Source of the DNA: an uncultured Candidatus Saccharibacteria bacterium
GTDB lineage: Bacteria > Patescibacteriota > Minisyncoccia > Phycocordibacterales > UBA9973
Length of the DNA stretch: 64,000 nucleotides
Direction of reading: 5' to 3'
Assembly (NCBI GenBank): GCA_964610995.1
Contig: CAZSWF010000001.1
Span: forward strand, 2,813 to 66,812
Part shown: positions 1 through 64,000 of the stretch, one piece after another
Layout: each line of letters opens with the position of its first letter
How positions within the stretch are numbered: position 1 is the stretch's first letter
Notes under the pieces: generated by a model
Seen by the model: the letters and a program-made list of their open reading frames with translations, nothing else
The model's database searches: none
Told to the model about the DNA's origin: nothing
Program-made: the position numbers and the translations under genes

Positions 1-347
1 AGCACGTATCGAGCAAAAGGGTGTGTCGACGATAATGGTTGTATCGTAAACCCGTACGCTATGAATGATAATGAACGTGTTGTTGCATGCGGAACTGATT
101 GTCCCAATATTATCTATTTCCCTACGGCAGGATTTTATGGATACGAAACATCGGGTGGTAATTATTTTGATCCATTCAATATAGATACTCAGCCATATCC
201 AACATCATTTGTACGAACTATTACCATACGCGAGACGACCAATACTTCTGAGCCCCAACTCATCGTCACCGCTACAATGGAGTGGCTCAACGGTACCAAC
301 CGCAAATCTGCAACACAAAGTATTATCCTAACCAAATGGAACCTCCT

Positions 348-351
<4 letters not shown>
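1..351 (+). CDS. Hypothetical protein, 5'-truncated at window edge (frame open from nt 1); stop overlaps start of next gene (ATGA)
   Basis: Frame 1 open from position 1 to TGA at 349-351; 4-nt ATGA overlap with downstream pilin-like gene suggests operon. Confidence 0.4.
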
Positions 352-2832
<2,481 letters not shown>

Positions 2833-2884
2833 ACCAGTCAATACCATCCCCAAAACCCCCTTATTCTGCTATAGTTATCTCACT

Positions 2885-3160
2885 ATGGATATCGATCAGG
2901 TAAAGAAGTTGGCGCAGTTGGCGCGTCTGGATGTACCAGAGGCAGAGCTTGCACGCGTGGCGGCAGATATGGGAACCATCCTCGGTTTTGTGGACGAAAT
3001 ACAAAACGTACAAATCGAAGCGAGTGATGTATCAAGTGGTGATGTGAACGTGTTTCGTGATGATGCAGTCGCACCAATCACACCCGCGCACGACCTCGTC
3101 GAGGCGGCAGTATTGCACCACGATCATTTTATAAAAGTGCCCAAGGTTATCGGAGATTAA
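2885..3160 (+). CDS. gatC: Glu-tRNA(Gln)/Asp-tRNA(Asn) amidotransferase subunit C
   Basis: 91 aa; typical GatC N-terminus (IDQVKKLAQLARLDVPEAEL); immediately upstream of gatA. Confidence 0.88.
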   Translation: MDIDQVKKLAQLARLDVPEAELARVAADMGTILGFVDEIQNVQIEASDVSSGDVNVFRDDAVAPITPAHDLVEAAVLHHDHFIKVPKVIGD

Positions 3161-3161
3161 T

Positions 3162-4544
3162 ATGGAAAAGATATCTGACATCCAAAAGAGAGTACAAGGA
3201 GGTGAACGCATTCTCGACATTGCTCGTGAGTACGAAGCCAAGGCTCGTGCAGACACACGAAATATATTTCGCGAAGTATTTGATGATATCGAAACTCAAG
3301 CCCAAGCTGCAGAAGAAATGCTTAAAAGTGGAAAGGCTACACCGATCACTGGCGTACCGATCGCGATCAAAGATAATATATTGTTTGCCGGACACGCAGC
3401 TGGTGCCTCATCGAAAATCCTCGAAGGATATACCGCAAGTTACGATGCTACTGTAGTTGCGAAGCTTCGCGCAGCAGGAGCTATCATCATTGGCCGCACC
3501 AACATGGACGAGTTTGCGATGGGTTCTAGTACCGAGAACTCTGCATATAGCGTGACGAAAAACCCGATCGATGAAACCAAGGTTCCTGGAGGATCATCAG
3601 GAGGATCGGCAGCTGCAGTTGCAGCAGGGCTCGCAGTCGTGTCGCTCGGGTCTGACACTGGAGGAAGTATCAGACAGCCAGCCGCATTTTGTGGAGTGGT
3701 CGGTATACTGCCGACCTATGGCACCGTGTCACGACATGGACTGATGGCGATGGGCTCGTCGCTCGATGTGATTGGTCCGTTTGCACACACGACGGCAGAT
3801 GCACAGATCGTGTACGATATTATCAATGGTAAAGATCAGTATGACAGTACGTCTGTAGAGAATGGTGTATCAAAACCTCTTACCAAGAAACTTGCTGTAC
3901 CCAAAGGAATATTTGATGCAGGAGGAGTAGATAGTGAAGTCAAGCACAACTTTGAGGAAATGATAGAGAAGCTCAAGGTCGAGGGGTATACCGTCGACGA
4001 AATAGATCTGCCTCATTTCAAAAATGCACTTGCGGTCTACTACATACTCATGCCGGCAGAAGTGTCGTCGAACCTCGCACGGTTTGATGGTGTGCGCTAT
4101 GGTCCGAGAGTCGAAGGTGGCAAGATCCAAGACCTGTACACCGCAACTCGAGGGACGCTGTTTGGGGAGGAAGTCCGTCGTCGCATACTGCTCGGTACGT
4201 ACGTGCTCTCACATGGCTACTACGATGCGTACTACAACAAAGCGATAGCGGTGCGTCATGTGATCAAGCGCGAGCTTGCAGATGCATTTACTACCTACGA
4301 TGCGATCCTCACTCCTACCACACCATCCCCTGCATTTGGTATCGGAGACAAGGTCGCGGATCCTATCGCAATGTACCTCTCTGATCTGTACACCGTGCCT
4401 GCCAACATTGCCCATGTACCGGCTATTTCTATACCCAGTGGTACGACGAGTGGTGGATTGCCGATAGGTATACAAGTCATCGGTGCACCCCATGCCGAAG
4501 GTACACTCTTTGCACTCGGTGAGACACTCGAGCGAATCCGCTAA
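3162..4544 (+). CDS. gatA: Glu-tRNA(Gln) amidotransferase subunit A (amidase family)
   Basis: Amidase signature GGSSGGSAAAVAAG, Ser-cisSer-Lys triad context; 460 aa. Confidence 0.95.
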   Translation: MEKISDIQKRVQGGERILDIAREYEAKARADTRNIFREVFDDIETQAQAAEEMLKSGKATPITGVPIAIKDNILFAGHAAGASSKILEGYTASYDATVVAKLRAAGAIIIGRTNMDEFAMGSSTENSAYSVTKNPIDETKVPGGSSGGSAAAVAAGLAVVSLGSDTGGSIRQPAAFCGVVGILPTYGTVSRHGLMAMGSSLDVIGPFAHTTADAQIVYDIINGKDQYDSTSVENGVSKPLTKKLAVPKGIFDAGGVDSEVKHNFEEMIEKLKVEGYTVDEIDLPHFKNALAVYYILMPAEVSSNLARFDGVRYGPRVEGGKIQDLYTATRGTLFGEEVRRRILLGTYVLSHGYYDAYYNKAIAVRHVIKRELADAFTTYDAILTPTTPSPAFGIGDKVADPIAMYLSDLYTVPANIAHVPAISIPSGTTSGGLPIGIQVIGAPHAEGTLFALGETLERIR

Positions 4545-4562
4545 ATATGCGATACTAGTACT

Positions 4563-5201
4563 ATGCAATCAAACGTACCAGAGCCCATATTTCTCAACGT
4601 TGAGTATATCTTTTCGTGGTTGTGGGGACACATCTTTGGGCCACTGTTTTCACAGAACACAATTGCGTTCTTGCAGTTCTTGCTCTCGATACTGATCATC
4701 ATTGGTATCACGATCATTTTGTATAGTCTGGTACGCATCCATGAAATGAAGCAAGACGATGAACGCAAGGCTGCAAAAGCCAAAAAAGAAGCAACCCCCG
4801 CAGCAGCTCCTGCGCAAAGTACACGCAGCGGTATGGATCTACCTGGTGCAACCAGTGCGATAAGTGAATCACAGACGATCCCTCGCAACGAAACATGGGA
4901 ACATATTCGCAGCAAGCTCCTCTCTGAGAGTCAGAGTGACTGGCGACTTGCTATCATAGAAGCCGATATATACCTGGATCGCGTGCTCGATACTCGTGGA
5001 GTACCAGGAGACACGCTGGGCGACAAACTCAAAAATGTATCTCCCGAAATACTGCCATCGGTGCAAATAGCCTGGGAAGCACACAAGGTGCGCAACCGTA
5101 TCGCGCACGACGGCGCAGACTTTGCACTCACGATGCCCGAAGCTCGGCGGGTATTGTCGTATTTTGAGATAGTATTTCGAGATTTGCGCGTCATCGAGTA
5201 A
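4563..5201 (+). CDS. Membrane-anchored protein with C-terminal HEPN-like domain (Rx4H motif: KVRNRIAHDG)
   Basis: N-terminal 2 TM helices, Lys/Ala-rich linker, C-terminal alpha-helical region with R-N-R-I-A-H, which resembles the HepT/HEPN Rx4-6H catalytic motif. Confidence 0.5.
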   Translation: MQSNVPEPIFLNVEYIFSWLWGHIFGPLFSQNTIAFLQFLLSILIIIGITIILYSLVRIHEMKQDDERKAAKAKKEATPAAAPAQSTRSGMDLPGATSAISESQTIPRNETWEHIRSKLLSESQSDWRLAIIEADIYLDRVLDTRGVPGDTLGDKLKNVSPEILPSVQIAWEAHKVRNRIAHDGADFALTMPEARRVLSYFEIVFRDLRVIE

Positions 5202-5251
5202 CTTGCGCTTGTCAGTGTCGTCTTGTATGATGTGCATCTGTACGCATATAT

Positions 5252-5325
5252 CGCGGGGTAGAGAAGAGGTATCTCGTAAGGCTCATAACCTTAAGACCCA
5301 CGTTCGATTCGTGGCCCCGCAACAA
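5252..5325 (+). tRNA. Initiator tRNA-fMet (anticodon CAT)
   Basis: CGCGGGG...CTCATAA...CCCCGCA with C1.A72 mismatch and three G-C pairs in the anticodon stem, typical of bacterial initiator tRNA. Confidence 0.8.
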
Positions 5326-5333
5326 TCAAGCAA

Positions 5334-5360
5334 AAATCCCTATATAACATAGGGATTTTT
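5334..5360. terminator. Bidirectional rho-independent terminator hairpin (aaaaATCCCTAT-ataac-ATAGGGATtttt)
   Basis: Perfect 8-bp stem flanked by an A-tract and a T-tract, between convergent tRNA genes. Confidence 0.55.
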
Positions 5361-5379
5361 GCTATTGTGGCCAGGATAA

Positions 5380-5456
5380 TGGCGCGAACGACGGGACTTG
5401 AACCCGCAACCTCCCGCGTGACAGGCGGGTGCTCTAACCAGTTGAGCTACGTCCGC
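5380..5456 (-). tRNA. tRNA-Asp (anticodon GTC)
   Basis: Reverse complement gives GCGGACGTAGCTCAACTGGTTAGAGC...CCTGTCACGCGGG...GGTTCAAGTCCCGTCGTTCGCGCCA with encoded CCA. Confidence 0.85.
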
Positions 5457-5482
5457 AAATTGTTAACAAAGCCTTTCGGCCG

Positions 5483-5558
5483 GGTGTCGACGGGTGGGCA
5501 CGATCCACCGACCTTAGCGTTATGAATGCTACGCTCTAACCAGCTGAGCTACGCCGAC
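5483..5558 (-). tRNA. tRNA with CAT anticodon (elongator Met or Ile2/lysidine) with atypical T-loop (ATCGTGC)
   Basis: Reverse complement: GTCGGCG-TA-GCTCAGCTGGTTAGAGC-G-TAGCA-TTCATAA-CGCTA-AGGTC-GGTGG-ATCGTGC-CCACC-CGTCGAC-A; cloverleaf folds but T54 is A and 31:39 is A.C. Confidence 0.55.
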
Positions 5559-5631
5559 AAGCTTGCAACGACAGGGCTCAAAAAATATAGCATATATCCA
5601 CAAAAATTCAACACATGGTATACTGTCCGTA

Positions 5632-6489
5632 ATGAAAAAGTATGGTCTAATCGTAGCACTCATAGTACTCCTAGCCCCCGTAGCGAGCTTTGCTGCACCC
5701 CTTGCTCCTGCGCCAACGCTCAGTGCAAAAGGAGTAGCGGTCTATGGGTGGAACAAAGGCGACACAGAGCCGACACCGCTGTATCTGAAAAATGAACATC
5801 GCCTCTATCCGATCGCAAGTTTGACCAAGCTCGTCACTGCCAAGGTCGCTGAAGAACTCTATGACAAAGAGACAATATTTACGATCTCTAAAAAGGCGGT
5901 ATCAACATATGGTGTCACCAACGGTATTCAGGTAGGTGCGCAGTTTACCCGGGACGACTTACTCAAAGCGCTTCTTGTTAACTCAAGTAATGATGCTGCC
6001 ACCGCTCTTATGGAGCGAGTCGGAACAAAAACGTTTCTTGAAAAAATGAATGACGTTCTACATACGAACAAATACACCGCAACATCGTTCGTCAACCCTT
6101 CTGGGCTTGATCCGGTAAATAAAAATACTAAGCCAAATCGTATGACGCCATACCATCTGACGAGACTACTCAACGATATTTATCAATCAGACCCACTACT
6201 TGCTGACCTCATGTCCAAAGATGTGGTTGAGATCACCAATCTCAAGACCAACACTATGGCTCTTTTGAAGCAGACCAACATTCTTTATCGAGATGAAGAT
6301 TACAAAGACAAGATCATCATGAGTAAAACAGGGCTGACCAACCTTGCAGGACAAAACGTTGCATTTATTTCTCCGGGAAATGATGAGTATGAGTACGTAT
6401 CGGTAGTTATCCTCGGCTCAAAGAGTAGGGCAGTAGACTCACGTAAACTCATCGACTGGATTGGCAGCGCACAGAACTTTGGCGGATAG
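5632..6489 (+). CDS. D-alanyl-D-alanine carboxypeptidase (peptidase S11 / PBP5-like), secreted
   Basis: Signal peptide MKKYGLIVALIVLLAPVASFA; SxxK (ASLTKL), SxN (SSN), KTG (SKTGLT) motifs. Start moved to 5632 because upstream ORF part overlaps the tRNA. Confidence 0.8.
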   Translation: MKKYGLIVALIVLLAPVASFAAPLAPAPTLSAKGVAVYGWNKGDTEPTPLYLKNEHRLYPIASLTKLVTAKVAEELYDKETIFTISKKAVSTYGVTNGIQVGAQFTRDDLLKALLVNSSNDAATALMERVGTKTFLEKMNDVLHTNKYTATSFVNPSGLDPVNKNTKPNRMTPYHLTRLLNDIYQSDPLLADLMSKDVVEITNLKTNTMALLKQTNILYRDEDYKDKIIMSKTGLTNLAGQNVAFISPGNDEYEYVSVVILGSKSRAVDSRKLIDWIGSAQNFGG

Positions 6490-6492
6490 CGT

Positions 6493-6521
6493 TTGACATA
6501 TAATACAAAGGATGTTATCAT
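6493..6521 (+). promoter_or_regulatory. Sigma70-like promoter candidate (TTGACA-17-TATCAT) upstream of DEAD-box helicase
   Basis: Consensus -35 TTGACA at 6493-6498, 17-nt spacer, -10 TATCAT at 6516-6521. Confidence 0.4.
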
Positions 6522-6595
6522 AGCTTATTATTCAATTGTGTTATAGGACTTCTAGGTCTGGATGACACAGAAGAAGTAATATACATAACACAATA

Positions 6596-7972
6596 ATGAC
6601 TACATCACACTCACGTCCCGCAAGCGGACGTACCGTTACTCGTCGTCCAGGCGCAAGCTCTGCACGACCATTTACCAAGCGACCCGCTCGAAGCGGAGGA
6701 TTTTCGTCTGGCGGCATCATCACCTCTATAGGTTCTGGTACTCGCTACGAAGGCAAACGACCAAGCTACCCAGGCGCAAGCTTTGGGGGTGGTAGTATGC
6801 GCAGCCGTCCGAGCTTTGGCACACGTGGCCGACCGACTGGAGGCAACCGCCGTGGTCCAAAACGAGGCGACTTCATTGATGAAAATAAATTCATCAACAA
6901 AGCAACTGTCGAAACTCAAGAAGTTGTGTACAACCCAACACACACATTTGCTGATTTCAATATTCACGACACACTCGGTAAGAATCTTTTGAAAAAAGGA
7001 TTTGTTCACCCATCTCCTATTCAGGATCAGGCGATCCCAGTACTTCTTGAAGGCAAGGACCTCATTGGTATTGCAGCAACAGGGACAGGGAAAACTGCTG
7101 CGTTTTTGATCCCGATCATCAACAAGTTTGTCGACGATCGCATGCACCAGGCACTCGTACTTGCTCCTACACGAGAGCTCGCACAGCAGATCGAAGAAGA
7201 GTTCCGTGTGTTTACTGTCGGAATGAAACTATTTTCAGTATCAGTAGTCGGTGGTCTCCCTATTACAAAACAGATTCGTGAGATCGAGCACGGTGTACAC
7301 ATCGTGATCGGTACTCCAGGTCGTGTCAAAGACCTGATCGAACGAGGTAAGCTTAAAATGGCAGACTTCAACACCGTCGTACTCGACGAAGCAGATCGCA
7401 TGCTCGACATGGGATTTATCGATGACATGCGCGAGATCCTCGGCGCAATGCCCAACCACAAGCAGGGTATGTTCTTCTCAGCGACATTCTCACCAGAGAT
7501 CAAGCGTCTCTGTAGCGACTTCCTTCGCGATCCAGTTACTATCTCGCTCAAAACTCGCGACACCTCAGCAAGCGTAGATCAAGACATCGTTCGTGTACCA
7601 CATGGCGCAGAAAAGATCGAAGTACTCCACGACCTTCTCAATAAAGAAGAGTTTAAAAAGGTACTCATTTTCCGAGAAACCAAGCGCAATACCGACGAGC
7701 TCGCACGTGAACTTAAAAAGCGTGGCTTTGCAGCGATGCCGCTCCACGGTGACATGCGTTCTCGTGAGCGTATGCGTACGGTAGAGTCATTTGCCAAAGG
7801 TATGACCACAGTGGTGGTAGCGACAGACGTCGCCGCACGCGGTATCGACATCCCCGACATCACACACGTGATCAACTACGATGTACCATCGACCTACGAC
7901 ACCTACGTACACCGCATCGGTCGTACTGGCCGCGGCAACAAAAAGGGTATCGCACTCACCTTTGTTCGATAA
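6596..7972 (+). CDS. DEAD-box ATP-dependent RNA helicase with N-terminal Arg/Gly/Ser-rich extension
   Basis: Q-motif, motif I AATGTGKTAAF, motif II VLDEADRML (DEAD), SAT, HRIGRTGR; ~110 aa RG-rich low-complexity N-terminus. Confidence 0.92.
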   Translation: MTTSHSRPASGRTVTRRPGASSARPFTKRPARSGGFSSGGIITSIGSGTRYEGKRPSYPGASFGGGSMRSRPSFGTRGRPTGGNRRGPKRGDFIDENKFINKATVETQEVVYNPTHTFADFNIHDTLGKNLLKKGFVHPSPIQDQAIPVLLEGKDLIGIAATGTGKTAAFLIPIINKFVDDRMHQALVLAPTRELAQQIEEEFRVFTVGMKLFSVSVVGGLPITKQIREIEHGVHIVIGTPGRVKDLIERGKLKMADFNTVVLDEADRMLDMGFIDDMREILGAMPNHKQGMFFSATFSPEIKRLCSDFLRDPVTISLKTRDTSASVDQDIVRVPHGAEKIEVLHDLLNKEEFKKVLIFRETKRNTDELARELKKRGFAAMPLHGDMRSRERMRTVESFAKGMTTVVVATDVAARGIDIPDITHVINYDVPSTYDTYVHRIGRTGRGNKKGIALTFVR

Positions 7973-8007
7973 TTGAAAAAATACGTTTTTGTGATATCGT
8001 TTATGAG

Positions 8008-8083
8008 ACTTTATCCGTTGAAAAGACCTGTTTGATTAATTGCGATCATTCTAAAAACAGGTCGTACGGATAAAGTTCTTTTT
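8008..8083 (+). terminator. Large compound hairpin plus T-tract (terminator of helicase gene), abutting tRNA-Thr
   Basis: ACTTTATCCGT...GACCTGTTT / AAAAACAGGTC...ACGGATAAAGT two-tier inverted repeat followed by TTCTTTTT. Confidence 0.5.
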
Positions 8084-8159
8084 GCCGTTATAGCTCAGCT
8101 GGTAGAGCACTCCATTGGTAATGGGGAGGTCATCGGTTCAAACCCGATTAACGGCTCCC
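8084..8159 (+). tRNA. tRNA-Thr (anticodon GGT)
   Basis: GCCGTTATAGCTCAGCTGGTAGAGCACTCCATTGGTAATGGGGAGGTCATCGGTTCAAACCCGATTAACGGCT. Confidence 0.85.
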
Positions 8160-8175
8160 AAAACGTATCTATACC

Positions 8176-8204
8176 TTGACTTTGGCTCAATTCACGATAG
8201 AATT
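8176..8204 (+). promoter_or_regulatory. Sigma70-like promoter (TTGACT-17-TAGAAT)
   Basis: -35 TTGACT 8176-8181, 17-nt spacer, -10 TAGAAT 8199-8204. The TTG is what the ORF track used as a start codon. Confidence 0.45.
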
Positions 8205-8241
8205 AAGAAAATTTTTCACACAAACCAATACTCTAAAAGCT

Positions 8242-8448
8242 ATGAATGTGTATTCAGGATTAAAAAGCACTGCTTCAAATCGCCATCTGGATGGATGGCA
8301 AAACCTAATCACCGCTCAAGAAACCGGTAAAAAAGTAGGAAAAAAATTGCGCCAAAATGCCGATGTTGAGCTTGACGATGAACTCGATGAAGAACCAAAA
8401 GATGTTTTCAAAGAAAATGCTGAGTTCTTTCAATCATCAGATGATTAA
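8242..8448 (+). CDS. Small hypothetical protein (68 aa) with acidic C-terminus
   Basis: ATG at 8242 downstream of predicted promoter; followed by a terminator; no recognisable domain. Confidence 0.4.
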   Translation: MNVYSGLKSTASNRHLDGWQNLITAQETGKKVGKKLRQNADVELDDELDEEPKDVFKENAEFFQSSDD

Positions 8449-8458
8449 ATTATTACAC

Positions 8459-8497
8459 AAAAGGGCCAGCTCTCTCATGAGTCTGGCCTTTGTTATT
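8459..8497 (+). terminator. Rho-independent terminator (AAGGGCCAG...CTGGCCTTTG + T-rich)
   Basis: GC-rich hairpin followed by TTGTTATT. Confidence 0.55.
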
Positions 8498-8575
8498 ATC
8501 ACTTTTCATGCTATAGTATGGCACTTCTGAGTACCCGGAAACGGGACTTTTAATTTATATAATTTAAGGACATTT

Positions 8576-10381
8576 ATGGAAATACGAAACATTGCAATCA
8601 TCGCACACGTGGACCACGGCAAGACAACACTGACTGACAAAATGCTCTCATTTTGCGGTATTGTGCTTGATGGTGCATCTATGGACTCCAACGCCATCGA
8701 ACAAGAGCGTGGGATCACTATCTATGCCAAGAACACGGCAGTCATGTACAAAGGTACCAAGATCAACATCGTGGATACTCCAGGTCACGCCGACTTTGGA
8801 TCAGAAGTTGAACGCGTGCTTCGAAGTATCGACTCAGTGCTCTTGATCGTGGACGCCCAAGAAGGTCCTATGCCACAAACTCGTTTCGTATTGAAGAAGT
8901 CTCTCGAACTCGGCCTCAAGCCAATCGTCGTGATCAATAAAATCGACAAGCCAGGGTCAGATTGTGCGCATACACACGATGCAGTATTTGAACTCTTTAT
9001 GGAGCTCGGAGCATCTGATGAGCAGCTCGACTTTACCACCGTGTACGCAATCGGGCGTGATGGTGTTGCCATGCGCAATGAAAACGATGAACGCAAAGAT
9101 CTCGAACCATTGTTTGAAACGATTATCGAAAAAGTGCCAGTCGCACTCAACGACACTACCAAGCAGTTTCGTATGCAGGCATTCAACCTCGCGTACGACA
9201 ACTTCCTCGGACGTCTCGCGGCAGGTCGCGTGTACGAAGGTGTCGCAAAAGCTGGTGACACGGTGTACATTCGCAGTGGTGATGGTGCAGCCCGTACTGC
9301 GCGTATTGTAAAACTCTTTACATTTATGGGAATGAAGCGTGAAGAAGTAACCGAAGCAGTGGCAGGAGATATCGTCATGATCGCAGGTATCCCTGACATT
9401 TTCATCGGAGAAACTATTAGTACCAACAAAGAAGCAGAATTGCTCCCCGCTATCACAATTGATGAACCTACTATCGTGCTTGATTTCTTGGTCAACAACT
9501 CACCATTTGCCGGCAAGGAAGGTAAGTTTGTGACCTCTCGCCAGATTCGTGAACGCCTCGAACGTGAGCTTGAGACCAACGTTGGACTGAAAGTAAATTT
9601 TGACGCGAACCCTGATCGTATCGCCGAAGGCTTCACTGTCTACGGTCGCGGAGAAATGCACATTGCAGTATTGCTCGAAAACATGCGCCGTGAAGGATAT
9701 GAAATCCAGGTCTCACAGCCACAAGTTATTATCAAAGAAATCGATGGTGTGAAAAGTGAACCATTTGAAGAAGTCACAATCGATGCACCCGCAGAACACC
9801 AAGGTGTCATCATCGAAAAGCTCGGCATGCGAGGATTTATCATGGGTGATATGAACCTCAAGAACAACACCGTGCGCATGGTATTCACTGGCCCAACTCG
9901 TGGACTCCTCGGATACCGCAACCAGTTCCTCGTGGATACCAAAGGTGAAGGTATCATGAGTGCGCGTGTACTCGGCTTCCGTCCATACGCAGGAGAGATC
10001 ACTCGTCGTCAGGTGGGCTCTATGATCTCTATGGAAAGTGGCAAAGCACTCGCATTTGCGCTCTGGGGTCTCCAGGATCGCGGTACGCTCTACATTGGTC
10101 CTCAGACCGAAGTCTATGAAGGTATGGTGATCGGCAACACTTCTAAAGGTGAAGAAATGAAAGTGAACCCTACCAAGGGCAAGCAACTCACCAACATGCG
10201 CGCATCAGGAACTGACGAAGCAGTCACTATCATTCCACCATGGACGATGACTATCGAACGTGGACTTGAAGTAATGGTAGATGATGAATTCCTCGAAGTC
10301 ACACCACTCTCTGTGCGTCTGCGCAAGCAATACCTCAACGATGCAGATCGAGTAAAGGCTCGACGTCCAAAGAATCAATAA
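8576..10381 (+). CDS. typA: Translational GTPase TypA/BipA
   Basis: [11 protein letters not shown]1, DTPGHADF G3, NKID G4, EF-G-like domains, 601 aa. Confidence 0.95.
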
Positions 10382-11088
10382 TGAACGAAAAACGACTCAA
10401 AGAATTTTGGGATAAGGAATATAAGGATCCGGGGATGTTTGCGCTCTCGGATGAAGTCTCGACAGACCTTGTCAAATGTGTCCGATGGATGATGAAGGAA
10501 TACGGCAAGGATGTATTTCGTCCTGATGTCACCGTGCTTGATGCAGGTTGTGGCAACGGTCGCAACTTGCTGTGGCTCAACGACATGTTTCGAGTCTATG
10601 GGTACGGCTACGACATTTCAGGCGAAGCTATTGCTCAAGCGCAAAAGCAGGCAGACAAACAGCAGTGGGGCAGTAAGCTCACATTCGCAGTACGCTCACT
10701 TGATGAGCTTATTCCACTTGAAAATGAAAGTGTCGATCTCGTGATCGATGCAATGTCGTCCCACTTTCTCAAGAATGTAGAACGCGCACGATTTATCTCA
10801 GAAGTCGCTCGCGTGTTGAAGCCGCAGGGACTTCTCTTTTTCAAATCATTTTATGCAGAGCGTGACAGTCATACCAAAGAGCTCCTCGAGAAACATGGCG
10901 CAGGTGAGGAGAACGCGTACATTCACCCCAAGCTCAAAGTGTACGAGTACGTGTGGACGGATGCAGCACTTGCAGCATCATTTGATGAGCAATTTGTGTT
11001 GATGAAGAAAGAACTCTCAGGCAAGCACCATATCAAAGGCAAGCCCGCCAAGCGTCGCTCTGTCGTGTGTTATTTTGAGAAAAAGTAG
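10381..11088 (+). CDS. Class I SAM-dependent methyltransferase
   Basis: Motif I VLDAGCGNGRN; acidic residue after beta2; start ATGA-overlaps typA stop. Confidence 0.7.
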   Translation: MNEKRLKEFWDKEYKDPGMFALSDEVSTDLVKCVRWMMKEYGKDVFRPDVTVLDAGCGNGRNLLWLNDMFRVYGYGYDISGEAIAQAQKQADKQQWGSKLTFAVRSLDELIPLENESVDLVIDAMSSHFLKNVERARFISEVARVLKPQGLLFFKSFYAERDSHTKELLEKHGAGEENAYIHPKLKVYEYVWTDAALAASFDEQFVLMKKELSGKHHIKGKPAKRRSVVCYFEKK

Positions 11089-11109
11089 GGTAGGATAGTG
11101 GGCAATAAC

Positions 11110-11185
11110 GCCACCTTAGCTCAGCTGGTAGAGCAACGGTATCGTAAACCGTAGGTCCCGAGTTCGATCCTCGGAGGTGGCTCAG
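11110..11185 (+). tRNA. tRNA-Thr (anticodon CGT)
   Basis: GCCACCTTAGCTCAGCTGGTAGAGCAACGGTATCGTAAACCGTAGGTCCCGAGTTCGATCCTCGGAGGTGGCT. Confidence 0.85.
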
Positions 11186-11210
11186 GAAATCTGGGCTATA
11201 CTATAGAGAC

Positions 11211-12377
11211 ATGCCCGCACACCACACACCAGTAGCGCCTACCGAGAGCCGGGGACTGCTTATCTATGATGCAGATCGTGAGCTCGACACCACGCACCCA
11301 CTGTGGAACGAGATCATGCTCTACGCAGAGCGTCTCGAAGAAGTGCACGTATTTATTTTTATAAAAAAGTTTCCAAGCAAGGCGGTGCGTGTTGTACATC
11401 TTAGTGCCAACACATTTGTATACTATCTACCTGGTACCTGGATACTGTTTCGCCTCGACACGATACTGCCACTGATCAAGTACAACATGATCTGGAACAA
11501 GGTCTTTCGTCCAGATTTCGTTCTCAATCACTCGACACACAGTGGTGCGATCTTGGGTCTTGCACTTGCCAAGCGCTATCGCGTGCCGTACATACTTGCA
11601 ACACTCGGCGGCTTCTTAGAAATGCCAGTACTTTCCCGTGAGTTTCTGCTGCACTATATACTCGCGCGATGCGCGCGGCTTGTGATTGTACCAGGAGACA
11701 AAGTTGCGCACGATCTCTCGACACATATTGGAGTGCGTAGTACGCGGATTGCTGTAGTACCACCTGCAGTTGATCTCTCATTTTTGGGACAAAAGGTAGA
11801 AGCGGTGAGCTTTGCGAAAAAGTATCCATTTCACAACTTCTTTCTCATCACACAGACATCGATAGGACATCGACGAGACATTGTATTTCTCATGCGAGTG
11901 TTCAGGCGAGTACTGTCCAAGTATCCCAAAACAGCGCTCGTATTTGTAGTACCTCGATCGCAGGTGGATGCCGTCTCACACATTGTGGCTGGTCGTCGTA
12001 GTACGAGTGCATATGTCTATGCTCAAGGAGATGACATCACGCAAGTCATCGCAGGTGGACATGTATACCTCTCGACTTCAGAAACACAAGAAATGGCGAT
12101 CCCAGTAGTACGCGCACTATCGTTACATATACCCGTTGTGGCGACTTCGGTGGGCATTGCCAAGGACTTGTTTACAGGGACTCGATACGCTAGATGTATG
12201 GTGCCGGTGGGAGACGAGGATGCGTATACCAAGGCGATCATTGATTTGATAGAAAACCAGCAACTGCGTGACGAATATCGACTCAACACGACCACGCTGA
12301 TTGCGACATTTACCCCTCAGACGCCATCAGGCTATGTTGCTGCGGTAGTGGCACGTGTGGTACAAGAAAAGGCGTAG
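11211..12377 (+). CDS. Glycosyltransferase, GT4-like (GT-B fold)
   Basis: C-terminal motif [28 protein letters not shown] resembles the GT4 E-x7-E / PVVAT region; N-terminal start uncertain. Confidence 0.55.
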
Positions 12378-12378
12378 T

Positions 12379-13260
12379 ATGGACAAAGAAGCCCTCACAG
12401 CGCGTATTGCCGAGATAGAAGCTGCTATGATGGACGGCGCATTTTGGAATGACGTACCCCAGGCGCAAGCCCAGATCAAAGAGCTCCAAGACCTCAAAGA
12501 CAAGATGGAAGGCGTCGGCACATATGACAAAGGCAACGCTATTGTCACTATTTTCTCTGGTGCGGGAGGAGACGATGCCGAAGACTTCTCAGGTATGCTG
12601 CTGCGCATGTATACGCGATACGCTGAGCGCAAAGGCTGGGGCGTGTCGGTTATCTATAGTAGCGACAACGATCACGGTGGCTATCGCAACGTGAGTTTCG
12701 AGATCGCGGGCAAAGGCGCATTTGGCACGCTCAAGAACGAGTCGGGTGTGCATCGACTGGTGCGCATCTCACCATTTAACAGCGCCGCAAAACGCCAGAC
12801 ATCTTTTTCACTTGTCGAAGTCATCCCCAAGCTCGACAAGACAGATACACATGTGGTGATCCCTGACACTGATCTAGAAATATCATTTGCGCGTGCCGGT
12901 GGACCCGGCGGACAAAATGTAAACAAACGAGAAACTGCGGTACGCATGGTACACATACCTACGGGTCTCTCGGTGCATGTGACGAGTGAGCGCAGCCAAG
13001 AACAAAACAGAGACAAGGCACTCGAGCTCCTCAAAGGCAAACTATACAAACGCCAAGAAGAAGAACGTATAGCAAAAGAAAAAGGTCTGTATATATCCAA
13101 GACCACCGATATCGAGTGGGGCAACCAGATACGCTCCTACGTACTACATCCGTACAAAATGGTAAAAGATCATCGCACCGCTGTAGAGACGGGGAATGTA
13201 GACAAGGTGCTCGAAGATGGAAACCTCGATGACTTTATAGAAGCTGAGCGAAATTTGTAG
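12379..13260 (+). CDS. prfB: Peptide chain release factor 2 (short form, uninterrupted ORF)
   Basis: SPF tripeptide (RISPFNSA) and GGQ ([11 protein letters not shown]); 293 aa; no in-frame UGA/+1 frameshift site. Confidence 0.85.
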
Positions 13261-13290
13261 CTTTTGTAGCTATGGTATACTACATACCTC

Positions 13291-13971
13291 ATGATCAAGT
13301 TTGTAAACGTATCCAAAGTGTATCCCAACGGTGCAGTCGCGCTCGAAAATGTTAATTTGGAAATCGAGACAGGGGAGTTCGTCACACTCATCGGTCCCTC
13401 TGGTGCAGGCAAGACTACACTCACCAAATTGATTCTTGCCGAAGAAGAACCAAGCGAAGGCACAGTTTTGTTTGAAAATATTGATATCAACGCATTCAAT
13501 CGTGCAGACACTACCAAGCTACGTCGTCGTGTTGGGACCGTGTTTCAAGAGTTTCGTTTGCTCGGGAGCAAGACCGCGTACGAAAACATTGCATTTGCAA
13601 TGGAAGCCGCAGGCAAAAGTGATGCAGAGATCACCTCAGATGTGCCGCATGTGCTGCAGCTCGTCGATCTCCAAGACCGTATGTTCCATTTCCCCAACCA
13701 GCTCTCAGGAGGTGAGAAGCAGCGTCTTGCGATTGCGCGTGCGATCATCAACCAACCTGAAGTCTTGATTGCAGATGAGCCGACGGGTAACCTCGACGAA
13801 GCCAACACCAAAGAAGTCGTTCATATTTTGAAAAAAATCAATGATCTCGGCACAACAGTGATCCTCACTACACATGACCCGCTCCTCATCCATGCGGTTG
13901 GCAAACGACTCATTAGTATGGAAAAAGGTCGTGTGGTCGGCGACGAGATACGTAAACTCAAAGACAAATAA
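13291..13971 (+). CDS. ftsE: Cell division ATP-binding protein FtsE
   Basis: Walker [13 protein letters not shown] signature LSGGEKQR, Walker B LIADEPTG; adjacent ftsX. Confidence 0.9.
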
Positions 13972-13985
13972 GGTATACTACAGAT

Positions 13986-14909
13986 ATGTTTTGGATCAGA
14001 CTACAACGAGTACTGCGCAGTGGATGGATCAATTTCCGTCGCAATGGGCTCGTATCGTACGCAGCTATTTTGGTGACGACTATCACGCTTTCGGTTGCAA
14101 CCGGTATATTTCTTGCACAGGCAGTACTTGATAGTGCCATTACACAAGTCCAAGAAAAAGTAGACATCGCAGTGTATTTCAAGGTAGATGCTTCAGAAGA
14201 TAGTATTTTGGCGCTTCAGGAGACATTGCAAACACTGCCAGAAGTCTCTACTACTGCCTATATTTCTGCAGATGACCAGGTGCTCAACTTCCGCGAGCGT
14301 CATGCTGACGACTATCTCACACTTCAGGCACTCGAAGAATTGGGAGAAAATCCATTCGGAGGATCGCTCTTGATCAAGGCAAAAGATTCGACACAGTATG
14401 AATCTATCGCGCGTGTTCTCGAAGGCGATAGCGATATTGCACGAGACAATGCAGTGATCATCGAGCGTATCAACTATTCGCAAAACAAACTTGTCATCGA
14501 TCGACTCAACATGCTCATCGCCAACATCAACGATATTGGATTTGCGGTCACCTTTGTCCTCGGCCTCATCTCTATCGTGATCGTGTACACGACGGTGCGT
14601 CTCACTATCTATATCGCCAAAGAAGAAATAGGTATCATGCGTCTCGTGGGTGCGAGTACTGCATACGTACGCGCACCATTTATGGTAGGGGGGCTGTTGT
14701 ACGGCTTCTTTGCCTTCTTGATCTCGGTCGCTCTATTTTTACCGCTGACATATTTTGCTGGGCGACACGCTACCGACATTCTCGGTTTCAACATCTACAC
14801 ATACTACCTCACTCACTTCTTTTCTATCGGGGGCGTGGTGCTCCTCATCGGCCTTTTCCTTGGAGCTGTCTCGAGCTATCTGGCAGTACGACGATACTTG
14901 GACGTCTAG
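13986..14909 (+). CDS. ftsX: Cell division permease FtsX
   Basis: TM1, large extracytoplasmic loop, 3 C-terminal TMs; downstream of ftsE. Confidence 0.85.
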   Translation: MFWIRLQRVLRSGWINFRRNGLVSYAAILVTTITLSVATGIFLAQAVLDSAITQVQEKVDIAVYFKVDASEDSILALQETLQTLPEVSTTAYISADDQVLNFRERHADDYLTLQALEELGENPFGGSLLIKAKDSTQYESIARVLEGDSDIARDNAVIIERINYSQNKLVIDRLNMLIANINDIGFAVTFVLGLISIVIVYTTVRLTIYIAKEEIGIMRLVGASTAYVRAPFMVGGLLYGFFAFLISVALFLPLTYFAGRHATDILGFNIYTYYLTHFFSIGGVVLLIGLFLGAVSSYLAVRRYLDV

Positions 14910-14969
14910 CCTACGGTGCTCTGCTCGGGTTGAAAAATCCGAGTTTTTACGTATAATGAGCGGACAAAT

Positions 14970-15042
14970 TGCGGAATCGTCTAATGGTAGGACGCATCCC
15001 TCTGGAGGATGTTATCTTGGTTCGAGTCCAGGTTCCGCAGCA
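14970..15042 (+). tRNA. tRNA-Pro (anticodon TGG)
   Basis: TGCGGAATCGTCTAATGGTAGGACGCATCCCTCTGGAGGATGTTATCTTGGTTCGAGTCCAGGTTCCGCAG; U1-A72. Confidence 0.75.
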
Positions 15043-15180
15043 AAGTTGACGTATTGCTATCCCCATTTCTAATAAAAATACGGCTCGTCATATCGTGATA
15101 TAGTACAAGTACATAGTACGTGGATGGATCGCACCGGATGCTATGCATTAACATATTTATTTTGTATTTTTGAAACCATT

Positions 15181-15483
15181 ATGAAAAAAATCTTAGCAAC
15201 AGGGGCAATGCTCGCATACATCACGTGGTTCAACTCCACAGGTGCACTGGCGGCGACCATGCCCGAGATAGCAGCCAGTGAAGTACAAGGTCCCAAGCAT
15301 CACCAGAGTATGCGCCACACCAAGCGCGCACAAGACAAGCTCGTGCGCTTGGCAGAGAAGTTTGACATTGATTATGCCGAACTCGAGCGCGATCTCCAGA
15401 GCAACAAATCGATCAAAGAAATATTGAAGAAACATGGTATTACCAAGGCCCAGTTTCGAGAAGTGATGGGCAAGCGCCGCTAA
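15181..15483 (+). CDS. Small secreted hypothetical protein
   Basis: Signal peptide MKKILATGAMLAYITWFNSTGALA; charged helical remainder. Confidence 0.5.
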   Translation: MKKILATGAMLAYITWFNSTGALAATMPEIAASEVQGPKHHQSMRHTKRAQDKLVRLAEKFDIDYAELERDLQSNKSIKEILKKHGITKAQFREVMGKRR

Positions 15484-15502
15484 GGCGGTGTATACTGTAC
15501 CT

Positions 15503-15748
15503 ATGACTACACTCGCGCACGCAGACATGTTCTTCTTTATTTCGACGATTTGCTTTGTACTTCTGACCATCTGTGGGGTCGTGATACTCGTCTATGTGAT
15601 CGGTATCGTACGTAGTATCAAGAAAGCATCGGATACTATCAGTAGTAGCCTGGCAGATGTCAGTGCCGACACTCAAGCGTTCATTCGCGACATCCGTGAG
15701 AGTATGGTGTACCGTATGTTCTTTGGGAGCCCACGCAAACGAAAATAA
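15503..15748 (+). CDS. Small membrane protein (1 TM + amphipathic tail)
   Basis: FFFISTICFVLLTICGVVILVYVIGIV TM segment. Confidence 0.45.
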   Translation: MTTLAHADMFFFISTICFVLLTICGVVILVYVIGIVRSIKKASDTISSSLADVSADTQAFIRDIRESMVYRMFFGSPRKRK

Positions 15749-15796
15749 ATCGAAATAGGGTATACTAGAGCATTAGCAGCACAATACAGAACCGTT

Positions 15797-16189
15797 ATGA
15801 AAAAGAATACAACAGCAGACATGTCAAAAGGAAAGATCGTGGCTATTGGTGCCAGTGTGGCAGCACTCGCAGCAGCGTCGTACTATTTCTTTGGTCCCAA
15901 TGGGAAAAAGAATCGAACCGCCGCAAAAGGATGGATGATCAAAATGAAGGGTGAGATCGTAGACAAAATGGAAGACGCCAAAGAAGTCACCCAAGACGTC
16001 TATAATGCAATCGTAGACAAGGTAGCAGCTGGCTATGCCAAGAACGCCAAGGCGCACCCAGAGCTTGCACTCTATGTAGAGACACTCAAAAAGCAGTGGA
16101 AGGGGATCACCAAGTCGTTTGCTCCCAAGAAAAAGTCAGTGAAAAAAGTAGCGAAAAAAGCCGCCCCCAAGAAAGCTGCAAAGAAATAG
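15797..16189 (+). CDS. Membrane-anchored protein with Lys/Ala-rich histone-H1-like C-terminal tail
   Basis: N-terminal TM (IVAIGASVAALAAASYYFF), C-terminal KKKSVKKVAKKAAPKKAAKK. Confidence 0.55.
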   Translation: MKKNTTADMSKGKIVAIGASVAALAAASYYFFGPNGKKNRTAAKGWMIKMKGEIVDKMEDAKEVTQDVYNAIVDKVAAGYAKNAKAHPELALYVETLKKQWKGITKSFAPKKKSVKKVAKKAAPKKAAKK

Positions 16190-16250
16190 CTTGCACACCG
16201 CTGTGGGAGGGCTATACTTACTGTGTTACTAGACAAATAACACATTCACT

Positions 16251-16403
16251 ATGCTTACAACTATCGCAGTTATCTTGCTCGTATTATGGTTGCTCGGGGT
16301 ATTGGGGTTCTACGCAATCGGTGGCTTCATCCACGTACTCCTCGTAGTAGCAGTGATCATGATCTTGATCCGACTTATTCGTGGTCAAAACCCGATAAAA
16401 TAA
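16251..16403 (+). CDS. Small hydrophobic protein (50 aa), Lmo0937-like family; missed by ORF track (<60 aa)
   Basis: MLTTIAVILLVLWLLGVLGFYAIGGFIHVLLVVAVIMILIRLIRGQNPIK; followed by terminator. Confidence 0.55.
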   Translation: MLTTIAVILLVLWLLGVLGFYAIGGFIHVLLVVAVIMILIRLIRGQNPIK

Positions 16404-16423
16404 CTAGAAATAGTACTCTCACA

Positions 16424-16448
16424 AAAAGCCCTCGAGGGCTTTTTGCTT
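16424..16448 (+). terminator. Rho-independent terminator (AAAAGCCCTCGAGGGCTTTTT)
   Basis: Perfect GC-rich palindromic stem plus T-tract. Confidence 0.6.
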
Positions 16449-16459
16449 TGTGGTACGAT

Positions 16460-17287
16460 ATGGCCATGAATGCCCCAGAGAGTGCTACAGAGCGTAGCTT
16501 TGTACGGATAGTGGAAGCGTACTACAAGAAGTATGGCCGTCACGACTTGCCCTGGCGCCACACCACCGATCCATACCACATCGCAGTGTCAGAGATCATG
16601 CTCCAGCAGACACAGGTCGCTCGTGTGATAGAGAAATACACACAGTTCCTACAGACATTTCCCACCATACAGGCGCTCGCACGCGCTCCGCTCGCACAGG
16701 TGCTCGGACTGTGGAGCGGGCTCGGGTACAACCGTCGTGCCAAATATCTACACCAGATGGCGCACGCAGTCGTACAGGAGCACACAGGGCGGTTCCCAGA
16801 TACATATCAAGGTCTGCTCGCGCTTCCTGGTATCGGACCGTACACTGCCGGTGCTATATACGCATTTGCATACAACAAACCCATACCCGTCATTGAAACA
16901 AATATACGTACTGTGTATATCCACCATTTTTTTCCAAAGAAAGATAAACTTTTAGATACAGACTTGATGAAGATCATAGAAAAAACACTTGATCAGAAAA
17001 AGCCGCGAGAATGGTACTGGGCGCTCATGGACTATGGATCATATCTGAAATCCACAGGTATCAAAAACAATGCCAAGAGTAAGCACTATACCAAACAGTC
17101 CAAGTTTGAAGGATCCAAGAGACAGATCAGAGGAGCAATCATGCGCGAGCTTCTCAAAGGACCGATGACGATAGTAAAAATAGTGAAGGCTGTCGATAAA
17201 GAGCAAGGAAGTGTAGAGAAAGTATTGGATGATCTGGTGAGAGAAGGGTTTGTGGAGAAGGTGAGGGGGAAGTACGTGGTAGTATAA
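16460..17287 (+). CDS. HhH-GPD DNA glycosylase (MutY/EndoIII-like catalytic domain, no Fe-S cysteines) with C-terminal winged-helix-like region
   Basis: HhH-GPD: LPGIGPYTAGAI, catalytic Asp context; lacks Cys-X6-C-X2-C-X5-C cluster; start at MAMNAPES. Confidence 0.75.
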   Translation: MAMNAPESATERSFVRIVEAYYKKYGRHDLPWRHTTDPYHIAVSEIMLQQTQVARVIEKYTQFLQTFPTIQALARAPLAQVLGLWSGLGYNRRAKYLHQMAHAVVQEHTGRFPDTYQGLLALPGIGPYTAGAIYAFAYNKPIPVIETNIRTVYIHHFFPKKDKLLDTDLMKIIEKTLDQKKPREWYWALMDYGSYLKSTGIKNNAKSKHYTKQSKFEGSKRQIRGAIMRELLKGPMTIVKIVKAVDKEQGSVEKVLDDLVREGFVEKVRGKYVVV

Positions 17288-17344
17288 GCCTGCTCCGAAT
17301 AGTAGAGGATGTTCAGAATAGTTTGGCGACGGTATAATGGTTTT

Positions 17345-17788
17345 ATGAATATCGGAATTGATTATGTAGGTATCACTACTCCATTTTATTGCCATGATGG
17401 AAAGGGTAATATTTTGATGCATAAAAGATCGAATCAGTGCAGAGACGAGCAGGGTAGATGGGATCCTGGTTCTGGTAAATTGGAGCATGACCTATCTTTA
17501 AAAGAAAATGTTCTTCAGGAGGTGTTTGAAGAATATGGTTGTAGAGGGGAGATAGAAGAACAGCTTCCTGCTCATGATATTGTTAGAGAACAAAATGGTA
17601 TAAAAACACATTGGGTTGCAGTTCCTTTTATTATCAAGATTGACCCAAATAAAGTGAAAAATGGAGAGCCTCACAAAATTGATGAAATTGGTTGGTTTAC
17701 TCTAGATAGATTACCTAAACCCTTACATACAGGATTTTCTTATACTCTTGAAAAGTACAGTGAGTATTTCAAGAAATACTTTAATTAA
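17345..17788 (+). CDS. NUDIX hydrolase (AT-rich gene)
   Basis: Nudix box GSGKLEHDLSLKENVLQEVFEEYG (GX5EX7REVXEEXG-like); markedly lower G+C than neighbours. Confidence 0.7.
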   Translation: MNIGIDYVGITTPFYCHDGKGNILMHKRSNQCRDEQGRWDPGSGKLEHDLSLKENVLQEVFEEYGCRGEIEEQLPAHDIVREQNGIKTHWVAVPFIIKIDPNKVKNGEPHKIDEIGWFTLDRLPKPLHTGFSYTLEKYSEYFKKYFN

Positions 17789-18928
17789 TTATTCCGCTCT
17801 CAATCTCCTTGTATACACCATCGCTCCTACCAGTAAAGCGGCGAGAACACCAAACAGGAGTCGCATGTCGCCGATCGCGAGTACAAGTGCTCCAGCGAGT
17901 GGTGCAATGATGTACGCAAGTGGGAGTGTCATACGGAGCGTACTGATGAGGGCAGTGTCGCGCTCGGTGACGTGCTTGAAAAACGCACTCTCGCCAGCTA
18001 CTTCGACGATACTTGCTCCTATACGAGTGAGAAATAGTACGAGCGCAAATACTACTGCCTTGGGTGGAAGTGGAAGTGCGAGGAGGAGTGTTGCAAGCGC
18101 AGTGATCGCAAAGCCAAGGCGCAAGAGATGTGGTTCGTTGTTGTATTTGTCAGCGATCTTGCCAGTCCAGTATTGAAATATGACAAACGGCAGTAGCATG
18201 ACCGAGAGGATAATACCGATCGTACCGAGACCAAATCCGAGACTACTGAGGTACGGCGTCATGTACAGCACCATCCATGCAAAGAAAAACTGCATAACGA
18301 AGTACAGTGTGACGATGCGTCGTGCGTACGGGTGCGCCACGAGTGCACGGAACGACTCGGTAAATGAGAGCTGTGGTACGTGGGTGTTGCCTGGGACTCG
18401 TGGTGTCGAGATGATCACTACGGTTGCTACGATCATTGCGATAGCTCCGGCTATGTAGGTACCAGCAAATCCTACTGTCCCTGCAATCAGGCTCGCTGCC
18501 ATCGGTGCGATCACCCAGCCAGCGTTGTTGAGCGTGAGGTAGAGCCCACGGATGTTGCCAGTGTTGTGCTCACGACTGTAGTGCTCGATCACGAGATCAA
18601 AGCCATACCATATGATGGTGTTGAGTGAGAAATACAGTACAAAGAGTGCGACAAATGCACTGTCGGTCGTACTGGTACCGAGGAGGCCGAGCACTACTGC
18701 CGATATCGCGAGTACTGTGATCAAGAATCTGCTCGAGCCCATGCGTCGCACGAGGTTGCCCGCACCGATCAGGAGCACAAATGCTAATGCAGACGCTACT
18801 GTGTACGCCACCGTCATGCCCTGCGCACTCGTATGTAGTGCGAGAGCGGTCGTGTTGAGATACGACAGTAGTGCGAGGTGGAGCGAAAAGAAAAATGATG
18901 CAAGAAATACTGGTCGAAGTGGGTGCAT
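17789..18928 (-). CDS. MFS transporter (12 TM)
   Basis: 12 predicted TM helices; MFS-type loop motifs; 379 aa. Confidence 0.8.
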   Translation of the reverse strand: MHPLRPVFLASFFFSLHLALLSYLNTTALALHTSAQGMTVAYTVASALAFVLLIGAGNLVRRMGSSRFLITVLAISAVVLGLLGTSTTDSAFVALFVLYFSLNTIIWYGFDLVIEHYSREHNTGNIRGLYLTLNNAGWVIAPMAASLIAGTVGFAGTYIAGAIAMIVATVVIISTPRVPGNTHVPQLSFTESFRALVAHPYARRIVTLYFVMQFFFAWMVLYMTPYLSSLGFGLGTIGIILSVMLLPFVIFQYWTGKIADKYNNEPHLLRLGFAITALATLLLALPLPPKAVVFALVLFLTRIGASIVEVAGESAFFKHVTERDTALISTLRMTLPLAYIIAPLAGALVLAIGDMRLLFGVLAALLVGAMVYTRRLRAE

Positions 18929-18929
18929 A

Positions 18930-20792
18930 CTAGAGTACTAGTATAACAGGGATCACGAGTGGACGCTTTGCGGTCTTTTGTAGCAAGTACTTGCTCACGG
19001 TCTCTGCGACGGTGTTTTTGAGGTTCTCGAGGTTGTTGGGGTCCATTTGTTTGGAGTATGTCTCGATGGTGCGCTTGGTGAGAATGCGAGTCTGGCGCAA
19101 GAGCTCTTGGTTTTCTTTGAGATAGACAAATCCGCGAGAGATAATGTCGGGACTCTTGCGTAGCATACCAGTCTGGCTGTTGATCACTGCCATTACCACA
19201 AACATACCGTCTTCGGCGAGCATTTGGCGGTCGCGAATGACCACGTTTTGTTCGTCACCGACTGAGAAGCCGTCGACCATCATAGGGCTCGATGGAGCCT
19301 TTTCTTTGCGCATGCCGATCTTGGTACCGCCGTGCGTGATTTCAATAATAGATCCGTTGTCTGGTACCACAATATGGTCTTCGGGCATGCCGAGTTCCAT
19401 AGCGAGCTCTTTGTGCAGTTCGAGATGGTAGTGGTTGCCGTGAATAGGGATAAAGAATTTCGCATGCATTTTGCGGTGGAGCCACTTGATGTCTTCTTTG
19501 TTGCCGTGACCAGTCGCGTGGACGAAGTCCTCACCAGGAGTACGGTATGAGATGATCTTGACACCTTGGCGAGAGAGACCGTCTTTCATCGCTTGAACTG
19601 AGCGCTCGTTTCCAGGGATGACTGACGCCGAGAGAATGATGCGGTCGCCTTTGCGCAGCACGAGTTTTTTATTCGTTTTGTTTGCTGCACGGTTGAGCGC
19701 CCCAAACTCTTCTCCTTGCGCACCAGTGATGAGCACGAGGATGCGATCTGGTGGGTACTTGTCGATGTCTTCGATAGGAATGATCGTACCTTTTTGTGGC
19801 TTGAGCAGGCCTGCTTGGATGATGACGTCGATGTTGGTCTTCATTGATCGGCCTTCTACTACGATCTTTTTCCCGAGGTCTTCGGCGATCTGTACGATCT
19901 TGATCAGACGAGTGATGTGAGAGGCGAACGCTGCAATGAGAATACGGTTGTTTTTCTCACGACGCAAGATAGCCTCGATACCTTGGTGTACCTTGATCTC
20001 GGCGAGAGAGAACCCTTCGTTTTCGATGTTGGTCGAGTCGGTCATCAGGAGCAGGTTGTTGGCGTTGTCAAACTGCGCGTATTCTTTTTCTTCACTTTCT
20101 GAGACGACGCCGTCGATCTGGTCGAGCTTGTAGTCACCAGGAGTCACGATGTCACCGTATGGTGTCTCGATGACGATACCCATAGAGTCTGGGATCGTGT
20201 GAGTCACACCCCAAAAACGAATCTTGAGTTTTCCGATCATGACTGATTGGTCTTTTTCGACAACGATTGCGTTCATCGGGGGTAAGTGCGTAAACTCCGC
20301 TTGACGTTTTTGCGTCATGAGTACGGTTAGGTTGCGAGAGTATACTGGGGGGTTACCGATACGAGAAAGTACAAGCGGTACACCTCCGATGTGATCAAGG
20401 TGACCGTGCGTGATGATGAGTGCGCGGATTTTTTCTTTGCGCTCTTCGAGGTAGCGAGTATTGGGGATCACGTAGTCGATACCAGGAGTCGATTCATTGG
20501 AGAACGACATACCTGCATCGATGACGATGATGTCATCTCCGATCTCGATAGCGGTCATGTTTTTGCCGATTTCTTCGACACCACCGAGTGGAATGACGCG
20601 AATCACTCCTTCTTCTGGTGCAGGGATATGTGCAGTCTTGCGATCAGTGGGTTCTGCCATTACATCGATCGGTCCTCCAGGGTGCGGAGGTTTGCGTCCA
20701 CGATCAAATGCTCGTCGATTTCCAAATCGCTTGGGTTTTGAAAAAGGTTTTTTGGGGGTTGTTGTTGGTTTTGGGTGTGTTGTGTGTTCCAT
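18930..20792 (-). CDS. rnj: Ribonuclease J (beta-CASP metallo-beta-lactamase) with basic Pro-rich N-terminal extension
   Basis: HxHxDH (ITHGHLDHIGG), beta-CASP motifs, C-terminal domain; 620 aa. Confidence 0.9.
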   Translation of the reverse strand: MEHTTHPKPTTTPKKPFSKPKRFGNRRAFDRGRKPPHPGGPIDVMAEPTDRKTAHIPAPEEGVIRVIPLGGVEEIGKNMTAIEIGDDIIVIDAGMSFSNESTPGIDYVIPNTRYLEERKEKIRALIITHGHLDHIGGVPLVLSRIGNPPVYSRNLTVLMTQKRQAEFTHLPPMNAIVVEKDQSVMIGKLKIRFWGVTHTIPDSMGIVIETPYGDIVTPGDYKLDQIDGVVSESEEKEYAQFDNANNLLLMTDSTNIENEGFSLAEIKVHQGIEAILRREKNNRILIAAFASHITRLIKIVQIAEDLGKKIVVEGRSMKTNIDVIIQAGLLKPQKGTIIPIEDIDKYPPDRILVLITGAQGEEFGALNRAANKTNKKLVLRKGDRIILSASVIPGNERSVQAMKDGLSRQGVKIISYRTPGEDFVHATGHGNKEDIKWLHRKMHAKFFIPIHGNHYHLELHKELAMELGMPEDHIVVPDNGSIIEITHGGTKIGMRKEKAPSSPMMVDGFSVGDEQNVVIRDRQMLAEDGMFVVMAVINSQTGMLRKSPDIISRGFVYLKENQELLRQTRILTKRTIETYSKQMDPNNLENLKNTVAETVSKYLLQKTAKRPLVIPVILVL

Positions 20793-20795
20793 ATA

Positions 20796-22223
20796 TTATT
20801 TGTTGAAAATTTTCCATACGTTGTTGGTCCGTACATACCAGCGTGCGCTGGATCTGTATCGATCTCCACCAGGCTGTGCGGGTAGGTCGATAGAGACTGA
20901 CCGACGGTGGATCAATGGATCGGTCGGTACATAGAGTGGGACTGCCAAGGTATATCCTGGCGGTATATCGCGTGCGCGCAATGAATCTAAAAAGAGTGTG
21001 TATCGAGCGTTGCGTACATCATCCTGAAACAGACCACGGTTAAATGCTTGGATAGTGAGCGTACTGCCACGGGCAGCGAGCTGGTCGCGCAGTGCGTATC
21101 CTACTGCAAGCAGTGTCGGGTCGTTGAGTACCGCCATCGAAAAGTCGGGAGGCGTAGTCTCAGGAGTGTCTGTTGGAGTACCCAGAGGTATTCCGTAACC
21201 AAGCTCTATAGTATCAACGATCTGTTTTTTGTCAATCGTACCGCCAACTACACTGAGGGATGATTGCGATATATCGCTACGGGCATAGACTCCTACAGTC
21301 ATACCAGTGTCGATCGGTGTCTGCTCATAGGTAGTTACCATTGCTGCTGTCTGTGGAGTCGCTGCAAATGTCATATCGATCTCTCGCGCGTCGAGTGCAG
21401 AGAGTAGTGCTGCCTGGTTTGCGAAAAATATGATCTGGTACGTATCAATAAATGGCTTGGGGTGTACATAGTGTCTGTTGCGCTTCAGGGTGACCGACGT
21501 AGTGACCCCATCAGTCTCGGTACGGGTGCGCCACACAAATGGTCCTGATCCGACAGGGGTGAGTGTGTACGGTGAGACCTCCATAGACGTACCCGCCTGA
21601 TCCCATATGTGCATCGGTATGATACCGACAGTAGCGAGCTCTAAAAATGAAGCACGAGGAGTGGGGAGTGTGACGACTACTGTTTGCGGATCGGGGGCAG
21701 TGGCAACGACACCTCGCCAGTCTGTATCTGTCATAGCAAGTGTGTCGATGGTAAATACTACGTCACTACTAGTCAGTGGTGCACCGTCACTCCATTTGAG
21801 ATCAGGGTGGAGGGTAAAGGTGTACTCTGTGCCACTCGGAGATACGGTATACGACGCAGCGAGGTCGCCGACGATGCCATCATCACTCTCGCGCACGAGT
21901 CCACTATAGAGGAGCTGTACAAGTGCTCGATCTGTCTCGGTACTCGCAAGGAGTGGTTGTACCAGGCGTGGTGCACCGATCATGCCCTCTATAAGTGTGC
22001 CGCCACGAGCCGGCACAGTCGTTAGAAAGCTCTGGTTGATCGAGAGTATGAGTATGTATACCGATACAAGTATCGCGATACCGAGCGCATAGAGGCCGAT
22101 ACCGTACCATGAGAGTGGTCGAGCTAGCACACGACGGAGCGCGTCGCGAGGGGGGAGTTTGTGTGTAGTGAGGAATGAAAAAAAGGTCGCCATGAAGTGA
22201 GGCTCACCCGGTACCTGTAGCAA
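20796..22223 (-). CDS. ABC transporter substrate-binding protein, family 5 (OppA/DppA-like), membrane anchored
   Basis: SBP_bac_5-like N-lobe (GGTL..G.IG....L.P......TD..L..LL..GLV); N-terminal TM. Confidence 0.7.
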   Translation of the reverse strand: MLQVPGEPHFMATFFSFLTTHKLPPRDALRRVLARPLSWYGIGLYALGIAILVSVYILILSINQSFLTTVPARGGTLIEGMIGAPRLVQPLLASTETDRALVQLLYSGLVRESDDGIVGDLAASYTVSPSGTEYTFTLHPDLKWSDGAPLTSSDVVFTIDTLAMTDTDWRGVVATAPDPQTVVVTLPTPRASFLELATVGIIPMHIWDQAGTSMEVSPYTLTPVGSGPFVWRTRTETDGVTTSVTLKRNRHYVHPKPFIDTYQIIFFANQAALLSALDAREIDMTFAATPQTAAMVTTYEQTPIDTGMTVGVYARSDISQSSLSVVGGTIDKKQIVDTIELGYGIPLGTPTDTPETTPPDFSMAVLNDPTLLAVGYALRDQLAARGSTLTIQAFNRGLFQDDVRNARYTLFLDSLRARDIPPGYTLAVPLYVPTDPLIHRRSVSIDLPAQPGGDRYRSSARWYVRTNNVWKIFNK

Positions 22224-22442
22224 CTACAGGACAATGACTGCAAGACTAGATCCTGCAAAAACAACTGCAGCACTCACTGTCAGGATAAAGAGCAGACGCT
22301 CTGCTCCGCGACGTGTCTGGAAAAATGATAGGGAATCGCCCCCAAGTGATGTGCCGCTGTCGCCTTGTGAACGTTGAAGGAGGACAAGAACGATAAGTGC
22401 GATACTTGAGATAATCTGAATGAGATGCAGTGTGTATGTCAT
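22224..22442 (-). CDS. secG: Preprotein translocase subunit SecG
   Basis: VLLQRSQGDSGTSLGGDSLSFF matches SecG signature (LLQ..G.GL...FGG); 2 TM. Confidence 0.7.
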   Translation of the reverse strand: MTYTLHLIQIISSIALIVLVLLQRSQGDSGTSLGGDSLSFFQTRRGAERLLFILTVSAAVVFAGSSLAVIVL

Positions 22443-22509
22443 AGGTGAAACGTGATAAGTATAGCAGAAAAGAATATAAACGCGATGCTTGACAAAGACC
22501 AATAGTATT

Positions 22510-23511
22510 TTATTGCGACAAGCTTTCGATCAGGCGTTTGCCTTGTTCAAATAGGTCGAGTGTGGGTAGTCCGTCTGCAGTGAGGAGCACCGAGGTGAAG
22601 TCGTAGGTAGTGGGAGTACCTTTTTCTAATGTCGCAGTCAGTATGCCTGATACACCGAGTATATCTCTGACCACGAGTCGTCCACCTCCGACGAAGTTGC
22701 CGAGTGAGTATGCGACTGGTGCGCCATTGTACACCTCTATTTTGCGTAGTACATGTGGTCCTGCACCGAGCACGAGGTCTGCGCCTGCATCTATCGCGGT
22801 GTATGCGACTTGTTGGACATTACCGCGATCTTCACTACCTACATATTCGTTTACACCTAGTACATCTGTTTTATCTACACCTTCTGCACCCCCATGGAAA
22901 ATGACAATCACAAAGTCATTGGTTTCGGTGAGCTTGGTCACTTCGCGTGTGATGAAGTCGTAGTCGGTAATGGTGCGCGCAGGCTCGGTGCTCGAGAGTC
23001 CGAGTATGCCAACCTTTTTACCTTTTACAACGATACTGGTAGAAGGATTGGTAGGAGAAATGTACGGTATACCAACTTCATTGAGTACTGCCTCGGTATC
23101 AGCGAGTCCTTCGGAGAAATAATCGTACGAGTGGTTGTTGACCAATGATACGAAGTCAAAGCCCGCATCTTTTAATGAATATGCAAATGATGCATCTCCC
23201 CGAAATGCGTGACACATACTCGAGAGATAGATGCATTTGTCCATACGATCTGCCGCTGCAAATGTACCTTCGAGGTTGCCGATCATGAGATCGGGCTTTT
23301 CTAGCTCCTGTTGTACTGTCGCAAATGCACGGTAGTTGTAGTCTGGATCAATGCTTGGGACCATGTCGCCGACCCAGCCGATCGTGATGTTGGTGCGCGT
23401 AGGTGTCGGGGTGACAAATACACTTGTGGGTGCCTGTGCCCACAGAGCACTGGTACCAATGATGCCAGCGATGATCACGAGTGCAATGATAGAACGGATA
23501 GTCGTGCGCAT
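22510..23511 (-). CDS. CapA/PgsA-family metallophosphatase (poly-gamma-glutamate synthesis-like), secreted
   Basis: Signal peptide; GNLEG, GFD...NNH, FHGG, GAGPH metallophosphoesterase-like motifs typical of CapA. Confidence 0.75.
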   Translation of the reverse strand: MRTTIRSIIALVIIAGIIGTSALWAQAPTSVFVTPTPTRTNITIGWVGDMVPSIDPDYNYRAFATVQQELEKPDLMIGNLEGTFAAADRMDKCIYLSSMCHAFRGDASFAYSLKDAGFDFVSLVNNHSYDYFSEGLADTEAVLNEVGIPYISPTNPSTSIVVKGKKVGILGLSSTEPARTITDYDFITREVTKLTETNDFVIVIFHGGAEGVDKTDVLGVNEYVGSEDRGNVQQVAYTAIDAGADLVLGAGPHVLRKIEVYNGAPVAYSLGNFVGGGRLVVRDILGVSGILTATLEKGTPTTYDFTSVLLTADGLPTLDLFEQGKRLIESLSQ

Positions 23512-23515
23512 AGTG

Positions 23516-25447
23516 TTATACGAGTACGTAGTCGAGCAGACGCTTCACAATATCGGCGTTGGTTACCTTGAACCTGACACTATCTCCAATACGAAACTCT
23601 TTGCGAGTCTTGCGACCGACGATTGTCATTTCTTTTTCTCGGTATTCAAAGTAGTCGTTGCCAATATCGCGCAGACGAACCATACCTTCACACTTTGTTT
23701 CTTTTTCTTCGACGAAAATGCCATTGGGAGAGACGCCAGTGATCGTGCCGTTAAATACTTGCCCGATTCGAGTCGACATGTACTCCACTTGTTTGTATTT
23801 GATCGATGCGCGCTCTGCGTCAGCTGCTTCTTTTTCACGTATAGATGAATGACTGCAAACACGGTCGTAGTATTCCCATAGCTCCTTGGGGATTGTGCCG
23901 TTGGCCAGGTAGTGAGTCAGGAGTCGGTGCACGATGGTGTCGGGGTATCGACGAATAGGTGAGGTGAAGTGTGTATAGAACTCAAATGCAAGTCCGTAGT
24001 GACCGATATTTTTCGTACTATATATAGCCTTGGCCATAGATCTGACGATTGCAGTTTGGATCGTTTCTTTTTCTGGTTTGCCGTCGAGTGACTGTACGAG
24101 TTCGTTGAGCGCACGTGCAGGAATGATGCCGTCGTCATTTACCTTGAGGTTGTAGCCCATACGCTTGAGGAATGTCTTGAGGTCTTCCATGCGCTCAGGA
24201 TCAGGGTTGTCATGGACTCGATAGACGAACACGCGCTCGTTTTCTTTGTCACCGGTAGTGATGAACTCCGCGACCTTGCGGTTGGCGAGCAACATGAGCT
24301 CTTCGATCATGTGGTGTGTTTGACCACGCTCTTTGACATATGCAGACAGTGGCACACCGTTCTCATCGAGCTTAAACTTCACTTCGACAGTGTCGAGCAC
24401 CATTGCTCCCGCAGCAAATCGTTTCTTTTCTAGGTCTTGGGCGATAGCGAGCGCAGCTTGGAGTTCTTTTAAAAATGGTCCTTCTTTGGTATCGAGTACT
24501 TTTTGTGCATTTTCGTAGGTAAATCGCTGGTGGGAGTGGATGACTGTCTTGCCATACCATTCATCAACGACATTCATGTGTTTGTCTATAATAAAGACCG
24601 CAGACATAGTGAGACGATCGACGTCGGGGTTCAATGAGCAAAGGTTGTTGGAGAGTGCTTCAGGAAGCATTGGGATCGTGCGGTCAACGAGATACACACT
24701 GGTCGCACGACGGTATGCTTCTGCATCGAGTGCAGTGTCGGGACGCACATAGTGTGAGACATCTGCGATGTGGATACCGACTTCTATCTTGCCATCATCG
24801 AGAAACTGGATAGATATTGCATCGTCAAAGTCTTTGGCGTCTTCGGGATCGATGGTAAACGTGGTGATCTGTCGGAAGTCTCGGCGGTTTGCTTTCTCTT
24901 CTTCGGTGATACCACGCTCGGCAATAGCGAGTGCTTCTGCATCGACTGCGGGTGGGTAGTCGTTATCAAATCCTTTTTCAAGTGCGAGCGAGAGCATCTC
25001 GGCATTGTTCTCGAGTGGTTTGCCGAGCACTTTCATCACTTCTCCGGTCGGGGATTGCATCGGATCAGGCCAGTCAGTGATCGCACAGAACACTTTGTCA
25101 CCTTGCTTGGCACCGGCGAGCTTGGACTCCGGGATAGTGATCGGTGTGTACATGCGACCGTCGTTGGTCACAATGCAGTGTGCGCCTTGTTCAAACGAGA
25201 GGGTACCAGAATAGCCGATCTTGGCACGGCGAGTGATGTCGATCACTTTGCCATACGGGTTGTCATGGTTTGCATTGGGGAGTTCGGTGATCTCCACTTT
25301 GACGATATCGCCATGAAATGCGCGGTTGAGTGCCTCACGTGGGACTTCTACCGCCATTTTAGGGTCACGGACTTTCACAAAGCCAGTACCTTTGGTTGAG
25401 ATATTGATCGTGCCTTCATATGAGGCACCGACTGAGACGTTTTCCAT
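23516..25447 (-). CDS. rnr: Ribonuclease R (RNB family 3'-5' exoribonuclease)
   Basis: Cold-shock/OB N-terminal, RNB domain, C-terminal S1 domain (GTVNR...FGFV-like); 643 aa. Confidence 0.9.
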   Translation of the reverse strand: MENVSVGASYEGTINISTKGTGFVKVRDPKMAVEVPREALNRAFHGDIVKVEITELPNANHDNPYGKVIDITRRAKIGYSGTLSFEQGAHCIVTNDGRMYTPITIPESKLAGAKQGDKVFCAITDWPDPMQSPTGEVMKVLGKPLENNAEMLSLALEKGFDNDYPPAVDAEALAIAERGITEEEKANRRDFRQITTFTIDPEDAKDFDDAISIQFLDDGKIEVGIHIADVSHYVRPDTALDAEAYRRATSVYLVDRTIPMLPEALSNNLCSLNPDVDRLTMSAVFIIDKHMNVVDEWYGKTVIHSHQRFTYENAQKVLDTKEGPFLKELQAALAIAQDLEKKRFAAGAMVLDTVEVKFKLDENGVPLSAYVKERGQTHHMIEELMLLANRKVAEFITTGDKENERVFVYRVHDNPDPERMEDLKTFLKRMGYNLKVNDDGIIPARALNELVQSLDGKPEKETIQTAIVRSMAKAIYSTKNIGHYGLAFEFYTHFTSPIRRYPDTIVHRLLTHYLANGTIPKELWEYYDRVCSHSSIREKEAADAERASIKYKQVEYMSTRIGQVFNGTITGVSPNGIFVEEKETKCEGMVRLRDIGNDYFEYREKEMTIVGRKTRKEFRIGDSVRFKVTNADIVKRLLDYVLV

Positions 25448-25471
25448 TGAGACACTTTAGCACAATTTGGT

Positions 25472-25526
25472 CAGTATGAATATTTTGCGTCCTCGCTGCG
25501 CTGCGGGATGCAAAATATTCATACTG
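25472..25526. promoter_or_regulatory. 17-bp perfect inverted repeat (CAGTATGAATATTTTGC ... GCAAAATATTCATACTG) in the rnr/rpsP divergent region
   Basis: Perfect 17-bp arms separated by ~20 nt GC-rich loop; lies between divergent starts, so not a terminator. Confidence 0.4.
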
Positions 25527-25547
25527 GACCTCACCGTGCTTCTTTCG

Positions 25548-25576
25548 TTGACGCTTCCTGTATATTCTGCTATTAT
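25548..25576 (+). promoter_or_regulatory. Sigma70-like promoter of rpsP (TTGACG-17-TATTAT); implies near-leaderless transcript
   Basis: -10 ends 10 nt before ATG at 25586. Confidence 0.5.
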
Positions 25577-25585
25577 CCGACCTAC

Positions 25586-25891
25586 ATGTTAAAGATCAGA
25601 CTACAACGCATCGGCCGTAAAAACGAACCAGCTTTTCGCCTGGTCGTCACCGATAGTAAAAATGCTGCACAAAGTGGCAAGTTTTTGGAGATTCTCGGTA
25701 CTCACACAGTCAAAAGTGATGCCACTTCATTTAAAAATGACCGCATCCTCCACTGGATCAAAAACGGTGCACAGGTTTCAGACACTGCACACAACATGCT
25801 CGTAAAACAGGGTGTGATCGAAGGCAAAAAGAAAAATGTCTTGTCCAAGAAATCTCCGACCGTAAAGCGTAAGGAACTCAAGAAGAAATAA
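25586..25891 (+). CDS. rpsP: 30S ribosomal protein S16
   Basis: MLKIRLQRIGRKNEPAFRLVV canonical S16 N-terminus. Confidence 0.9.
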   Translation: MLKIRLQRIGRKNEPAFRLVVTDSKNAAQSGKFLEILGTHTVKSDATSFKNDRILHWIKNGAQVSDTAHNMLVKQGVIEGKKKNVLSKKSPTVKRKELKKK

Positions 25892-26009
25892 GATCACGCA
25901 CAAAAACCATATATTTTTTTCGGTCCTCGGGTCAGTTCACCAGACACTCAAAAAACATATGGTTTTTGTGCTATGATGTTCAATATTATTTGTAATCCAA
26001 TACATACAC

Positions 26010-26315
26010 ATGACTGACAAAGAATTTCTGGAATTTACCGTAAAGTCTCTAGTGGACAACCCTGCCGACGTCGTGATCGACCGTACGGTAGATGAAATGG
26101 GAGTATTGCTGACACTGTCTGTAAATCAAAATGATATGGGCAAGATCATCGGCCGTCAGGGCAACACCGCCAAGGCGATACGTACACTCTTGCGTGTAGT
26201 GGGTATGAAGCACAATGCTCGGGTGAACCTCAAGATCAACGAACCAGCAGGCTACAAAGGCCAGCCCGAAGTCGCCGACCTCGATGACGCAATGGCAGAT
26301 CTCAAGGATCTCTAG
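26010..26315 (+). CDS. KH-domain RNA-binding protein (YlqC/UPF0109-like)
   Basis: GxxG KH loop IIGRQGNTAKAIR; conserved position after rpsP. Confidence 0.8.
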   Translation: MTDKEFLEFTVKSLVDNPADVVIDRTVDEMGVLLTLSVNQNDMGKIIGRQGNTAKAIRTLLRVVGMKHNARVNLKINEPAGYKGQPEVADLDDAMADLKDL

Positions 26316-26421
26316 TATAGATAAGACTACAAACCAGACCTCACAGGTCCGGTTTTGACATGTATAGAAAAGGTGGTAGTCTAAGAAAAACGCTATTTTT
26401 CACCTTTTAAAAATATGAACA

Positions 26422-26739
26422 ATGAAAAAAATATTGTTGATGGTATTTTTCACGATTGCTCTGAGTCAGCAGTCGTGTATTCCCCCAAATCCTTTTTGTG
26501 TAGCGGGTCCATTTCAGCCCAACATGTTTGTTGTAAATAACCTGGCGTTCAACAGGCTCTATCCATTTGCATATGAACAAAACGGCTACTACTATTGTGG
26601 TTATGATCAAGGTGTTCGGTTTTGGTATGACGAAACACGACCCAACTATTGGTTTATACGAAACATGATCGCGACACAAGGACGTGTTCTCGTAAGACTC
26701 TCGTATGACTGGGGGGGAAGACCTGTTCTCTCATACTAA
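26422..26739 (+). CDS. Small secreted Cys/Tyr-rich hypothetical protein (occupies the usual rimM slot)
   Basis: Signal peptide MKKILLMVFFTIALSQQ; no homology recognised. Confidence 0.45.
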   Translation: MKKILLMVFFTIALSQQSCIPPNPFCVAGPFQPNMFVVNNLAFNRLYPFAYEQNGYYYCGYDQGVRFWYDETRPNYWFIRNMIATQGRVLVRLSYDWGGRPVLSY

Positions 26740-26816
26740 TTTCTCCAACGCTTTCGAGAGTATCTCTCTGAGGCGTTTTATTTTGACTTTTTATACAAAT
26801 ATTGTATTGTTATCTT

Positions 26817-27473
26817 ATGAAATTCCATTTTCTCACCATTTTCCCGGACATGATCCACTCGTACATTGGCGAGTCTATACTCAAGCGCGCAGGGGAGAAG
26901 AAACTACTAGCTTTTGATGTGAAAAATATTCGTGAGTTTAGCAAAGACAAGCATCACAAGACTGATGAACGTCCATATGGCGGGGGACCTGGTATGGTCA
27001 TGACAGCAGAGCCGATACTCAACGCATATAACAAATTGAAAATGAAAAAAGAAGGCAAAGTAAAAGTGATACAGCTCTCACCCAGCGGTAAACTGTTTAC
27101 CAATGAAATTGCAAAGAAATTTGCAAAGACGTACTCGGATATTGTATTTATTTGCGGTCGCTACGAGGGAGTCGATGATCGTGTCCGCAAGGTGTTGCGA
27201 GCAGACGAGTACAGTATCGGGCCATATACGCTCACTGGTGGTGAGCTCCCAGCGCTTGCTATGACCGATGCAATCGCTCGCCAGATCCCTGGAGTACTAG
27301 GAAAAGGGGAATCAGTCGAGGAGAGTCGTATCGCAAGTCCACGAGTGTATACTCGTCCAGAAATACTCGTATATAAAGGCAAAAAATACAAAGTCCCCAA
27401 GGTCCTCACCCAAGGGGACCATAAAAAGATCGATGAGTGGCGCCTGGCTGCGCAGGCAGGCAAAGGGCAGTAG
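26817..27473 (+). CDS. trmD: tRNA (guanine37-N1)-methyltransferase
   Basis: MKFHFLTIFPDM... SPOUT trefoil-knot motifs, YEGVDDRV. Confidence 0.9.
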   Translation: MKFHFLTIFPDMIHSYIGESILKRAGEKKLLAFDVKNIREFSKDKHHKTDERPYGGGPGMVMTAEPILNAYNKLKMKKEGKVKVIQLSPSGKLFTNEIAKKFAKTYSDIVFICGRYEGVDDRVRKVLRADEYSIGPYTLTGGELPALAMTDAIARQIPGVLGKGESVEESRIASPRVYTRPEILVYKGKKYKVPKVLTQGDHKKIDEWRLAAQAGKGQ

Positions 27474-27540
27474 AAGTAGGAGGCGTGATATACTACAACC
27501 GTACACATTTTAGTAATTCATTCTTAATGTTATTGATTTT

Positions 27541-28392
27541 ATGACTAATCCGAATGAGAAAGTAGTAGGTGAAGAAAAAGTAAACGAGATACCAGTCGAT
27601 CCACGAGAAACAGTAGCGGCACAAATGTCCGCAACAACGATCGAGCAAGTAGTCGAAGACCCGTTTGCAAAAGGTCGCGAGCGTATGGCAGCAGTGACTG
27701 GATTTTTTTCAAAAGCCAAAGAAAATTTTATCGCGACAAAAAATAAAGTTGGAGCATCGATCTCGCGTTTCTGGTCACGAACAAAAACTGCAGCAAGTAC
27801 TACTACCGCAGCAGTATTATCGTCTGACGTCCTTGCGAGCAGAGCAGACAATTGGGTAAGTGAAAAAACAGAGCAAGTCGGTGCATATATTGGAGAAAAA
27901 GGTGCAGCAGCTGCAAACTGGGTAGACGATAATCTCGAGGCAGGATACGACTGGAGTCAAAAAAAGCGCGAAGATCTTCAGAACTTCATTGAATCCAAGG
28001 CAGATCAAATGACGAACTATGTTGATGGAAAGGTAGAACTTGCCAAAGATGTTGCATTTTATGTCAAAGAAAAGACCACCGAAGGCCTAGATAGAGCAAA
28101 AAATGGTATCAAAAATCAATGGGATAATGTGAAAACATTTGGTGAAAACGCTATTGCATCAGCTAAAATGGAAGCTGCCAAGGTAAAAGAGGTATATCGT
28201 AACAAAATGAATGAAATCCATGCAAATAGACTTCGTGCCGAGTATGAAAAGGCTACTGCACAGGAAATGAAAGCGTCAACCAATCTAACAGAAGCTTCTG
28301 AAAAGGCAACCATTGCAAAGAAGAAAATGGAAGAACATGGTCAAAAAACAGGACTATTACGAGGCTTATCATTAGAAGTTGCGGCTGCATAA
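27541..28392 (+). CDS. Coiled-coil hypothetical protein (Ala/Lys/Glu-rich, repeated W-containing helices)
   Basis: No catalytic motifs; amphipathic helical repeats (..NWV.., ..YDW.., ..NQW..). Confidence 0.5.
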   Translation: MTNPNEKVVGEEKVNEIPVDPRETVAAQMSATTIEQVVEDPFAKGRERMAAVTGFFSKAKENFIATKNKVGASISRFWSRTKTAASTTTAAVLSSDVLASRADNWVSEKTEQVGAYIGEKGAAAANWVDDNLEAGYDWSQKKREDLQNFIESKADQMTNYVDGKVELAKDVAFYVKEKTTEGLDRAKNGIKNQWDNVKTFGENAIASAKMEAAKVKEVYRNKMNEIHANRLRAEYEKATAQEMKASTNLTEASEKATIAKKKMEEHGQKTGLLRGLSLEVAAA

Positions 28393-28401
28393 TACAACAA
28401 T

Positions 28402-28770
28402 ATGAATAAAGATACATTTTTACAAAATCTAGAAACTTCACCTATTAGTAATCAACGAAAGCAAGAGATAAGAGATATAGTCGAAAAGGATGGATGGAAC
28501 GACGATACTATTGAACTCATCAAGGATATTATTCAGGCAGATATTGAAAGTGATATGGGTACCCTACCTCCCGAAGACCAGGTTGCTGCAACTAAAGCAA
28601 CCCAAGAACTCAGTGCAAGTCTGGCTACAATAGAGCAGACAGTGGCACAAGATATGGCGTTTGTTGAAGGGGAGATGAACGATCTCGAATCGATGACCAA
28701 AGACATCGAGAAGACCGTGGACGAGACTCAGATAGATACCCTCAAAGAAGATATTACAAAATCAGTCTAA
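28402..28770 (+). CDS. Acidic hypothetical protein
   Basis: Continuous ORF, strongly acidic, no domain recognised. Confidence 0.4.
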   Translation: MNKDTFLQNLETSPISNQRKQEIRDIVEKDGWNDDTIELIKDIIQADIESDMGTLPPEDQVAATKATQELSASLATIEQTVAQDMAFVEGEMNDLESMTKDIEKTVDETQIDTLKEDITKSV

Positions 28771-28836
28771 ACTATAGCTATTGACTTAATATAATATATA
28801 TGTTAATATACATTCAAACCTTAAAATTGATAGTAT

Positions 28837-29112
28837 ATGTCACATACAGATAAAAAATCTCTCAGAAATATTATTAAAAAAGTAAAACAACCATTAAGTG
28901 TTGTTCCACCTCCCGCAAAGGTTATTGTGCACCCCAGTGTGCCCACAGAAGCCATTGCAAAGCCAGTGGATACCACAGATCCGTCAGATCAAGTCCAGCC
29001 AAAACTCGCACTTGCAGAGCAAATACGTGCCAGATATGAGTTGTTCATGAACGATTGCCGTTTGATAGACCGCCAGGTCGATCTTTCAAAACAAAAATAT
29101 AATGGGGAATAA
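28837..29112 (+). CDS. Hypothetical protein
   Basis: ORF only. Confidence 0.3.
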   Translation: MSHTDKKSLRNIIKKVKQPLSVVPPPAKVIVHPSVPTEAIAKPVDTTDPSDQVQPKLALAEQIRARYELFMNDCRLIDRQVDLSKQKYNGE

Positions 29113-29329
29113 GTGAGATATGAGCACTCTGTGCTCATATCGAGGCCGTTTCATTTATGAAGCGGCTTTTTATTTGACAGAGTCGATACTCTATACTACA
29201 CTAGATATCCCTACAGATTACGGAAGAGTTGCGATTGATTGCTGTATTTTATTAGACGAGAGAGATAGAAAGCCTCCACCACACTGGTCGGACGGCGATT
29301 TTTGCGTTTATATACCTTTTATATTACCC

Positions 29330-32300
29330 ATGAGCAAAACAATAGCTACTTCAACAAAGCGTCCAAAAAAGTATTTTTCTAAATACAAAGAACCATTGGT
29401 CGAGTTCCCCAACCTTATCCAACACCAGATCGACTCGTACAACTGGCTCATCGAAAAGGGTCTCAAAGAAGTCTTTAAAGAATTTACACCTATCAATGAT
29501 TATTCAGGCAAGAAGTTCCAGCTCGACTTGGTCTCATTTCATTTGACACCACCGACGCACGACGAACACTATGCCAAAGAAAACAAACTCTCGCTCGAAA
29601 CAGCACTCAAGGCTCGTATCAAACTAACCAACAAACAAACAGGATCTGAAAAAGAGCAAGAAATCTTTCTCTCTGATATTCCTGTGATGACCAACCACGG
29701 CACATTCATTATCAACGGTGTCGAGCGGTCACTTATCCCACAGCTCCAGCGATCATCAGGAGTATTTTTCACTGAACTTGAAATAAAAGGCAAGCGATTT
29801 TTCGGTGCAAAGATTATCCCCAATCGTGGTGTCTGGATCGAGATCGAGTCTGATCCATCTGGAGAAGTCTTTGTTCGCATCGACAAGAAAAAGAAGTTTT
29901 CTATTATTACACTGCTCCGTGCGCTCGGACTCACCGAAGATGCACTTATTCTCAAACAGTTCAAGGGTGACACTGCACAGGCGATCATCAAGGCTGCTAT
30001 CGAAAAAGATCCAGTCAAAGATCAAACGAGTGCTTTTGTGGAAATATATCGCAAGCTCCGTGATGGCGATCTAGCCAACGCCGACAACGCACGAGAGTTC
30101 GTCAACACACTTTTTGGTGAAGAACGGTACGATCTTTCGCAAGTGGGACGCTTCCGGTTCAACAAGCGCTTTGAACTCGACATGAGTGACAAAGAAATGA
30201 ATCGCAAGACACTCTCTGCGGCAGACATCTCAGTGATCATTGCACACATCATTCACCTCAACACAACTCCAGGAAGCCATCCAGACGATATCGACAACCT
30301 TTCATCTCGTCGTGTGCGTTTCGTCGGTGAGCTCTTGCAATCCAAGATTCACATGGGCTTCACCCAGATCAAGCGTAATGTCCAAGATCGTATGAGTACG
30401 ATCGACGCATCCAATGCGCTGCCGATCCAGGTCGTCAACCAGCGCCCACTACAGGCTCGTATCAAAGAGTTCTTTACGACCAACCAACTCTCACAGTTTA
30501 TGGCGCAAGACAACATTCTCTCAGAGATCGAAGAACTCCGTACTGTTTCAGCGCTCGGTCCTGGAGGGTTGACTCGAGAACGTGCAACACTTGAAGTACG
30601 TGACGTACACACCTCTCACTATGGTCGCGTGTGTCCGATCCATACTCCAGAAGGTCCAAACATTGGTTTGATTTTGCGTCTCGCGATTTACGCACGTGTC
30701 AACGAGTTTGGTATTATCGAAACTCCATATGCAAAGGTAAAAGGAGGCAAGATCACTGAAGAAATCGTCTACTTGAATGCAGCAGAAGAAGAAAAATACA
30801 TCATCGCTCATGCAGGTATGCGTCAAGACAGTAGTATGCTCCCTGATCGAGTCGAAGCTCGTATTCGTACTTCGCCAGGTATTGTCGACAAGAAAGATGT
30901 GGACTTCATCGACGTCGCTCCCAACCAAGCCTTCTCTGTTGCAACCTCGATGGTACCGTTTCTCGAACATAACGATGCAAACCGTGCATTGATGGGTAGT
31001 AACATGCAAAAGCAGGCAGTCCCAGTTATCCGTCCAGAAGCGCCACTCGTGGCAACAGGTATGGAAGAACTTGCAGCGCCGTATTCAGGACGCCTCGTGA
31101 TAGCAGAAGAATCTGGTGAAGTAGTAGCAGTAGATGCTACCAAGGTCACGATCAAAAATGACAAGACAAACAAAGACCACACCTACTCACTGGTCAACTT
31201 CCAGCGCACCAACTCATTCAACGCATTTCATCAACGACCAGTGGTCTCATTGGGTCAAAAGGTAAAGAAGGGGGAGCTGCTCGCCGACACATCAACGACC
31301 GATCACGGACAAATAGCACTCGGACAAAACATGCGTGTAGCGTTCATGTCATGGAACGGCAACAACTTCGAAGACGCGATCATTCTTTCAGAGCGACTGA
31401 TCAAGGATTCCAAGTTCACCTCTATGTACATCGCAGAGTTTACTGCGGTAGTGCGTGACACCAAGCTTGGTCCCGAGGTTACGACACGCGACATTCCCAA
31501 CGTCGGTGAAGCGCGACTCAAGGACCTCGACGAAGAAGGTATCATTCGTGTCGGCGCAGAAGTCAAAGAAGGAGATATTTTGGTAGGTAAAATTACTCCA
31601 AAGGGTGAAACCGAACTCACCCCCGAAGAACGTTTGCTCCGTAGTATCTTTGCTGAGAAAGCGCGTGATGTAAAAGATACATCGTTGAAAATGGATCACG
31701 GCAAACGTGGTCGCATCATCCGAGTCAAGGTATTTTCTCGAGAGCACGGTCACACACTCGAAAGTGGCGTCCTCAAAAAAATCGTGATTGAAGTCGCACA
31801 GCTGCGCAACATCTCTGTCGGTGACAAGCTCGCAGGACGACACGGAAACAAAGGTGTCATCTCTGTGGTGCTCCCCGAAGAAGACATGCCATACATGGCA
31901 GATGGTACACCTGTAGACGTCGTACTTACACCGCTCGGTGTTCCTTCACGTATGAACCTCGGACAGATCCTCGAAGTTCACTTGGGACTCGCGGCTCATG
32001 AGCTCGGCTACCAAGCGATCGTGCCACCATTTAGTGGCGCAACTGACGCTGAGATCAAGGCAGAGCTCGTCACTGCAGGACTCCCAGAAAATGGTCTCGT
32101 ACCACTCTACGACGGCCGTACTGGAGAAAAATATGAGCAAGATATTGCAGTAGGGTACATGTACATCTTGAAACTGCACCACATGGTAGAAGACAAGATT
32201 CACATGCGAAGTATTGGTCCATACTCTTTGATTACACAGCAGCCACTCGGTGGTAAGGCACAAGGTGGAGGTCAGCGTTTCGGAGAAATGGAGGTCTGGG

Positions 32301-32536
32301 CACTCGAAGGGTACGGTGCTGCACACACACTGCGCGAAATGCTTACGATCAAGTCTGACGATATTCGCGGACGTGCAGCGACCTTTGACTCTATTATCAA
32401 AGGCGAACCGATTCGTGAGCCAAACACTCCTGCATCGTTTATGGTGATGTTGAACTATCTCCGTGGACTTGCGCTCGACGTGGAACTCAACTCGTCACAT
32501 GCACCATTACCAGCGGATGAAGAAATAACTGCATAA
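29330..32536 (+). CDS. rpoB: DNA-directed RNA polymerase subunit beta
   Basis: Start set at MSKTIATSTKRPKK...; conserved RpoB regions throughout (GGQRFGEMEVWALEGYGAA etc.). Upstream in-frame 70 codons judged non-coding. Confidence 0.95.
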   Translation: MSKTIATSTKRPKKYFSKYKEPLVEFPNLIQHQIDSYNWLIEKGLKEVFKEFTPINDYSGKKFQLDLVSFHLTPPTHDEHYAKENKLSLETALKARIKLTNKQTGSEKEQEIFLSDIPVMTNHGTFIINGVERSLIPQLQRSSGVFFTELEIKGKRFFGAKIIPNRGVWIEIESDPSGEVFVRIDKKKKFSIITLLRALGLTEDALILKQFKGDTAQAIIKAAIEKDPVKDQTSAFVEIYRKLRDGDLANADNAREFVNTLFGEERYDLSQVGRFRFNKRFELDMSDKEMNRKTLSAADISVIIAHIIHLNTTPGSHPDDIDNLSSRRVRFVGELLQSKIHMGFTQIKRNVQDRMSTIDASNALPIQVVNQRPLQARIKEFFTTNQLSQFMAQDNILSEIEELRTVSALGPGGLTRERATLEVRDVHTSHYGRVCPIHTPEGPNIGLILRLAIYARVNEFGIIETPYAKVKGGKITEEIVYLNAAEEEKYIIAHAGMRQDSSMLPDRVEARIRTSPGIVDKKDVDFIDVAPNQAFSVATSMVPFLEHNDANRALMGSNMQKQAVPVIRPEAPLVATGMEELAAPYSGRLVIAEESGEVVAVDATKVTIKNDKTNKDHTYSLVNFQRTNSFNAFHQRPVVSLGQKVKKGELLADTSTTDHGQIALGQNMRVAFMSWNGNNFEDAIILSERLIKDSKFTSMYIAEFTAVVRDTKLGPEVTTRDIPNVGEARLKDLDEEGIIRVGAEVKEGDILVGKITPKGETELTPEERLLRSIFAEKARDVKDTSLKMDHGKRGRIIRVKVFSREHGHTLESGVLKKIVIEVAQLRNISVGDKLAGRHGNKGVISVVLPEEDMPYMADGTPVDVVLTPLGVPSRMNLGQILEVHLGLAAHELGYQAIVPPFSGATDAEIKAELVTAGLPENGLVPLYDGRTGEKYEQDIAVGYMYILKLHHMVEDKIHMRSIGPYSLITQQPLGGKAQGGGQRFGEMEVWALEGYGAAHTLREMLTIKSDDIRGRAATFDSIIKGEPIREPNTPASFMVMLNYLRGLALDVELNSSHAPLPADEEITA

Positions 32537-32543
32537 CTCGTAT

Positions 32544-35500
32544 ATGAAAACACTCGATACAACAAATTTTGATTCTATTGTCCTCAAGCTCGCAAGCCCA
32601 GAACGCATCCGCGAATGGTCATTTGGTGAAGTCACCAAACCAGAGACGATCAACTACCGAACCTCACGTTCAGAACGCGGCGGTCTCTTTGACGAACGTA
32701 TCTTTGGTCCAGAAAAAGACTACGAATGTTACTGTGGTAAATACAAGCGTATCCGATACGCAGGTATTGTCTGTGAGAAGTGTGGCGTCGAAGTCACACA
32801 GTCTATCGTTCGTCGTGAACGTATGGGACACATCGAGCTCGCGTCTCCTGTTGCACACATTTGGTTCCTTCGTGGAGTACCATCACGTATGAGTATCTTG
32901 CTCAACGTATCACTCGCAGACCTCGAAAAGGTAGTCTACTTTGCAGGGTACATCATTACTACAGTACACGAAGACGAACGCTCACGTGTCGTCGCAGACT
33001 TGGAAGCAGAGTTCAAGAACAAACTCAAAAACGCTGCTGATGAAGAAACTCGTGAAAAACTTCGTACACTACTTGCCAACACAAAAAAAGAAATTGCAGA
33101 AATCCGTGTAGGTAAAGTACTCAACGAACTTTCATACCACCATTTCTCCCTTAAGTATGGTTCATCATTTGAAGCAAACATTGGTGCAGAAGCAGTGTTT
33201 CAACTGTTTCAGCAAATGGATCTTGAGAAGCTCAAGGCTCAGACCGAGAAATCTCTCGAAAAGACAAGTGCTGCAGAACGTGAGAAGTTGCAAAAGCGTC
33301 TTTCACTCTTGCGCTCTATGATCTACTCCAAGATTCGTCCTGAATGGATGTTTCTCTCGGTAATCCCCGTGATCCCTCCAGCGATCCGACCAATGGTTGC
33401 GCTCGAAGGTGGACGACATGCGACCTCTGACATCAACGACCTCTATCGTCGTGTGATCAACCGCAACAACCGTCTCAAGAAACTCAAAGAAATCGGCGCA
33501 CCAGATGTGATCTTGCGTAACGAAAAGCGTATCTTGCAAGAAGCAGTCGATGCACTCATCGACAACTCCATCGCAGGTCAAGATTCTCCTGCAATGTCAC
33601 AAGCACAGCGACGTGCATTGAAATCTTTGTCTGATAACTTGAAATCAAAGCAAGGGTTGTTCCGACAGAACCTTCTTGGTAAACGCGTGGACTACTCAGC
33701 TCGGTCAGTGATTGTCGTTGGACCACAGTTGCGTTTGAACCAGTGCGGGCTGCCGAAACATATGGCACTCGAACTCTTTCGACCATTTGTGATCTCCAAG
33801 ATCATCGCTCGAGAACTCGCGTACAACATCCGTGGTGCCAACAAACTCATCGAAGACGGTATTCCAGAAGTCTGGGCGATCCTCGAAGAGGTGATCCAGG
33901 GCAAGTACGTGCTACTCAACCGTGCACCGACACTGCACCGACTCGGTATTCAGGCGTTTATGCCAGTACTCATCGAAGGTAATGCGATCCAAGTGCACCC
34001 ACTCGTGTGTCCTGCGTTCAACGCTGACTTCGACGGTGACCAGATGGGTGTCTACTTGCCACTCTCTGACACATCGCAAGCAGAAGCCAAGAACCTCATT
34101 GCTGCTGACAAGAACCTGCTCAAGCCGCAAAACGGTGATCCGATCGTTTCTTCGAAACTTCTCGATATCGTGCTCGGCTGTTACTGGATGACGTCATCAG
34201 TTGATGGTCAGAAAGGGGAAGGTATGTATTTTGCAAGTCCTAATGAAGCAATTCTTGCAACTGATCACGACATCGTTTCGTACCGTGCCAAGATCAACGT
34301 ACTTGGTACTCGCAATGAAAAATACGAAGTATTTGGTGGCAAGCCATTTGAAACTACGGTCGGACGACTCCTCTTCAACGCTATCTTGCCTGCAGACTTC
34401 CCATACATGAACGAAGAAATGACCTCAAAGAAAATGGTCATCATTGTCGACAACCTCATTTCCAAGTATGGTGTTGATCCGATCGCTGCTATCCTCGACC
34501 GCATCAAGACATTTGGCTACAAGTATGCAACAAAAAGTGGTGTTACCTGGGGTATCGACAACGTGATCGTTCCTTCAGAGAAACCGGCTATCATTGCCAA
34601 GCACCGCGCAATGGAAGAAGAAGTAAAAGCGCAGTTCGAAGAAGGCTTGCTCTCAGAAGAAGAACGATACCAAAACGTGCTCACTATCTGGAACAAAGCC
34701 AAGGCTGAAATCGAAAAAGTATTACCCAACACGATCACCAAGCACTCATCAGTCTATGACATGATTACCTCTGGTGCTCGAGGTACGGTATCCAACGTAA
34801 CACAGATGGCGGGTATGAAGGGTCTGATTCAGAACACCACTGGTCGCACGATCGACTTCCCGATCATTCCATCATACAAAGAAGGTCTCTCTCCACTTGA
34901 GTACTTCATTACTACACACGGTTCTCGTAAAGGTCTCGCTGACACCGCGCTCAACACCGCTCGTGCCGGATATCTCACTCGTCGTCTCGTCGACGTCGCC
35001 CAAGATGTGATCATCACTGAGGATGACTGTGGTACCAAGGGCTCAAAGCGTGTGACCAAAGAAGTCATCTCAGGATTTGAGATTCCATTGTCCAAGAACA
35101 TTCGTGGTCGTGTACTTGCCAAAGAAATACTGCTCCCAGATGGATCTACAATGTTTAAGCGTGGACACCTCATTAGTCGTGACGAAGCACTCGAAGTAGA
35201 AGCACGTGGTGCAACCGAAGTATTTATCCGAACACCAATGATTTGTAAAACGGTGTATGGTATTTGCCGACAGTGTTATGGTCTTGACCTCGGACGAAAC
35301 GACTTGGTAGAAAAGGGTGCATCAGTTGGTATTGTCGCAGCACAAGCGATTGGTGAACCAGGAACACAGCTGACACTTCGTACCTTCCACGCCGGAGGTG
35401 TGGCAGGTGTCGACATTACTCAGGGTCTCCCTCGTGTCGAAGAAATCTTTGAACGACGCGATGTGAAAAATCCTGCAGTTGTTGCCAAGTATTCAGGTAT

Positions 35501-36167
35501 GATCAGTGAGATCAAGGAAAATGGTGCAGAAAAGATCATCTCAGTTATGTCTGAGAAATCTGAAACATCCAAAGAAAGTGTGGACTACACGATCAACCCT
35601 CGTCGTATGCCGATCGTAAAGGTAGGCCAAGAAGTACAAAAGGGTGATCTGCTTACTGACGGTTCTGCCAACATCGACGAAGTCTATCAATACGGTGGCA
35701 AAGAGGCTGCCGAAGACTACATCATTCGCGAAATCAGTAAGGTGTACGAACTCCAAGGCGCATCGATTGCACGCAAGCACCTCGAGATCATCATTCGTCA
35801 AATGTTCTCACGTCGCAAGATCAAAGAGGCAGGGGACACATCATTCTCTCCAGGCGAAATCGTAGAAATGACTGAGCTCCTCGAAGAAAATGGATCAATG
35901 AAAGTACAAGGACTTCGTGAGTCAAAAGCCGATCTCATTATCCTTGGTATCACCCAGACAGCACTCCATGCAAAAAGCTGGATCTCTGCTGCATCGTTCC
36001 AAAATACCAACCGAGTCCTCATTCAAAATGCGGTCAAGGGTGGTGTCGACAACCTCCGAGGTCTCAAAGAAAACGTCACGGTCGGACGATTGATCCCTGC
36101 TGGTACTGGATTCAAGGACCGCAAGGCACTCTCTGTCAACAAAGACGAAAACCGAGAACAAGAATAA
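32544..36167 (+). CDS. rpoC: DNA-directed RNA polymerase subunit beta'
   Basis: Zn-binding [28 protein letters not shown] catalytic loop, 1207 aa. Confidence 0.97.
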
Positions 36168-36168
36168 T

Positions 36169-37875
36169 ATGCAGACGGTCTTTGACGAAATCAAGGATCG
36201 TTTGCCTATTACTGACGTGCTCGCAAGCTACATCGCACTCATTCCGTCAGGCACCCAGTACAAGGCAAAATGTCCATTTCATTCTGAGCGTTCAGCGTCC
36301 TTTTCGGTGTCGCCCGATCGTGGACTGTACTACTGTTTTGGGTGTGGAGCCAAGGGCGATATCTTTACCTTTGTTGAGCAATTTGAAGGACTTGATAAAA
36401 AAGGTGCGCTCAAGGTGCTCGCAGACCGCGCAGGAGTGCAGCTGACGCGCACGTTTGTTGAGCGCGCGAGTACTGATCCACTCTACGACGTTCTCGAACG
36501 CACCACGACTCGCTATCAGCACGAGCTCGCCCGCAACAGTGCCGCACGTGAGTATTTGACTGCGCGCGGCCTCACGCAGACTACGATCGATACATTTCGT
36601 ATTGGCTACGCACCAGATGAGTGGCGGTATATTGCCAACACTGCGACCGACCAAGCGCAAGCAGCAGTTGCAGAGCGCGCAGGACTTATCAAGAACACAC
36701 CCAAGGGGTACTACGATCGTTTCCGTAAACGGATCATGTTTCCACTGACAGATGCGAGTGGTCGTGTCGTTGGCTTTTCGGGCAGATTATATCCAGCCGA
36801 TACAGAAAGTGATTCTCAGAGCCCCAAGTATCTCAACTCTCCAGAAACAGAACTCTTTCAAAAGTCGCGTATTCTCTTTGGTTTTGACAAGGCCAAGTCT
36901 GCTATTCGACAGCACAACTTCGCAATCCTTGTCGAAGGACAGATGGACTGCGTACTCGGACATCAGGCAGGATTTCGCAACACAGTGGCCACTAGTGGCA
37001 CCGCAGTTTCTGATGCAGCAGCTGCTGATCCGACTGCCAACTTGGTCGTGCTATCACGACTCACCCCCAATGTCTTTCTTGCATTTGACGGAGATGTTGC
37101 TGGGCAAAAAGCGCTCGATCACGCAGCTATTGTGGCACTGGGCTTGGGCATGAACCCACGCGTCGTGCCGCTGCCTGTAGGGGTAGATCCTGCAGACTAT
37201 ATCCACGAGCATGGCGCAGCTGGATGGAAAGCACTCTTGAAAGAAAGTCAGCATTTTATTATGCACCAGTTACGATCGATCACACGACACAACGTTTCTC
37301 CGCACACACTAGTCCAAACGCTCAAGGAGCGATTGTTCCCATTCCTTATCAAGGTTTCATCTCCAGTTGAGCAGGGGAGTTATATTGAAGCCATTGCCAA
37401 AGAACTTGATATATCCAAGTCAGATATTGCTCGTGAGCTTATGCTCTTTGCTGCATCAAAACCTCAAACAGAACAGGTGGTAGTCGATACTATTGCCCGC
37501 GAAACGATCACACTTCCTGAGCGTTTCCTTGCACTCTCGATCAAATATCCGACACCTGTCGCCGTAGAAGCTCGCAAGTCACTCGAAGCAGTATCGTTTG
37601 AAGGAGAGCAATTTACGTTTCCTGTGGTTGATGCAGATCGTATGAGTGAGCTTGAGGTTCTCGTCGAGCGCGACTATGGCACATTGCCAACCGCCGAGCG
37701 CGACATGCTTGTGCAAGAACTCGCTGAAAAATTACGTACAATGTTTGAGTCGACATTGCGCCGTACCTTGAGCAAGAAACTTGAACAAGCAGAGCGTGAT
37801 GGTAACGAAGAAGAGATCCGTACACTGATGACCACACTACACACACTCAACCAACGCCGGCATGGTTCACCATAA
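36169..37875 (+). CDS. dnaG: DNA primase
   Basis: CHC2 zinc finger CPFHSERSASFSV...YYCFGCGAKGD, TOPRIM (EGQMDCV...FDGDVAG). Confidence 0.9.
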   Translation: MQTVFDEIKDRLPITDVLASYIALIPSGTQYKAKCPFHSERSASFSVSPDRGLYYCFGCGAKGDIFTFVEQFEGLDKKGALKVLADRAGVQLTRTFVERASTDPLYDVLERTTTRYQHELARNSAAREYLTARGLTQTTIDTFRIGYAPDEWRYIANTATDQAQAAVAERAGLIKNTPKGYYDRFRKRIMFPLTDASGRVVGFSGRLYPADTESDSQSPKYLNSPETELFQKSRILFGFDKAKSAIRQHNFAILVEGQMDCVLGHQAGFRNTVATSGTAVSDAAAADPTANLVVLSRLTPNVFLAFDGDVAGQKALDHAAIVALGLGMNPRVVPLPVGVDPADYIHEHGAAGWKALLKESQHFIMHQLRSITRHNVSPHTLVQTLKERLFPFLIKVSSPVEQGSYIEAIAKELDISKSDIARELMLFAASKPQTEQVVVDTIARETITLPERFLALSIKYPTPVAVEARKSLEAVSFEGEQFTFPVVDADRMSELEVLVERDYGTLPTAERDMLVQELAEKLRTMFESTLRRTLSKKLEQAERDGNEEEIRTLMTTLHTLNQRRHGSP

Positions 37876-37928
37876 CGGATTGACTTTAGATTTATTTTTA
37901 GTAATGTACATAAGTTAGTAGTTCTCAT

Positions 37929-39248
37929 ATGCCGACCAAGAAAAAAAACGTAAAGAAACGCGTTACAAAATCTAATAGTTCAAAAAAACCGACTCCCAAG
38001 AGTCGCCCTACGGCCAAAAAGCCAGCCAAGAAATCCGCGCCACAAAAAGCAAAGAAATCAGCAGTATCAAAAGCAAAAAAAGTAGTAAAAAAAGTAGCAG
38101 CAAAGCCCAAGCACAAACCTCGCCCGATCACTATTCGACACGAAGGCCAAGGTACTCGTCGTGAAGTAAACATCGAAAAAAAGCTTCGTGAGCTCGAAGT
38201 AAAAGCACAAGAGCTCATCGACAAGGGCAAGAAGCGTGGTTTCATCACGTATGACGAGATTCTCAAGATGTTTCCTGATATTGAAAACAATATCATGTTT
38301 CTCGATGAACTCTATGAGAAGTTTGGAACTGCAGGCATCGACGTACTCGAAGGTGGAAATTTGCTCGACATTGATAACACCGAAGATCTCACCAAGTACG
38401 TCAAAGAAAGCCACAGCTTTTCTTCAGTACAAATGTACCTCAAGGATATCGGTCAGTACCCACTGATCGCTGCAGCCCAAGAGCGTGAGCTCGCCAAACG
38501 TATCGAAGCAGGAGATGACGAAGCAAAGAACTTGCTCGCACGATCAAACCTTCGCCTCGTTGTATCTATCGCAAAGAAATACGCAAATCGTACTGCAGAC
38601 CTCACATTGCTCGACTTGATCCAAGAAGGCAATATCGGACTCTTTAAGGCAGTAGAGAAGTTTGACTACACCAAAGGATTTAAGTTCTCAACCTATGCCA
38701 CATGGTGGATCCGTCAGTCGATCACCCGTGCGCTTGCTGATCAGAGTCGCACGATCCGTATTCCGGTACACATGGTAGAAACGATCAGTAAATACAAACA
38801 GGTACTTCGTCGTCTTGCACAAGACCTTGGTCGTGATCCTATGCCCGAAGAAGTCGCCAACGAAATGGGTATCGAAGTCGAAAAGGTGCACGTGATCGAG
38901 CAAATCAACCAAGAAACTCGCTCACTCGAGCAACCGATCGGAGACGATGAAGACAAGTCTACGTTTGGAGAGTTCATCCCCGACGACAAGATCTTGCGTC
39001 CTGACCAAGAAGCATCTCGCCGCATGCTTACTGATGCGATTCGTTCAGTGCTCGAAGAAATCTCTCCCAAAGAGAAACGAATTCTCGAGATGCGCTACGG
39101 ACTCATCGATGGTGTGCAGCACACACTCGAGGAAGTAGGGAAGGAGTTTGGGGTTACTCGTGAACGTATTCGACAAATCGAAGCAAAAGTCCACGAAAAG
39201 CTCCGCCAAAACGACCGTATCCAGCGACTGCGAAACTATTTTGACTAG
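37929..39248 (+). CDS. rpoD: RNA polymerase sigma factor RpoD (sigma-70) with Lys-rich N-terminal tail
   Basis: Region 2 ([40 protein letters not shown]), regions 3 and 4; N-terminal KKxxKK repeats. Confidence 0.92.
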
Positions 39249-39347
39249 ATAATCTATATAGAAATCCATAAAAAGCCTTTAGAAATAAGGGCTTTTTATA
39301 TTTGACATAAATCAAAAATATGATAATATGAGAAAAATTAAAAAACT

Positions 39348-39782
39348 ATGGAAAAAAATATTCAGTTTGAGTATGTGCAGGCATTAGCCCTTTTGCGTAA
39401 AGCAAAATCAAAAGAAAGTGCGCCATGGAGATTGGCAATTAATACCTTTGAAGATCTAAGTGATGACTGTATCGAATTATATTCTTATTTTGAATTAGGT
39501 CATGTACCATTTTTTATGACAGCTCACTGTTATCACGCAAAAAGCTTAGTTCCCGCGGTAACTTTTTCGATGGGTCCAAACGGGTATCAAATTGAGTACG
39601 GATGTTTTCGAAATGCAGGGCACGAAAGAATGGAGGCATTTTCTTTTCTTAAACATTGTACTTTTTATAAAGATAGTACTTTTGGTCAAAGAAAAAGTGA
39701 GGATATGAATGACATTTTAATTGAATTTTTACACGCCTCGCTATTGCTTTTTAGCAAAAAGCCAAAGTTTGTTATTAAATAA
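39348..39782 (+). CDS. Orphan hypothetical protein in AT-rich island
   Basis: 144 aa, Cys/His/aromatic-rich, no recognised domain; flanked by hairpins; much lower G+C than flanks. Confidence 0.45.
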   Translation: MEKNIQFEYVQALALLRKAKSKESAPWRLAINTFEDLSDDCIELYSYFELGHVPFFMTAHCYHAKSLVPAVTFSMGPNGYQIEYGCFRNAGHERMEAFSFLKHCTFYKDSTFGQRKSEDMNDILIEFLHASLLLFSKKPKFVIK

Positions 39783-39788
39783 ATAACA

Positions 39789-39818
39789 AAAGCCCCGTCA
39801 TGGACGGGGCTTTTTTAT
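39789..39818. terminator. Bidirectional rho-independent terminator (AAAGCCCCGTC-atg-GACGGGGCTTTTTT)
   Basis: 8-bp perfect GC stem, A-tract upstream and T-tract downstream, between convergent genes. Confidence 0.7.
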
Positions 39819-39837
39819 TTCCAATTTTTAGGAATTA

Positions 39838-40608
39838 TTATTTCAATAACGCATCAATCTTTGCTTTCACATCAGCGATCGGATACGCACCAGGGACGGT
39901 GTCGTATTTGCCAGTGCGGAGGTTCACAATGATAGAGAACGGGGTACCTTGTGCACCGATAGACTGCGCTTCAGCTGTATCGCGTGCTACACGGTCTGAT
40001 GCATTTGTACCCTTTAGACATGCCGCAAATAGTTTCTCGTCGACACCTACTGCTTTAGCATATGAGGTGAGAGCCGCGGTACTCGCACTACCTGGGTCGA
40101 GTGTGACTGCGATGATTTTGTCGAGGTATGCGTTGAACGCATCGTTGCCACCGAGAGATGCGACACACTCTGATGCGACTGCTTCAGCAGTAGCATTGGG
40201 GTGCAAGGACGCAAGTGGGAAGTGTCGGTATACCCATGCGACCGAGCCGTTGTAGTCAGTTACGACTTGTTGCATAGTGGTATGAAATCGTGAACAAAAC
40301 GGGCAATCTGAGTCTGAGTACTCGATCACTACTACTTTTGCAGTTTCGAGTGAGCCTCGTACGCGGTCATCACTTTTCACAGACAGTATGTCTTTGGAAA
40401 TACTGGTCGCTCCTGCTGGTCCACCAGCAGGTGGCTGCTGAGGATTACCACCACGTGGTGCAAAGACGACGATGAGCGCTATTGCAATGATTGCTGCTGC
40501 GGTAATAATCGCTGCGGGCAGGCTAAGTGCTGCTTTTTTGTGTTCAGGTACTAGTTCAGGGGTTGGTTGGTTTGTTGTTTCTGTTTGCATGACAGTAGTA
40601 TACCCCAT
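39838..40608 (-). CDS. DsbA-like thiol:disulfide oxidoreductase (thioredoxin fold), membrane anchored
   Basis: CPFC active site (DSDCPFCSRFH), N-terminal TM, Gly/Pro-rich linker. Confidence 0.75.
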   Translation of the reverse strand: MGYTTVMQTETTNQPTPELVPEHKKAALSLPAAIITAAAIIAIALIVVFAPRGGNPQQPPAGGPAGATSISKDILSVKSDDRVRGSLETAKVVVIEYSDSDCPFCSRFHTTMQQVVTDYNGSVAWVYRHFPLASLHPNATAEAVASECVASLGGNDAFNAYLDKIIAVTLDPGSASTAALTSYAKAVGVDEKLFAACLKGTNASDRVARDTAEAQSIGAQGTPFSIIVNLRTGKYDTVPGAYPIADVKAKIDALLK

Positions 40609-40655
40609 AGATGCGCTGATTGAAAAAAAGGGGGTAAAATGCTAGTATAGTACCC

Positions 40656-41894
40656 ATGAACATCGCTGAAGTGGCGACCTACGCCATCACTTTTTTGGCC
40701 CTCTACGTCCAGATCTTTCTCTTTGTGACCTACCTTGAGCGCAGGAAAACCCTTGCCAAAGAAACCGCACAAGCTATCGTCCTCGATCATTTCCCGAGCA
40801 TTGCGATCGTTGTACCATGCTGGAACGAAGGCACCACAGTCCATGCCACTATTGAGTCACTCCTTGCGCTTGACTATCCTAAAGATAAACTACAAGTGAT
40901 CGCGGTCGATGACGGCTCGACCGACACTACCTGGGACGAAATATTGAAATACAAAGACCACCCGCAAGTGCAAATATTGCAGAAAGAAAATGGCGGCAAG
41001 CACACTGCAGTAAACTACGGTATTGAACACACCACCACCGACTTTGTGAGCTGCCTCGACGCAGATTCATTTGTTGCTCCAGATGCACTCAAGCGCATCA
41101 TGTACATGTTCCAGACACAGCCGGACTGCATGGCAATGGCTCCATCTATCATTATTTTTAAACCCAAGACCTTTATCCAAAAGGTGCAACGAGTCGAATA
41201 CAACATGGGTATCTATGTGAAAAAGATGCTCGCATATCTCGGCGCTATCCATGTCACTCCAGGACCGTTCTCGGTGTTTCGACGAGAAGTCTTTGACAAG
41301 TTGGGCGGTTTTCGCAAGGCGCACAACACCGAAGACATGGAAATAGCGTACCGTATGCAAGAAGCGCATATGCGCATCGGGCACTGCCACACCGCGCACA
41401 TTTTCACTGTGGCGCCATCAACCATCCCCAAGCTCTTTAAACAGCGCGTGCGGTGGATTTATGGATTTATTCAAAACACGAGCGACTATCGTCGACTTAT
41501 TTTTAGGAAATCATACGGCAACTTTTCATTTTTTACTCTGCCGTCTGGTATTGTTTCGATCACCGCGACAGTCTATATCTTTTTCACTATTCTCTACAAC
41601 TCACTTGTGTGGGTGGTAGAAAAGATAGCACAGTGGCGCACTGTTGGACTTCAGGGCAACCTTGGGATCAACCTCAACTGGTTTTATATCAACACGCAAA
41701 CCATTCTATTTATTACTGTGGCACTCTATGCAATCATCGCATTTGTTACATATATCGGTAGTCGTATGGCACATCAGCGACTCAACCCTTTTTACTTGCT
41801 GTGGTATATACTGACATATAGCGTGATTGCACCGTTTTGGCTCATGAAGGCGGTGTGGAGCTCAGTCATCCGACACAAGCCGAGCTGGCGATAA
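40656..41894 (+). CDS. Processive family-2 glycosyltransferase (PgaC/HasA/cellulose-synthase-like), integral membrane
   Basis: DDGSTD, DADS (CLDADS), Q(R)xRW (QRVRWIYG) motifs, flanking TM helices. Confidence 0.85.
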   Translation: MNIAEVATYAITFLALYVQIFLFVTYLERRKTLAKETAQAIVLDHFPSIAIVVPCWNEGTTVHATIESLLALDYPKDKLQVIAVDDGSTDTTWDEILKYKDHPQVQILQKENGGKHTAVNYGIEHTTTDFVSCLDADSFVAPDALKRIMYMFQTQPDCMAMAPSIIIFKPKTFIQKVQRVEYNMGIYVKKMLAYLGAIHVTPGPFSVFRREVFDKLGGFRKAHNTEDMEIAYRMQEAHMRIGHCHTAHIFTVAPSTIPKLFKQRVRWIYGFIQNTSDYRRLIFRKSYGNFSFFTLPSGIVSITATVYIFFTILYNSLVWVVEKIAQWRTVGLQGNLGINLNWFYINTQTILFITVALYAIIAFVTYIGSRMAHQRLNPFYLLWYILTYSVIAPFWLMKAVWSSVIRHKPSWR

Positions 41895-41898
41895 CTAT

Positions 41899-42528
41899 AT
41901 GAAAAAACACATTCCTAAATATATCCTCGTTTTTTTGGTAACATTTGCAGTGTTTGCGATTGCATGGGTTCTGAGTTCACAGATCAACGAACGCAAGTTT
42001 GCCAACCTCAAGGCAGAACAAGATCAGGTCTCTATTGGTATTTTGTCATCTGAAACAGAGTTTGACCTACTCAAAGAGGGCACGTGTGATGCCAATGCTG
42101 GGTCGGTGTTTGCGGAGAGTCTGGCATCTCTGGCAAACAAAATAGCGTATAGTGAGCAAAATGTAGCTACGCCCCAAGAAATCGCAGCTCTCAAAAAACA
42201 GTACACACTACTTGAAGTCCGCGATTTCTTGCTCGCCAAGCGTGCCGCTGAGCGATGCAAGCAGCCGTTTACGAGTATTCTGTACTTTTATGGTACATCT
42301 GAGGGTTGTCCTGAGTGTGTGAAGCAGGGGTATGTACTTGATGCGCTTCGTCAGACCGATCCCAAGATACGAATTTATGCATTTGACTACAACCTCGATC
42401 TTTCAACGATCAAAGCGTTGGTCTCTATTTATAAGATAAGCGACGCATTACCTGCACTTGTGATCAATGGTGTCACGTACCAAGGGTTCCAGTCGCTCGC
42501 GGACCTCAAGGTACTCGTTTCCAGATAA
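41899..42528 (+). CDS. Membrane-anchored hypothetical protein with CxxC (CPEC), possible thioredoxin-like
   Basis: N-terminal TM; EGCPECVKQG motif; immediately downstream of GT2 gene. Confidence 0.45.
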   Translation: MKKHIPKYILVFLVTFAVFAIAWVLSSQINERKFANLKAEQDQVSIGILSSETEFDLLKEGTCDANAGSVFAESLASLANKIAYSEQNVATPQEIAALKKQYTLLEVRDFLLAKRAAERCKQPFTSILYFYGTSEGCPECVKQGYVLDALRQTDPKIRIYAFDYNLDLSTIKALVSIYKISDALPALVINGVTYQGFQSLADLKVLVSR

Positions 42529-42553
42529 TCGACTCGTTGCTATACTACTGTCT

Positions 42554-43057
42554 ATGAATACCAAATTGTGGGGAGGAATCATTGTGACGATAGTAACCAT
42601 AATAGCGATTACGGTAGCGCACCAGCAGCAACCTGTAGTGCCACCAGTATCTACCTCAGAGGTGGAGATTACCCCTGCTACTCCTACTACTCCCAAACTG
42701 CCTGCAGATAGCACGCCGCGAGATCCTCAGCGACTTCAAGGCAAGACGTGGGTTTGGTATAAAACAATTTTTGCTGGAGTGACTACTACTCCGCAGAAGC
42801 CAGGAGTGTTCACGCTCGTGTTTGGTGCAGATGGGCAAGTCACGGGTACGACTGACTGCAATGGATTTGGGGGAGAGTATGTAGTCGGCAGTGATGGCGT
42901 GCTCACGTTTGAGCCATTTTTCACTACCCTCATGTATTGCGAAGACTCCCAAGAAGGCGCATACAACACCGTACTCGCGCAAACTACCTCGTACGAGATC
43001 GATAGTACCGGTATGCTTGTACTCTCTGGTAGTGCAGGTGCAGTGTATTTCAAATAA
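42554..43057 (+). CDS. META/HslJ-like domain protein (DUF306-like), membrane anchored
   Basis: GKTWVW...FGADGQVTGTTDCNGFGGEY...MLVLSG pattern typical of the META domain. Confidence 0.55.
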   Translation: MNTKLWGGIIVTIVTIIAITVAHQQQPVVPPVSTSEVEITPATPTTPKLPADSTPRDPQRLQGKTWVWYKTIFAGVTTTPQKPGVFTLVFGADGQVTGTTDCNGFGGEYVVGSDGVLTFEPFFTTLMYCEDSQEGAYNTVLAQTTSYEIDSTGMLVLSGSAGAVYFK

Positions 43058-43168
43058 TATACTCATTCCATATCTCAACCGAGTATGGTATAATGCTGGG
43101 GACGGCGGGGGATACCCCCACAACGCCTCATGTTTTAGTAGTAATTCGACATTAATTTAAAATCTATT

Positions 43169-43423
43169 ATGCCAAAAGAAAATTCAGCGTTCATGAAGCC
43201 TATGAACCTCAGTGCGGAGCTCGAAGCTGTTGTTGGAAAAGGTCCAATGCCTCGCAGTGAAGTAGTCAAAGCGCTCTGGGTGTACATCAAAAAGCATGAC
43301 CTCCAAGACCCTGCCAACAAGCGCAACATCAACGCAGATGACAAGCTCAAGGTTGTCTTTGGTGGCAAAGCAACAGTGAACATGTTCGAAATGACCAAAC
43401 TCGTTAGTAAACATCTCTCATAG
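43169..43423 (+). CDS. SWIB/MDM2 domain protein
   Basis: LSAELEAVVGKGPMPRSEVVKALWVYIKKHDLQDPANKRNINADDKLKVVFG matches the SWIB domain. Confidence 0.75.
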   Translation: MPKENSAFMKPMNLSAELEAVVGKGPMPRSEVVKALWVYIKKHDLQDPANKRNINADDKLKVVFGGKATVNMFEMTKLVSKHLS

Positions 43424-43471
43424 CTTTGTTTTAATAAAAAACTCTCGCAACCATGCGGGGGTTTTTTATTT

Positions 43472-44758
43472 TTGTGGCATACTGCAGATACTATGGACCC
43501 CATATCCGCGTACAAAGAGCGCGCATTTGCAAAGGTGGTCGCGATCATCTGTGCAACTATCGCATTTTTTTTATTTGTAGGTGTTGTTGGGACGGATCGG
43601 ACACTTAACAGCGGGGCGGCTGTTGTCACCACATCTGAAGAATCGGTGAATATCCCCTCATTTGAACAATCGATCCCACCACAGAGTATGACCCAGAGTA
43701 CTCTGGGTACGGCACTACATATCGCTACACCCGATCCACTTCGGGGTATTTATCTGACAGGATGGACTGCAGGTACACCCGCACGGCTTGCTCGAGCACT
43801 CACGCTCTTTGAGGGTGACAGTATCCTCAATGCAGTGGTGATCGATATCAAAGACGCTACAGGGAGACTCTCGTATCAGCCTCTCGACGGAGGATTAGTA
43901 GCTATGGGTGTAGGTACCAACAGGATCAAGGATCTCGAAAGTGTGATCGATACATTTCATCAGCGCGGTATCTATGTGATCGGGCGACTGACCGTGTTTC
44001 AAGATCCATTTTATGCAGCAAAGTATCCGAGTGAGGCACTGATCGATACTCGCACCGGACTTGTGTGGCGTGACTACAAGGATATCACATGGTTGCGTCC
44101 CGATAGTGCGGCGGTCGCCGAGTATACAGCTACTATTGCGCGGGATGCATATGCGCAAGGCTTTGATGAAATCAACCTCGACTATGTACGCTTCCCCTCT
44201 GATGGTGAGCTCAAGTATATCGATCTCTCTACGTTTACGAAAAACAAAGCCGAAACGATGCAAGATTTTTTCCGTACGATGCGAGAGGCGCTTGCGGGTA
44301 TACCACTCTCGGCAGACGTGTTTGGGTTGACGATGTCTGCGCGCGACGACGTCGGGATAGGGCAGAAAGCAGTACTCATCGCTCCCCAAGTAGATGCGCT
44401 TGCGCCAATGCTGTACCCATCACACTTTTGGAATGGAAGTTACGGTATAGAAGTACCTGCTGAGAAACCGTATGAAGTTATGTACCAAGCTCTCTCTGAT
44501 GGTATCGCAAAGCTTGAAGCTGTCGGTATTGATAGAGACAAGATTAGGCCATGGTTCCAAGACTTTGATCTCCTTGGTGTGTCATACGATGCGAGTATGG
44601 TGCGTGCACAGATACAGGCAGCAGCAGACCTTGGTATCTACTCATGGATGATGTGGGACCCGCGCAATGACTATACAGACGAGGTGTATAAACTAGAGCC
44701 GGAAGTCGGGCTCGAACCGACGACCACCCGTTTACAAAACGGGAGCTCTACCAACTGA
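43472..44758 (+). CDS. Putative glycoside-hydrolase-like TIM-barrel protein (DUF4015/GH-like), membrane anchored; 3' end runs antisense through tRNA-Thr
   Basis: N-terminal TM; GIYLTGW...LNAVVIDIKD...GIYVIGRLTVFQDP...INLDYVRFP motifs resemble GH-like TIM barrels. Confidence 0.55.
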   Translation: MWHTADTMDPISAYKERAFAKVVAIICATIAFFLFVGVVGTDRTLNSGAAVVTTSEESVNIPSFEQSIPPQSMTQSTLGTALHIATPDPLRGIYLTGWTAGTPARLARALTLFEGDSILNAVVIDIKDATGRLSYQPLDGGLVAMGVGTNRIKDLESVIDTFHQRGIYVIGRLTVFQDPFYAAKYPSEALIDTRTGLVWRDYKDITWLRPDSAAVAEYTATIARDAYAQGFDEINLDYVRFPSDGELKYIDLSTFTKNKAETMQDFFRTMREALAGIPLSADVFGLTMSARDDVGIGQKAVLIAPQVDALAPMLYPSHFWNGSYGIEVPAEKPYEVMYQALSDGIAKLEAVGIDRDKIRPWFQDFDLLGVSYDASMVRAQIQAAADLGIYSWMMWDPRNDYTDEVYKLEPEVGLEPTTTRLQNGSSTN

Positions 44759-44769
44759 GCTATTCCGGC
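44697..44769 (-). tRNA. tRNA-Thr (anticodon TGT)
   Basis: Reverse complement GCCGGAATAGCTCAGTTGGTAGAGCTCCCGTTTTGTAAACGGGTGGTCGTCGGTTCGAGCCCGACTTCCGGCT. Confidence 0.8.
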
Positions 44770-44804
44770 GTACGACCACTGTTCGTGATCGATTGGTCCC
44801 AAGA

Positions 44805-45191
44805 CTATATCATGTTTTTATTGTGCGGCAAACGTTTCGGTTTTGCGGCGGGAGTCTTTGAGATAGATTTGAGGAAGTATGACGATGGGCCATGAGTGAG
44901 CCCGGTGAGTATATCGCGTTTGGCAAATGCTGGGGCGGCCTTGGGGAACACTTTGAGGAATGCCTTTTGCGCCCGTGACGTACCCCATGCGAGTGCCTGC
45001 TTCAAGCGTGCGAGTGCGCTGTACCATCCACGGCGAGATAGACGTACCCCTTTGTCTACTTGTGCAAGGAGTGGTGCAGTCTGTGCGACGGGAAGTGGTG
45101 CACCTGTCGTCACCTTCCATGAGGCGTACATACTGTACAGCCAGGTCAGCACGATGAGCCCGAGGGTGATAAAAGCAACTACAGTGATCAT
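44805..45191 (-). CDS. Hypothetical membrane protein
   Basis: N-terminal TM; basic, Ala-rich; downstream of tsf. Confidence 0.35.
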   Translation of the reverse strand: MITVVAFITLGLIVLTWLYSMYASWKVTTGAPLPVAQTAPLLAQVDKGVRLSRRGWYSALARLKQALAWGTSRAQKAFLKVFPKAAPAFAKRDILTGLTHGPSSYFLKSISKTPAAKPKRLPHNKNMI

Positions 45192-45194
45192 GTA

Positions 45195-45974
45195 CTATAC
45201 AGTATACGTCACAAACCGCTCCACCGTAGCACCTGCATCTTGCGCATACTGCTTGATGGTTTTTTCAGGGGTTTTGAAAAATGGTTGCTCATCAAGCGTC
45301 TGCTCTTTGAAGTAAGACGCGATTTTGCCTTGCATGATTTGCGCTTTCATTTCTTCTGGTTTATCGATTGCTTCCATTTCACCTTTGAGTACTTCCATTA
45401 CTTGCGCGCGGTCAGCATCATTGATATCTGTGGTGTGTACATACTTGGGCTTCATTGCTGCGGTATGCATTGCGATATCTTTTGCGACTTCTGGAGTTCC
45501 GCCGTTGAGTACTACGATAGTTGCAGTCTTGCCGGTGTGGTGCGTATAGGCACCAACTACAGCTCCGGTTACTTCTGAGATATCACCAAGTTTGATGTTT
45601 TCACCGATCTTGAGCACAACATCATTGATGAGCGCAGGAGCAGCTTCGCGTGCAGCTGCTTCACCTTTTTCCCATGCCATATCAGCGAGTGTATTTGCAA
45701 GCTTCACGAAGTCATCGTTTTTTGCGACGAAGTCAGTCTCGCAGTTCATGATCAGTGTCAGTGCGCGTGTACCATCGGTACGTACGATGACGAGGCCGTC
45801 AGATGCATCACGATCAGCTTTTTTACCAGCGATTTCCGCACCCTTTTTTTGAAGAATGATCATTGCCTTGTCCATGTCGCCTTCAGCTTCTTCGAGTGCT
45901 TTACGGCATTGCATAACAGAGACGCCTGTTGCGTCACGAAGTTCTTTTACTTGTTCAGTGGTGATAGTACTCAT
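45195..45974 (-). CDS. tsf: Elongation factor Ts
   Basis: UBA-like N-terminus (VKELRDATGVSVMQCRKALEEAEGDMDKA). Confidence 0.92.
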   Translation of the reverse strand: MSTITTEQVKELRDATGVSVMQCRKALEEAEGDMDKAMIILQKKGAEIAGKKADRDASDGLVIVRTDGTRALTLIMNCETDFVAKNDDFVKLANTLADMAWEKGEAAAREAAPALINDVVLKIGENIKLGDISEVTGAVVGAYTHHTGKTATIVVLNGGTPEVAKDIAMHTAAMKPKYVHTTDINDADRAQVMEVLKGEMEAIDKPEEMKAQIMQGKIASYFKEQTLDEQPFFKTPEKTIKQYAQDAGATVERFVTYTV

Positions 45975-46001
45975 TATGATATTAGGAGCTAGATTAATAA
46001 A

Positions 46002-46682
46002 TTATTTGTTTCCTTCGAAAGCGTCCTTGAGTATACCAAGGATTGTCGAAATACTCGATGCAGATGAATCATTTGCAACGATGGGGTATTCGATCGCACG
46101 AATAGAACAGTCGGTGTTGCCTAGTGCGATCACAGGGATGTTCATCTTGCGAGCTTCAAGTACTGCAATGTGCTCTTTTTTGGAGTCTACGACTACCATT
46201 GCTTCTGGCATTTTTGCCAAACCAAGCAATCCAGAGAAATACTTATTGAGACGTTCCATTTCACGGTTGAGTAGGAGCTGCTCTTTCTTGGTGTACTTTG
46301 CGTATTCTCCAGAGACACGTTCTTCTTTCATTTTCTCAAGCTTGTCGATACGTTGCTTGATCTGCGGGAAGTTGGTCAGTATTCCTCCGATCCATCGTTC
46401 TGTTACGTATGGCTGTCGAAGTGCAGACGCTACTTCGATCACACTTGTGCGAGCTTCTGGTTTGACACCGACCCAAAGGACGTTCTTGCCAGCAGCGCCG
46501 AGCTCCGCGAGAAACTTGGCTGCAGCTTCGATCTGAGGAATAACTTTTTCGACATCGATGATGTCAGCACCGTTTTTGGTTCCATAGAGGAATGGGGTAA
46601 CGGTAGGGTGGCGTCGTGTACGGGTATAACCGTAGTGGACACCTGCCTCCATGAGGCTAGTGGGTGAGTGTTCTTTTTTCAT
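46002..46682 (-). CDS. rpsB: 30S ribosomal protein S2
   Basis: Canonical S2 motifs (HYGYTRTRRHP...); upstream of tsf. Confidence 0.95.
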   Translation of the reverse strand: MKKEHSPTSLMEAGVHYGYTRTRRHPTVTPFLYGTKNGADIIDVEKVIPQIEAAAKFLAELGAAGKNVLWVGVKPEARTSVIEVASALRQPYVTERWIGGILTNFPQIKQRIDKLEKMKEERVSGEYAKYTKKEQLLLNREMERLNKYFSGLLGLAKMPEAMVVVDSKKEHIAVLEARKMNIPVIALGNTDCSIRAIEYPIVANDSSASSISTILGILKDAFEGNK

Positions 46683-46883
46683 ACAATCTGTAGCAGGAAG
46701 GGAACGAGCCCGACCTTAATTACTGAATAATTTCCTGCGCCCTGCGTAGCTTAGCGAAGCAGGGATACGGAGCCAAAACAATAGCATTTAGAAGGGGTTT
46801 TGGCAAGTGGAGTATATTGACAATTATTTATAATAATGTTATTATGAGAACATAACGAATTTGTACAATTTAAAAAAATAACA

Positions 46884-47264
46884 ATGAAAAAAGATTCACA
46901 AGTTTTTCTAAGATACTTTGGTATAAAACATCTTTCAGATCTTATTGGAAGAAAGTTTTTAATAAACTTAAAGCACAAGTGGCATGATGGTGAAGAAGGT
47001 GAAATTGAAATCTGTTTTCAAATTCAACAATATTCTTTTTCTGTCCAAAACCTTGAGTTCATTGTTCCTACGGTGGGAATTGAAGGAAACTCGGATATAA
47101 AGGATGTGTTATTAAGTTTCTTTCCATCAAATAATGGGAATCAGGTCGAGTATGGCCTTTCGTTCAAAAGCGACTATCTTGTAGAAAATGGCCGTGAAGA
47201 TAAAAAACATATCTCTTATGAAGGTAAAAACGGTTCTAAATCATTTCAAGTTAAGTTACTGTGA
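46884..47264 (+). CDS. Orphan hypothetical protein in AT-rich island
   Basis: 126 aa, no recognised domain; very low G+C; followed by terminator. Confidence 0.4.
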   Translation: MKKDSQVFLRYFGIKHLSDLIGRKFLINLKHKWHDGEEGEIEICFQIQQYSFSVQNLEFIVPTVGIEGNSDIKDVLLSFFPSNNGNQVEYGLSFKSDYLVENGREDKKHISYEGKNGSKSFQVKLL

Positions 47265-47279
47265 TTTTTCTAAAGGTTT

Positions 47280-47306
47280 AGCTCTCTAAATAGAGAGCTT
47301 TTTTTA
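47280..47306 (+). terminator. Rho-independent terminator (AGCTCTCT-aaat-AGAGAGCTTTTTTT)
   Basis: Perfect stem plus T-tract. Confidence 0.6.
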
Positions 47307-47332
47307 TTGCCTAAAATGTGCGATTATAGGGT

Positions 47333-48784
47333 ATGCAAATGTCACACGACAAGCCTATTACTCCGCGCGCTGAGGATTATTCTCAATGGTACCTTGATGT
47401 TATTGCGGCAGCTGACCTGGCAGAAAACTCACCAGTTCGGGGTTGTATGGTTATTAAACCCAACGGATATGCTATCTGGGAAAAGGTTCAGCAAACACTC
47501 GATGAAGAATTCAAAAACAAAGGCGTGCAAAACGCTTATTTTCCGTTATTGATTCCTGAAAAGTTTCTCAAGCGCGAAGCACAGCACGTAGAAGGCTTTG
47601 CACCAGAAGTTGCAGTTGTCACGCACGCAGGTGGTGAGAAACTCGATGAGCCACTCGTGATCCGTCCTACGTCTGAAACGATCATGTATGAAGTATTTTC
47701 AAAATGGGTACGATCATATAGAGATCTGCCGCTCTTGATCAATCAATGGGCAAATGTGGTGCGATGGGAACTTCGTACAAAACCATTTCTCCGAACTACT
47801 GAGTTTCTATGGCAAGAGGGTCACACCGTACATCAGAATGAACAAGAAGCAGATGACTTTGCGCGACAAATGCTCGACGTATACAAAAACTTTTCAAGAG
47901 ACTATATGGCAATCCCTGTTGTTATCGGAGAAAAGACTGAGAGTGAACGATTTGCTGGTGCGCTCAAGACATATTGCTGTGAAGCAATGATGCAAGATGG
48001 CAAGGCATTGCAATATGCAACTTCGCACAATCTCGGAGATAATTTTGCTAGAGCGTTTGAAGTGCAATATCTCGACCAGAACAATACACTACAGTACGGA
48101 TGGCAGACGAGTTGGGGTCTCTCAACACGATCTATCGGTGGATTGATCATGACACATAGTGATGACAAAGGTTTGGTGCTTCCTCCAAAAATGGCTTCAA
48201 TGAAAGTCGTTATTGTTCCGATTTTTAAGGCCGATAGTAAAGAAAAAGTATTGCCGATTGTTTCTATACTCAAGAAACAAATCGAAGAAGCTCTCGGTAT
48301 TCGAACTGTACATGTTGATGATCGAGAAAATATGTCGATAGGAGAAAAGTTTTTCGAATGGGAAAAGCGAGGGATACCACTTCGCATAGAAATTGGTCCA
48401 AAAGATATTGAAAAAGAACAATGCATGGCAGTGCGAAGAGATACCGGAGAGAAAATAGGTATTTCATATCACTCAGAAATATTTGGTGAAGCGGTGAGAG
48501 ATATATTGGATATCATGCAGACCAATCTCTTAGTTACTGCGCAACAACGTTTGGAAGAAAATACTATTACTATAGATTCATGGGATGATTTTGTTTCTGC
48601 TATTGAAGGCGGGAAATTTGTTATGGCGCATTGGGATGGTACTCCAGAAACAGAAAAGAAAATTAAAGAAGAGGTCGGCGCAACTATTCGTTGTATTCCA
48701 TTTGATAACAAGGTCGAATCAGGTGCTTGTATAAAAACAGGTAACCCTTCTACGCAGCGTGTACTTTTCGCGAAGGCATACTAA
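47333..48784 (+). CDS. proS: Prolyl-tRNA synthetase, archaeal/eukaryote-type (no editing insertion)
   Basis: Class II motifs, ~480 aa, C-terminal Zn-binding-like domain; N-terminus resembles ProRS type 3. Confidence 0.88.
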   Translation: MQMSHDKPITPRAEDYSQWYLDVIAAADLAENSPVRGCMVIKPNGYAIWEKVQQTLDEEFKNKGVQNAYFPLLIPEKFLKREAQHVEGFAPEVAVVTHAGGEKLDEPLVIRPTSETIMYEVFSKWVRSYRDLPLLINQWANVVRWELRTKPFLRTTEFLWQEGHTVHQNEQEADDFARQMLDVYKNFSRDYMAIPVVIGEKTESERFAGALKTYCCEAMMQDGKALQYATSHNLGDNFARAFEVQYLDQNNTLQYGWQTSWGLSTRSIGGLIMTHSDDKGLVLPPKMASMKVVIVPIFKADSKEKVLPIVSILKKQIEEALGIRTVHVDDRENMSIGEKFFEWEKRGIPLRIEIGPKDIEKEQCMAVRRDTGEKIGISYHSEIFGEAVRDILDIMQTNLLVTAQQRLEENTITIDSWDDFVSAIEGGKFVMAHWDGTPETEKKIKEEVGATIRCIPFDNKVESGACIKTGNPSTQRVLFAKAY

Positions 48785-48786
48785 GC

Positions 48787-49830
48787 ATGTTTAAATCTCT
48801 CTATCGCAGATTTTCAAATGATATTGGTATCGATCTTGGTACTGCTAACACACTTGTGTATCTCAGTGGGTACGGCATCATCATCAACGAACCATCGATC
48901 GTGGCTGTGAACCAAAAAACAGGACAGATCGTGGCGGTTGGGCATGAAGCCAAGAAAATGTGGGGCAAGACCCCTGCACATATACAAATCATCAGACCAC
49001 TGATCGAAGGGGTTGTTTCAGATTTTGATATGACAGAGGAGATGCTCGCATACTTTATCCGCAAGGCGCAAATGATGAGCAAGAAATTCTTCCGTCCACG
49101 AGTTGTGATCGGTGTACCGAGTGGTATTACCAACGTTGAGATGCGCGCAGTCTACGACGCTGCCATCGATGCGGGTGCACGAGAAGTGTATCTCGTCGAA
49201 GAAGCAATGGCAGCTGCGATAGGTGTGCGTTTACCAGTGCTCGATGCCAAGGCAACATTTGTGATAGATATTGGCGGAGGGACGACCGACATTGCACTTA
49301 TCGCACTCGGTGGTGTCGTACGATCCCTCAATTTGCGGATTGCAGGAGATCATTTCAATGAGCGCGTGATCGAGTATTTGCGAGATGAATTTAAACTACT
49401 GGTGGGAGAACCGACCGCAGAGAGTGTCAAGCTTGCACTTGGTTCTGCGATCGAGACAGAGTATGCCGAGATAGAAGTCCGTGGCCGCGACCTCGTCAGT
49501 GGACTACCACGTGCACTCGTCGTCACCGATGGTGATATACGCGAAGCACTCATGCGACCGATCGGGTTCCTCGTGACTGCGATCAAAGAAGTACTCGAAA
49601 CTGCACCACCAGAAATGATGGCCGATGTGCTCCAGAGCGGGATCGTACTGACTGGAGGTGGCGCGCTTTTGCCAGGACTACCAGCACTATTGGAAAATGA
49701 GTTGTCGTTACCAGTGCATATTGCCCAGGACCCATTGTCGGCAGTAGCGCGTGGGACGGGTATTATTTTAGAAAACTTTGAACAATACGAAAGTGTCATA
49801 ATCCCCCTTGATGAACATGTTGTCATATAG
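48787..49830 (+). CDS. mreB: Rod shape-determining protein MreB
   Basis: GIDLGTANTLVY phosphate-1, actin fold motifs. Confidence 0.95.
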   Translation: MFKSLYRRFSNDIGIDLGTANTLVYLSGYGIIINEPSIVAVNQKTGQIVAVGHEAKKMWGKTPAHIQIIRPLIEGVVSDFDMTEEMLAYFIRKAQMMSKKFFRPRVVIGVPSGITNVEMRAVYDAAIDAGAREVYLVEEAMAAAIGVRLPVLDAKATFVIDIGGGTTDIALIALGGVVRSLNLRIAGDHFNERVIEYLRDEFKLLVGEPTAESVKLALGSAIETEYAEIEVRGRDLVSGLPRALVVTDGDIREALMRPIGFLVTAIKEVLETAPPEMMADVLQSGIVLTGGGALLPGLPALLENELSLPVHIAQDPLSAVARGTGIILENFEQYESVIIPLDEHVVI

Positions 49831-50575
49831 CCGTAGTGCCAAACAGTCACATAAACGCAAACGTCTCATAATGAGCCTTGTTGGTATCATCGGAGGTGTG
49901 TTTCTGGTATGGGGTATGACAAAAGTAGTCGTAAACAATACGATCGCACATAAACCACTCGCATCTGCTGGTACTATTGTCAGCACTCTTTCGTCCAAGC
50001 GTGCACTTGTAGACAAGATCACTGAACTACAAACGACACTCGAGTCATACGATGCAGAGCTCAGTACTGCAGCACTCATGCAAACAGAAAACGCCGAGCT
50101 CAAAGCCGAGCTCAATCGTCTACCGAGTACTCGTGGGACACTTGCACATGTGGTCACACTACCCAACCGTAGTCTCTACGACACCGTCACAGTAGATGCG
50201 GGTGTAGCGCAAGGGATCACCGAAGGACAAATCGCATATGCGTTTGGCAGTATTGCGCTTGGGACGGTGTCATCGGTAGGAGAAGACTATGCGACGGTTA
50301 CACTGTTTAGTGCGCCAGGACGTGAGACTTCCGGTACGGTGGCTGGGAGTAATGTCGCGATCACGATGATCGGCAGAGGTGGAGGTGAGTACGAGGTGCG
50401 CATGCCACGAGACGTAGACTTTGCGGTGGGAGGGCTGATCGCGTATCAGTCGACCGACACCGCAGTGCTTGCAGAGATCGAGCGCATTGCGACCGACCCG
50501 CGTGATCCATTTCAGAAATTGTATGCAAAAACTCCCATCAATTTACAGGCGCTCAAGTGGGTAATAGTACGATAG
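49808..50575 (+). CDS. mreC: Rod shape-determining protein MreC
   Basis: Short basic cytoplasmic N-terminus, TM, coiled coil (ELQTTLESYDAELS), beta domain; overlaps mreB stop. Confidence 0.65.
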   Translation: MMNMLSYSRSAKQSHKRKRLIMSLVGIIGGVFLVWGMTKVVVNNTIAHKPLASAGTIVSTLSSKRALVDKITELQTTLESYDAELSTAALMQTENAELKAELNRLPSTRGTLAHVVTLPNRSLYDTVTVDAGVAQGITEGQIAYAFGSIALGTVSSVGEDYATVTLFSAPGRETSGTVAGSNVAITMIGRGGGEYEVRMPRDVDFAVGGLIAYQSTDTAVLAEIERIATDPRDPFQKLYAKTPINLQALKWVIVR

Positions 50576-50609
50576 TTTGTAGTATACTAAATTATTGTAG
50601 GTATTTAGT

Positions 50610-53600
50610 ATGAAATTTTTTCAAAAACTAATAGTAACAATTTGTTTGGTTTTGACTATCATAGTGTCAGGTATTTTCTTGGCTAGCGCACAAGATCTTA
50701 TTGATTATCCATATTCATTCGGTGACACTGGTGTAGAATGTGGCTTTCAACCTACTAGCTCTCTCACATATGTAGAAAGTGAGAAAAAGCTCTATGGAAT
50801 GACAACCCGAGGTGGAATAAATAACCTAGGGGTGGTATTTGCTTACGATCCCTATGGTGCAACTTGTTCTATCTTACATGAGTTTAATACGCCTGAAGGG
50901 GTACTTCCTACGGGCTCTCTCACATATGTAGAAAGTGAGCAAAAGCTTTACGGAACGACAACTGCAGGAGGGGCAAGCGATCAAGGGACAATATTTTCAT
51001 TACGCGTAGATGGAACTGAATATGTAACAGTAAAAGATTTTGCTGGTGCGGAAGGATCCAATCCAAAAACCTCTCTCACATATGTAGAAAGTGAGCAAAA
51101 GCTCTACGGAACGACATCTACAGGGGGAACAAATGCAACAGGGGTAATATTTAGTTATACTTTGAGTGATGGGACTTATACAGTCTTGCATAATTTTGAT
51201 AGTGGTATAGATATTATAGGGTCACTCACGTATCTCGAAAACGAAAACAGTTTGTACGGTATGGCAACCAAGGGTGGCCCGGATGATAATGGTGTTATTT
51301 TTAGATTCAATCTTACGCAAAGTATTTATGAAACGGCATATTCTTTTGGAAATAAGGTCGAAGGAACTGCCCCATTTGGAGCGTTGACAGCGGTAGGTAA
51401 AACCTTGTATGGAAGAACTAGGTCTGAAGGAGAATTTAAATTTGGTGTTATTTTTTCTATACGAGGTGAACAGTACACAGTGTTACACAATTTTGAAACC
51501 GCAAATGATGCTGATTTCAATAGCGCACTACTTTTTGATGGAGTACGTAAAGTCTACGGTACTACATCAGTAGGTGGCGCCAATAATGCCGGGGTACTTT
51601 TTTCTTATGATTTAGCAGACAATACGTATTCCGTTAGAGATGTATTGTCTACCGGAATACGTCCCGTTGGGTCCTTAGCTATGCTATCACAGAGTCTACT
51701 ATACGGTATGACGTCTGAGGGGGGAGTAAAGGCTACTGGAACAATATTTAATTTTACTTTTTTAGATATATATCCAGATCCTTTTTCTTTCGATTCTGTA
51801 GAAAATATTCCTAAAAAAACAACCATAAAATCAAATGCCATAACCGTAGACGGTCTCAGTCCGGGTGTATCTGCGGCTATTACTCTTAGTGAGTGCTACG
51901 CAGGAGACTGTGGTTATTTGGTTAATGGAGAAATAGATGTACCGACCGTTTCTAATGGAGATAGTGTTCAAATAACCTTAACTGCGCTTGATTGTGATGA
52001 ATCATATTCCCCAGTAATAACTATCGAAGGAGTACAAGCATCGTTTGATGTAAAAACAGAAGTTTGCAGTAGCGGAGGTGGTGATCCAGACACCGAGGCG
52101 CCAACTGTTTCGTTTACTATGCCGAGTTCCGGATCAAACCTCACTGTTTCTGTAGCGTTTGACGCTCTTGATAATACTGGCGCTACCGGATATATGCTCA
52201 CAGAGTCAGCGACTCTTCCAGAAGCTTCCGATGAGCGATGGCAGGCAAGCGCTCCAGCTTCCTATACATTTTCTACGTATGGTTCGTACACACTCTATGC
52301 GTGGGCCAAAGACGCTGCAGGCAATGTTTCTGCAGAAACTTCGCAAACCATTACACTGACCGATCCCACACCTCCACCACCAGATCCCGAACCCGAACCC
52401 GAACCCGAACCAGAGCCGGAGCCTGATGACGAAGATGCTGGCGGAGGCGGAGGTAGGAGTTCTAGTGGCTCAAATATTGCAGGTGCCGGACTCGTCGGTG
52501 TACAACCATCGACACCTTCTGCACCACAGGCGGTAGTAGAAGTAGTGCCAGTAGTACCAGCTCCAGTAGTAGATACTCCGAGACCTCGTCCAGAACCTAC
52601 TATCGTACTGGACTCACCGATCAAGCAAGCAATCAAACGCAACTTCACTCCTGCGCAAGTAGCAATCATCGAAGTATCTATCAAGGCTATTATTGCGACA
52701 GTCACCGCAATCGGTGGAGCGATTGTTCTCGCGTCTGTGTTGTTCTTGAACCCACTTGCACGACCTGAGTTTATACTCATACCATTGCGACTATGGGCAC
52801 TGCTGCTGGCTGCGCTCGGTATTCGCAAAAAGCCCGTGCCGTGGGGTACGGTGTATGATGCGATCACCAAGCAGCCAGTCGACCCTGTACGAGTGTCACT
52901 CATCGATATAGATGGAAATGTAGTCGAAACATCGATCACTGACTCATCAGGTCGATATGGATTTATTGCGAAACCTGGTGTTTACAAAATGGTACTCTCC
53001 AAGACCAACTACCTCTTTCCATCACACGTGATCGCACAGAAAAATATGCGTGATGAATTGTACGAAAAGCCGTACTTTGGTGACTACTTGCCGTATGATC
53101 CTGCGATTCCGATCGAAAAGAACATCCCGATCGACCCGCTCGACTTTGACACAGCAGCATTTGCGAAAAACAACGGCGATCTATCGGTGCACTATTCTCG
53201 ACGAGAAGAAATCGCTGAACGACTTTTCAATACGCTTTTCTTTACGACATTTGCAGTGGTGGTGGCGAGTCTCATCATCTATCCACAAATGTACAACGTG
53301 ATCATTTTCCTTCTCTATATTGCAGCGTTTATCTTTCGTAGACAGGCCAAGCGCGCGAAACATATGGGTCGCATCTACGACCTCTATGGCAAGCCGCTCG
53401 CTCATGTAACGATGAAAGTGCACTCTGCAGTAGACAATAGTCTGATAAAAACAATAACTACAACTCGTGCTGGTCGCTACTACCTCCACCTACCGCAAGG
53501 CCTGTACTATGTACGCGTCGAACGTACTGGTCCTGACGGTCTCTCTGTGCCGGTTTACTCATCACCCGAGATTCTCATGGTCCGTCACGGCATACTCAAC

Positions 53601-53627
53601 AAAGTGTTTAGTATTGCGTATTCGTAA
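50610..53627 (+). CDS. Large surface/membrane protein: signal peptide, 7 Gloeo_Verruco-like repeats (probable beta-propeller), Ig-like domains, (PE)n/Pro-rich stalk, 4 TM helices interleaved with two CarboxypepD_reg-like domains
   Basis: Seven ~50-aa repeats each containing LYG(T/M)Txx GGxxxxG(V/T)IF; DTEAPTVSF...AKDAAGNVS Ig-like domain; PEPEPEPEPEPEPD linker; GTVYDAITKQPVDPVRVSLIDIDGNVVETSITDSSGRYGF and GRIYDLYGKPLAHVTMKVHS...AGRYYLHLPQGLYYV. Confidence 0.8.
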   Translation: MKFFQKLIVTICLVLTIIVSGIFLASAQDLIDYPYSFGDTGVECGFQPTSSLTYVESEKKLYGMTTRGGINNLGVVFAYDPYGATCSILHEFNTPEGVLPTGSLTYVESEQKLYGTTTAGGASDQGTIFSLRVDGTEYVTVKDFAGAEGSNPKTSLTYVESEQKLYGTTSTGGTNATGVIFSYTLSDGTYTVLHNFDSGIDIIGSLTYLENENSLYGMATKGGPDDNGVIFRFNLTQSIYETAYSFGNKVEGTAPFGALTAVGKTLYGRTRSEGEFKFGVIFSIRGEQYTVLHNFETANDADFNSALLFDGVRKVYGTTSVGGANNAGVLFSYDLADNTYSVRDVLSTGIRPVGSLAMLSQSLLYGMTSEGGVKATGTIFNFTFLDIYPDPFSFDSVENIPKKTTIKSNAITVDGLSPGVSAAITLSECYAGDCGYLVNGEIDVPTVSNGDSVQITLTALDCDESYSPVITIEGVQASFDVKTEVCSSGGGDPDTEAPTVSFTMPSSGSNLTVSVAFDALDNTGATGYMLTESATLPEASDERWQASAPASYTFSTYGSYTLYAWAKDAAGNVSAETSQTITLTDPTPPPPDPEPEPEPEPEPEPDDEDAGGGGGRSSSGSNIAGAGLVGVQPSTPSAPQAVVEVVPVVPAPVVDTPRPRPEPTIVLDSPIKQAIKRNFTPAQVAIIEVSIKAIIATVTAIGGAIVLASVLFLNPLARPEFILIPLRLWALLLAALGIRKKPVPWGTVYDAITKQPVDPVRVSLIDIDGNVVETSITDSSGRYGFIAKPGVYKMVLSKTNYLFPSHVIAQKNMRDELYEKPYFGDYLPYDPAIPIEKNIPIDPLDFDTAAFAKNNGDLSVHYSRREEIAERLFNTLFFTTFAVVVASLIIYPQMYNVIIFLLYIAAFIFRRQAKRAKHMGRIYDLYGKPLAHVTMKVHSAVDNSLIKTITTTRAGRYYLHLPQGLYYVRVERTGPDGLSVPVYSSPEILMVRHGILNKVFSIAYS

Positions 53628-53648
53628 AGAGGTGCTACAACTACTACA

Positions 53649-54830
53649 GTGAAATTTACGATACAGAAAAAACTAGACGGCACACTTGCGCGTGCGGGGG
53701 AGCTGGTGACTCCACATGGTGTCATACAGACGCCGGCATTTGTGACGGTGGGGACCAAGTCGACGGTCAAGTCTCTGACGACTGAGCAGATACGCAGCCT
53801 CGGCGCACAAGTCGTACTTGCCAACACATACCATCTGTATCTCCAGCCAGGCACTGATGTGGTGGAGAAGGCGGGAGGATTTGGGAAGTTTATGGACTGG
53901 CACGGACCTACCATGACCGACAGTGGCGGATTTCAGGCATTTTCACTCGGAGCAGCATTTGGTAACAACGTGTCCAAGGTTGCAACAGGTGACGCTGTCT
54001 CAGACATATCTGCGACCAAAGGGCAGCTTGCGATAGTGACTGATGAAGGTGTGACGTTCAAGAGTCATCTCAACGGTGACAAACACCTCTTTACTCCCGA
54101 GAGTTCGATGCTCGCACAATGGAAGATAGGCGCGGACATGATATTTGCATTTGATGAATGCACGAGCCCGAGTGCGCCGTACGAGTATCAAGAGAAGTCT
54201 CTTGCGCGTACGTATGCATGGGCCAAGCGGTGTATCGATGCACATGAAGCACTCGATGTGGAAAAGAAACAAGCACTCTTTGGTGTCGTACAAGGTGGAC
54301 GCTTCCAAGATTTGCGAGAGAAGGCCGCACGAGATCTCGGCGCACTGCCGTTTGACGGCTACGGTATTGGCGGGTCATTTACCAAAGACGACATCGGGAC
54401 CGCCGTAGGGTGGGTCAATGCAATATTGCCCGAAGACAAACCGCGACACCTACTCGGCATCGGAGAGCCTATCGACCTCTTTGAAGGAGTCCAAGCTGGG
54501 TGTGACCTCTTTGACTGCGTGCTCCCGACACGCATCGGGCGACACGGCACACTCTTTACACACGACGGCAAAATCCATATCAAAAATGCACAATACGTCG
54601 AAGACTTCGGTCCGCTTGAGCAGGGTTGTACGTGCTACACGTGTACACATCACACTCGCGCGTACATTGCGCACCTTTTCCGTGCAGATGAAATGACTGC
54701 CGGTACACTTGCAAGTATTCACAATATTCATTTCCTCTTGCGATTGGTAGAAAAGATCCGAGAGACTATCCTCGACGGCACATTTTTTGAGTACAAAAAG
54801 GCATTTGTGGAGCGGTATTATAAGAAATAA
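53649..54830 (+). CDS. tgt: Queuine tRNA-ribosyltransferase
   Basis: Catalytic Asp context, Zn site CTCYTCTHHTRAYIAHL, 393 aa. Confidence 0.95.
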   Translation: MKFTIQKKLDGTLARAGELVTPHGVIQTPAFVTVGTKSTVKSLTTEQIRSLGAQVVLANTYHLYLQPGTDVVEKAGGFGKFMDWHGPTMTDSGGFQAFSLGAAFGNNVSKVATGDAVSDISATKGQLAIVTDEGVTFKSHLNGDKHLFTPESSMLAQWKIGADMIFAFDECTSPSAPYEYQEKSLARTYAWAKRCIDAHEALDVEKKQALFGVVQGGRFQDLREKAARDLGALPFDGYGIGGSFTKDDIGTAVGWVNAILPEDKPRHLLGIGEPIDLFEGVQAGCDLFDCVLPTRIGRHGTLFTHDGKIHIKNAQYVEDFGPLEQGCTCYTCTHHTRAYIAHLFRADEMTAGTLASIHNIHFLLRLVEKIRETILDGTFFEYKKAFVERYYKK

Positions 54831-54869
54831 CTTTATATTTTCTTTATCTCGGTTCGGTATAGTATAGAA

Positions 54870-55394
54870 ATGAAGTTAAATATCTATATCGATGGCAACA
54901 ATTTGTATCGGGCCGCAAAAGAGCTGGGATTTTATATTGATTACAAAAAATTTCGGGGATGGCTTCGCCAAAAGTATAATCCTAAAAACGTTTTTGTATT
55001 TATAGGACTCATTCCTGATAGAACGAGTTTTTATCAACATTTACAAGAAAGTGGATTTATTCTCATTTTCAAACAAACGATTTCTGTAGAAGGTATCGTT
55101 AAAGGAAACTGTGATGCCGAATTAGTTTTGAAGGCAGTTTCAGATTTTTATACTAAAAAAACAAACTCTTTCATTCTTGTTACAGGAGACGGAGATTTTG
55201 GATGTCTTGTTGGGTTTCTGCAAGAAAACAATGTCTTTAACAGAATATTGGCACCGAGCAGAGAAAAGCTATCGTTTCTACTTCGTAATAAAACAGAAGA
55301 CATTACTTTTCTGACTGATCATTATCATAAGTTTTCTACTCAAAAAGAAAAAGCCCCCGGTGGAGACGTATCTACACGAGGTTCTTTTTCATAG
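54870..55394 (+). CDS. NYN/LabA-like (PIN-fold) domain protein, AT-rich
   Basis: MKLNIYIDGNNLY..., VFVFIG..., ILVTGDGDF acidic motifs of the NYN domain. Confidence 0.7.
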   Translation: MKLNIYIDGNNLYRAAKELGFYIDYKKFRGWLRQKYNPKNVFVFIGLIPDRTSFYQHLQESGFILIFKQTISVEGIVKGNCDAELVLKAVSDFYTKKTNSFILVTGDGDFGCLVGFLQENNVFNRILAPSREKLSFLLRNKTEDITFLTDHYHKFSTQKEKAPGGDVSTRGSFS

Positions 55395-55542
55395 TGACCA
55401 ACCTATTGTAACATAGATTTGTATCATTATGCAATTACCTTATTACTAAGGAGGGCCGAAGCCGTTTGTAAATTAATCGTAACAAACCATACTACTTTTG
55501 TCAATTACGCAAATAATTTAAAATAATTGCTATACTTATCCC

Positions 55543-55665
55543 ATGATCCTCCGTAAATCATTTTTCTACATTCTCATATTCACAGCCATTGCTTCGTTTC
55601 TGACGTATCAGATCGTGCACAAGGCATACGCTATTTCGTATGACGAAGCACTGTACGATTTTTAG
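55543..55665 (+). CDS. Possible small membrane protein (40 aa)
   Basis: MILRKSFFYILIFTAIASFLTYQIVHKAYAISYDEALYDF; short ORF in intergenic region upstream of uvrB. Confidence 0.25.
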   Translation: MILRKSFFYILIFTAIASFLTYQIVHKAYAISYDEALYDF

Positions 55666-55684
55666 GGTATGGTAGTATTGCTGT

Positions 55685-57748
55685 ATGCAATTCAAACTCT
55701 CAGGAGAATACCAGCCGGCGGGTGACCAGCCAGCTGCGATCAAGGCGTTGGTCAAAGGGCTCAAGGACGGCAAGCAGATGCAAACACTGCTGGGAGCGAC
55801 CGCAACCGGTAAGACATTCACTATGGCCAACATCATAGAGAGCGTGCAGAAGCCGACACTCGTGATCGCGCACAACAAAACACTCGCCGCACAACTTGCT
55901 CAGGAGTTCAAAAGCTATTTCCCGGACAACGTCGTCCACTACTTCGTTTCGTACTACGACTATTACCAGCCCGAGGCGTACATGCCGATCACGGATACGT
56001 TTATTGAGAAAGACGCACAGATCAACAAAGAAATCGATCGACTTCGCCATGCCACAACGCAAGCATTGCTCACGCGCAAAGACGTGATCATTGTTGCGTC
56101 AGTCTCATGTATCTACGGTCTCGGTAGTCCTGTGGAGTATGAAAAGACAAATTTTAAAATAGAAAAAGGTATGAAGCTCTCGCGTACCCAAGCAATGGAG
56201 CGTCTCATCTCGATTCATTTTTCTCGAACCAATGCCGACCTTGAGAGCGGAACATTCAGAGCACTTGGCAACAAGATCGACATCATGCCCGTCTCTGACA
56301 CGATCATGTACCAGATCGACTTCACCGGCAACGTCGTGCAAAGTATCGTAAAAATAGATCCTGTATCGTCACGTATCATCACTGAGGACGAACCATTTGT
56401 ATACATTTTCCCAGCAAAGCACTTCATCACCAATGGCGAAGAAAAAGATCGCGCAGTGCGCGACATAGAGCACGAGCTCAAAGAGCAACTCAAACATTTT
56501 GAAGCAGAAGGCAAACTCCTCGAAGCAGAACGCATCAAGCGTCGCACGACGTACGACCTCGCGATGATCCGTGAGATGGGATACTGCTCCGGTATCGAAA
56601 ACTACTCTCGTCACATGTCGGGCAAAGCAGCGGGGGAGCCACCAGAAACGCTGCTTTCATACTTTCCTCATGACAAAGATGGCAAACCAGAATTTATGCT
56701 CTTTATCGATGAGTCTCATGTGACTATCCCACAGCTTGGTGGTATGTACGCAGGAGATGCATCGCGCAAGACGACACTTGTCGAGTTTGGCTTCAGACTT
56801 CCAAGCGCCAAAGACAACAGACCGCTCAAGTTCGAAGAATTTAAAGAGCGCATTGGTCAGACCATATTTGTTTCTGCTACACCGGGCAAATACGAAGCGG
56901 AGAACTCAGAGCAGATCGTGGAGCAGATCATCCGACCGACAGGACTCGTCGATCCGCTCGTAGAGGTGCGACCTATTTTAGAAAAGGGTGAGTACTTGGG
57001 CCAAGTCCAAGACTTCATCACAGAAGCCGAAAAAGAAATTGCGACCGGTGGACGCGTGCTCGCAACGACACTCACCAAACGTATGGCCGAAGACCTCTCT
57101 GCATATCTCAAGGATCGCAAGATCAAGGCTGAGTATTTGCACTCTGATATCAAGACGATTGAACGCATCCAGATCATCACCAAGTTTCGAAAAGGAGAGT
57201 TCGACATACTCGTCGGCGTGAACCTGCTACGCGAGGGCTTGGACATGCCCGAGGTGTCACTCATCGGTATTCTCGATGCGGACAAAGAAGGCTTCCTCCG
57301 TAGCGAAGTCTCACTCATCCAGACGATCGGTCGCGCAGCGCGCAATGCCAATGGTCGCGTCATACTGTATGCCGACCAGATGACTGGCTCGATGGAGCGC
57401 GCGATCGGCGAGACCACCCGTCGTCGTGAGAAACAGCTCGCGTACAACAAAGAGCACGGCATTACCCCCAAGACTATTAGCAAAGTGATCCGTGACATCA
57501 CCGAAGGTATGGAGAGTGATCATGCCAAGGCCGTCAACGCTGAGCTCGCACTCGACCTCGCGCTGTTTGCGCAGATCGAAAAGGACCAGAAGGGGCGCAA
57601 GACCAAAGGCAAAAACCCGATCGAGAAACTCATAAAAATAAAAGAAGCAGAAATGAAAGAAGCCGTGAAGCTCCTCGACTTCGAAACCGCAGCGATCCTC
57701 CGTGATGAGATCGGTGTGTTGCGGGAGAAGACGTATATCAATCCATAG
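55685..57748 (+). CDS. uvrB: Excinuclease ABC subunit B
   Basis: GATGTGKT Walker A, beta-hairpin, helicase motifs, C-terminal UVR domain (ILRDEIGVLRE). Confidence 0.97.
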   Translation: MQFKLSGEYQPAGDQPAAIKALVKGLKDGKQMQTLLGATATGKTFTMANIIESVQKPTLVIAHNKTLAAQLAQEFKSYFPDNVVHYFVSYYDYYQPEAYMPITDTFIEKDAQINKEIDRLRHATTQALLTRKDVIIVASVSCIYGLGSPVEYEKTNFKIEKGMKLSRTQAMERLISIHFSRTNADLESGTFRALGNKIDIMPVSDTIMYQIDFTGNVVQSIVKIDPVSSRIITEDEPFVYIFPAKHFITNGEEKDRAVRDIEHELKEQLKHFEAEGKLLEAERIKRRTTYDLAMIREMGYCSGIENYSRHMSGKAAGEPPETLLSYFPHDKDGKPEFMLFIDESHVTIPQLGGMYAGDASRKTTLVEFGFRLPSAKDNRPLKFEEFKERIGQTIFVSATPGKYEAENSEQIVEQIIRPTGLVDPLVEVRPILEKGEYLGQVQDFITEAEKEIATGGRVLATTLTKRMAEDLSAYLKDRKIKAEYLHSDIKTIERIQIITKFRKGEFDILVGVNLLREGLDMPEVSLIGILDADKEGFLRSEVSLIQTIGRAARNANGRVILYADQMTGSMERAIGETTRRREKQLAYNKEHGITPKTISKVIRDITEGMESDHAKAVNAELALDLALFAQIEKDQKGRKTKGKNPIEKLIKIKEAEMKEAVKLLDFETAAILRDEIGVLREKTYINP

Positions 57749-57779
57749 CACGCACCAATACGTGCTAGACTATATACAT

Positions 57780-58181
57780 ATGACACCACACACAGCAGGC
57801 GTACTGGTTTCTTTGCTTCAAATCATTATTGCACTTGGACTCATCAATGTATGGATACTGCGTTTCCACAAACGTACACAGTATCGCGGTGGCGATGCGG
57901 GCAACATGCGAGAAGAGTTTGCCGCATATGGTCTGCCGGTATGGTCAGTGTATGTGGTAGGTACGCTCAAGGTTGCTATCGCGCTCATACTCCTTGCGAC
58001 ACTCGTGGCACCAGCACTCATGTATACCGCTACAGTACTTGCGCTTGGCCTGCTTGCATTTCTCATGCTCGGCGCACTCTCGATGCACCTCAAGGTCCAT
58101 GATCGATTTACCAAATTCATCCCCGCACTTTCTATCCTTGCGATGACACTCTTGACCCTGTACCTCATGACACTCGCGTAG
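57780..58181 (+). CDS. DoxX-family membrane protein
   Basis: 4 TM; start at MTPHTAGV after uvrB terminator hairpin (AGCACG...CGTGCT at ~57747-57770). Confidence 0.55.
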   Translation: MTPHTAGVLVSLLQIIIALGLINVWILRFHKRTQYRGGDAGNMREEFAAYGLPVWSVYVVGTLKVAIALILLATLVAPALMYTATVLALGLLAFLMLGALSMHLKVHDRFTKFIPALSILAMTLLTLYLMTLA

Positions 58182-58190
58182 TTCACTAGT

Positions 58191-58586
58191 ATGGATTCAT
58201 CTACCTCATATACACAACTCCTGCGACCATCATGGGCTCCACCGAGCTGGCTTTTTGGGCCGGTGTGGAGCGTGCTCTATGCGATCATCGCTGTATCATT
58301 TGGCACTGTCTTTTACAAAACATGGAAAGGGGAGCTCTCGTTTGCAGTAGTACTTCCATTCATCCTCAACCTCATCTTCAACTTTTCATTTACCTATTTC
58401 CAGTTTGGTATTAAAAATAACTTACTCGCCTCAATCGACATCGTACTCGTACTCATTACGCTCATCTGGGCGATAGTCGCTATCTACCCACACGTGCGCT
58501 GGATCGCGCTTGCCAACATCCCATATCTGCTCTGGGTTTCTTTTGCGACGGTGTTGCAGCTCACTATTACGGTGATGAATCGATAG
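58191..58586 (+). CDS. TspO/MBR (translocator protein) family membrane protein, short (131 aa)
   Basis: LRPSWAPPSWLFGPVWSVLY matches the TspO N-terminal signature. Confidence 0.7.
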   Translation: MDSSTSYTQLLRPSWAPPSWLFGPVWSVLYAIIAVSFGTVFYKTWKGELSFAVVLPFILNLIFNFSFTYFQFGIKNNLLASIDIVLVLITLIWAIVAIYPHVRWIALANIPYLLWVSFATVLQLTITVMNR

Positions 58587-58661
58587 TAAGAGAAAGGTAT
58601 TGACTTTTGTACAAAAAAGTGATATAATGTACTTATACTTGAACCTTTAAAAATAAAAACT

Positions 58662-59171
58662 ATGCACCCAGTTATGTTCATACTTCTCTGTATCGGAGGA
58701 GTCGCCCTGCTTATGGTATACGGTATCAACCCTGCTATTGCGCGCCGTGATGCGCGAAAATCCCAGGAAGCCATCGATCGCAATATCGAATGGCAGCTTC
58801 TGGAAGGATTGGAGTATCCTCATCAGATTACTATCGCGCTTCTGGCGCAGTATTCTGACAAAGAAAAAATCGCCCGGATTATCTCTTCTCGGATACGAGA
58901 GTACCTCGCTATTGGTGCTCATCCTCAGCAGTTGGCAAGGTTGTTTGAAAATCTCGGCCTCTATGATGAAACCAAAAAAGGTGACACCAGAGAGATTGAG
59001 ATTGCTGCACTGATCAAGTACTACGTGCTCGAGGATGTTTCCCGCACTGATTTAAGTAATTACCGGAGCACACTTACAAGCGACAAGGTCAGAGGGCTGG
59101 AGAGGCTCAACATGAGCTTCATCATGAAGGCAAAGAAATCATCGTTCGTTTGGAGTCCGCTCGACAATTAG
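58662..59171 (+). CDS. Hypothetical membrane-anchored protein
   Basis: N-terminal TM, helical remainder; followed by strong terminator. Confidence 0.45.
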   Translation: MHPVMFILLCIGGVALLMVYGINPAIARRDARKSQEAIDRNIEWQLLEGLEYPHQITIALLAQYSDKEKIARIISSRIREYLAIGAHPQQLARLFENLGLYDETKKGDTREIEIAALIKYYVLEDVSRTDLSNYRSTLTSDKVRGLERLNMSFIMKAKKSSFVWSPLDN

Positions 59172-59196
59172 TCAGCGCTTCTCCCATGTTCATCAT

Positions 59197-59229
59197 CCAG
59201 TGTGTCACACGACACACTGGTTTTTTTTG
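59197..59229 (+). terminator. Rho-independent terminator (CCAGTGTGTC-acac-GACACACTGG + T8)
   Basis: 10-bp perfect stem plus TTTTTTTT. Confidence 0.7.
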
Positions 59230-59273
59230 TATAAAAATTCCCCTGTATTGCTACAGGGGACTACTGCGTATGG

Positions 59274-59690
59274 TTACGCAGCTTTTTCTTTTGGATAGAT
59301 CATAGTGTCATTTTGCCAGTCGGTATGTACCGTTTCTTTTTGGAAATCGAGCCACACCATTGTTCTGGAAGGGAAGAAGGTGTTGGGTATCTGAGCTTTA
59401 CACAGAAATTTTGAAAGAGGGTATTCTGGTGCCCAGTCCACATCTAGCGTCAGTTGCCCCTTCCTTTCGGCATACGGTGTCGCGTACTTCCTCAATTCAT
59501 CTGAAAAGATCTTGATCTGCTCGTCCGTGATTGTTGTCGCAGTATGTACACTCATTTTAGCAAAGGTGGCGAGTATTGATCCAAACCCGTCCATCCCACC
59601 GTTTGCACGATCACCATATTCTGGCTTTTTCATAAAGGAAACGTACCACTCGATGGTGGCGTCGATCATGTTAGTTGCAGTCTGTGTCAT
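59274..59690 (-). CDS. Hypothetical cytoplasmic protein
   Basis: 138 aa ORF; no recognised motif. Confidence 0.45.
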   Translation of the reverse strand: MTQTATNMIDATIEWYVSFMKKPEYGDRANGGMDGFGSILATFAKMSVHTATTITDEQIKIFSDELRKYATPYAERKGQLTLDVDWAPEYPLSKFLCKAQIPNTFFPSRTMVWLDFQKETVHTDWQNDTMIYPKEKAA

Positions 59691-59792
59691 AAAATGTGCG
59701 TTTTTATTATTGTAACATATATCACTTATTTGTCAATTTGTACGGCGGGGTAGGGGTTTGTGAAAGAAGGGGAAGTGTGGGATAGTATCAAT

Positions 59793-60140
59793 ATGGAAAA
59801 CGCCAGCAGGTTTACTGCTCTCGTAGAGCGTATCAAAAAATTCTCAGCCGATCGTGATTGGTCTCAATTTCATGACCCAAAGAACCTTGCAATATCTTTG
59901 AATCTAGAAGCTTCAGAAGTGCTTGAGTTGTATCAGTGGACAAAAGACAATCAGCTTAAACCTGAGCGTGCCGGTAAAATAAATGACGAGCTTGCAGATG
60001 TCTTTTATTGGCTTGTTCTTCTTTCAAACTACTACAATATAGATCTTGTCGAAGCACTTGATAAAAAAATGGATCAAAATGAGCAAAAATATCCAGTAGA
60101 GAAAGCGAAAGGAAAATCAGATAAATATAATGAACTGTAA
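59793..60140 (+). CDS. MazG-like all-alpha NTP pyrophosphohydrolase domain protein
   Basis: EASEVLE (ExxE) and ELADVFYWL Mg-binding helices, DQNEQKYP C-terminal region; stop is 3 nt before next ATG. Confidence 0.7.
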   Translation: MENASRFTALVERIKKFSADRDWSQFHDPKNLAISLNLEASEVLELYQWTKDNQLKPERAGKINDELADVFYWLVLLSNYYNIDLVEALDKKMDQNEQKYPVEKAKGKSDKYNEL

Positions 60141-60143
60141 TGT

Positions 60144-62174
60144 ATGTCAAAAATACAATCGTTTAAATTTAATAGAGATAATTTTCAAAACATAAAAGCC
60201 TACCGTTTTGGGAAAAATTGGCCAGTTGTATATGTTGCAGAAAATGGAAAGGAGGCGTATATAGGTGAAACAGTAAATGTATTTCATAGAAGTCGTCAGC
60301 ACTATGAAAATCCTGAACGACAAAAACTAAATAAAATACATATTGTAACTGATGAAGAATTTAATAAATCAGCTGCTTTAGATATTGAGTCATGGCTTAT
60401 TCAATATATGTCGGCCGATCAAATATTTACTCTTCAAAATGGTAATAGTGGTCTTCAAAATCATAACTACTATGATCGTCCAAAATATAAAGCAAAATTT
60501 GAACTAATCTGGGAAAAGTTTAGAGAAATGGGTATTGCAAAAAATACCTTAGAAGATTTAAAAAATACAGACCTTTTTAAATATTCTCCCTATAAATCAT
60601 TAACTGAAGATCAGTTTATTGTTGCTCGGCAAATTTTTGAAGATTTAAAAAATAATCAAGCTCAAACGTATATTATAAATGGAAAACCAGGGACAGGTAA
60701 AACAATTCTTGCAACCTATCTTTTTAAATATTTAAAAGAACAAGATGAAACAAAACACCTAAAGATGGCCCTCGTAGTACCAATGACTTCTCTTCGAAAA
60801 ACTATTGGAAAAGTTTTTAGTAAAATAAAAGGATTGAGTAGTGGAATGGTAATTGGGCCAAATAAAGTAGCGCGAGGAGCTTATGATCTTGTAATCGTCG
60901 ATGAAGCACATCGTTTACAAAGGAGAAAAAATATTATGGGCATGGGTGCTTATGACAATATAAACAGATTTCTTAACTTGTCTGCAGAGTCGACGAATCT
61001 TGATTGGATAATGAAAACCTCAAAACATCAAATATTTTTTTATGATGAAAATCAAAGTATCAAACCTTCTGATGTTAGAAAGGAAGATTTTAATAATCTA
61101 AATGCAAAACATTATAAACTTACAACACAAATGCGCATAGGAGCTGGTGATGAGTATATTCATTTTATTGAGGATTTATTTGATCTTAAGGTTCCAGATA
61201 AAACAAGTTTTGAAAATTATGATTTTAAAGTCTATGAAAGCGTTGAAGGCATGGTTTCAGATATAAAACAAAAAGATAAAAAATATGGACTTTCTCGAGT
61301 AGTAGCGGGATATGCATGGCCTTGGCATACAAGAAATGGTGTTCAGCCTTATGATATTGAAATTGGAGGATATAAAGGCGTGTGGAATTCTACCGCGACA
61401 GATTGGGTAAATGCACCCAATGCCATAAACGAAGTTGGATGTATTCATACAGTCCAAGGGTATGACTTGAATTATGTAGGAGTAATTATTGGCCCCGAAT
61501 TTGGATACGACACAAAAAATAAAAAATTTTTTGTAGATAAAAAGAAATATCTCGATAGGAATGGTCGTGCCGGGGTACATGATCCGGTTGAGTTAGAACA
61601 ATATATTAAAAATATTTATAAAACAATTCTTACTCGGGGAATCCGAGGAACTTTTGTGTATATATGTGATGATAGTTTAAGATCTTATTTTAATAGTATT
61701 TTAAATAAAGGCGATAACTTAGAAAAAAGTTCAATTATTAAAACTTCGATCGAATCAATTTATTTTAATAAAGAAACAGTTAAATTACCTTTATTTGAGT
61801 CTGTTGGGTGTGGTGAGTTTATGATCGCAAATTCTCTCCCAGAAGATTTTTTGAAAGTAGATAAAAAATATGTTTCAACTGGATCAAAATATTTCGTACT
61901 TCGTGTTTCTGGAGATTCTATGAATCAGGTAGGTATAAACGATGGTGATTTAGTATTATGTCGTAAAGAATATAATCCACCGCAAGGAAAAAATGTAGTA
62001 GCCTTGGTAGGTGATGATGCTACTATCAAAGAGTATTGGAAAGAAGGAAAAACAGTAATCTTGAAACCAAAATCAAGTAATCCAAAACATCAAGTTATGG
62101 AATTTACAGAAGATGAACAGGTTTTTATTCAAGGTGTTGTTCTCCGAGTTTTAAAAGATGGTGATTATGAATAG
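60144..62174 (+). CDS. Three-domain fusion: N-terminal GIY-YIG nuclease, central DUF2075/SF1-helicase-like P-loop ATPase, C-terminal LexA/UmuD-like S24 peptidase domain
   Basis: VVYVAENGKEAYIGETVNVFHRSRQHY ... ESWL ... QNGN (GIY-YIG); GKPGTGKT Walker A, LVIVDEAHRL Walker B, IHTVQGYDLNYVGVIIG (SF1 motif VI-like); LPLFESVGCGEF linker with Cys-Gly, GDSM Ser nucleophile, ATIKEY Lys (S24). Very low G+C. Confidence 0.8.
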   Translation: MSKIQSFKFNRDNFQNIKAYRFGKNWPVVYVAENGKEAYIGETVNVFHRSRQHYENPERQKLNKIHIVTDEEFNKSAALDIESWLIQYMSADQIFTLQNGNSGLQNHNYYDRPKYKAKFELIWEKFREMGIAKNTLEDLKNTDLFKYSPYKSLTEDQFIVARQIFEDLKNNQAQTYIINGKPGTGKTILATYLFKYLKEQDETKHLKMALVVPMTSLRKTIGKVFSKIKGLSSGMVIGPNKVARGAYDLVIVDEAHRLQRRKNIMGMGAYDNINRFLNLSAESTNLDWIMKTSKHQIFFYDENQSIKPSDVRKEDFNNLNAKHYKLTTQMRIGAGDEYIHFIEDLFDLKVPDKTSFENYDFKVYESVEGMVSDIKQKDKKYGLSRVVAGYAWPWHTRNGVQPYDIEIGGYKGVWNSTATDWVNAPNAINEVGCIHTVQGYDLNYVGVIIGPEFGYDTKNKKFFVDKKKYLDRNGRAGVHDPVELEQYIKNIYKTILTRGIRGTFVYICDDSLRSYFNSILNKGDNLEKSSIIKTSIESIYFNKETVKLPLFESVGCGEFMIANSLPEDFLKVDKKYVSTGSKYFVLRVSGDSMNQVGINDGDLVLCRKEYNPPQGKNVVALVGDDATIKEYWKEGKTVILKPKSSNPKHQVMEFTEDEQVFIQGVVLRVLKDGDYE

Positions 62175-62185
62175 ATAATTTCTTC

Positions 62186-62395
62186 ATGCTCATCAAAGTC
62201 ACCGTTCACCCAGAAAGTCATGAAGATAAGGTTGTCCGGATTGGGGATGATAGCTACGAAGTATACGTGCGAGCGGGAGCGCAGAATGGGCATGCCAACA
62301 AGGTAGTGACCATGCTACTTGCGCAGCATTTCGGTACAGGAGTTCGAATGGTATCCGGCGGGACGCGGACACATAAGGTGTTTCGGATTTCATAA
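62186..62395 (+). CDS. DUF167/YggU-family protein
   Basis: YEVYVRAGAQNGHANKVVTMLLAQHFGTGVRMVSGGTRTHKVFRI matches the YggU pattern. Confidence 0.65.
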   Translation: MLIKVTVHPESHEDKVVRIGDDSYEVYVRAGAQNGHANKVVTMLLAQHFGTGVRMVSGGTRTHKVFRIS

Positions 62396-62418
62396 AAATA
62401 ACCCGCATAAGAGCGGGT
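62394..62418 (-). terminator. Terminator hairpin (ACCCGC-ataaga-GCGGGT) serving the minus-strand small gene
   Basis: 6-bp GC stem with T-tract on the minus strand. Confidence 0.45.
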
Positions 62419-62423
62419 ATGAA

Positions 62424-62600
62424 TTAATCTATTGAGTCAGATATTTTTATTGCAGCAATAATTGCAAAAAACACAGTCCATCCAATTGAACGGATTAGTA
62501 GTGGTTTGTTGTAGTTAATAAACAAGAAAAATATTATACCTACTCCGCCAACTATTGCTAATACTAAATACAAGACAAGCCATAATCGTTTTTGGGTCAT
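62424..62600 (-). CDS. Possible small membrane protein (58 aa)
   Basis: MTQKRLWLVLYLVLAIVGGVGIIFFLFINYNKPLLIRSIGWTVFFAIIAAIKISDSID; below ORF-track size cutoff. Confidence 0.35.
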   Translation of the reverse strand: MTQKRLWLVLYLVLAIVGGVGIIFFLFINYNKPLLIRSIGWTVFFAIIAAIKISDSID

Positions 62601-62679
62601 GAGTATTTTTAAAGAACAATACCTTTTATTTAGTTTTTGTCAATTTGGATAGTGATAGTATTGAGCGTATACTTTAAAT

Positions 62680-63078
62680 ATGAAAAAAGGATATTTTGCG
62701 AACATTGAGGATTTGACCAAAGAGAACTCTGACTTCCGTCACGTGCTCTATACGGGTGCGCATGTACAGCTCGTGCTGATGACGCTCGCGCCAGCAGAGG
62801 AGATCGGGATGGAGACGCATGATGAGAATGATCAATTCTTCAGATTTGAAGCAGGACTCGGCACGGTGATCGTGGGAGAGACTGAGTACAAGGTGGGGGA
62901 TGGAGATGTGGTGATCGTACCTGCAGGTACACCGCACAATGTGATGAACACAGGGAGCGAACCACTCAAGCTCTATACCCTCTACGCACCGTCTCACCAC
63001 AAAGACGGTATCGTCCGCGCTACCAAACAAGAAGCAATGGACAACGAAGCAGACTACGACGGAGTGACGACTGAGTAA
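62680..63078 (+). CDS. Cupin-domain protein
   Basis: GMETHDENDQFF...GDGDVVIVPAGTPHNVMNTG cupin motifs 1 and 2. Confidence 0.75.
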   Translation: MKKGYFANIEDLTKENSDFRHVLYTGAHVQLVLMTLAPAEEIGMETHDENDQFFRFEAGLGTVIVGETEYKVGDGDVVIVPAGTPHNVMNTGSEPLKLYTLYAPSHHKDGIVRATKQEAMDNEADYDGVTTE

Positions 63079-63121
63079 TCCACGAAAACACCCCCATGAT
63101 CAGGGGGTGTTGTGCTGTGTG

Positions 63122-63568
63122 CTATTTGCGAGGCAGTGGATGCAAATGCGCTGCGATACCGATGGCGGCGGCGATGAGAACGAGGTTCTTGATAATGTAC
63201 TGCCCGACAAGGGTGGGGACAAAGGGTGCCTGCCAGCTGTCACCAGGGAGAAATACGAGTGGGAGGAATGTCATGATCATATGAATGAACAGAAGTGGGA
63301 TGACGATGCGCACCGCGCCCTTGAACAAAAAGAGAATACCGATCAGACACTCAAATAGCGCAAAGCCAATATAGAAGGTATCAAATGTCATGAGGCCACC
63401 GAGTGTACTATCAAAGAGTCCGTGCACAAGTGCGCCAGCGGGCGAGAGTCCGAGTGCCTTGAGCAGCCCAAACCAGAAAAATACCACAAAGAGCGATATA
63501 CGTGCTGTCGGTAGCGAAATCTTTCTAAAAAAGTGAATAATGGACGCGTCTGTTTTGGAAATATTCAT
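63122..63568 (-). CDS. Integral membrane protein (DoxX-like / 4 TM)
   Basis: Hydrophobic 4-TM ORF; start at MNISKTDA. Confidence 0.45.
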   Translation of the reverse strand: MNISKTDASIIHFFRKISLPTARISLFVVFFWFGLLKALGLSPAGALVHGLFDSTLGGLMTFDTFYIGFALFECLIGILFLFKGAVRIVIPLLFIHMIMTFLPLVFLPGDSWQAPFVPTLVGQYIIKNLVLIAAAIGIAAHLHPLPRK

Positions 63569-63659
63569 ATATACATAGAGTATACACCCACGCAGCCCTG
63601 TGGTACTATAGTGGGACAATACCTACCCCTATACGCCGATGCGAGGGGCATTTATCCGT

Positions 63660-64000
63660 ATGCAAAAGAAATTGCGAGAAAAAACAGGACACCACCCCGA
63701 AGGCATGATCGTCGTAAAAGGCGCGCGTACTCACAACTTGAAAAATATTGATGTGGAAATGCCACGCGGCAAAATGATCGCGATCACCGGTATGTCGGGG
63801 AGCGGCAAGAGCTCGCTCGCATTTGATACGATATTTGCAGAAGGACAGCGTCGCTACGTGGAGTCGCTCTCAAGCTATGCGCGACAGTTCCTAAACCAAA
63901 TGCCTAAACCTGATGTCGATGAAATATCAGGCCTCTCGCCAGCTATCTCGATCGATCAAAAGTCTCGCTCCAACAATCCGCGCTCGACGGTTGCAACAAT
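63660..64000 (+). CDS. uvrA: Excinuclease ABC subunit A, 5' partial (runs off window)
   Basis: [63 protein letters not shown] canonical UvrA N-terminus; not in ORF track because no stop in window. Confidence 0.9.

What the first reader, a model, noticed from the sequence alone, without database searches (positions are those of the whole stretch)
50610..53627. 1005-aa surface protein: seven tandem Gloeo_Verruco-like repeats (likely beta-propeller) joined by a (PE)n stalk to a 4-TM module carrying two carboxypeptidase-regulatory-like domains
Seven ~50-aa repeats share the core LYG(T/M)T-x2-GG-x4-G(V/T)IF, resembling the Gloeo_Verruco/'GloVer' repeat class; seven blades suggest a closed propeller. 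After Ig-like domains and a PEPEPEPEPEPEPD / PVVPAPVV stalk, the C-terminus alternates TM hairpins with two ~80-aa transthyretin-like (CarboxypepD_reg-like) domains. I have not seen this topology described. It could be an adhesin or host/episymbiont-contact protein, relevant if the organism is an epibiont.
Basis: partly seen in the sequence, partly recalled or inferred. Interest (0 to 1): 0.65.

Follow-up and report, generated by a model that had tools for sequence, protein, structure and literature searches.

The report
Propeller surface protein with inward-facing membrane module

Summary
ORF 50610-53627 (+) encodes 1005 aa with these parts:
- a signal peptide;
- seven GloVer repeats (TIGR03803, E 9.7e-63);
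- two Ig-like domains;
- a (PE)n/Pro-rich linker;
- four hydrophobic helices interleaved with two CarboxypepD_reg domains.

AlphaFold2 with Foldseek supports a beta-propeller.

The C-terminal ~330 aa is not unique to this protein. A profile search finds 2362 cluster representatives at E<=1e-30, and a genome scan finds 528 loci; the 80 listed are nearly all labelled Patescibacteria/Paceibacteria. In the members examined the module follows unrelated exported domains (fn3, NHL, RCC1, VWA, FG-GAP and others). It is an internal duplication of [helical hairpin + transthyretin-like domain]. Neither Pfam nor NCBIfam models the whole module, and five full-text searches found no description.

One family member continues from the second beta domain, with no membrane helix between, into a histidine kinase, and a response-regulator gene follows it. 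K/R flank counts and amino-acid composition also place both beta domains in the cytoplasm.

My best reading is a receptor-like binding protein whose variable head evolves fast (~40% identity between orthologues) on a conserved transmembrane module (76-80%). The ligand and the role of the cytoplasmic domains are unknown.

The parts
50610..53627 (+). Complete ORF, 1005 aa plus stop codon
   Evidence: ORF list. Full-length syntenic orthologues are P0018 (997 aa) and P0022 (1008 aa).
50610..50690 (+). Signal peptide (aa 1-27: MKFFQK n-region, hydrophobic core 7-25, ASA|Q cleavage-type motif)
   Evidence: Kyte-Doolittle peak of 2.88 at residues 7-25. 130 of 140 family members that start with M have an N-terminal hydrophobic segment. 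Cleavage is inferred from the AXA motif.
50694..51785 (+). Seven GloVer repeats (aa 29-392), modelled as a beta-propeller
   Evidence: TIGR03803 with 7 stretches, E 9.7e-63. Repeat cores at residues 61-364. In the AF2 model the repeat region has blocks mostly >90 (range 72-98) and about four strands per repeat. Foldseek PDB hits are dominated by propellers: 4a2m, sortilin, S9 peptidase, 1l0q, integrin alpha-M.
51789..52373 (+). Two beta-sandwich (Ig-like) domains, aa ~394-484 and ~492-588
   Evidence: All-beta segments in the AF2 model. Weak Pfam/NCBIfam hits to Big_13, Y_Y_Y and OmpL47-type at 536-583.
52374..52616 (+). Low-complexity stalk/linker (aa 589-669): PPPPD(PE)6PDDED, a Gly/Ser run, PVVPAPVV, RPRPEP. 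Contains the perfect microsatellite (CCCGAA)4.3 at 52386-52411.
   Evidence: Sequence positions. Tandem Repeats Finder, 100% matches. Four of five complete orthologues carry PE/PD/PA-rich runs of different length.
52650..52745 (+). Hydrophobic helix 1 (aa 681-712, core 694-712). In the family it is G/A/S/T-rich and has no charged residue in its core.
   Evidence: AF2 helix 21-52 of the module model. Kyte-Doolittle 2.38. Family statistics.
52752..52823 (+). Hydrophobic helix 2 (aa 715-738), carrying the family motif E-x2-LIP-x-RLW...LG and followed by the basic cluster RKK
   Evidence: AF2 helix 55-75. Arg is 91% conserved; 152 of 154 members have a basic residue inside this helix and 99% a charged core residue. 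149 of 154 have >=3 basic residues just before the WG motif.
52824..53204 (+). Domain 1 (aa 739-865): PWGTVYD motif, a transthyretin-like beta sandwich, and the conserved extension NIPxDPxxFD..FAK
   Evidence: Pfam CarboxypepD_reg and SdrD_B. Invariant columns. Foldseek hits to transthyretin/CnaB/SdrD-B folds.
53208..53360 (+). Helical hairpin 3-4 (aa 867-891 and 894-917) with a very short connecting turn (family mean loop 5.1 aa) and basic flanks on both sides
   Evidence: AF2 helices 204-230 and 234-257, with 10-residue pLDDT blocks of 62-92, mostly 86-92. Family K+R counts: 3.19 before, 0.70 in the loop, 3.15 after.
53361..53624 (+). Domain 2 (aa 918-1005): second transthyretin-like beta sandwich, a paralogue of domain 1
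   Evidence: Pfam SpaA at 927-978 and the second CarboxypepD_reg stretch. hhalign of half 1 against half 2: probability 99.2%, E 1.4e-19. AF2 10-residue pLDDT blocks 74-92, mostly 88-92.
47333..50575 (+). Upstream context: proS (47333-48784), mreB (48787-49830), mreC (49808-50575). The gap to this ORF is 34 nt.
   Evidence: ORFs. MreC Pfam hit. The same order occurs in loci L002, L003/L009, L011, L012 and L017. No terminator-like hairpin lies in either gap flanking this ORF.
53649..54830 (+). Downstream context: tgt (queuine tRNA-ribosyltransferase), 21 nt after the stop codon
   Evidence: ORF. A TGT Pfam hit sits at the same position in the orthologous loci.

Best explanation
The gene encodes a receptor-like cell-surface binding protein of a Patescibacteria (Paceibacteria-type) bacterium.

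**Shown**
- A Sec-type signal peptide precedes a head of seven GloVer repeats modelled as a beta-propeller, two Ig-like domains, and an acidic (PE)n/Pro-rich stalk.
- The last ~330 aa form a conserved module that arose by duplication of [helical hairpin + transthyretin-like domain]. The module follows many unrelated exported domains across this group of bacteria.

**Inferred, about 0.8**
- Both transthyretin-like domains face the cytoplasm.
- The chain therefore crosses once within the helix-1/helix-2 region. Which of the two helices spans is unresolved.
- Helices 3 and 4 form a hairpin whose short turn faces outward.

**Inferred, weaker**
- The propeller binds an external ligand, such as a host or partner cell surface or a polymer.
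- The conserved module fixes the protein in the membrane and presents a common cytoplasmic 'handle' to an unknown partner.
- In one lineage that handle is wired directly to a histidine kinase.
- The head evolves quickly while the module is conserved, as expected for an exposed binding surface mounted on a constrained transmembrane and intracellular part.
For: **Architecture**
- establish the ORF, repeats, domains and hydrophobic segments.
- Propeller: AF2 pLDDT 82, pTM 0.70, and Foldseek hits dominated by propellers.

**The module is generic**
- The profile search finds 6303 hits at E<=1e-3 and 2362 at E<=1e-30. In nearly all of the top 150 the module ends at or within a few residues of the C-terminus, in proteins of 386-3040 aa.
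- The genome scan finds 528 loci in species-representative genomes. The 80 listed are nearly all labelled Patescibacteria, Paceibacterota, Nomurabacteria or the like.
- The heads of 40 members include fn3, NHL, RCC1, VWA, FG-GAP, Sortilin-Vps10, Big_2 and DUF285.

**Duplication**
- hhalign probability 99.2%, E 1.4e-19, covering both helices and the beta domain.

**Cytoplasmic orientation**
1. P0196/P0400/P0403 (943 aa, Ca. Staskawiczbacteria, OGZ69805.1) consists of signal peptide, Cys-rich head, module, a 50-aa hydrophilic linker, HisKA and HATPase_c. It is seen on 10 contigs, with loci from three different samples, and is followed by a Response_reg gene. It is colinear with the window module from helix 2 to the end, 38% identity, E 9e-50.
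2. Over 154 members, mean K+R counts are 3.90 after helix 2, 3.19 before helix 3 and 3.15 after helix 4, against 0.06 and 0.70 in the two short loops.
3. Composition:
   - heads: K+R 3.4%, S+T+G+N 41.7%, Cys 2.2%;
   - domain 1: 11.9%, 23.9%, 0.05%;
   - domain 2: 13.9%, 25.1%, 0.9%;
   - cytoplasmic reference proteins of the window: 11.9%, 21.2%, 0.8%.
4. P0016 starts at helix 2 with no signal peptide, overlapping the stop of folD.

**Rates**
- Identity to orthologues is 40-41% for the propeller and 76-80% for the module.
Against: - Four hydrophobic helices are modelled, and helices 1 and 3 are homologous. An exported head with four true spans would put the beta domains outside. How one helix avoids spanning is unexplained.
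- The kinase fusion comes from a single 90%-identity cluster. A search for further fusions found none among the 120 proteins listed.
- From general knowledge, CarboxypepD_reg/CnaB-like domains are usually extracytoplasmic.
- The module model has pTM 0.37, so it says nothing about domain arrangement.
- No ligand, partner or expression data exist. 'Binding protein' rests on analogy with propeller heads and on the diversity of heads in the family.
- The window protein itself has no kinase and no adjacent regulator gene.
Confidence: 0.6

Rival explanations
1. All four helices span, and both transthyretin-like domains sit on the outer face of the membrane. There they would form a pedestal or a cell-wall or lipid-binding collar at the foot of the stalk, making the module a purely external anchor.
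For: - Four helices of TM-like length and hydrophobicity.
- Each half of the module is a homologous hairpin plus domain unit, so parity with an exported head gives external domains.
- Foldseek neighbours of the domains include surface-protein parts such as SdrD B domains, SlaB and pilins.
Against: - The kinase fusion has no helix between domain 2 and HisKA.
- On this topology about 12 K+R per protein would lie on 'outside' flanks against about 0.8 'inside'.
- The domains have cytoplasm-like composition and almost no Cys, unlike the heads in the same chains.
Confidence: 0.15
2. The module is an outside-in signalling device. Ligand binding by the head would be passed through the helices to the twin cytoplasmic domains, which would act on a response regulator, a kinase or another effector. 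The window protein would then be a sensor rather than a mere adhesin.
For: - The module is fused to HisKA/HATPase_c and has a cognate Response_reg gene.
- Response-regulator genes lie within 7-235 nt of the module gene's 3' end in seven loci (L005, L039, L055, L058, L064, L081, L086), and two lie directly upstream in L065; L079 has one 2.2 kb away, giving nine of 86 loci with one nearby.
- The best Foldseek hit of the head is the propeller plus Y_Y_Y sensor of a Bacteroides hybrid two-component system (4a2m, E 2.7e-10), and there is a weak Y_Y_Y Pfam hit at 550-583.
Against: - Most family members, this one included, have no kinase or regulator nearby.
- Five of the adjacent regulators are near-identical orthologues in convergent orientation, so there are few independent events.
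- Many other propellers match the head equally well.
Confidence: 0.2
3. The module is a substrate or partner of a small intramembrane site-2 protease. This would allow regulated shedding of the head or release of the cytoplasmic part.
For: - A ~210-aa Peptidase_M50 gene with HEVSH and LDG motifs lies immediately upstream on the same strand, median gap 31 nt, in 44 of 86 loci.
- At least 7 loci keep it although rpsL is not downstream.
- Conserved helix breakers sit at the helix-1/helix-2 junction: Pro in 73%, NP in 51%, and P-x-R/K in 129 of 154.
Against: - In L090-L092 the M50 gene sits directly before rpsL with the module gene 3 kb away, so the linkage may simply be old synteny around the str operon.
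- The window contains no small M50 gene.
- There is no cleavage evidence of any kind.
Confidence: 0.08
4. The protein is an accessory of the cell-elongation machinery, because it sits where mreD would be, in a proS-mreB-mreC-X-tgt operon.
For: - The same gene order is conserved in all close relatives.
- The gaps are 34 and 21 nt, with no terminator-like hairpin in either gap.
- Two distant family members also lie a few kb downstream of proS-mreB.
Against: - About 70 of the 80 genome loci have no mreB or mreC within 8 kb.
- The protein has no similarity to MreD.
- The head belongs to a family of secreted proteins that is mostly Bacteroidota T9SS cargo.
Confidence: 0.07

Closest known systems
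GloVer 'choice-of-anchor' tandem-repeat proteins (NCBIfam TIGR03803), mostly Bacteroidota T9SS cargo
   Same: Both have a signal peptide followed by tandem ~50-aa repeats with the LYG-T-x2-GG...G-x-IF core. The HMM score is far above the cut-off. The best full-length hits outside CPR are such proteins, at 30-40% identity over the repeat region.
   Different: - Those proteins end in a T9SS sorting domain (PF18962) or another short sorting signal. This one ends in a 330-aa helical and beta-sandwich module.
- The head has exactly seven repeats, whereas the Bacteroidota relatives listed are 800-1100 aa and the repeat consensus of their alignment runs to about 13 units.
- No solved structure of the repeat was found by sequence search of the PDB.
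Periplasmic sensor domains of Bacteroides hybrid two-component systems (BT4663, PDB 4a2m; BT4673, 3va6)
   Same: Both have an extracytoplasmic beta-propeller followed by a Y_Y_Y-type beta sandwich and then the membrane. 4a2m is the top Foldseek hit (E 2.7e-10, TMq 0.42). One module-family member is a true sensor kinase.
   Different: - There is no detectable sequence homology.
- Those sensors have two propellers, a single TM helix and cytoplasmic kinase/receiver/AraC domains.
- The window protein has no kinase or receiver domain.
Gram-positive fibrillar adhesins of the MSCRAMM type (SdrD, ClfB)
   Same: The logic is the same: binding head, Ig-like stalk domains, an acidic dipeptide-repeat spacer (SD there, PE here) and a C-terminal anchor. 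There are weak hits to SdrD_B and ClfB, and Foldseek hits SdrD B domains.
   Different: - Neither Pfam nor NCBIfam reports an LPXTG-type anchor, and the chain ends in a folded domain rather than a sorting signal.
- Here the CnaB/transthyretin-like domains come after the membrane helices and are inferred to be intracellular, not part of the external stalk.
Hairpin-type substrates of site-2 proteases (SREBP class; recalled from memory, used only as a lead)
   Same: Both have a helical hairpin with a very short outer loop, both flanks cytoplasmic, and helix-breaking Asn-Pro or Pro in the helix region. An M50 gene is adjacent in half of the family loci.
   Different: No cleavage is shown. The linkage may be synteny. 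The window has no such neighbour.

Membership tests
TIGR03803 GloVer repeat family | Tandem ~50-aa repeats that match the family HMM above its curated cut-off | tested here: met
   207.7 bits against a cut-off of 44, with 7 stretches, E 9.7e-63. Orthologues have 4-7 stretches.
TIGR03803 GloVer repeat family | Secreted protein with an N-terminal signal peptide and one of several alternative C-terminal anchors ('choice of anchor') | tested here: met
   Hydrophobic N-terminus with an ASA|Q motif. The anchor here is of a different kind from the T9SS tails of most hits.
Beta-propeller fold | Four-stranded blades arranged in a closed ring | tested here: inconclusive
   The AF2 model has about four strands per repeat, with pLDDT blocks mostly >90 over the repeat region and pTM 0.70. 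Foldseek hits are dominated by propellers. I could not inspect coordinates, so ring closure and a blade count of seven are inferred from the repeat number.
Pfam PF13620 CarboxypepD_reg (transthyretin-like clan) | HMM match above the gathering score, and a seven-stranded beta-sandwich fold | tested here: met
   44.2 bits against 32.3, with 2 stretches. Foldseek hits transthyretin, carboxypeptidase D/M/N C-domains and CnaB. The profile hits the carboxypeptidase M chain at E 1.4e-6.
   Kyte-Doolittle values 1.94-2.38. AF2 helices of 21-32 residues.
   The kinase fusion places domain 2 in the cytoplasm. K/R flanks and composition agree. This is computational evidence only.
T9SS type A sorting domain (TIGR04183 / PF18962) | HMM match above the cut-off at the extreme C-terminus | tested here: not met
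   13.6 bits against a cut-off of 23 in the window protein, and the match lies in domain 1, not at the C-terminus. Orthologues score 21.9-27.4 bits, which I read as generic beta-sandwich similarity.
Two-component sensor histidine kinase | HisKA and HATPase_c domains | tested here: not met
   Absent from the window protein. Present only in homologue P0196/P0400.
LPXTG/sortase-anchored adhesin | LPXTG-type motif, then a hydrophobic helix and a basic tail at the C-terminus | tested here: not met
   No Pfam or NCBIfam hit to an LPXTG-type anchor. The chain ends in a folded domain (…NKVFSIAYS), not in a helix plus basic tail.
Site-2-protease substrate | Intramembrane cleavage by an M50 protease | not testable with these tools
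   Only gene adjacency elsewhere in the family, and counter-examples exist.

The most novel reading that the evidence does not exclude
The C-terminal module is a lineage-wide transmembrane coupling device of Paceibacteria-type CPR bacteria. Hundreds of different exported heads, which bind hosts, prey or polymers, would all be mounted on the same three-crossing helical core. Its twin cytoplasmic transthyretin-like domains would report or exploit engagement of the head, through two-component regulators (as in the kinase-fused member), through an intramembrane protease, or, in this orthologue group, through the MreB/MreC machinery it is co-transcribed with. That would make it a previously unrecognised class of bacterial surface receptor with cytoplasmic beta-sandwich output domains.
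Probability: 0.25. Interest if true: 0.8.

Novelty: new variant of a known kind. Interest (0 to 1): 0.6.

Why it matters
- CPR/Patescibacteria are thought to live attached to other cells, and related Paceibacteria-type lineages have been seen attached to methanogens (PMC10936435). How they hold on and sense contact is largely unknown.
- This gene shows that one conserved, unannotated ~330-aa module carries a very large and diverse repertoire of their surface proteins.
- The data argue that the module's two beta domains face the cytoplasm. These proteins would then be transmembrane links rather than passive anchors.
- That gives a concrete handle for several tasks:
  - cataloguing the surface-protein repertoire of these bacteria (search for the module);
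  - testing outside-in signalling;
  - finding the cytoplasmic partner.
- It also corrects a natural mis-reading: counting hydrophobic helices would give the wrong topology here.

Tried and rejected
1. **Rarity of the module.** The word-indexed homology search found only 16 relatives, which suggested a rare family. The exhaustive profile search overturned this with 2362 hits at E<=1e-30.
2. **Family-wide link to mreB/mreC.** tblastn over 88 loci shows the adjacency only in the close orthologues plus two distant loci. I rejected it as a general property and kept it as a minor rival.
3. **Site-2 protease partnership.** The adjacency is striking, 44 of 86 loci. It is weakened by L090-L092, where the M50 gene stays next to rpsL without the module gene between them.
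4. **Domain 1 as a T9SS sorting domain.** Scores are below or near threshold, and the match is not C-terminal.
5. **More kinase fusions.** None turned up among the 120 listed hits. Support comes from independent assemblies of one cluster.
7. **Literature.** Five full-text searches found no description of the module or of GloVer structure.
8. **DNA-level repeats.** Apart from the (CCCGAA)n run and two short, low-scoring 9-nt repeats, no DNA tandem repeat was found. The protein repeats have therefore diverged at the DNA level.
9. **Exact sequence.** It is not in the 15-billion-protein collection.


Full report
**1. Observation**

The ORF is at 50610..53627 on the + strand and encodes 1005 aa.
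- NCBIfam TIGR03803 (Gloeo_Verruco, 'choice-of-anchor tandem repeat GloVer') matches seven times, E 9.7e-63, 207.7 bits against a cut-off of 44.
- The [LV]YG cores lie at residues 61, 113, 165, 215, 266, 315 and 364.
- Pfam CarboxypepD_reg matches twice, 44.2 bits against 32.3. The best stretch is 746-801, and the second domain also hits SpaA/prealbumin at 927-978.
- Hydropathy peaks lie at 7-25, 694-712, 720-738, 872-890 and about 893-909.
- The N-terminus (MKFFQK, a hydrophobic core, ASA|Q) looks like a Sec signal peptide.
- The (PE)n run is at 593-606 and is encoded by a perfect (CCCGAA)4.3 microsatellite at 52386-52411.

**2. The head**

I modelled residues 29-600 with a 66-sequence alignment.
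- The model has mean pLDDT 82 and pTM 0.70. Blocks are mostly >90 (range 72-98) over the repeat region, with about four strands per repeat. Two further all-beta domains follow.
- Foldseek hits against the PDB are dominated by beta-propellers. The best is the propeller plus Y_Y_Y sensor domain of the Bacteroides hybrid two-component system BT4663 (4a2m, E 2.7e-10). Sortilin, S9 peptidases, an archaeal YVTN propeller with PKD domain, and integrin alpha-M follow.
- A sequence search of the PDB finds no solved GloVer-repeat protein.
- The propeller reading is supported. Ring closure with exactly seven blades is inferred from the repeat count, because I could not inspect coordinates.
- Most relatives of the head are 800-1100-aa Bacteroidota proteins that end in a T9SS sorting domain.

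**3. Orthologues and context**

- Full-length orthologues include P0018 (997 aa) and P0022 (1008 aa). They lie in the same order, proS-mreB-mreC-X-tgt-uvrB.
- Identity to these orthologues is 40-41% over the propeller and 38-44% over the Ig-like part, but 76-80% over the C-terminal module. For comparison, MreB is 85-97% and MreC 60-79% identical.
- The head therefore evolves much faster than the tail.
- The gaps to mreC and tgt are 34 and 21 nt, and no terminator-like hairpin lies in either gap. Co-transcription is likely.
- Record titles of the closest genomes name Paceibacterota, Minisyncoccia or Patescibacteria.

**4. The C-terminal module is a large family**

- A word-indexed search found only 16 relatives.
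- A profile of their alignment, searched exhaustively against 1.84 billion cluster representatives, found 6303 hits at E<=1e-3 and 2362 at E<=1e-30.
- In nearly all of the best 150 the module ends at or within a few residues of the C-terminus, in proteins of 386-3040 aa.
- A scan of species-representative genomes found 528 loci. The 80 listed are nearly all labelled as Patescibacteria-group genomes (Nomurabacteria, Paceibacterota, Taylorbacteria, Staskawiczbacteria, RAAC4_OD1_1).
- 130 of 140 members that start with M have an N-terminal hydrophobic segment.
- The heads of 40 members include fn3, NHL, RCC1-like propellers, VWA, FG-GAP, Sortilin-Vps10, Big_2 and DUF285.
- The commonest head carries repeated 'GWINF' motifs.
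- Pfam and NCBIfam recognise only the two beta domains. The PDB has no match to the whole module. Five literature searches found nothing.

**5. Internal anatomy of the module**

- Helix 1, helix 2 and domain 1 align with helix 3, helix 4 and domain 2 at hhalign probability 99.2%, E 1.4e-19 over 125 columns. The module is a tandem duplication of a [helical hairpin + transthyretin-like domain] unit.
- The family consensus around the first pair is ...LFxNPxSxxExxLIPxRLWxLLLxALGLKKRxRPWGTVYDSV.
  - The Arg inside helix 2 is 91% conserved.
  - 149 of 154 members have at least three basic residues just before the invariant WG.
- Helix 1 is G/A/S/T-rich (58%) and has no charged residue in its core in 84% of members. 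Helix 2 carries a charged core residue in 99%.
- AF2 models four helices and two beta sandwiches at mean pLDDT 72.5. With pTM 0.37, their mutual arrangement is not informative.

**6.

Four lines of evidence agree.
- **(a) Kinase fusion.**
  - A 90%-identity cluster from Ca. Staskawiczbacteria (P0196, P0400 = OGZ69805.1, P0403; all 943 aa) has this order: signal peptide, GWINF and Cys-rich head, the full module, a 50-aa hydrophilic linker, HisKA (728-783) and HATPase_c (832-942).
  - The gene was found on 10 contigs, with loci from three different samples (one JGI, two ENA). It is followed 64 nt downstream by a Response_reg gene.
  - Kinase catalytic domains need cytoplasmic ATP and no helix intervenes, so domain 2 is cytoplasmic there. 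Through the tight helix-3/helix-4 hairpin, so is domain 1.
  - This protein is colinear with the window module from helix 2 to the end, 38% identity, E 9e-50.
- **(b) Basic flanks.** Over 154 members the mean K+R per 15-residue flank is 3.90 after helix 2, 3.19 before helix 3 and 3.15 after helix 4. The two short loops have 0.06 and 0.70. By the positive-inside rule the domains are inside.
- **(c) Composition.**

| Region | K+R | S+T+G+N | Cys |
|---|---|---|---|
| Heads | 3.4% | 41.7% | 2.2% |
| Domain 1 | 11.9% | 23.9% | 0.05% |
| Domain 2 | 13.9% | 25.1% | 0.9% |
| Cytoplasmic proteins of this window | 11.9% | 21.2% | 0.8% |

- **(d) A truncated member.** P0016 begins at helix 2 with no signal peptide, and its start overlaps the stop of folD.

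An exported head with cytoplasmic domains needs an odd number of crossings before domain 1. So one of helices 1 and 2 does not span, and which one is unresolved. I put about 0.8 on the cytoplasmic orientation. The parity problem and the usual extracellular habitat of such domains are the counter-arguments.

**7. Neighbourhoods across the family**

- Clustering all ORFs of 86 loci shows a ~210-aa Peptidase_M50 gene (HEVSH and LDG motifs; Pfam E 4.9e-18). It lies immediately upstream on the same strand, median gap 31 nt, in 44 loci. rpsL-rpsG-fusA lies directly downstream in 40 loci.
- In L090-L092 the M50 gene sits directly before rpsL without the module gene between them. The pairing may therefore be old synteny.
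- Response-regulator genes lie within 7-235 nt of the module gene's 3' end in seven loci, and two lie directly upstream in L065. L079 has one 2.2 kb away, which gives nine loci in all. Five of the nine are close orthologues of each other.
- Genes for secreted Peptidase_S74 (tail-fibre-like) proteins are neighbours in 27 loci.
- mreB or mreC lies within 8 kb only in the window's orthologue group and two distant loci.
- The window itself has one module copy and no small M50 or rpsL.

**8. Interpretation**

- Shown:
  - an exported propeller, Ig-like domains and stalk as the head;
  - a conserved, duplicated C-terminal module shared by a very diverse set of exported heads in this lineage;
  - a head that evolves much faster than the module.
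- Inferred with good support: the module's beta domains are cytoplasmic.
- Inferred by analogy: the head binds an external ligand, and the module both anchors the protein and offers a common intracellular handle. One lineage uses that handle as the input to a histidine kinase.
- The role of the cytoplasmic domains in this particular protein is unknown. Candidates are signalling, a protease partner and the co-transcribed MreB/MreC machinery.

**9. Novelty**

The head is a new member of a known family. The module appears undescribed and has an unusual inferred topology, but it belongs to the general category of C-terminal anchoring or transducing regions of modular surface proteins. I therefore rate the whole as a new variant of a known kind, with interest 0.6.

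Noticed in passing
window 52386-52411: A perfect in-frame hexanucleotide microsatellite, (CCCGAA)4.3, encodes the (PE)n stalk. Four of five complete orthologues carry PE/PD/PA-rich runs of different length, so the stalk length may vary by slippage.
   Followed up: partly
window 60144-62174 (region 60001-62000 has 31% GC, against about 47% elsewhere): A 676-aa ORF fuses a Schlafen-group-3-type helicase (E 4.4e-68) to a Peptidase_S24 (LexA-like) domain. It sits in a low-GC island, and a gene with the same domains is present in the related locus L002. It may be a defence or SOS-linked gene.
   Followed up: partly
window 47333-48784 compared with L002 4944-6188 and L003 4954-6198: The prolyl-tRNA synthetase at the same syntenic position is 483 aa here and 88% identical in L017. 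In L002 and L003 it is a 414-aa protein only ~25% identical. This looks like in-place replacement by a different ProS type among close relatives.
   Followed up: no
44 of 86 family loci, e.g. L087 6468-7100: A small (~210 aa) Peptidase_M50 / site-2-protease-like gene lies immediately upstream of the module gene (median gap 31 nt), usually with rpsL-rpsG-fusA directly downstream. In L090-L092 it sits directly before rpsL without the module gene between them.
   Followed up: partly
L089-L092 (e.g. L090 7001-9832 and 9896-10264): A Ca. Staskawiczbacteria protein (OGZ69805.1) fuses the whole module to HisKA+HATPase_c and is followed by a response-regulator gene. This is a sensor kinase built on the module.
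   Followed up: yes
L001 1-7997; L006 8600-11185; L027 4609-6879; 27 loci in all: Genes for large secreted Gly-rich proteins with a Peptidase_S74 (endosialidase-chaperone, tail-fibre-like) domain lie next to module genes. In L001 the neighbour is longer than 2913 aa and ends 4 nt before the module gene.
   Followed up: no
Domain 1 of orthologues (e.g. L012 protein residues 855-905; P0022 residues 755-804): Domain 1 gives near-threshold hits to the T9SS type A sorting-domain model TIGR04183 (up to 27.4 bits against a cut-off of 23). The window protein scores only 13.6 bits. This is probably generic beta-sandwich similarity, but it is curious because Bacteroidota GloVer proteins end in that domain.
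   Followed up: partly
L090 44-1415: A bAvd gene and a reverse-transcriptase (RVT_1) gene sit next to tgt, which looks like a diversity-generating retroelement, 5.6 kb upstream of the kinase-fused module gene.
   Followed up: no
window 46817-46845 and 47280-47299: The best promoter-like site of the region (11 of 12 matches, with an extended TG) is followed by a strong terminator-like hairpin (8 bp stem, T7) just upstream of proS. No Rfam family matched there. It could be a leader or attenuator for the proS-mreBC-X-tgt unit, or the terminator of the preceding gene.
   Followed up: no

Follow-up and report, generated by a model that had tools for sequence, protein, structure and literature searches.

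The main open reading frame described here lies on the + strand at positions 60144–62174 of the window, the whole 64,000-nucleotide stretch of DNA that was analyzed, and encodes a protein of 676 amino acids. This protein combines a GIY-YIG-like nuclease, a DUF2075 SF1 helicase, a disordered linker and a S24 domain of the self-cleaving type, and the peptide LPLFESVGCGEFM was confirmed in its translation. The probable GIY-YIG nuclease domain covers residues ~1–130 (60144–60533, + strand) and is followed by a helicase domain of the DUF2075/Schlafen group-3 SF1 type (PF09848; residues 174–509, 60663–61670, + strand). A variable and probably disordered linker, with low pLDDT, low conservation and indels (residues ~516–545, 61689–61778, + strand), leads to a LexA-type Peptidase_S24 domain that includes the cleavage-site region (residues 549–676, 61788–62171, + strand).

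The nuclease-helicase gene occupies second place in a conserved cassette of two genes. The first gene (59760–60140, + strand) encodes a MazG-like nucleotide pyrophosphohydrolase (PF12643, E 3e-15) and ends 4 nt ahead of the main ORF; its start is uncertain, with GTG at 59760 and ATG at 59793 as candidates. Of 80 related loci, 79 have a MazG-like homolog directly upstream of the nuclease-helicase, and the pairing also occurs in Pseudomonas putida and on a Bacillus thuringiensis plasmid. This conserved partner was absent from the account given by the sequence-only reading, a first inspection of the same DNA. The cassette coincides with a low-GC island (59760–62174): its GC content is 32.3%, compared with 47.0% in the rest of the window, and no 2.4-kb segment has a lower value (mean 46.5%, sd 3.4%).

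We searched for signs of transcriptional control and of SOS partners. A motif search detected neither recA nor lexA within the 64-kb window, and no umuC-like or Y-family polymerase gene adjoined any locus examined, including that of P. putida. Among 75 upstream regions, no palindrome recurred beyond AT-rich chance pairs. The P. putida cassette has no SOS box (CTGT-N8-ACAG) upstream, and that locus contains fewer matches to the motif than chance would give. The absence of a conserved operator or SOS box upstream fits post-translational control.

The N-terminal domain is probably a GIY-YIG nuclease, as judged from its motifs and predicted structure. On the 676-aa protein the Pfam GIY-YIG match fell below the cut-off (E 0.045, 14.5 bits vs 22.6), whereas distant relatives passed it with 23.7–31.3 bits. 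The nuclease motifs comprise VVYVAE (residues 28–33), AYIGET (38–43), R49, E82 and N99, of which Y30, Y39, G41, R49, E82 and N99 are invariant in homologs. The AF2 model of this domain (pLDDT 86.6) matched the UvrC GIY-YIG domain 1ycz with a probability of 0.97 and a TMt of 0.58, but with an E of only 0.06. The helicase assignment is based on a PF09848 match spanning model positions 2–354 of 354 (E 4e-68, 230.6 bits vs a cut-off of 24). Its Walker A motif GKPGTGKT (residues 180–187, 60681–60704) is invariant, as is the DEAH (residues 253–256) of the Walker B motif VIVDEAHR (60891–60914). Foldseek matched the helicase part to the SF1B helicases RecD2, SLFN11, Upf1, Dna2 and Dda. The PADLOC models for Nhi (E ~1e-17 to 5e-17) and AbiO (E ~1e-15 to 2e-15) matched the helicase part alone, the Nhi model aligning just at positions 171–364 of 470.

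The C-terminal S24 domain, proposed by the sequence-only reading as LexA/UmuD-like, is genuine. Peptidase_S24 (PF00717) matched residues 549–666 over model positions 1–115 of 116 (E 2.5e-23, 82.4 bits vs a cut-off of 23.3). The NCBIfam lexA model (TIGR00498) scored 84 bits (E 1e-23), below its cut-off of 110.95 and matched only at model positions 75–201, and the UmuD model (NF007621) scored 62.7 bits, below its cut-off of 110. In a phmmer search against the PDB, E. coli LexA was matched with an E of 7e-16, and the alignment placed Cys556-Gly557 under A84-G85, Ser592 under S119 and Lys629 under K156. In a BLASTP comparison with UmuD, in a sequence consistent with the PDB hit 8gmt_B, Cys-Gly fell on C24-G25, Ser592 on S60 and Lys629 on K97 at 29% identity. 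The predicted scissile bond thus joins Cys556 (61809–61811) and Gly557 (61812–61814), the predicted nucleophile Ser592 (61917–61919) lies in GDSM (61911–61922), and the predicted general base Lys629 (62028–62030) lies in ATIKEY (62019–62036), all on the + strand. The earlier placement of the lysine codon was exact, while the serine, correctly picked as a residue, had been put one base off at ~61918–61920. We looked in the LexA and UmuD alignments for a loss of positional conservation at the dyad or the scissile dipeptide and found none.

Cys556, Gly557, Ser592 and Lys629 are invariant in 119 of 119 homologs (59–94% identity). The same four residues are unchanged in all 41 S24-bearing loci from different species, whose S24 domains share just 39–63% identity with the query, so that both the Cys-Gly pair at the LexA/UmuD cleavage-site region, kept in ~160 family members, and the Ser-Lys dyad, described earlier as positioned like LexA S119/K156, hold up. 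The LexA-like motif around the cleavage site, (I/L)PL..S..CG(E)(P/L), is strictly conserved in cis with canonical spacing to the serine. An extra cysteine, Cys606, is invariant in the fusion family and absent from LexA, which has I/V there. The resemblance is far beyond chance, and at the level of sequence the S24 domain is an intact LexA self-cutting module. No HTH domain was matched by Pfam in the 676-aa protein, residues 1–545 being taken up by the GIY-YIG-like and helicase parts; the protein cannot be a LexA-type transcriptional repressor. The earlier view that the S24 domain is joined to an enzyme instead of a DNA-binding domain was therefore correct.

We then considered the origin of the S24 domain. 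Its nearest relatives outside the family are canonical LexA repressors (44–51% identity), and 99 of 104 of these also carry the Cys-Gly pair. Such Cys-Gly LexA proteins form a subgroup that spans many phyla. Because the LexA score exceeds the UmuD score (84 vs 62.7 bits) and the closest kin are Cys-Gly LexA proteins, we rejected a UmuD origin; the sequence comparisons indicate that the domain is LexA-derived. The label "UmuD-type" once given to the Cys-Gly bond is accordingly misleading, although its alignment with UmuD stands. A second, divergent S24 class (class 2) was found on relatives of ~730–750 aa with 41–49% identity, including one from P. putida. In 18 of 19 class-2 representatives, (A/C)-G, GxSM and [TS][IVL]K are kept; the exception, P0281, has lost both the scissile Ala/Cys and the Lys. 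A word-indexed search for kin of the class-2 S24 domain returned 17 matches, almost exclusively fragments that belong to the same family. We also rejected a phage or plasmid origin of the fusion, since neither the phage nor the plasmid collections contain an entry that spans at least 80% of the protein. Matches there were limited to short forms or isolated S24 repressors, and relatives occurred in only 5 of 2.9 million viral contigs.

We utilized AF2 to predict the structure of the protein. Linker residues 523–542 had a pLDDT below 50, and the cleavage loop reached only about 62–74. The S24 part of the model matches the LexA C-terminal domain fold, with Foldseek superpositions on LexA of 2.3 Å (1jhe_A), 2.4 Å (8gms_A) and 2.3 Å (8s7g_A) at TMt 0.84–0.87, compared with 4.5–5.0 Å for the nanobody-locked and G91D forms. 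The modeled S24 part superposes best on LexA in its cleavable or RecA-bound state, but this conformer argument is soft because 1jhc, which we take to be a cleavable-form entry, superposes at 4.5 Å.

The fusion is conserved, yet undescribed in the literature searched, which agrees with the earlier remark that the context is unusual; in databases it is not, since nearly all of the best 120 of 7919 matches show the fusion and the second class exists in Pseudomonas and elsewhere. The full fusion is a single ORF in well over 100 independent assemblies, and close relatives are present in at least 587 genomes at the species level. Genome-reduced Patescibacteria carry the cassette widely, and it is found in Pseudomonas too, with the divergent class-2 version in the cultivable P. 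putida and in P. bharatica. The homologs there are WP_064301751.1 from P. putida and WP_009394069.1 from P. bharatica CSV86.

Presence of the S24 domain is modular across the enzyme family. Half of the best 80 loci, concentrated in Patescibacteria, encode the S24 form, and the other half encode a short form of ~520–530 aa, which terminates immediately ahead of the S24 module. These short forms, which share as much as 79% identity with the query, stop right after the helicase, within the linker region, with no S24 remnant downstream. Short and long forms are interleaved in a core NJ tree, which has long terminal branches and carries no support values. Since the short forms lack any S24 remnant and are interleaved with long ones, the enzyme without S24 appears to be a viable natural product. 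In one locus (P0123/L088), a lone 1-nt frameshift within the linker sets the S24 part off as its own ORF; this split may be an error or a pseudogene. Three other candidates for natural splits were discarded: P0132 and P0136 are multiply fragmented genes on ENA contigs that look like frameshift errors, and P0416 (Spiribacter) is a truncated gene call starting inside the helicase.

Comparison with known systems revealed partial likenesses. The catalytic domain is 33–51% identical to that of LexA, with LPL..x..(A/C)G(E)P, the GxSM serine and the T(I/V)K lysine at identical positions, whereas the winged HTH of LexA is replaced by a 545-residue nuclease-helicase. The Cys-Gly bond, GDSM and lysine also align with UmuD, and the conversion of a precursor into a working form by cleavage (UmuD to UmuD') is a logic that we only propose for the fusion. 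UmuD is a stand-alone protein of 139 aa from which cleavage removes a 24-residue arm, whereas a cut in the fusion would part two large functional pieces. Like the single-protein anti-phage enzymes Nhi, Nhi-like proteins and AbiO, the fusion places an N-terminal nuclease, a SF1B DUF2075 helicase and an extra C-terminal domain on one polypeptide, and like Nhi and AbiO its cassette is horizontally mobile. The nuclease of Nhi is of the PD-(D/E)XK type, and its C-terminal domain is another one (10.1101/776245), whereas the fusion has a GIY-YIG-like nuclease, a C-terminal S24 domain and an adjoining MazG-like partner gene. With a nuclease of another type and an alignment confined to the helicase, membership in Nhi was ruled out. 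The helicase belongs to the same family (PF09848) as that of SLFN11 and the other eukaryotic Schlafen group III proteins, and its structural matches include SLFN11 (7zel), a protein with a part in how cells respond to replication stress and DNA damage (PMC6765204). The N-terminal nuclease of SLFN11 is tRNA-directed, in contrast to the GIY-YIG domain of the fusion, and Schlafens have no S24 domain and are distant homologs, with 11–12% identity in the structural alignment. A conceptual parallel is the CapH/CapP control of CBASS defense, in which proteolysis connects an immune effector to a signal from DNA damage or ssDNA. CapP, a metallopeptidase, acts on an HTH repressor that is a protein of its own and thereby controls transcription, whereas the fusion carries a predicted serine S24 autoprotease on the effector itself.

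Taking as observed the domain identities, the conserved scissile and catalytic residues, the cassette and the presence or absence of S24, we infer cleavage, its RecA dependence, the direction of the switch and a cellular role as follows. The reading we lean towards, by its sequence and by analogy, is that the nuclease-helicase is a latent enzyme and the C-terminal LexA-type S24 domain its built-in self-cleaving switch, with DNA damage or phage infection probably switching the enzyme by removal of this tail. Ser592 as nucleophile and Lys629 as base would cut their own chain at Cys556-Gly557, in a strand-loop just past the flexible linker of ~30 residues, yielding a GIY-YIG plus SF1 helicase fragment of ~556 residues and a S24 fragment of ~120 residues. 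By analogy with LexA, UmuD and lambda cI, and hence with all close kin of the domain that have been characterized, the trigger would most likely be binding to RecA-ssDNA filaments, which arise on DNA damage or phage DNA replication. Enzyme activity would then be coupled directly to the damage or phage signal, skipping a transcriptional step. Cleavage may activate the enzyme or free it from tethering or dimerization, as in the conversion of UmuD to UmuD'; the predicted large fragment closely resembles the natural short forms, which favors activation or release over inactivation. The MazG-like NTP pyrophosphohydrolase may act jointly with the nuclease-helicase, forming a mobile cassette for defense or DNA damage processing. 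The fuller proposal is that RecA-ssDNA filaments license the nuclease-helicase by LexA-type self-cleavage, making it a transcription-independent, post-translational SOS or phage-sensing effector, with the S24 domain captured from LexA at least once and kept, catalytic residues included, in two divergent classes; we offer it tentatively, as a possibility somewhat apter to fail than to hold.

The switch might instead work in the LexA manner, as an off or turnover switch. The full-length form would then be active, with S24 dimerizing the enzyme or targeting it to RecA filaments, and cleavage would break the dimer or expose degrons as filaments accumulate. The LexA ancestry of the domain is in keeping with this idea, cleavage inactivates LexA and cI, the C-terminal domains of LexA and UmuD dimerize, and SLFN11 (7zel), which the helicase part matches in structure, functions as a dimer; the conserved catalytic residues fit equally well. 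The widespread short forms interleaved with long ones argue that S24 is dispensable for a functional enzyme, and we regard an off-switch as unlikely.

Alternatively, self-cleavage could be real but RecA-independent, serving constitutive maturation or answering another cue such as pH, a protein from a phage, the binding of nucleic acid to the helicase or a nucleotide signal that depends on MazG. LexA-family proteins self-cleave at high pH without RecA, and the adjoining enzyme domain could provide a conformational trigger in cis. The invariant Cys606, not found in LexA, hints at family-specific chemistry, and IrvR offers a precedent for a LexA-like protein departing from the RecA paradigm (PMC7101444). 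The closest S24 relatives are, however, all canonical LexA proteins, and the AF2 model resembles RecA-bound LexA, which leaves RecA independence rather improbable.

It is very improbable that S24 acts in trans, either as a protease that cuts a phage repressor, the LexA of the host or the MazG-like partner, or as a decoy that competes with LexA for RecA filaments. UmuD is known to be cleaved intermolecularly within dimers, and the S24 part stands as its own ORF in L088, but that split is the 1-nt frameshift noted above. Moreover, a purely trans-acting protease would not need the strict conservation of the cis cleavage-site motif at its canonical distance from the serine. Finally, the idea of a catalytically dead relic, a coincidental likeness or an error of assembly, for which P0281 might speak, is effectively refuted by the Pfam E of 2.5e-23, the single ORF in all those independent assemblies and the invariance of the four functional residues while the domain diverged to ~40% identity.

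LexA-family self-cleavage is the textbook means by which bacteria and phages sense DNA damage. To our knowledge, its target in every case studied is either a repressor that binds DNA or UmuD, a polymerase subunit. If the fusion works as we propose, the LexA-type switch would extend to direct control of an enzyme, and DNA damage, or ssDNA arising as phages replicate, could free or shut down a DNA-degrading motor in minutes and with no need for fresh gene expression. The S24 domain would then be an add-on safety catch on a mobile MazG plus GIY-YIG-helicase cassette. The hosts in question are uncultured Patescibacteria, a phylum with tiny genomes, few known defense systems and no genetics; the Pseudomonas version makes the idea directly testable in a cultivable host.

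The invariant pairing with the MazG-like gene defines a two-gene cassette of hitherto undescribed function. The neighborhoods of related loci are mixed, with both repair genes (uvrB, uvrA, photolyase, Pyr_excise and DNA_alkylation) and defense-like genes (NYN, Fic, PIN, M78+HTH and ubiquitin-like) lying nearby.

The main ORF (window 60144..62174, + strand) encodes a 676-aa protein, and the stretch initially flagged forms its 3′ end. Pfam searches assigned residues 174–509 to the DUF2075/Schlafen group-3 helicase domain over its full length (E 4e-68) and residues 549–666 to Peptidase_S24 (E 2.5e-23; 82 bits, cut-off 23), with a weak GIY-YIG signal at residues 33–60 (E 0.045). These matches bore out the sequence-only reading, which had placed a C-terminal S24 domain on an enzyme instead of a DNA-binding domain, with coordinates correct within one base. 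By every sequence criterion the domain fits the Peptidase S24 family. The protein cannot be classed as a LexA repressor, as it has no DNA-binding domain and scored below the cut-off of NCBIfam lexA (E 1e-23, C-terminal half of the model only); nor is it UmuD, and the NCBIfam UmuD model scored lower than lexA. Fold, sequence and relatives together make a GIY-YIG nuclease the probable identity of the N-terminal domain: a separate model of residues 1–150 (pLDDT 86.6) matched the UvrC GIY-YIG domain (1ycz; prob 0.97, TM 0.58, E 0.06), residues Y30, Y39, G41, R49, E82 and N99 were invariant in an alignment of 119 homologs, and remoter relatives passed the GIY-YIG Pfam cut-off.

We then aligned the S24 domain with its known relatives. 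A phmmer search of PDB sequences aligned residues 542–675 with E. coli LexA 70–201 (E 7e-16), pairing Cys556-Gly557 with Ala84-Gly85, Ser592 with Ser119 and Lys629 with Lys156. Pairwise alignment gave Cys24-Gly25, Ser60 and Lys97 as the UmuD counterparts, using a UmuD sequence that agrees with the phmmer match 8gmt_B. A search of 5.8 billion proteins returned 7919 matches, and the best 120 of these (59–94% identity) nearly all carried PF09848 and PF00717. Across 119 of these 120, Cys556, Gly557, Ser592, Lys629 and an extra cysteine, Cys606, were invariant, and the linker preceding the S24 domain was variable. In a GTDB scan with one genome per species, at least 587 genomes contained relatives, and 40 of the 80 best loci had the S24 form; the fusion, initially called unusual, is thus widespread and not rare. 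The S24 domains of the species loci shared 39–63% identity with the query, and all 41 kept the scissile pair, Ser and Lys. Divergence that spares only the scissile bond and dyad is the pattern that selection for self-cleavage predicts. Cys606 (window 61959-61961, strand LVLC) is invariant across class-1, query-like members and is Ile or Val in related LexA proteins; class-2 proteins, the divergent fusions, have a Cys in this strand as well, two residues closer to the N-terminus.

AlphaFold2 prediction of the main ORF from the 119-sequence alignment gave a mean pLDDT of 82.9 and a pTM of 0.66. Residues 523–542 fell below a pLDDT of 50, which in the model indicates a flexible tether, and the S24 part ranged from 60 to 88. 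Foldseek searches of the PDB matched the helicase part to the SF1 helicases RecD2, SLFN11, Upf1, Dna2 and Dda, and the C-terminal part to LexA, the fit varying with the LexA conformer. Cleavable or RecA-bound LexA fitted at 2.3 Å (1jhe_A), 2.4 Å (8gms_A) and 2.3 Å (8s7g_A), with TM 0.84–0.87, and nanobody-locked and G91D LexA at 4.5–5.0 Å. This dependence on conformer suggests that the Cys-Gly loop sits in the active site of the model, a soft point given that 1jhc, presumably a cleavable-form LexA entry, also fitted at 4.5 Å.

Ala-Gly is the textbook LexA scissile bond, and Cys-Gly is commonly cited as a UmuD trait. A search with the S24 domain alone returned same-family fragments first, followed by canonical LexA repressors from many phyla (44–51% identity) with LexA_DNA_bind or HTH_3 plus S24. 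The Cys-Gly dipeptide was present in 99 of 104 LexA relatives, with GDSMN and ATIKE[FY] motifs like those of the query, although word indexing may bias the search towards sequences of this kind. Since LexA relatives share it, Cys-Gly is no UmuD signature here, and the label "UmuD-type" gives way to LexA-type. By sequence, the enzyme carries as a graft the C-terminal domain of a LexA from the Cys-Gly subgroup. The Cys-Gly repressors (protein records P0138-P0240) come from Omnitrophota, Flavobacteriaceae, Scalindua and Woykebacteria, among others.

A short form of the enzyme (~520–540 aa) occupied 37 of the 80 best loci, ending 10–15 residues past the last helicase helix, with no S24 remnant downstream. 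Its hosts are Patescibacteria, and also Gammaproteobacteria, Clostridium, Bdellovibrionales and Bacillus plasmids. A rough neighbour-joining tree built on the core interleaved short and long forms, and some short forms were 73–79% identical to the query, as near as its second-nearest long relatives; the S24 module is thus optional. Long forms carry two S24 subtypes, SVGCGEL and SAPCGEP, whose distribution does not track core similarity: the query is 68% identical in the core to both L001 and L004, but 60% and 46% identical in the S24 domain, respectively. This suggests module exchange. In one further locus (L088, 4960-5010), a 1-nt linker frameshift splits the gene into a 529-aa helicase ORF and a separate 142-aa S24 ORF; this arrangement, present in one population (two sequencing runs), could reflect erroneous sequencing, a pseudogene or a split that is tolerated.

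With moderate confidence, the most likely reading is a proenzyme. The S24 domain would cut its own chain at Cys556-Gly557, freeing a large fragment resembling the natural short form with a ~30-residue tail. RecA-ssDNA filaments would be the most probable trigger, since its close relatives, where characterised, all depend on RecA, and cleavage would activate or release the enzyme, following the logic of UmuD to UmuD′. LexA-like inactivation or turnover, with S24 as a dimeriser, is unlikely, and activation or release is preferred to inactivation because the S24-less enzyme exists in nature. Cleavage independent of RecA, for which IrvR is a precedent (PMC7101444), seems quite improbable. That S24 acts by trans-cleavage or as a decoy is very doubtful, and we give almost no credence to a relic or artefact.

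The proenzyme reading concerns a protein that is also part of a two-gene cassette. A MazG-like gene of 126 codons (window 59760-60140, +; PF12643, E 3e-15) ends just before the main ORF, which begins 4 nt after. A MazG-like homolog directly adjoins the nuclease-helicase gene in 79 of 80 related loci, and the pairing recurs in P. putida, five viral contigs and a B. thuringiensis megaplasmid, where the gene is annotated "nucleotide pyrophosphohydrolase"; beyond it, these 80 loci have no conserved neighbour. Adjacency to GIY-YIG-DUF2075 genes is nearly constant, with or without S24, in Patescibacteria, Pseudomonas, Bacillus plasmids and a few viral contigs. The MazG part had no PADLOC match. Within the literature searched, mostly outside subscription journals, we found no description of the cassette, and the DUF2075 papers mentioned neither an S24 fusion nor a MazG partner. 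The enzyme part is likened in its manner of working to Nhi and Nhi-like anti-phage nuclease-helicases, but it falls outside that family: the Nhi nuclease is of the PD-(D/E)XK type, the C-terminal domain differs (10.1101/776245), and alignment is confined to the helicase region. Overall, the initial reading held at the sequence level, apart from UmuD type and rarity, and cassette membership is added: the finding is an enzyme carrying a predicted self-cleaving switch of LexA type.

Searched exhaustively with HMMER, 1.84 billion cluster representatives yielded 487 relatives (E ≤ 1e-30). Among the best 150, 19 had an S24 domain, 15 of them forming a divergent class (P0243-P0321) of ~700–820 aa, most ~730–750, whose S24 domain carries an insertion. 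In these proteins both the GIY-YIG and the S24 match exceed Pfam cut-offs, and P0281 is the one member in which Ala-Gly or Cys-Gly, GxSM and [TS][IVL]K are not all retained. This fusion occurs in cultivable Pseudomonas putida (locus L093, 8001-10202) and P. bharatica CSV86; the RefSeq members (WP_064301751.1, WP_009394069.1) have no annotation beyond "DNA/RNA helicase domain-containing protein". In a 252-aa metagenomic fragment, P0427, an HsdR_N-type nuclease/helicase start is fused with an S24 cleavage region resembling that of class 2 (PLIPLRAAAGAF...GRSM); S24 modules may thus be fused to other restriction-type enzymes, P0427 being incomplete and on a short contig.

The cassette has a GC content of 32.3%, against 47.0% for the rest of the window, and is the lowest-GC 2.4-kb window of the 64 kb (~4 sd under the mean), a sign of recent acquisition by horizontal transfer. 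Contigs of a close relative (L082; nuclease-helicase proteins 94% identical) are syntenic with the window, and in both genomes the cassette lies between uvrB and uvrA (window 55685-57748 and beyond 63600), a photolyase gene being located a few kb beyond. L001 is the only one of the 80 species loci to share this repair-gene neighbourhood; elsewhere the neighbours of the cassette are unrelated genes of housekeeping, repair or defence-like kinds (Pyr_excise, DNA_alkylation, NUDIX, Fic, PIN, M78+HTH, ubiquitin-like systems). Nearly every host belongs to the Patescibacteria (Paceibacteria, Nomurabacteria, Minisyncoccia and others). Anti-phage defence and damage processing are candidate roles, neither singled out by the neighbourhoods. 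The TspO gene is separated from the cassette by two ORFs (58662-59171, +, 169 aa; 59274-59690, −, 138 aa) that had no Pfam or PADLOC match and recur in none of the 80 related loci. Just upstream of uvrB, an NYN-domain (LabA-like) gene at 54870-55394 forms a second low-GC island (~33% GC) and is recognised by PADLOC's model of the NYN nuclease (E 2e-10); in L084 and three related loci, too, the cassette has NYN genes close by. The window encodes seven tRNAs, with no other Rfam family at gathering score, and three of them (Met, Asp, Met) cluster at 5252-5559 on both strands.

Follow-up and report, generated by a model that had tools for sequence, protein, structure and literature searches.

The locus described here is a two-gene cassette located between uvrB (55685-57748) and uvrA, which starts near 63660 and runs off the end of the window, the window being the whole 64-kb stretch of DNA that was analysed. 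The larger gene encodes a protein for which three domains are predicted (Table 1), and the translation of its open reading frame (60144-62174, plus strand) begins MSKIQSFKFNRDNFQNIKAYRFGKNWPVVYVAENGKEAYIGETVNVFHRSRQHYENPERQKLNKIHIVTDEEFNKSAALDIESWLIQYMSADQIFTLQNGN. Its partner is an ORF of at most 126 aa, with a true start possibly at 59775 or 59793 and a stop codon lying 3 nt ahead of the nuclease-helicase ATG. Together these genes form a compositionally foreign, low-GC island of 2.4 kb, with a GC3 of 0.19 in the fusion gene and 0.33 in the partner vs. 0.60 in uvrB. A scan revealed no terminator-like site in the gap separating these genes, and promoter-like sites on the plus strand of the cassette were at chance level (15 found, 13.8 expected). 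An imperfect inverted repeat of 41 nt (60296-60336/62624-62664) was also seen and is taken as a chance occurrence in AT-rich DNA.

Table 1. Genes of the cassette and predicted parts of the fusion protein, in window coordinates.
Feature	Coordinates	Strand	Description
Partner gene	59760..60140	+	Predicted MazG-like/DCTPP1-like all-alpha dNTP pyrophosphatase; PF12643 3e-15
Whole gene, 676-aa three-domain protein	60144..62174	+	Predicted GIY-YIG nuclease - DUF2075/Schlafen-type SF1 helicase - S24 LexA-like autopeptidase
N-terminal extension, aa 1-26	60144..60221	+	One strand and one helix, packed against the GIY-YIG core (model)
GIY-YIG catalytic core (predicted), aa 27-105	60222..60458	+	Hairpin VVY30/Y39IG; helix with R49 and H53; strand 64-68; helix 75-92 with E82; loop with N99/N101
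Helical connector between nuclease and motor, aa 106-173	60459..60662	+	Conserved DLFKYSPYK, aa 143-151
DUF2075/Schlafen group 3 SF1 helicase domain (predicted), aa 174-509	60663..61670	+	PF09848 4.4e-68
Disordered linker before S24, aa 523-542	61710..61769	+	pLDDT < 50 in full-length model; homologue consensus unconserved
S24 LexA/UmuD-like self-cleaving domain (predicted), aa 549-676	61788..62171	+	PF00717 82.4 bits (cut-off 23.3)

A homologue search with the three-domain protein retrieved 7919 homologues, so that the protein type is widespread although little studied, and it is by the names of homologues that the DNA is assigned to Patescibacteria. Conservation was read from an alignment of 74 full-length homologues (60-94% identity) and from 101 homologues of the N-terminal domain (identity down to about 40%), and in the former the catalytic residues of the GIY-YIG, SF1 ATPase and S24 domains are all invariant. 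The AlphaFold model of the full-length protein has a pLDDT of 83 and a pTM of 0.70. When the whole protein is compared with Pfam, SLFN-g3_helicase (4.4e-68) and Peptidase_S24 (2.5e-23) are matched and GIY-YIG is sub-threshold.

An earlier note on this DNA had placed a GIY-YIG nuclease motif at the N-terminus of the fusion protein, within 60144-60480, an interval that corresponds to codons 1-112 and takes in the domain core. The strings which it quoted are all present, namely VVYV at residues 28-31 (nt 60225-60236), AYIGETVNVFHRSRQHY at residues 38-54 (nt 60255-60305), the conserved glutamate of LDIESWL (residues 79-85; E82, nt 60387-60389) and the conserved asparagine of QNGN (residues 98-101; N99, nt 60438-60440). 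The spacer was miscounted, however, with 6 residues (AENGKE) lying between VVYV and AYIG instead of the claimed 9. The constellation GIY...YIG...R...H...E...N is thus recovered as VVY30-x8-Y39IG-x7-R49-x3-H53 ... E82 ... N99, in which Tyr30 and Tyr39 are offset by 9 (8 residues between), a hairpin that those of UvrC and I-TevI exceed by 1-2 residues. A regular expression for this constellation has one match in the six-frame translation of the window, while 100 block shuffles gave a mean of 0.0 for the first half and 0.04 for the full constellation; its occurrence in 64 kb is more than chance. Y30, Y39, G41, R49, H53, E82 and N99 are invariant in 74/74 full-length homologues, and among the 101 N-terminal homologues their conservation is 90% or more.

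Membership in the GIY-YIG family had been left by the earlier note to a profile search, on which the window protein itself falls short and its relatives succeed. Against PF01541 (gathering cut-off 22.6 bits) the full protein scores 14.5 bits (E 0.045) and residues 1-151 score 17.0 bits (E 0.0075), and the match to the window protein spans profile positions 10-38 only. However, homologues that are 42-74% identical reach 25-35 bits and are aligned with positions 3-78 of the 78 in the profile, including one at 74% identity (P0122) with 26.4 bits over positions 9-76, and 96 of the 101 N-terminal-domain homologues match at E<=0.01 (best E 2.3e-8). Because these homologues pass the cut-off, membership of the window protein was accepted by transitive homology. 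When residues 1-151 alone were searched against PDB sequences, no match was obtained at E<=10. With the family profile, T4 endonuclease II, I-TevI and UvrC (2wsh, 1mk0, 1ycz) are among the best PDB matches, all of them weak (E 0.013 to 0.9). In hhalign this profile places Y30/Y39/R49/H53 on Y6/Y17/R27/H31 of I-TevI, in an alignment spanning the first half of the domain only (47 columns, probability 24%, E 8e-4).

The predicted fold agrees with this assignment. The AlphaFold model of the N-terminal part (pLDDT 86, pTM 0.83) has GIY-YIG topology, beta-beta-alpha-beta-alpha with a three-stranded antiparallel sheet flanked by helices; a different fold, combined with the lack of a profile match above threshold, had been named in the earlier note as what would refute the motif. 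Every Foldseek E-value for this model exceeds 0.01 and the match ranked first on that measure, an RsmI chain, is unrelated and has a poor TM-score, but among solved structures the GIY-YIG domains of UvrC and GRXS16 combine top probability and target TM-score (UvrC 1ycz: probability 0.97, TM 0.61). From sequence and model together, residues ~27-105 are predicted to be a bona fide GIY-YIG nuclease domain with the full set of catalytic residues. It would share its fold and the Y-Y-R-H/Y-E-N constellation with the N-terminal domain of UvrC/Cho, I-TevI and T4 endonuclease II, and Y30/Y39/H53/N99 have their counterparts in Y19/Y29/Y43/N88 of T. maritima UvrC, where mutants among the structure matches are altered. 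It differs from these canonical nucleases in its ~20% identity, its shorter hairpin and its extra N-terminal strand and helix, and the protein carries an SF1 motor where UvrC has Endo V/HhH and I-TevI has NUMOD/HTH modules.

Could the head nevertheless be a degenerate, non-catalytic GIY-YIG-like module with a DNA-binding or structural role, leaving the protein as an ATPase/helicase or sensor only? Non-catalytic GIY-YIG relics are known elsewhere, the window protein lies under the Pfam threshold, its hairpin is shortened and the searchable literature yielded no biochemical data for the GIY-YIG-DUF2075 subfamily, that is, no demonstration of activity in any of its members. Invariance of Y30, Y39, R49, H53, E82 and N99 in the 74 homologues, with at least 90% conservation in the 101, is not expected of such a relic, however, and the homologues exceed the Pfam threshold. 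We consider this reading very unlikely and retain that of a catalytic head.

The N-terminal extension is modelled as a strand (3-8) and a helix (11-19) with a pLDDT of about 91; F9, F22, G23 and W26 are conserved among homologues, and the family profile aligns this part weakly with the corresponding extension in T4 endonuclease II (E 0.013 for the whole match). That T4 EndoII and I-TevI are among the best PDB sequence matches is also what would be seen for a selfish, homing-type GIY-YIG endonuclease of the I-TevI or free-standing style, whose own mobility would explain the low-GC insertion. GIY-YIG domains are a typical feature of homing endonucleases (PMC1564403) and the composition of the gene is foreign. 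This explanation was rejected as extremely improbable, since the protein is without NUMOD or HTH DNA-binding modules and neither flanking repeats nor a duplicated target was found at the cassette. Intron or intein context is likewise lacking, the domain always comes with a fused SF1 motor of 340 residues and with a neighbouring pyrophosphatase gene, and the insertion sites of the cassette vary between genomes.

The head is joined to the motor by a connector with helices at 112-128, 136-139 and 143-146 in the AlphaFold models, and L139, N141, D143, L144, F145, Y147, S148, P149, Y150 and K151 are invariant in the 74 homologues. The motor itself is matched by PF09848 with 230.6 bits (cut-off 24) over profile positions 2-354 of 354. 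Its motifs are Walker A G180-K-P-G-T-G-K186, Walker B D253-E-A-H256, TVQG at 436-439 and R498, with G180/G183/T184/K186, D253-E254-H256, Q438-G439 and R498 invariant (74 homologues). RecD2, RecD, Upf1, nsp13 and SLFN11 are its Foldseek neighbours (E 1e-9 to 1e-11), as is SLFN14. Taken together, the motor is predicted to be a DUF2075/Schlafen-group-3 SF1 helicase domain with intact ATPase motifs, which gives substance to the helicase-like motor of the earlier note (E 4e-68; Walker A, DEAH and arginine finger invariant). Given the fold, the family evidence and the DUF2075 motor, the "translocating endonuclease" proposed there is a reasonable and, from homology, well-supported molecular prediction.

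A DUF2075 helicase preceded by a nuclease within one polypeptide is likewise seen in Nhi of Staphylococcus epidermidis and in Nhi-like/AbiO proteins. Nhi degrades phage replication intermediates (PMC11084316), and the name "Nhi-like" has been given on architecture alone, for an N-terminal nuclease with DUF2075 (bioRxiv 10.1101/2022.05.11.491447). PADLOC matches to Nhi (5e-17) and AbiO (2e-15) cover the motor part only; for Nhi, query residues 140-368 match positions 171-364 of 470 in model PDLC02372 (E 5e-17) and the nuclease region is unaligned, as is the Nhi nuclease part in Bacillus and Marivirga homologues. Because the motor alone aligns, Nhi/AbiO membership was rejected, and the window protein shares the Nhi architecture while not being an Nhi member at the sequence level. 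In addition, neither an S24 tail nor a pyrophosphatase partner has been described for Nhi, whereas the window protein has both. Eukaryotic group 3 Schlafens (SLFN11, SLFN5, SLFN14) share PF09848 with the window motor, also place a nuclease at the N-terminus and an SF1 motor at the C-terminus, and are linked to DNA damage and replication stress. However, their nuclease has another fold, that of the Slfn core, which works as an RNase on tRNA and is not a GIY-YIG domain, and they have no S24 domain, so that kinship is limited to the motor.

The C-terminal tail is matched by LexA structures at E 6e-15, with the site VGCGE aligned with VAAGE, and Foldseek gives a TM of 0.86 against the LexA C-terminal domain, to which it is 33-34% identical. 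The putative cleavage site C556-G557 (nt 61809-61814) aligns with A84-G85 of LexA, and the dyad formed by the nucleophile S592 in GDSM and the general base K629 aligns with S119 and K156. The spacing is LexA-like (35 and 37 residues vs. 34 and 37 in LexA), and C556, G557, G590, D591, S592, M593 and K629 are invariant in the 74 homologues. The tail is thus predicted to be an S24 domain of the LexA/UmuD type in which the cleavage site and the Ser/Lys dyad shared with LexA, UmuD and lambda CI are intact. Its predicted Cys-Gly scissile bond is like that of UmuD, which is cleaved at Cys24-Gly25. What sets it apart is the predicted cargo, a 556-residue nuclease-helicase, compared with the repressor domain or polymerase subunit of LexA, UmuD and lambda CI. 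Most GIY-YIG-DUF2075 fusions are 550-600 aa long and end after the motor, without this tail; the window protein belongs to the S24-bearing branch, a minority but a sizeable one, and the tail is present in 8/9 sampled distant relatives of 730-776 aa.

The partner gene product scores 56.6 bits against PF12643 (cut-off 27), matches mouse/human dCTP pyrophosphatase 1 (RS21-C6) at E 3e-21 and matches a PHROG pyrophosphatase at 7e-17. Its ExxE...ExxD metal motifs align with those of DCTPP1 (EASE to EVGE, DELAD to EELSD), and it is predicted to be a DCTPP1-like dNTP pyrophosphatase. Of 47 related loci, 46 have a MazG-like gene in the same orientation directly upstream. This almost invariable pairing, taken as co-transcription, is seen in Bacteroidota, Erysipelotrichaceae, a gammaproteobacterial MAG and a B. 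thuringiensis plasmid, and spans at least four phyla as well as plasmids.

These neighbours bear on the biological role of the cassette, for which DNA-damage response or repair has to be considered. The molecular function would be the same but the cassette would be of the SOS type, with the DCTPP1-like enzyme sanitising the dNTP pool, the GIY-YIG-helicase incising or processing damaged or stalled DNA like UvrC/Cho, and the LexA-like tail tying activity or lifetime to RecA filaments after damage. In the window the cassette is flanked by uvrB and uvrA, and at other loci Pyr_excise (L049), Ogg with Pur_DNA_glyco (L050) or DNA_alkylation (L004) lies within a few kb. S24 domains are classic SOS components, and the partner is homologous to DCTPP1-type enzymes, which are known as "house-cleaning" pyrophosphatases. 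The motor also has eukaryotic Schlafen-11 among its structural neighbours, a protein that functions in the response to replication stress (PMC6765204). However, the repair neighbours vary from locus to locus and the pyrophosphatase gene is the only constant one; toxin-antitoxin, Abi or defence-type neighbours are also commoner, occurring in 9/12 Patescibacteria contexts vs. 4/12 for repair-type genes (raw counts, not controlled for background). The foreign composition of the cassette (GC3 0.19 vs. 0.60), its Bacillus cereus-group plasmid copies, which adjoin a zeta toxin and an HNH endonuclease, and the absence of the S24 tail from most family members also speak against a repair role, which we regard as possible but the less probable one. 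Against defence, ordinary housekeeping genes surround the cassette loci outside Patescibacteria, and the repair genes near several loci suit either role. In its favour, the motor is matched by Nhi and AbiO and the nuclease domain by the defence candidate PDC-S14. We infer that a mobile, Nhi-like defence module is the most likely role, with DNA-damage response as the main alternative.

In the mechanism proposed for such a module, the SF1 motor would load on ssDNA or a fork and translocate on ATP, and the GIY-YIG site would cut the DNA fed to it by the motor. By analogy with UvrC and I-TevI, E82 may hold a single metal ion, R49 and H53 may stabilise the transition state, Y30/Y39 may activate water and N99 may be structural. 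The S24 domain, tethered by a disordered 20-residue linker, would cut itself at Cys556-Gly557 via Ser592/Lys629, most likely when docked, in the manner of LexA, UmuD and lambda CI, on RecA-ssDNA filaments. The nuclease-helicase of 556 residues would then be freed of a tail that may dimerise or inhibit it, and cleavage would thus couple nuclease action to DNA damage or replicating foreign DNA, while the pyrophosphatase partner would remove dCTP or a non-canonical dNTP. Taken as a whole, the best explanation is very probable, namely a complete GIY-YIG head on a nuclease-helicase, with this mechanism proposed and an Nhi-like role favoured for it. Should RecA filaments indeed trigger the S24 tail as a switch, a nuclease gated by SOS-type proteolysis would be available in a simple form open to testing, and a mechanistic link would exist between bacterial DUF2075 proteins and the part that eukaryotic Schlafens play in replication stress. 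Patescibacteria, in which little is known of defence and repair repertoires, have the module especially often.

A more speculative, and in our view improbable, extension is a two-gene immune or genome-surveillance module not described before, in whose S24-bearing branch RecA-ssDNA filaments would be the alarm and self-cleavage at Cys556-Gly557 would unleash the nuclease-helicase, while the partner would destroy dCTP or phage-specific modified dCTP. Were this true, the module would functionally mirror phage T4, which itself combines a dCTPase and the GIY-YIG endonuclease II, would be a bacterial counterpart of the Schlafen-11 replication-stress response and would provide the first LexA-type autoproteolysis in which an enzyme is released, where a repressor or a subunit of a polymerase is the usual product.

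What is undescribed about this system in the literature searched is its S24 tail and its pyrophosphatase partner; DUF2075 with MazG returned no paper, DUF2075 with S24 returned incidental co-occurrence only and Schlafen with LexA returned nothing relevant. The narrower claim of a GIY-YIG nuclease joined to a helicase holds, but such fusions were known already. The fusion is mentioned in print (PMC6765204, the only result for GIY-YIG with Schlafen), and the public annotation label for such proteins is [quoted passage not shown]. Bacterial GIY-YIG-DUF2075 fusions have the same N-terminal GIY-YIG subfamily, DUF2075 motor and upstream pyrophosphatase as the window protein, and form 596 clusters at 50% identity with the GIY-YIG domain N-terminal in all; one example, WP_000947885.1 of B. 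thuringiensis pIS56-233, is 34% identical to the window protein.

The start of the 676-codon fusion gene holds a GIY-YIG region, and all four strings that the earlier note had quoted for it are present in the translated ORF (see table). The spacing proposed at that point needs correction, as VVYV and AYIG are separated by six residues (AENGKE) rather than nine; the two motif tyrosines therefore lie nine positions apart, an offset one or two positions shorter than in UvrC and I-TevI. A regular expression for the constellation finds a single match when the whole window is translated in six frames. In 100 composition-preserving shuffles the full constellation averaged 0.04 matches and its first half 0.0; the constellation is not explained by chance.

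Coordinates of features in and around the cassette
Feature	Nucleotides	Strand	Details
uvrB	55685-57748		
ORF, 169 aa	58662-59171	+	
Convergent terminator-like hairpins	59197-59281		
ORF, 138 aa	59274-59690	-	
Sigma-70-like promoter match	59736-59709	-	11/12; for ORF 59274-59690
MazG-like all-alpha pyrophosphatase	59760-60140	+	PF12643; stop 3 nt before fusion-gene ATG
Low-GC island	~59750-62180		
Fusion gene	60144-62174	+	
GIY-YIG region	60144-60480	+	codons 1-112
VVYV	60225-60236	+	aa 28-31
AYIGETVNVFHRSRQHY	60255-60305	+	aa 38-54
LDIESWL		+	aa 79-85
QNGN		+	aa 98-101
S24 domain	61788-62171	+	LexA/UmuD-type autopeptidase; cleavage site nt 61809-61814
Imperfect inverted repeat	60296-60336 / 62624-62664		41 nt, 78% complementary
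uvrA	from ~63660		N-terminus; truncated by window end at 64000

Although the fusion protein alone falls below the curated PF01541 cut-off of 22.6 bits (14.5 bits whole, 17.0 bits for residues 1-151; alignment confined to profile positions 10-38), its family does match the profile. Residues 1-151 retrieved 100 homologues, and of the 101 sequences in the resulting alignment PF01541 recognises 96 at E<=0.01 (best E 2.3e-8). Scores are 25-35 bits for homologues that share 42-74% identity with the window domain, and their alignments cover positions 3-78 of 78, thus including the Glu and Asn motifs. Conservation in the 101-sequence alignment is at least 90% at Y30, Y39, G41, R49, H53, N99 and N101 and complete at E82; across 74 full-length homologues Y30, Y39, G41, R49, H53, E82 and N99 are all invariant. 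Searching PDB sequences directly with the N-terminal domain sequence gave no match, whereas the family profile gave eight, among them T4 endonuclease II (E 0.013), I-TevI (0.03), UvrC (0.4) and BH0048 (0.9), with further matches to polymerase chain 7sr6 (E 0.1) and to Dda helicase (E 0.12), the latter because the alignment took in the P-loop tail. Y30, Y39, R49 and H53 pair with Y6, Y17, R27 and H31 of I-TevI in hhalign, and the T. maritima UvrC mutant positions Y19F, Y29F, Y43F and N88A match Y30, Y39, H53 and N99 by spacing.

The AlphaFold model of the domain, built on the family alignment (pLDDT 86, pTM 0.83), has strands at 28-33, 37-43 and 64-69 and helices at 46-55 and 75-92, with an extra strand and helix preceding this predicted GIY-YIG core. 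Among solved structures, the Foldseek matches that combine high probability with a good target TM-score are the GIY-YIG domain of UvrC (1ycz; probability 0.97, target-normalised TM 0.61) and, in plant GRXS16 (2lwf), an N-terminal domain of GIY-YIG fold. The earlier note had named a sub-threshold profile score together with a non-GIY-YIG fold as evidence against its assignment; at face value the former was found and the latter was not. With homologue Pfam matches, invariant catalytic residues and a UvrC-like predicted fold, the N-terminal GIY-YIG domain stands: we regard residues ~27-105, with high confidence, as a genuine GIY-YIG domain of a divergent subfamily marginally detected by the generic Pfam model, and the nuclease is probably active.

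Residues 174-509 form a DUF2075/Schlafen-group-3 helicase domain (E 4.4e-68, full profile covered) with invariant Walker A (G180-K186), D253-E-A-H256, TVQG (436-439) and R498; the full-length model (pLDDT 83) has RecD2, RecD, Upf1, nsp13 and SLFN11 as structural neighbours and predicts 20 disordered residues (523-542) before the S24 domain. That domain (residues 549-676) scores 82 bits against Peptidase S24 and is 33-34% identical to E. coli LexA (E 6e-15). In the LexA alignment S592 (GDSM) corresponds to Ser119, K629 to Lys156 and C556-G557 to the Ala84-Gly85 scissile bond, of which Cys-Gly is the UmuD version; all four residues are invariant among homologues, and the site-Ser-Lys spacings are 35 and 37 residues, as against 34 and 37 in LexA.

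Homology of the GIY-YIG domain and the SF1 motor supports, as a molecular prediction, the translocating endonuclease proposed in the earlier note. The domains present, the conservation of residues and operon, and the foreign base composition are direct observations, and from the families involved we infer a possible mechanism. The motor would feed DNA into a one-metal GIY-YIG site, in which E82 would be the metal ligand, R49/H53 would stabilise the transition state, Y30/Y39 would supply the general base and N99 would be structural. The tethered LexA-type domain would cleave its own chain at Cys556-Gly557, most plausibly upon encountering RecA-ssDNA filaments, and so detach a tail that may be dimerising or inhibitory from the nuclease-helicase. 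Such S24 control might be either activating or inactivating. The pyrophosphatase may act on dCTP or a non-canonical dNTP.

The partner is, by sequence, clearly related to mammalian dCTP pyrophosphatase 1 (RS21-C6; E 3e-21, ExxE...ExxD metal-binding motifs aligned). Of 47 related loci (L001-L045, L047 and L048), 46 have a homologue of it as the next gene upstream in the same orientation, L041 being the exception, and comparison of neighbours across related loci found nothing else conserved; as the sole conserved neighbour, it forms a two-gene operon with the fusion gene. The pairing spans Patescibacteria, Bacteroidota, Bacillota, one gammaproteobacterial MAG and a B. thuringiensis plasmid, pIS56-233, where the partner homologue is annotated "nucleotide pyrophosphohydrolase". 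A pyrophosphatase and GIY-YIG-DUF2075 pair lacking S24 (39% identity) also occurs at 3688-5689 of an unannotated, unverified human faecal contig labelled "Bacteriophage sp." (L048, MT836409.1); the cassette may thus also travel on phages or phage-like elements.

The three-domain architecture dominates in Patescibacteria (Paceibacteria, Nomurabacteria and Saccharibacteria MAGs) and recurs at 38-41% identity in Bacteroidota (Marivirga, Indibacter, Mariniflexile, Flavobacteriales) and one gammaproteobacterial MAG; a shorter S24-less form is found in Erysipelotrichaceae, Flavobacteriia, Saccharibacteria and Bacillus cereus-group megaplasmids. Exhaustive searching for relatives of the first 135 residues yielded 596 clusters (50% identity), and in the best 150 of these the domain lies at or very near the N-terminus, with one exception (protein P0374), and lengths group near 550-600 or 680-780 aa; an S24 tail was present in 8/9 sampled distant relatives of 730-776 aa.

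Both cassette genes are compositionally foreign. They occupy a sharp-edged island of 31-38% GC against about 50% in flanking genes, GC3 is 0.19 in the fusion gene, 0.33 in the partner and 0.60 in uvrB, and GC returns to about 50% in the downstream DUF167 and cupin genes. The island points to horizontal acquisition in the recent past; neither direct nor inverted repeats were found flanking its ends. The cassette sits between uvrB and uvrA, an order repeated in a contig encoding a 94%-identical protein. DNA-repair neighbours occur in four contexts (uvrB/uvrA in the window, Pyr_excise in L049, Ogg and Pur_DNA_glyco in L050, DNA_alkylation in L004; a raw count without background control). In small genomes such proximity could be coincidental, or it may hint at a role in the damage response. 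A damage-response or repair role is the main, though less likely, alternative to defence. We favour a mobile, Nhi-like defence role, at roughly an even chance, because the cassette is mobile and in Bacillus plasmid-borne, because toxin-antitoxin and Abi genes are often nearby, because the nuclease domain matches PADLOC defence candidate PDC-S14, and because Nhi and Nhi-like proteins, which are experimentally validated, likewise join a nuclease to DUF2075 (bioRxiv 10.1101/2022.05.11.491447; PMC11084316). Toxin-antitoxin, Abi or defence-type genes lie within a few kb in 9/12 Patescibacteria contexts, again a raw count without background control (PIN_12; Fic/RhuM; M78+HTH pair with Multi_ubiq/ThiF/BubE cluster; RelB/ParE and PemK; AbiEii; Abi_alpha plus NYN; HTH-Panacea; DUF3800; PemK); neighbours are ordinary in Bacteroidota, Erysipelotrichaceae and the gammaproteobacterial MAG. 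Sequence-level membership of Nhi or AbiO was rejected, as the motor alone aligns.

Annotation pipelines already recognise GIY-YIG-DUF2075 fusions (P0005, a homologue, is JGI's [quoted passage not shown]), and PMC6765204 gives them one sentence; a 2006 GIY-YIG phylogenomic survey does not include this N-terminal subfamily. In the literature searched, whose coverage is incomplete, we found no description of the S24-tailed form or of the obligatory DCTPP1-like pairing. It is the putative S24 switch and the partnership with the pyrophosphatase, rather than the GIY-YIG motif itself, that add value here.

Downstream of the homologous cassette in L049 (11078-13850), a Patescibacteria contig, an M78 peptidase and HTH pair is followed by Multi_ubiq, ThiF and BubE genes, an arrangement that resembles bacterial defence clusters of the ubiquitination-like (Bub) type. 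The inverted repeat, whose arms lie within the GIY-YIG coding sequence and about 450 nt past the fusion gene, probably reflects chance, the DNA being AT-rich. The 138-aa and 169-aa ORFs that separate the TspO/DoxX genes from the cassette have no significant family match; the closely related contig L001 holds a different gene in this interval (207 aa, minus strand), and the spacer before the cassette is therefore variable.
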